DNA of 13,652 bases, taken from NCBI GenBank assembly GCA_040220235.1, contig JAVJTO010000067.1. One strand, 5' to 3'. The notes beneath the pieces were generated by a model. It searched no databases. It saw only the letters and a list, made by a program, of their open reading frames with translations, and was not told the DNA's origin. This document shows positions 1 through 13,652 of this stretch, in pieces; positions within the stretch are counted from its first letter, which is position 1, and every line of letters starts with the position of its first letter. The DNA comes from Coleofasciculus sp. B1-GNL1-01 (GTDB lineage Bacteria > Cyanobacteriota > Cyanobacteriia > Cyanobacteriales > Coleofasciculaceae). A program made the translations under genes and the position numbers.

Positions 1-102
1 GCTGGTGCATCCGCTGGTATAATGTACTCGTATTTAATCGAACAAGCGTTTAGTGGAGACTTACGGGAATTTGCCCAATCTTTCCGCTCACAAAGGGCAT
101 AG
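1..102 (+). CDS. 3' end of a CDS entering from the left edge (hypothetical protein, partial)
   Basis: Frame 1 is open from base 1 (AGASAGIMYSYLIEQAFSGDLREFAQSFRSQRA) to TAG at 100-102. The composition is protein-like, but the fragment is too short to assign. Confidence 0.5.
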   Translation, partial: AGASAGIMYSYLIEQAFSGDLREFAQSFRSQRA

Positions 103-332
103 TTATAGACTCGACGACATTGTTCTAGCCACTCAGCAAAAGTGGCGACTTGAGCGGTAGTTGGTTTTAGCTTAAACTCGTAAATCAAATTAAACACTTG
201 CTCGACAATATACAATGTTTGCTAACATTATAATACACTATTAATTGAGGAGGCTTAGAAAAAATATACTCGCAACTCAAGTGGCTAGGCTGGACGCCTT
301 GCGGCAATTGAGCTTGTCGAAATTCGGTTTCA

Positions 333-355
333 TCCCTCGGATAAATCACGAGGGA
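333..355. repeat. Short hairpin TCCCTCG-gataaatca-CGAGGGA, resembling an IS200/IS605-type subterminal palindrome remnant
   Basis: 7-bp perfect stem at 333-339/349-355. No transposase nearby, and the family resemblance is from memory only. Confidence 0.3.
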
Positions 356-392
356 GCCTGCACCATCGCTTGTACTGTAAGGATCATCGGTT

Positions 393-420
393 TGTTTCCT
401 GTCCCCTATTCTCTGTTCCC
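393..420 (+). repeat. Degenerate heptamer STRR tract (TGTTCCC-like x4)
   Basis: tgtttcc tgtcccc tattctc tgttccc; same unit as the cleaner tract at 7561-7595. Confidence 0.55.
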
Positions 421-425
421 TGAAT

Positions 426-719
426 ATGCCAATTATTGACTTGCTATTGGTGATCACTTTAGGTGTTTTGGGCATCTTGTTCTTGCAAAGAGCCACCCGA
501 AGTCAACAAAAGCAGTTAGAGGAAACGTTTTATCAGTTATTAGAAACGGAAAATAGCTGTATTTCTCTGATTCAGTTGGCTGCAACTGCTAGGGTTGAAC
601 CCGAAATCGCCCAGCAGTATTTGGAACACCAAGTTCAGATGTTTAATGCTATCCCAGAAGTTGATGCGGATGGGGATACCTACTATCGCTTTCCGAAACT
701 GCATCGACGTAATGAATGA
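426..719 (+). CDS. Small hypothetical membrane protein (N-terminal TM helix, short soluble domain)
   Basis: 97-aa ATG ORF with a hydrophobic N-terminus (IIDLLLVITLGVLGILFL), ending 24 bp before thiL on the same strand. Confidence 0.75.
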   Translation: MPIIDLLLVITLGVLGILFLQRATRSQQKQLEETFYQLLETENSCISLIQLAATARVEPEIAQQYLEHQVQMFNAIPEVDADGDTYYRFPKLHRRNE

Positions 720-743
720 ATAATGAAACCCATAAATTGACAA

Positions 744-1754
744 ATGAGCAATGATGTTATTAGAGATATTGGAGAACAGGGTGTTTTAAAACGATTACAG
801 CGTTTTTGTCCCTCAGATATTGTGGGTGATGATGCGGCGATTATGCCAAATCCAGAACCGGGGCAATTATTAGTGGTGACAACCGATGTTTTAGTAGATG
901 GAATTCATTTTAGCGATCGCACGACGTCGGCTGAAGATGTGGGTTGGCGTGCTGTGGCGGCAAATTTATCGGATTTAGCAGCAATGGGTTCATCGCCTCT
1001 AGGGATCACGGTTGGCTTGAGTCTTCCGGGTGATTTGGCGGTGAGTTGGGTTGAACGACTCTATCAAGGTATGTCTGAGTGTTTACAGCCGTATAATAAT
1101 ACGCCCATTGTCGGGGGTGATGTTTGTCAGTCTCCGGTGATTACGGTATCAATTACCGCATTTGGTCAAGTCTTACCCCAGCGCGTCATGCGGCGTTCTA
1201 ATGCTAGAGTCGGTGATGCGATCATGGTGACAGGAGTTCATGGTGCATCACGAGTTGGGTTGGAATTGTTACTTAATCCGGAATTCGGCAAAGACTTGAG
1301 TGAAAAAGAGCGATCGCGTCTGATTCAAGCCCACCAACGCCCTAAACCAAGACTAGATATCTTACCTCAACTCTGGGAAAGTCTAGCCTCCCAATCTCCA
1401 ATCCCCCTAACCGCAATGGATAGCAGCGATGGACTAGCGGATGCGATCGCCCAAATCTGTCGAGCGAGTGGGGTGGGGGCTGTGGTGGAATGGGATGCGA
1501 TTCCTCTCCCCTCCGTATTACCTCAGCTTGCTTCCCCAGAACAAGTTTGGGATTGGGTTTTGTATGGGGGTGAAGACTTTGAACTGGTGTTATGTTTGTC
1601 TGAACCATTGGCTCAGGTATTTGTCGAAAAATTGGCAGCCGGATCAGCAATTATTGGTTCCATTACATCCGGTACGGAGGTTTGTCTCACAGATAGTACA
1701 GGAAAGTATGCGGATGAATTATTAACCCTAAGTCGAGGATTTCAGCATTTTTGA
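744..1754 (+). CDS. thiL: Thiamine-phosphate kinase (PurM/AIR synthase-like fold)
   Basis: 336 aa with ThiL motifs GE-x-G, GDDAA, VTTDVLVDGIHF, GWRAVAANLSDLAAMG, IVGGD, MDSSDGL and GGEDFELV. Confidence 0.96.
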   Translation: MSNDVIRDIGEQGVLKRLQRFCPSDIVGDDAAIMPNPEPGQLLVVTTDVLVDGIHFSDRTTSAEDVGWRAVAANLSDLAAMGSSPLGITVGLSLPGDLAVSWVERLYQGMSECLQPYNNTPIVGGDVCQSPVITVSITAFGQVLPQRVMRRSNARVGDAIMVTGVHGASRVGLELLLNPEFGKDLSEKERSRLIQAHQRPKPRLDILPQLWESLASQSPIPLTAMDSSDGLADAIAQICRASGVGAVVEWDAIPLPSVLPQLASPEQVWDWVLYGGEDFELVLCLSEPLAQVFVEKLAAGSAIIGSITSGTEVCLTDSTGKYADELLTLSRGFQHF

Positions 1755-1762
1755 AAAAAATC

Positions 1763-1791
1763 TAGACAATTCGATTAGTTTTTGATAGTAT
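1763..1791 (+). promoter_or_regulatory. Putative sigma70-type promoter TAGACA-N17-TAGTAT
   Basis: -35-like TAGACA at 1763-1768, exact 17-nt spacer, -10-like TAGTAT at 1786-1791, with an A-tract upstream. No ORF downstream. Confidence 0.35.
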
Positions 1792-1819
1792 TATTTCAGA
1801 ATGGGAAAATGTGCGCTCA

Positions 1820-1975
1820 TATAGCGTTTTTATTTGGGTCGTGAACACAAGACCCCGGTAAAAAGGCAATGGGCAATGGGCAATGGGCAATAGGCAATAG
1901 GGGAAAAAGATACAGGGTTTTTAAGTAATCTAAGAAAAGACCTCCTAGGTTTACAACTCATTTACAAATGCTATA
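1820..1975. mobile_element. MITE with TATAGC... imperfect terminal inverted repeats (TA target; IS630/Tc1-like, non-autonomous)
   Basis: Left end tatagcgtttttatttgggtcgtgaac and right end gtttacaactcatttacaaatgctata match 20/27 as an inverted repeat. Contains a GGCAAT(G/A) heptamer array. Confidence 0.7.
1865..1899 (+). repeat. STRR heptamer tandem repeat GGCAAT(G/A) x5
   Basis: ggcaatg ggcaatg ggcaatg ggcaata ggcaata, read directly. Confidence 0.9.
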
Positions 1976-2061
1976 TATAGGGGCTGTTCCTGATAATCTG
2001 TAAACGTTCTCGGTTTTCCTTCCTCCTCGCTACCCATTCCTCATTTAAATGCATGACAGCT

Positions 2062-2151
2062 TACAGCGCTTTTCAAGTAAGTAAGGTACACAGACAGATC
2101 CCCGACTTCTTAGAGAAGTCGGGGATCTTGCTTAACCTGAAATCTGCTGTA
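2062..2151. mobile_element. Short MITE with TACAGC...GCTGTA ends, carrying an internal perfect palindrome
   Basis: Ends tacagcgcttttcaagtaagtaag and cttgcttaacctgaaatctgctgta are imperfect inverted repeats. Confidence 0.6.
2096..2128. repeat. Perfect 15-bp stem-loop AGATCCCCGACTTCT-tag-AGAAGTCGGGGATCT (REP-like; could act as a terminator between convergent genes)
   Basis: Arms 2096-2110 and 2114-2128 are exact reverse complements. Confidence 0.85.
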
Positions 2152-2180
2152 TTGTTGGAATTTTATCAACTACTCAAAGC

Positions 2181-2429
2181 TATAGCAATCCTAAATATAG
2201 CACTACGCAGACACGTTAGGACAAATTAAGAAAAATTCAAAATCGCTCAATCCCCTAATTTAGTAAGCTTTTTTCTTTACTATTGCCTATTGCCTATTGC
2301 CTATTGCCTGGCGCGTAGCGCTATAGGGTGTGAAAAATCAAAAAATAGAAAAAAGCTTTGAAACTCTTTCCCATTGCCCATTCTCCATGACACACGATTT
2401 TTGGACACGACTCAAATAGGATTGCTATA
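2181..2429. mobile_element. MITE with TATAGCAATCCTA terminal inverted repeats, interrupted by a second MITE
   Basis: tatagcaatccta (2181-2193) and taggattgctata (2417-2429) form a perfect 13-bp inverted repeat. Confidence 0.8.
2196..2325. mobile_element. Nested MITE with TATAGC(A/G)CTACGC ends, containing a TATTGCC x4 heptamer array (2281-2308)
   Basis: tatagcactacgc and gcgtagcgctata match 12/13 as an inverted repeat, with TA at both ends. Confidence 0.8.
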
Positions 2430-2444
2430 AATGGACAGCCCATG

Positions 2445-2513
2445 AGTCCGCGCAGGCGGACTACCCTTCGGGAAGCCTTCGCCTACATTTGTGTAGCAGC
2501 GATTTCAATCGCC
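2445..2513. repeat. Cluster of small dispersed palindromic repeats just downstream of the 2527-2880 gene
   Basis: Hairpin AGTCCGC-gcag-GCGGACT (2445-2462); a CTAC-flanked unit cttcgggaag (2461-2486); hairpin GCGATT-tc-AATCGC near 2499-2512. Confidence 0.6.
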
Positions 2514-2526
2514 TCCTCAAAAGGGG

Positions 2527-2880
2527 CTAATCATAATCAGCATCTTTGAGATCTTTGACCGCTTCGTTAACATCTTCTGCCATGGGGGGTCCTGACTTAG
2601 AATTTTCTGCTTGCTTCATTTTTTCTTTATTTGCTGAACCTTGAACAGTATTCGTACTGTTATTCGCCTCCGCTTGCACCTGTTGCATCGAACGCGGTTC
2701 TTGTTTCACGACTTGCTCAGCTTTCTCAACAATTTCGTCTAGGGTGGTGCTACCTTTGTCAGATCCACCGACAGCCGCCGCTGGCAAAGCATTGGACAAC
2801 AACAAAACTGTACACAGCGAAGCGGCAATGAGAAAACGCACTGGACGTGCAGAAAAGAGTTTTTCTCGAATAAATTGCAT
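2527..2880 (-). CDS. Secreted hydrophilic protein resembling the cyanobacterial 'low temperature-induced protein' family
   Basis: 117 aa; signal peptide ending PAAA, then a hydrophilic body with EPRSMQQVQAEAN...VQGSANKEKMKQAENS, which resembles that family from memory. Confidence 0.65.
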   Translation of the reverse strand: MQFIREKLFSARPVRFLIAASLCTVLLLSNALPAAAVGGSDKGSTTLDEIVEKAEQVVKQEPRSMQQVQAEANNSTNTVQGSANKEKMKQAENSKSGPPMAEDVNEAVKDLKDADYD

Positions 2881-3040
2881 AAAATTGGTTTCCTTTTCGT
2901 TCGACAGTCTATTTTACCACTCAGATTCACCGGAAGACACTCTGCTCATATATATAATTTTTTAATTTTTTATTACCTAGCTTAGAAATAGAATATATCC
3001 TCAGGAGGATGTGTTTGCGAAAACAGTTTAAAATTGGAGA

Positions 3041-4705
3041 ATGGTTCACCCCAATCAAGAATCCAGAATCAACAATCAACAGGCAGCAGACAGGTTTTAT
3101 CCTGATTCTTCTAGACGTGGGCGTTCTCGACGCCCTTTGGGTAAAGTGTATCTCGTCGGTGCTGGACCCGGAAGTATGGCATACCTCACCCTACGCGGTC
3201 AACAGATTCTCCATCAAGCGGAGGTATTAGTCTATGACGCTTTAGTAGACACCCAACTTTTACAATTAGTCCCCGCAAATTGCCGCCAGTTTGATGTGGG
3301 AAAGCGGGGCGGGCGTCCCTCAACTCCACAAGCAACGATTAATCAATTGTTGGTTGAACAATGCCAACAAGGAAAGCAAATCGCCCGTTTAAAAAGTGGT
3401 GATCCCTTTATCTTTGGTCGGGCTACATCTGAAATTCAAGCGTTAACCGATGCCGATTGTGCCTTTGAAGTCGTACCGGGGATTTCCTCTGCCCTAGCTG
3501 CACCGTTACTGGCAAATATTCCCCTGACTGATGCGGTTTTGAGTCGCTGTTTTACTGTCCTGACAGCGCATCAACCCGAAGCCCTAGACTGGGAAGCATT
3601 GGCGCGAATCGATACTCTGGCTATTTTAATGGGTGGGCGTCATTTAGCCACAATCGTTCAGCAGTTACAGCGTTATGGCAAATCCTATCAAACCCCTGTG
3701 GCGGTGATTCGGGCTTGTGGGCAGACTCAGCAACAGGTTTGGGTGGGAACCCTCTCCAGTATTGTTAAGCAAACAGCGGGTGTCTCCCTGTCTCCGGTGG
3801 TGATTGTCGTAGGGGAAGTGGTAGGATTACGAGATTATCTGCGATCGCACCAACAGTTACCCGTTGAGTTTACCCCAAAACACGAGACAATAGGCGAGGA
3901 CATCAATAGACGTGGTTTGCCGCAGATGCTTCAGGGTCAAACAATCTTAGTCACTCGTTCGGCGCAACAGTCGAGTACATTTCGAGACTTGTTGGAGAAA
4001 GAAGGCGCAACGGTGATTGAAATGCCTGCCTTGGTGATTACACCGCCGTCGAGTTGGGACGCCTTAGATCAAGCCATTACTAATTTATCCGATTTTGATT
4101 GGTTAATTCTCACCTCAAGCAACGGCGTCAAGTACTTTTTTGAACGATTGCTGACACTAGGAAAAGACAGCCGTGCGTTATCCGGAGTCAAAATTGCTGT
4201 TGTGGGCAAAAAAACGGCGGCTAGTTTAAAGGAACGGGGATTACATCCAGATTTTATTCCCCCAGATTTTGTCGCCGATTCTCTAGTTGAACATTTTCCT
4301 GAACCTCTGGCGGAACAAACTCTCCTCTTCCCGCGTGTAGAAACTGGGGGACGAGAGGTTTTAGTCAAAGACTTAACTGCCCAGGGTGCTACTATTGTGG
4401 AAGTGCCAGCCTATCAGTCAACCTGTCCAGGGGAAATAGAACCCCCAGCTTCGGCAGCGTTGCAAAATCATACCGTCAATATTATTACCTTTGCCAGTTC
4501 TAAAACCGTCAAAAATTTTAGGAAGCTTTTGGACAAAAACAGTAATCATCCACTCTCGCTTTTGGAAAATGTCTGTATTGCCTCCATTGGTCCACAAACG
4601 TCTAAAACCTGTCAACAACTCTTAGGGCGAGTGGATGTAGAGGCTCAAGAGTATACCTTAGAAGGGTTAACCCAAGCCATAGTACAATGGGTAAATCAAA
4701 CATAA
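3041..4705 (+). CDS. cobA: Fused uroporphyrinogen-III C-methyltransferase / uroporphyrinogen-III synthase (CobA-HemD)
   Basis: N-terminal half has GKVYLVGAGPG, VLVYDALV, VGKRGG, RLKSGDPFIFGR and VVPGISSA. C-terminal half has ILVTRS, DWLILTSSNGV, VGKKTA, ITFASSKTV and SIGPQT. The exact start codon is uncertain. Confidence 0.95.
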   Translation: MVHPNQESRINNQQAADRFYPDSSRRGRSRRPLGKVYLVGAGPGSMAYLTLRGQQILHQAEVLVYDALVDTQLLQLVPANCRQFDVGKRGGRPSTPQATINQLLVEQCQQGKQIARLKSGDPFIFGRATSEIQALTDADCAFEVVPGISSALAAPLLANIPLTDAVLSRCFTVLTAHQPEALDWEALARIDTLAILMGGRHLATIVQQLQRYGKSYQTPVAVIRACGQTQQQVWVGTLSSIVKQTAGVSLSPVVIVVGEVVGLRDYLRSHQQLPVEFTPKHETIGEDINRRGLPQMLQGQTILVTRSAQQSSTFRDLLEKEGATVIEMPALVITPPSSWDALDQAITNLSDFDWLILTSSNGVKYFFERLLTLGKDSRALSGVKIAVVGKKTAASLKERGLHPDFIPPDFVADSLVEHFPEPLAEQTLLFPRVETGGREVLVKDLTAQGATIVEVPAYQSTCPGEIEPPASAALQNHTVNIITFASSKTVKNFRKLLDKNSNHPLSLLENVCIASIGPQTSKTCQQLLGRVDVEAQEYTLEGLTQAIVQWVNQT

Positions 4706-4899
4706 ATTGCATTCTGGAAACCGCAGCCATACTAATTGCCATAATTCGCCAGAGATTCAACGCCCTCAGCAAACCGCTTACAGGCGTCCAAACACGACGG
4801 GATAAGAATTTCAGTTGGTTGTAATTGAACCAACGTACCGCAATTGGCGACGGAATATAGCTTCTAATGCTACCCTGAACGAAAAAGTCAGCAGCAGCC

Positions 4900-6042
4900 A
4901 TGATGACAGAGCCAGAACTCGAACAGACGACAGCAACACCTGACACACCTGACACACCTGAACCACCTAAAAAGCCAGAAACACCTGAACCACCTGAAAC
5001 ATCTGATACATCTGATACATCTGACACTCCCGAAACATCTGACACTCCTGAGGAAGAAACAAAGGAATCAGAAAATGATGGAATTATCTTCCAAGCGATT
5101 GGAATCGTCGTCGGTGATGTGAGCTGGTCAGACGAGGGGCGGGCTATGCTTACTATGGCGGGTCGAGACTATCCATTGTTTTATACCTCTCGATTACGCA
5201 AGGCTTTCAACGCTCTGAAACTAGAAATCAAAAACACTGGCGAAGCGACTCAACGATTAATCGTTTACCCCAGAGTGACCCACTTTCCTCAACGCACTAA
5301 GTCGCATCAGATTTCCTTTCAGTTGGTCGGATTCTCGAAAGGAGAACCTGATGGTGTTGCGGCACAATTGGAAGATTTTGAGTTTCAGCTACGTGGCTTG
5401 TGGCAATTTATACCTGTTTGTCGAGGACCTGTTGTCTCGATTTTCCGTAATTTCAATCGCGATCGCTTAGATTATATCAAGCAAGCTGAACCAGCGCAAA
5501 AGGTGAGATTTATGAAGGCGTCTCACCTCCCGTTGATGTGGAAAGATTCTCCAGTTAAGCCATTCCGATTCAATCCCAAAACTCCCAAAGAGGAGCAAGG
5601 ACATCCGGCATTTATTCAAGTCAAGGCTAAATTTTTGCCCACTCGCAATCTTTTTGAGTTTGATGCTCTGTTAGCACCACCCTTGGATAAAGCACCTAAG
5701 TTTTTGAAGGCGTCGAAGGCTGACAAGACAGCCGTACAGCAGGAGAAACGGCAAAATAAGTCAAAGCAGAAGCCGACTAAGGGAAGGGAGAAGCCAGAAG
5801 GTAAAGAACAGCAGTCAGAAGGCAAAGAGCAGAAGCCGACGATAAAACGGCAGAAGCCAGAGGTCAAAAAGCCGAAGCCAGAAGCCAAAGAGCCAAAGCC
5901 GACTACCGACGAGCAGAAGGTGGAAGCCAAAGAGCCAAAGCCGACTACCGACGAGCAGAAGGTAGAAGCCAAAAAGCCGAAGCCGAGTAAAGTAAGGAAG
6001 AGAGTAAAAGCCAAGGAGCAGAAGCCAGAGGATAAACAATAA
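4900..6042 (+). CDS. Hypothetical protein: globular core flanked by an acidic tripeptide-repeat N-tail and a Lys/Glu/Pro heptapeptide-repeat C-tail
   Basis: 380-aa ORF with an ordered core (FQAIGIVVGDV...LRGLWQFIPVCRGPVVSIFRN...HLPLMWKD...PFRFNPK). No function recognised. Confidence 0.8.
   Translation: MMTEPELEQTTATPDTPDTPEPPKKPETPEPPETSDTSDTSDTPETSDTPEEETKESENDGIIFQAIGIVVGDVSWSDEGRAMLTMAGRDYPLFYTSRLRKAFNALKLEIKNTGEATQRLIVYPRVTHFPQRTKSHQISFQLVGFSKGEPDGVAAQLEDFEFQLRGLWQFIPVCRGPVVSIFRNFNRDRLDYIKQAEPAQKVRFMKASHLPLMWKDSPVKPFRFNPKTPKEEQGHPAFIQVKAKFLPTRNLFEFDALLAPPLDKAPKFLKASKADKTAVQQEKRQNKSKQKPTKGREKPEGKEQQSEGKEQKPTIKRQKPEVKKPKPEAKEPKPTTDEQKVEAKEPKPTTDEQKVEAKKPKPSKVRKRVKAKEQKPEDKQ
4936..5052 (+). 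repeat. 9-bp coding tandem repeat (ACA(C/T)CTGA(C/A/T)-like x13) encoding TPD/TPE/TSD
   Basis: acacctgac acacctgac acacctgaa ccacctaaa ... acatctgat acatctgat acatctgac, read directly. Confidence 0.85.
5758..6030 (+). repeat. 21-bp (7-aa) degenerate coding repeat x13, including a near-perfect 42-bp duplication (5881-5922 / 5923-5964)
   Basis: KSKQKPT KGREKPE GKEQQSE GKEQKPT IKRQKPE VKKPKPE AKEPKPT TDEQKVE AKEPKPT TDEQKVE AKKPKPS KVRKRVK AKEQKPE. Confidence 0.85.
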
Positions 6043-6071
6043 GGTTCAGGGTCAACAATGGCTCTCATCCT

Positions 6072-6121
6072 TGTAGTGCGTTTAGCGAAGCCATGCCGCA
6101 GGCTTTGCATATTGCTCGCTA
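6072..6121. repeat. GTAG-type REP-like repeat interrupted by a ~26-bp small dispersed repeat
   Basis: tagtgcg[tttagcgaagccatgccgcaggcttt]gcatattgctcgcta; an uninterrupted relative, tagtgcgagcgtctcgttggcta, lies at 13427-13449. Confidence 0.5.
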
Positions 6122-6162
6122 GGAATACCTGATTGAAATGCATGGCAGTTTAGCTCATCGGC

Positions 6163-6750
6163 TTAACCAAGTGCATCCTCTGGATACGCCGATAAACTCA
6201 AGATAAATCCCGGTAATAGGGTTTCACCTGATAATTCTGTCGGCAAATTTCGCAGTTCTACTGGCTGTCCCTGGCGATAAATTTCCACTTGCTGCTGTTG
6301 GGGATTAATTAACCATGCCAATTGCACGCCAGCATCCATGTATTCTTGCATCTTGTCACGTAAGGGTTGTAAATCGTCTGTAGCTGACCTTAATTCGATA
6401 ACAAAATCCGGTGCAATTGGGGGAAATTTGCGTCGTTGTTCAGGGGGGAGCGCTTCCCAGCGTTCTTGGCGAATCCAAGCCGCATCTGGGGAACGTTTAG
6501 CGCCATTAGGCAACTTAAAGATTGTGGAGGAACTGAAGGTATAACCCAGGTTAGTTTGTCTGTTCCAGATTCCCAAATCGATAATTAATTCAGCTTCTCG
6601 ATTTCCACTTTCTCCGCCAACGGGTGGCATGATAATTAATTCCCCCTGCGCCGTCGTTTCAAAGTTAAACTCGCGATTATTTTGACATAATTGATAGAAC
6701 TGTTCGTCGGTTAAGGGAATTGTATCTAATTTTAAGGTTACAGTATTCAT
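6163..6750 (-). CDS. Uma2 family (DUF820) PD-(D/E)xK-like endonuclease, copy 1
   Basis: Motifs LTDEQFYQLC, GELIIMPP, FKLPNGAKRSPDAAW, PIAPDFVIELRS, KMQEY, WLINP and LSGETLLPGF. Confidence 0.93.
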   Translation of the reverse strand: MNTVTLKLDTIPLTDEQFYQLCQNNREFNFETTAQGELIIMPPVGGESGNREAELIIDLGIWNRQTNLGYTFSSSTIFKLPNGAKRSPDAAWIRQERWEALPPEQRRKFPPIAPDFVIELRSATDDLQPLRDKMQEYMDAGVQLAWLINPQQQQVEIYRQGQPVELRNLPTELSGETLLPGFILSLSAYPEDALG

Positions 6751-6791
6751 GTTTTTACCCTAGCTTCAATTAGCTTTAAACTTACATAGCT

Positions 6792-7364
6792 TTATAAATA
6801 GGCAGATAAAGTTAAGCTAAATTCCGGTAATAGGGTTTCACCTGATAATTCTGTCGGCAGATTTCGTAGTTCTACTGGCTGTCCCTGACGATAAATTTCC
6901 ACTTGCTGCTGTTGGGGATTAATTAACCATGCCAATTGCACGCCAGCATCCATGTATTCTTGCATTTTGTCACGCAACGGTTGCAAATCGTCTGTGGCTG
7001 ACCTTAATTCGATGACAAAATCCGGTGCAATTGGGGGAAATTTGCGTCGTTGTTCAGGGGGGAGCGCTTCCCAGCGTTCTCGGCGAATCCAAGCCGCATC
7101 TGGGGAACGTTTCGCACCATTGGGTAACTTAAATATTGTGGAGGAACTGAAGGTATAACCCAAAGCAGTTTGCCGATTCCAGATGACTAAATCTGCAATC
7201 AGTTCAGATTCTCGATTTCCACTTTCTCCGCCAACGGGTGGCATGATAATTAATTCTCCCTGCGCCGTCGTTTCAAAGTTAAACTCGCGATTATTTTGAC
7301 ATAATTGATAGAACTGTTCGTCGGTTAAGGGAATGGTGTCTAAATTTAAGGTTACAGTATTCAT
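6792..7364 (-). CDS. Uma2 family (DUF820) endonuclease, copy 2 (tandem paralogue)
   Basis: Same motifs as copy 1; near-identical at a 614-bp offset. Confidence 0.93.
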   Translation of the reverse strand: MNTVTLNLDTIPLTDEQFYQLCQNNREFNFETTAQGELIIMPPVGGESGNRESELIADLVIWNRQTALGYTFSSSTIFKLPNGAKRSPDAAWIRRERWEALPPEQRRKFPPIAPDFVIELRSATDDLQPLRDKMQEYMDAGVQLAWLINPQQQQVEIYRQGQPVELRNLPTELSGETLLPEFSLTLSAYL

Positions 7365-7444
7365 GAGCTTTACCCAATATTATCAGTCTAGTAATAGCAG
7401 TTATAACATCTGTACAAAGTCATAACACCTCTCGCTTTCTTCCC

Positions 7445-7466
7445 GCCAGGGATTCTAATTCCTGGC
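7445..7466. repeat. Short imperfect palindrome GCCAGG-N10-CCTGGC (REP-like or terminator-like)
   Basis: gccagg gattctaatt cctggc, between the GHL10 and Uma2 genes. Confidence 0.5.
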
Positions 7467-7480
7467 TAAATGCTTAAGTC

Positions 7481-7531
7481 GAATGGCACAGACTTAAGGC
7501 TGGTGGGCACTGCCCACCCTACGGTATATCA
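7481..7531 (-). mobile_element. Truncated, inverted copy of the MITE at 9775-9866 (one TIR plus the GTAG REP hairpin)
   Basis: 7481-7523 matches the reverse complement of 9824-9866 at 40/43 positions. Confidence 0.75.
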
Positions 7532-7560
7532 CGAATAAACTGATGTGCATTTAAATTATG

Positions 7561-7595
7561 TATTCTCTGTTCCCTGTTCCCTGTTCCCCGTTCCC
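7561..7595 (+). repeat. STRR heptamer tandem repeat TGTTCCC (~5 units)
   Basis: tattctc tgttccc tgttccc tgttccc cgttccc, bracketed by a short inverted repeat GATGTGCA/TGCACATC. Confidence 0.85.
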
Positions 7596-7628
7596 TTTGT
7601 CTACCCTGATTTGCACATCTCAAAGGCA

Positions 7629-9626
7629 TTATTGAATAGATGCTACAACGCCTAAACTTTCATTCGCCAGTCTGTCTACAGCACACACGGCATAGGTTCC
7701 CGGTGCTAATTCTGCCTCGGTTATCTCCTCGGGTAAAATTTTGTGTAGTTTCCAACTCTCACCTTGCTGCTGATATAGCGTCCAAGAACGAATCTTGGCA
7801 TTAACGGCTGGACTCCAGATCAACTTATTTCCAATCACTCTCACCCGAACCGGAATCGCTGGCGGTGTATCACTCAGCCACGACATGGTTGGAGATAATG
7901 CGGGTTGATTATAAACAGAGGATTGGAACTTTTCAACCACTCCCAAACGATTTTCATTAAATATTTTCATATTATAAAAAATATTGCCCAGGGAGAGTTG
8001 GGGGGCAAGGTTGCGGGTAATATCAACCTGTCGTTCATATTCCAAAAATGACCAATCTTGATCATCCAACATACTTAACCGATTTCCAGGATAAATATGG
8101 CGCTGTTTGGGATTATTGTCTGTCCACCATTGCAGGAGAACGGGATAACTTTGGGCTGGGGGGTCAATACGCCAGTACAATTGCGGGGCGATATAATCAA
8201 TCCATCCTGCTTCTAACCATTTTTTCGGGTCAGCATACAGGGATTCATATTGATCTAAGCCTTTAATTTGAGGCGGTTGTCCGGGACGATAAATGCCAAA
8301 GGGACTAATGCCAAATTTAACATATTTCTTAGTTGCCCGAATTCCGTTATAAAGGCGTTGCACCATTTGATTTACATTGTCCCGCCGCCAATCATTTAAG
8401 CTAAGAGTGCCGCCCTCAGCTTGATAAGCCTTATAGGTTTTATCATCGGGAAACGCTTCACCCGCGATGGGATAGGGATAAAAATAATCATCCAAATGAA
8501 TGCCATCAACGTCATAGCGCCGCACCACATCCATAATGACGTTATAGGTTAAATCTTGAACTACTTTTACCCCAGGGTCCATCCACTGTTGATTACCATA
8601 TTTATACACGTATTCGGGATGGGTGACGCTAATGTGAGGGGCGACACTGGTGGAATTTTGGGAAGAGGTTTTGGCGCGGTAGGGGTTAAACCAGGCGTGG
8701 AGTTCAATATTGCGCTGATGACAAGCCGCGATCGCAAACTCTAAGGGGTCATAATAAGGATCGGGAGCTTGACCTTGTATGCCAGTGATCCATTCACTCC
8801 AGGGTTCTAACGGGGAGGCATAAAACGCATCACCAGTCGGTCGAACTTGTAAGATTAACGCATTTAACTGAAGTTCAGCCATGCGGTCAACAATTTGTAA
8901 CAATTCCCGTTGCTGTTGGGCAACCGACAATCCCCGTTGGGGGGGCCAATCAATGTTCCAGATAGTCGCCACCCACACCCCGCGAAACTCCCGTTGATGG
9001 CTCAGTTTTAAGGTTTTCTGGCGCACGATAATATAGTCTGAACCAATAGCGTCGAGTTCACCCGTATAGACTAACGCCTGGTAAATAAACGCCGCAACAT
9101 CCGCACGAGTAGCGGCTTTGAGGGGGTTCAAGCGTTTAAGCTGGGGATAATTCACCACCATCCCGGTATTGGTTGCGATCGCAATCCGATCAATAGCATA
9201 GCTGGGAATGTCACTAAAATCTTGATAGAGTTCCGGTAGGGCAGCTTTCACCTCCGCTAATCCACTGGTACTTATCTCCAATCCCGTTATCAGAGATACC
9301 AACACTTCCACTCTAGAAATACTCGCCTCTGGGCGAAACCGATTTCCCGGATACCCCGACATAAACCCCGTTTGATACGCCTTAGCAATCGCCCCCGTTG
9401 CCCAATGTTTGCTAGGAACATCCACAAACGGAACATTCGGGCGTTTACTCGGTTTAGAAAAAGCATTCTGCAACAACGCCGCAAACTGCGCCCGACTCAT
9501 GGGAGCATTAGGACGAAAACGCCCATCGGGAAAGCCACTAATCATACCCGCCTGGGCTAACCCTTCGATGAATGAACGCGCCCAGTGGTTTTGGATATCG
9601 GGGAAACGGGGAGTGGAAGCAGTCAT
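7629..9626 (-). CDS. S-layer homology (SLH x3) domain protein fused to a family-10-like glycosyl hydrolase (GHL10/DUF187, YddW/DigH-like)
   Basis: SLH motifs FPDIQNHWA...GFPDGRFRPN...SRAQFA, FVDVPSKHWA...SRVEV and TRADVA. GHL10 motifs REFRGVWVAT, LQVRP, YDPL, ELHAWFNPYR, YDVDGIHLDDYFYPY, WRRDNVN, FGISPFG and DYIAPQLYW. Confidence 0.92.
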   Translation of the reverse strand: MTASTPRFPDIQNHWARSFIEGLAQAGMISGFPDGRFRPNAPMSRAQFAALLQNAFSKPSKRPNVPFVDVPSKHWATGAIAKAYQTGFMSGYPGNRFRPEASISRVEVLVSLITGLEISTSGLAEVKAALPELYQDFSDIPSYAIDRIAIATNTGMVVNYPQLKRLNPLKAATRADVAAFIYQALVYTGELDAIGSDYIIVRQKTLKLSHQREFRGVWVATIWNIDWPPQRGLSVAQQQRELLQIVDRMAELQLNALILQVRPTGDAFYASPLEPWSEWITGIQGQAPDPYYDPLEFAIAACHQRNIELHAWFNPYRAKTSSQNSTSVAPHISVTHPEYVYKYGNQQWMDPGVKVVQDLTYNVIMDVVRRYDVDGIHLDDYFYPYPIAGEAFPDDKTYKAYQAEGGTLSLNDWRRDNVNQMVQRLYNGIRATKKYVKFGISPFGIYRPGQPPQIKGLDQYESLYADPKKWLEAGWIDYIAPQLYWRIDPPAQSYPVLLQWWTDNNPKQRHIYPGNRLSMLDDQDWSFLEYERQVDITRNLAPQLSLGNIFYNMKIFNENRLGVVEKFQSSVYNQPALSPTMSWLSDTPPAIPVRVRVIGNKLIWSPAVNAKIRSWTLYQQQGESWKLHKILPEEITEAELAPGTYAVCAVDRLANESLGVVASIQ

Positions 9627-9774
9627 GAGGATTGGTAACCTGGATAGAGAATGCTAGAAGTGTTTAATAGGTAGGATTCGATGCCTTATCTCGATTATCC
9701 GGGACATCGGTATCAACGTCAGCCTCTTGCCCGATGATTGGGGCAGCTTCTGTGATCTTGTACTATCCTCAGTC

Positions 9775-9866
9775 CAATGGCACTGAAATAAGCATTTTAT
9801 GATCGCCAAAACCCTTGAGATAGCGTAGGGTGGGCATTGCCCACCAGCCTTAAGTCAGCGCCATTC
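9775..9866. mobile_element. 92-bp MITE with 18-bp TIRs, a 10-bp target-site duplication and an internal GTAG REP hairpin
   Basis: TIRs caatggcactgaaataag (9775-9792) and cttaagtcagcgccattc (9849-9866). Flanks atcctcagtc (9765-9774) and atcttcagtc (9867-9876) match 9/10. REP gtagggtgggcattgcccacc at 9825-9845. Confidence 0.8.
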
Positions 9867-9916
9867 ATCTTCAGTCAGCTAATTTAATATAGGGTGAGCA
9901 AGGGTGATAGACCTGA

Positions 9917-10300
9917 TTAAATAACACTGATTGAGTAGGCACGAATCTTTTGATCGACGGTGGCAATGGTTAAACGATGGTGCAAAGCCTGACAGATAAG
10001 CATTCTATCAAAGGGATCACGGTGAAATAAAGGCAGCTTGATAAGTTGAGCAACACTATCCTCATCGAGACTCAGGCTAGCAATTTGATGGCGAACCCGC
10101 TGTTGGGGTAAATAGATTTCGGGGGACTGCGGCAGAGGTAGCTTGTTTAGCTGATACTTGACAATAGACTCCCAAATTGAAACAACACTCAGATAGACCT
10201 CGTTATTGGGATCACGAATAGCATTTAAAACAGGTGTTGATAGTTTAGGATTGCCACTGATAAACCACAAAAAGATATGAGTGTCAAGCAAAAGTTTCAT
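9917..10300 (-). CDS. vapC: Type II toxin-antitoxin VapC family toxin (PIN domain ribonuclease)
   Basis: 127 aa with MKLLLDTHIFLW, SVVSIWE, HRDPFDRMLICQA and TVD; the acidic PIN residues are present. Confidence 0.93.
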   Translation of the reverse strand: MKLLLDTHIFLWFISGNPKLSTPVLNAIRDPNNEVYLSVVSIWESIVKYQLNKLPLPQSPEIYLPQQRVRHQIASLSLDEDSVAQLIKLPLFHRDPFDRMLICQALHHRLTIATVDQKIRAYSISVI

Positions 10301-11445
10301 TAGCTTTCAAAAGCACTCAAAATATCTTCGGGTAGAGAATCATCAAAATCATCGGGTACAGTGAACTCTCCCGCACACAAGCCAAAGGGTCGTAACGGTT
10401 TTGGGTTGGGTATCAGCAGTAGGTTATTCTGGTGTTTAATCTCCTGTAGAACTTGGTCACGCATCGCTTCAGCTTCAGGATAATTTTTGTCGATTAATAA
10501 AACTGTGTTGTAGCTAGCCAATGCATTCTCAAGCTGTCCTAGTTCGCGCAGTGCATTGCCACGATTAAACCAATACTGAGCATTATTGGGTTGGAGTGCC
10601 AGCGCCCGTTCAAAGCTGGAAAGTGCATCTTTATACCGACCCATGTCATAAAATATTACACCTTGATCATTCCACAATTTATAATTTTTGGGTTCTAACT
10701 CTATTGCTTTGTTAAAACTTTCAATTGCCGCTTCAATGTTGCCACATTCCCCATAAACTATCGCCAGATTAGCCAAAATTATAACTTCATTTTCTTGAAT
10801 ATTTAAAGCGTGTTCATAACTATCTATTGCCTCTAGATAGCGACCTAGCTGAGATAGAACAGCACCTCGATTCGTCCATGCCTGAAAATTATTTGGATTA
10901 ACGTCTACAGCCTGGTTATAGCTTATAACCGCGTCTTCAAGGCGACCCAAGTCATGTAAAACAATGCCTCGGTTATGCAAAATCCAATCTTTATTGCGTT
11001 CAGGTTTGCATTCCAAAGCCTGATCATAACTGACAATAGCATCATTTTTATAGTTTAATTCTCGGAGAACATTTCCTTTGTTATACCAAGCAATATAACT
11101 ATCTGGGTTAATCTCTATAGCTTGATCAAAGTTAGATAATGCCTGCTGATGTTCCCCCAGGGCTAAGTATGCCAAGCCGAGTTTATTCCAGGCAAGGTAT
11201 TCATCAGACTTATTTGTTAAAGCACGTTCGTAACACTGAATACTTTCCTGATAATGCCCCAAGTCGTAGAATCTGTCTCCCTCGCTATGCCATTTGGAAT
11301 GCTGATACACACCGTTGGTAGAGCGAGATAGCTCTAACGGTTTTATGGTATAGGCATCGTAAATTTGGGGTTCATCTCTCTGGTGAATAGCTACCATCGC
11401 CAGTTCGTCCCGATTATAAAGAATGTTGGTTTCCCATTTTCTCAT
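10300..11445 (-). CDS. Tetratricopeptide repeat protein (8 TPRs) with a C-terminal VapB/DUF2281-like antitoxin tail
   Basis: Eight ~34-aa repeats of the W-x-N-x-G...LG...A...Y/F..AL...P type, a capping helix, then PKPLRPFGLCAGEFTVPDDFDDSLPEDILSAFES. The stop overlaps the vapC start (TAATG). The start codon is uncertain; MVAIH is an alternative. Confidence 0.88.
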   Translation of the reverse strand: MRKWETNILYNRDELAMVAIHQRDEPQIYDAYTIKPLELSRSTNGVYQHSKWHSEGDRFYDLGHYQESIQCYERALTNKSDEYLAWNKLGLAYLALGEHQQALSNFDQAIEINPDSYIAWYNKGNVLRELNYKNDAIVSYDQALECKPERNKDWILHNRGIVLHDLGRLEDAVISYNQAVDVNPNNFQAWTNRGAVLSQLGRYLEAIDSYEHALNIQENEVIILANLAIVYGECGNIEAAIESFNKAIELEPKNYKLWNDQGVIFYDMGRYKDALSSFERALALQPNNAQYWFNRGNALRELGQLENALASYNTVLLIDKNYPEAEAMRDQVLQEIKHQNNLLLIPNPKPLRPFGLCAGEFTVPDDFDDSLPEDILSAFES

Positions 11446-11770
11446 TGTGACATAGGCGATGAGTTGCCAAGCATGATCGGGTCTTCCGTAGTTAGTGTGC
11501 TAAATTGTTAGTTGGATTTGCCGGAATATGGGACAGCAATAGCTTTAACCAATTTTACCCGGATTTCAAGAGAGTTTTGAGGCGATGAAAAGCGGCAGTC
11601 CTTGTGTGGTAAGCTTCCTGGTTCATTAAAGCTGATAGTTTAGCCCACTAAGTCCGGAAGACCCAGAATAGTTTGTTATTCTCCTTAACAGTAGTAGAAA
11701 ATATCAACAAGGGTTATCATCTCGCATTGATCAAATAAATATTCCCCCCACCTTCTAGAAGAAAAAATAA

Positions 11771-13429
11771 ATGCCAGGTCATGACATCATCGTTGTTGGA
11801 GCCTCCGCCGGCGGGGTAGAAGCGCTCAAGCAACTGGTTGCTGCTTTGCCGGAAAACCTACCCGCTGCGATTTTCATTGTCACTCATGTTTCACGCCACG
11901 TTAAAAGCTTTCTGCCGAATATTTTGAACCGAAGAAGTCCCTTACCAGTGGCTCATGCTACAGAGCATGAAGAGATTGTGCAAGGGCGCATCTATGTAGC
12001 CCCTCCGGACTACCACCTGCTAGTCAAACGCGGCTATGTCCGCCTAGTATACGGTCCGAAGGAGAACGGCTGTCGTCCGGCGGTTGATCCTTTGTTTCGC
12101 ACGGCAGCAAAGGCGTATGGATGCCGAGTCGTTGGTGTGGTGTTATCGGGTACGCTCGACGATGGTACTGTAGGGCTTGTGGATGTGAAACGTTTTGGCG
12201 GTGTGGCGATTGTTCAAGATCCCAATGATGCCCTGTTTTCGGGAATGCCCAAGAGCGCGATTAAACACGTAGATGTTGACCATATTCTGCCCTTGTCGTC
12301 AATAGCCTCCGCTTTAGTTCGTCTAGCCCATGAATCGGTAACGGAGGAAGGAGCAACAACCATGTCTAATCAGAACGAGACAGAGATAGAACCTGATGTG
12401 GTGGAATTCAATGGGGCGGCTATGCGAGAGCGTGATCTGGGAATACCTGCAAGCTTAGCTTGTCCCGACTGCGGCGGTATGCTGTACTATCAGAACGACA
12501 AAGGTTTGCTCAAATACCGTTGTCGCGTGGGTCATGCTTGGTCAGCAGGTAGTTTGGTAGCAGGGCAATCTGAGACTCAGGAGCAGGCGCTGTGGACGGC
12601 AATCCGTTCTTTAGAGGAGCGTGGAGAACTGATGAGTCAGATGGCAGCCAACGCCCGCAATAACAATCGTCTTATTTCAGCCCAACGTTTTGAAGCAAAA
12701 GCGCAGGAAGCCCGACAGCGTGCTGACATCATTCGGCAAGCACTTTTTCAAGGGCAATTTCCGACTACACCAGCATCTGCCGCAGCTACCCAAGACTCCA
12801 ACCCAAACCAGGAGAACGAGCTAAAAACTTTCAAACTAGTGGTACTGGTAGCAAAAACTGGTGGACTGAGGGTTCTAAGCCATATCCTGGCTGCCTTACC
12901 AGAGGATTTCCCGGCAGCGCTTGTCGTGGTGCAACACCTAGACTCTCAATCCTCTGCCAATTGGATCAGTGACGTAGTGAACCATTCCACAACCTTACCC
13001 CTCAAACTGCCTGAAGCCGGAGAGTCAATACAACCGGGGATAGCTTACATAGCCCCCCCAACTGAACACCTGCTAGTCAACCCGAACGGTACGTTTTCGT
13101 TCTCTCAGGCAGCATTCGTGGACTTTGATCGCCCCTCTGCCGATCTACTGTTGCAGTCAGTCGCCGCTACGTTTAAAGAACGTGCGATCGCGGTAATTCT
13201 ATCTGGCACGGGCAACGATGGTGCTTTGGGGGTGCAGGCTATTCATAAGATGGGCGGTAAAGTCATCGCCCAAGATGAAGACACTTGTGATTTTTTCGAG
13301 ATGCCGTCTGCGGCGATTCAAACGGGGGCGGTAGATTGGGTTGTGCCGATGAGTGCGATCGCTTCTACTCTAATCAGCTTAGTGATGATAGGGAAAGGGG
13401 AACAGGGAACAGCTAATAGAGAGTTATAG
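11771..13429 (+). CDS. cheB: Chemotaxis CheB-like protein-glutamate methylesterase with two CheB domains and a central Cys/His motif region; no receiver domain
   Basis: Domain 1: GASAGG, VTH, YVAPPDYHL, RPAVDPLF, VLSGTLDDG, VQDP, GMP. Middle: CPDCGG...YRCRVGH. Domain 2: VAKTGG, VQH, YIAPP, RPSADLL, ILSGTGNDGA, AQDE, EMP. Confidence 0.9.
   Translation: MPGHDIIVVGASAGGVEALKQLVAALPENLPAAIFIVTHVSRHVKSFLPNILNRRSPLPVAHATEHEEIVQGRIYVAPPDYHLLVKRGYVRLVYGPKENGCRPAVDPLFRTAAKAYGCRVVGVVLSGTLDDGTVGLVDVKRFGGVAIVQDPNDALFSGMPKSAIKHVDVDHILPLSSIASALVRLAHESVTEEGATTMSNQNETEIEPDVVEFNGAAMRERDLGIPASLACPDCGGMLYYQNDKGLLKYRCRVGHAWSAGSLVAGQSETQEQALWTAIRSLEERGELMSQMAANARNNNRLISAQRFEAKAQEARQRADIIRQALFQGQFPTTPASAAATQDSNPNQENELKTFKLVVLVAKTGGLRVLSHILAALPEDFPAALVVVQHLDSQSSANWISDVVNHSTTLPLKLPEAGESIQPGIAYIAPPTEHLLVNPNGTFSFSQAAFVDFDRPSADLLLQSVAATFKERAIAVILSGTGNDGALGVQAIHKMGGKVIAQDEDTCDFFEMPSAAIQTGAVDWVVPMSAIASTLISLVMIGKGEQGTANREL
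13391..13425 (+). repeat. Degenerate GGGAACA heptamer tract forming the last codons of cheB
   Basis: gggaaag gggaaca gggaaca gctaata gagagtt; reverse complement of the TGTTCCC STRR unit. Confidence 0.65.
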
Positions 13430-13652
13430 TGCGAGCGTCTCGTTGGCTATTTTGTATTGATGGGTTTTTATCTATATTCCGAATTGTGCCATACTTTACA
13501 ATACTCAGAAATTTCCGGATATTACCTGATTTTTCTTGCAATGGTTTCAACCCTCTGTCGAGGGAGAATTCGGCGCTGAGGTCGGCAAAAATTCCAGGAT
13601 GCAAGACGGTTATAGTGTAAAAACCTTGCACTTGTTGGGTCGGAAAATGGCT

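Follow-up and report, generated by a model that had tools for sequence, protein, structure and literature searches.

A TPR protein ending in a VapB-type tail precedes vapC in Coleofasciculus and belongs to a TPR family with four C-terminal tails

How chromosomal toxin-antitoxin systems are activated is a long-standing open question, and the locus described here raises it directly: what holds a VapC toxin in check, and what would release it, when the gene in front of vapC encodes an array of TPRs? The window, by which we mean the whole stretch of DNA analysed, is an entire contig of 13,652 nt from the 8.66-Mb genome of Coleofasciculus sp. B1-GNL1-01. A first-pass annotation had proposed that a TPR-antitoxin fusion in this window is coupled to a VapC toxin and acts as a sensor, possibly of phages. 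We found that the pair is a real, conserved variant of the type II toxin-antitoxin architecture, to which a sensor hypothesis can be attached, and that its TPR family has exchanged C-terminal tails.

The two genes and the C-terminal tail

Both ORFs lie on the minus strand and have base 10300 in common: the 381-aa ORF (P0001, 10300..11445) stops, and the 127-aa vapC ORF (P0002, 9917..10300) starts, within the same TAATG. This 1-nt overlap suggests that the two genes are translated together. The eight TPRs that had been read from the translation were recovered by Pfam, whose TPR_1 family matched eight stretches of the longer protein (E 1.8e-63), and by an AlphaFold2 model (mean pLDDT 83) with eight helical hairpins (residues 49-322; 10480..11301), a capping helix (residues 323-344; 10414..10479), and a low-confidence tail (residues 345-381). 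At the N-terminus, residues 1-20 are missing from most orthologs and poorly predicted, and they are followed by a family-specific extension (residues 21-48; 11302..11385) with a mean conservation of 0.61 over residues 21-50 and a pLDDT of 70-81 over residues 21-40. P0001 matched TPR families only, with no Phd, RHH, AbrB, or DUF2281 domain among the best 25 of 43 Pfam matches, and the model is an all-helical solenoid, in line with the earlier view that a TPR solenoid has replaced the DNA-binding N-terminus; a fold search with the TPR model returned generic TPR solenoids only. With its 381 aa and its TPRs, the protein is not a small DNA-binding antitoxin of the kind that defines type II VapBC.

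The last 34 residues (348-381; 10303..10404) are predicted to be disordered and form a VapB-type tail (tail A), the putative toxin-neutralising segment. The last 54 aa matched the NCBIfam VapB family NF050009 (E 1.6e-4) with 22 bits against a cut-off of 60, which is set for whole proteins and is not reached because the match is confined to the tail. Ordinary antitoxins whose N-termini are Phd-like or DUF2281 end in the same motif, so the tail does correspond to the conserved C-terminal part of a VapB family. A tail-motif scan of the genome collection gave at least 120 stretches; among the 120 matches listed, four were in frames of at least 140 aa (one of them a match by chance and another owed to a start placed too far upstream), and the others were mostly ORFs of ~70-100 aa that differ in their N-termini (Phd-like, DUF2281, and others). 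Directly downstream of 80 pattern-matched tail loci with flanks, we found a full VapC of the same family in 42, a partial or broken one in 15, and none in 22, the contig of the remaining locus being too short to read the next gene. Ordinary operons of the tail-A family have an antitoxin-vapC spacing of -4 nt. DNA similarity between the window and ordinary vapBC operons spans vapC and the tail and ends at ~10395-10404 (median end 10395, 92 matches), and therefore tail and toxin were acquired as one unit. The annotated lack of a small stand-alone antitoxin was also confirmed, as a tail profile run against 52,618 six-frame ORFs of the genome found P0001 only (next best E 4.4); neither tail A nor its VapC family has a second copy in this genome. 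A PDB sequence search with the tail gave no match. In Shigella, VapC is inhibited by an extended C-terminal tail of VapB (PMC3384007), and a two-part antitoxin layout is general (PMC4803016). Judged from homology, tail A would very probably wrap around VapC as a disordered segment and block its RNase activity.

The toxin itself looks intact, as had been noted. Pfam PIN matched the 127-aa protein above its cut-off (E 2.6e-12), and residues D6, E44, D98, and D116 are all present and conserved in 41 homologs, the first three aligning with D7, E42, and D98 of the Shigella toxin. The model (pLDDT 96.5) has a VapC fold, with Foldseek TM scores of 0.70-0.77 to Shigella and Rickettsia VapC at ~20% identity; because identity to the solved VapCs is this low, their RNA targets are not transferable. 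A PDB sequence search with VapC gave no match, and a profile search gave weak VapC matches only. Elsewhere in the same genome, a different PIN gene (L202 766-1760, from contig C172) stands behind an unusually long ORF of 185 aa that has no Pfam match and an antitoxin-like end.

Conservation and surroundings of the module

One single contig bridges the TPR-tail-vapC junction in each of four public sequencing runs; three of these are RNA libraries, whose contigs cover the module and do not prove transcription, strand, or start. A search for other TPR proteins with this tail upstream of vapC, which had been suggested with the annotation, located the operon again, there with 11 TPRs (483 aa), in two of the eight other genomes of the genus (G006 and G007), and the 8-repeat form on three near-identical metagenome contigs, which we counted once. 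Misassembly is thus excluded, since contigs from all four runs bridge the junction and two other genomes of the genus share the arrangement, and with it falls the concern that the fusion might be unique to this assembly. Across nine genomes of the genus, the module is intact in three and deleted in one. It is destroyed in G002, one metagenome contig, and one run by deletions from 11274 to 10251 and from 10183 onward, which take out TPR, tail, and toxin jointly.

Pairwise comparison of the four tail-A copies (Nei-Gojobori counts, with pairs that are not independent) gave a dN/dS of 0.25-0.54 for the TPR part, 0.07-0.18 for the tail (five pairs with changes, one pair identical), and 0.15-0.35 for VapC, so that within the genus the TPR part is less constrained than tail or toxin. 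Because relatives share the fusion and its TPR part, tail, and VapC are all under purifying selection, it is not recent; it is neither an assembly error nor a new event, and the earlier expectation that it is kept under selection holds for all three parts.

Two repeated elements flank the operon. A MITE-like element of ~190 bp (11476-11669), with 33-nt inverted arms that are 82% complementary, lies 30 nt upstream of the TPR start; it has several copies in the genome, is missing at the same site in G006 and G007, and may affect the operon promoter. Just downstream of vapC, an element of ~90 bp (9776-9866) has dozens of genome copies and a very high summed depth in all four runs. A promoter and terminator scan of the window gave three promoter-like sites vs 5.7 expected. 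The genome contains 7,011 HIP1 sites, which fits a cyanobacterium, as does a mostly cyanobacterial set of relatives, and a HIP1-mediated junction was considered and rejected for this locus, where no GCGATCGC site lies between 9176 and 13183.

The neighbouring genes encode an SLH-glycosyl hydrolase, two Uma2 proteins, and a CheB protein, and do not form a defence island. The Uma2 genes (putative restriction endonucleases; 6163-7364) are tandem and near-identical. The CheB gene (11771-13429) encodes two CheB methylesterase domains flanking a CxxC zinc-ribbon-like segment, and a shorter one-domain form occupies the same place in G006, near a contig end. PADLOC-DB 2.0 had no system match for the pair, with zero families for VapC and partial, generic TPR matches only for the TPR protein, and viral contigs, in which nine pattern matches were seen, held no relative. 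The anti-phage role proposed at the outset is thus unsupported so far.

One TPR family with four C-terminal tails

Orthologs of the TPR protein were defined by its family-specific N-terminal region and sought in overlapping samples, i.e., 31 relatives, 52 genomes of the family, 401 of the class, and 401 of the phylum, as well as metagenome contigs and a protein collection; in the two large genome searches 13-14 candidates per genome were scored, so some members may have been missed. This gave 11 full-length members, the genome-backed ones spanning four families. The C-terminal domain of each of the 11 is encoded elsewhere as a small gene of its own, the first of a two-gene module, and no full-length ortholog ends tail-less at the capping helix. 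The swapping of tails on one TPR family is the main new result of this study, and the three further partner domains on orthologous TPR proteins strengthen the case beyond what the window alone could show.

Tail A and its VapC are found in four of the 11 members, with VapC intact in each. Five others (G013, G064, G688, L149, and L150) carry tail B, an unrelated VapB tail of 65 aa followed by a different PIN protein, whose gene is intact in four and reduced to a remnant of ~20 codons in G064. Elsewhere, tail B is found in stand-alone ORFs of ~87 aa before their own VapC: 23 of its 24 matches in 301 genomes were in short frames, and VapC-B or a remnant stood directly behind in nine of the 11 short-frame loci examined. 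The tail-B fusion (n = 5) has persisted over a dS of 0.4-1.7, with dN/dS of 0.15-0.25 for the TPR part and 0.18-0.34 for the tail. In G013 (L141 4877-10920), the ortholog is surrounded by several small gene pairs that resemble toxin-antitoxin pairs by their translations; other tail-B copies sit amid housekeeping genes.

Tails C and D are single cases, and we treat both as putative inhibitors. Tail C (G422) is an uncharacterised domain of ~95 aa, behind which a C39 peptidase gene is interrupted after 34 codons; it stands alone before a full C39 peptidase gene in seven of nine loci, and one structural neighbour, a PepSY protein (TM 0.56), is a lead only. In these nine loci (L192-L200), an uncharacterised protein of 100-155 aa overlaps the downstream peptidase gene in seven, and the two are possibly a toxin-antitoxin-like pair of inhibitor and peptidase. 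Tail D (P0207) is DUF5678-like (E 7.8e-4, below the cut-off; atlas lead 0.86), on a protein with 67% identity to the G688 copy over the N-terminal region. In the window's own genome, DUF5678 is fused to a retropepsin-like aspartyl protease (L204 625-1248, from contig C88).

The matching partner gene is directly behind and intact in eight of the 10 copies with known context (P0207 left out) and broken in the other two (G064 and G422), where the TPR frame is still open. All four tail types begin directly after the capping helix, and four tail states imply at least three swaps. A tree of the TPR part placed the tail-A copies apart from the tail-B and tail-C copies, without starred support, and gives no order of swaps. 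The first and last TPRs are the best conserved (0.80-0.84), and losses are of whole internal repeats, in frame. The best 150 matches of an N-terminal alignment profile among 1.84 billion representatives were generic multi-TPR proteins and one 71-aa fragment, and a protein search with residues 15-135 gave eight matches, none an ortholog (at most 42% identity).

Tail A is also found on proteins unrelated to this family. It had 114 matches in 108 of 401 genomes, seven of them in frames of at least 260 aa, the window's own included; the other six belong to a 270-aa helical family (four genomes), a DUF7226 protein, and a 5'-nucleotidase, with vapC directly behind all four helical proteins (intact in three), an intact VapC behind the DUF7226 protein, and no vapC behind the 5'-nucleotidase. 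The helical family (L165, L166, L168, and L169; P0004, P0005, P0019, and others; 260-273 aa) matches no Pfam family, and in some records NCBI annotates only its last 71 aa, as a Phd antitoxin. A length-restricted protein search gave 35 long tail-bearing proteins, including ApeA, Swt1, RiboL-PSP HEPN, DUF4062, HerA, and membrane proteins, with downstream genes visible for the genome-backed cases only. In a PADLOC scan of 20 proteins, matches to defence families, known or candidate, were obtained for five cargo proteins (ApeA/PDC-S58, PDC-S60, PDC-S08, PDC-M34B, and HerA). Nine defence-type proteins with the VapB tail at the C-terminus (P0007, P0008, P0012, P0013, P0018, P0003, P0031, P0034, and P0035; ApeA, RiboL-PSP and Swt1 HEPN, HerA, and DUF4062) possibly represent a guard arrangement. 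As tail A sits on many unrelated proteins, one of them without vapC behind it, tail capture is a frequent background event.

Proposed gating, its rivals, and known systems

We hypothesize that the pair is a variant of type II toxin-antitoxin systems whose TPR part replaces the DNA-binding domain and gates release of the effector, a reading to which we give an even chance. The tail, made together with VapC, would hold the toxin inactive, and because a TPR solenoid stands in place of the DNA-binding domain, control would not be expected to work through classical autorepression. The tail would then be displaced or destroyed when a protein ligand occupies the TPR groove or when a protease or chaperone recognises the TPR part, and freed VapC would cut RNA and stop translation. 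For the gating step itself, i.e., that the TPR part binds a protein or recruits proteolysis, we see the balance as equal on both sides; a phage protein is one candidate cue, and an unlikely one. More broadly, the TPR family would be a reusable input module on which the inhibitor-effector cassette was swapped at least three times. That it is a dedicated trigger, sensing one protein cue and freeing the downstream effector via an exchangeable C-terminal inhibitor, is a tentative extension that we lean against slightly; the effectors would then be two unrelated VapC RNases, a C39 cysteine peptidase, and, probably, an aspartyl protease.

The main rival, prompted by the fusions of tail A to unrelated proteins, is addiction by capture, in which a TPR gene with a separate job gained the tail and vapC by a deletion and the TPR part does not control the toxin; only in-frame fusions would survive the toxin, which would make the TPR gene hard to lose, and later swaps would have happened likewise. 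Such a history fits the tail fusions to unrelated cargo, which are common and partly decayed, the arrival of tail and vapC as one DNA unit from an ordinary operon, and the open TPR frames where the partner is broken, and the several cargo proteins that match candidate defence families fit either neighbourhood capture or stabilisation. Selection to keep neutralising the toxin could on its own keep fusions in frame. Capture accounts for the in-frame junctions but not for the missing tail-less forms, and four unrelated modules on one rare family are hard to obtain from a background of ~6 in 100 tail matches; moreover, one congener and one metagenome contig have lost the TPR part along with the toxin, which speaks against an essential job of its own for the TPR part. 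We favour gating over capture, which we consider rather unlikely, because every member seen of this rare, patchily distributed TPR family carries a partner domain, and four unrelated domains have been gained at one and the same position, although 11 related copies are a small sample for this argument.

More doubtful still is that the TPR part is a mere promoter, translation start, or stable carrier, or that the antitoxin is a 54-aa peptide begun at M328, the pair being constitutively silenced or an ordinary toxin-antitoxin system. All four tail-A copies retain the possible internal ATG (10462-10464), which lies 54 codons before the end, and the number of TPRs differs among copies (11 in most relatives, eight in P0001, where three internal repeats are gone in frame, and fewer in two others). 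Conservation is also not clearly higher at the positions that we take to be groove-facing than at those that we take to be on the outer face (0.55 vs 0.46, p = 0.08; seven of 10 aligned rows, one per lineage). Against this, M328 belongs to the capping helix of the TPR array, its position is held by W or some other residue in most orthologs, and the preceding 15 nt contain no Shine-Dalgarno-like sequence. No internal start able to yield a tail-only antitoxin is common to the five tail-B copies, and conservation between tail-A and tail-B proteins, which are 54-56% identical, is repeat-specific. We are reasonably confident that the antitoxin at work is the full-length TPR fusion rather than a short internal product. 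A recent, functionless accident or an assembly artefact would suit the patchiness of the module in the genus and its flanking repeated elements, but is extremely improbable given its presence in independent genomes and runs, the purifying selection on all three parts, and orthologs in four families; the artefact half is refuted by the other genomes of the genus and the bridging contigs.

Known systems offer partial parallels. In toxin-antitoxin-chaperone (TAC) systems, an extra antitoxin domain couples toxin release to a protein cue, and the TPR arrays of Avs proteins recognise phage proteins. The present pair resembles these in its extra antitoxin domain and TPR array, but no SecB-like chaperone gene or STAND NTPase was found among the neighbouring ORFs scanned. 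With type II VapBC (Shigella flexneri, PDB 3TND; cyanobacterial Phd- or DUF2281-VapB plus PIN pairs) it shares the PIN fold, the aligned acidic residues, and an antitoxin gene that comes first and overlaps, as well as the extended C-terminal tail (PMC3384007); it differs in an antitoxin of 381 aa rather than ~80 and in the TPR solenoid at the place of the DNA-binding domain. DUF2281-PIN and Phd-PIN pairs of Synechocystis are tabulated in PMC4963859. In CapRel SJ46, the antitoxin domain doubles as phage sensor (bioRxiv 10.1101/2023.12.08.570793), and the logic proposed here is similar: once a ligand is bound by the antitoxin part, a toxin that acts on translation would no longer be inhibited. 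However, CapRel is one polypeptide with a tRNA-pyrophosphorylating toxin, whereas here two ORFs in different frames encode a putative TPR sensor and a PIN RNase, and the pair is not a CapRel member. The TPR-GreA/B-C-PIN proteins (Kaur et al. 2021, PMC8195603) likewise combine TPR and PIN in a predicted counter-invader unit, found in cyanobacteria, with swappable effectors, but each is one large polypeptide that includes a GreA/B-C domain and varies in its N-terminal effector; in the present pair, VapC supplies the PIN domain as a protein of its own, and it is the C-terminal inhibitor that varies, along with the next gene. GreA/B was not among the best 25 of 43 Pfam matches, and the model has no room for it. 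A search of titles and the starts of abstracts, covering mainly openly available papers, found no account of a TPR-VapB fusion or of such tail swapping.

The antitoxin thus appears to be split into a constant input part, the TPR array, and an exchangeable inhibitor, which makes the trigger accessible to TPR pull-down, with the natural variants as controls. If the gating reading is true, it would give a simple evolutionary route from housekeeping toxin-antitoxin pairs to sensor-gated immunity or stress switches, and the gene pairs with C39 peptidase and with DUF5678 and protease, both uncharacterised, would be inhibitor-effector modules of a toxin-antitoxin-like kind. On the more tentative reading of a dedicated trigger, grafts of the 34-aa VapB tail onto ApeA, other HEPN, DUF4062, HerA, and membrane proteins would be a general cyanobacterial way to make a toxin respond to what happens to any given protein, guarding that protein against phage inhibitors. 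If the capture model alone holds, the same fusions would represent a recurring way in which toxin-antitoxin modules stabilise neighbouring genes.
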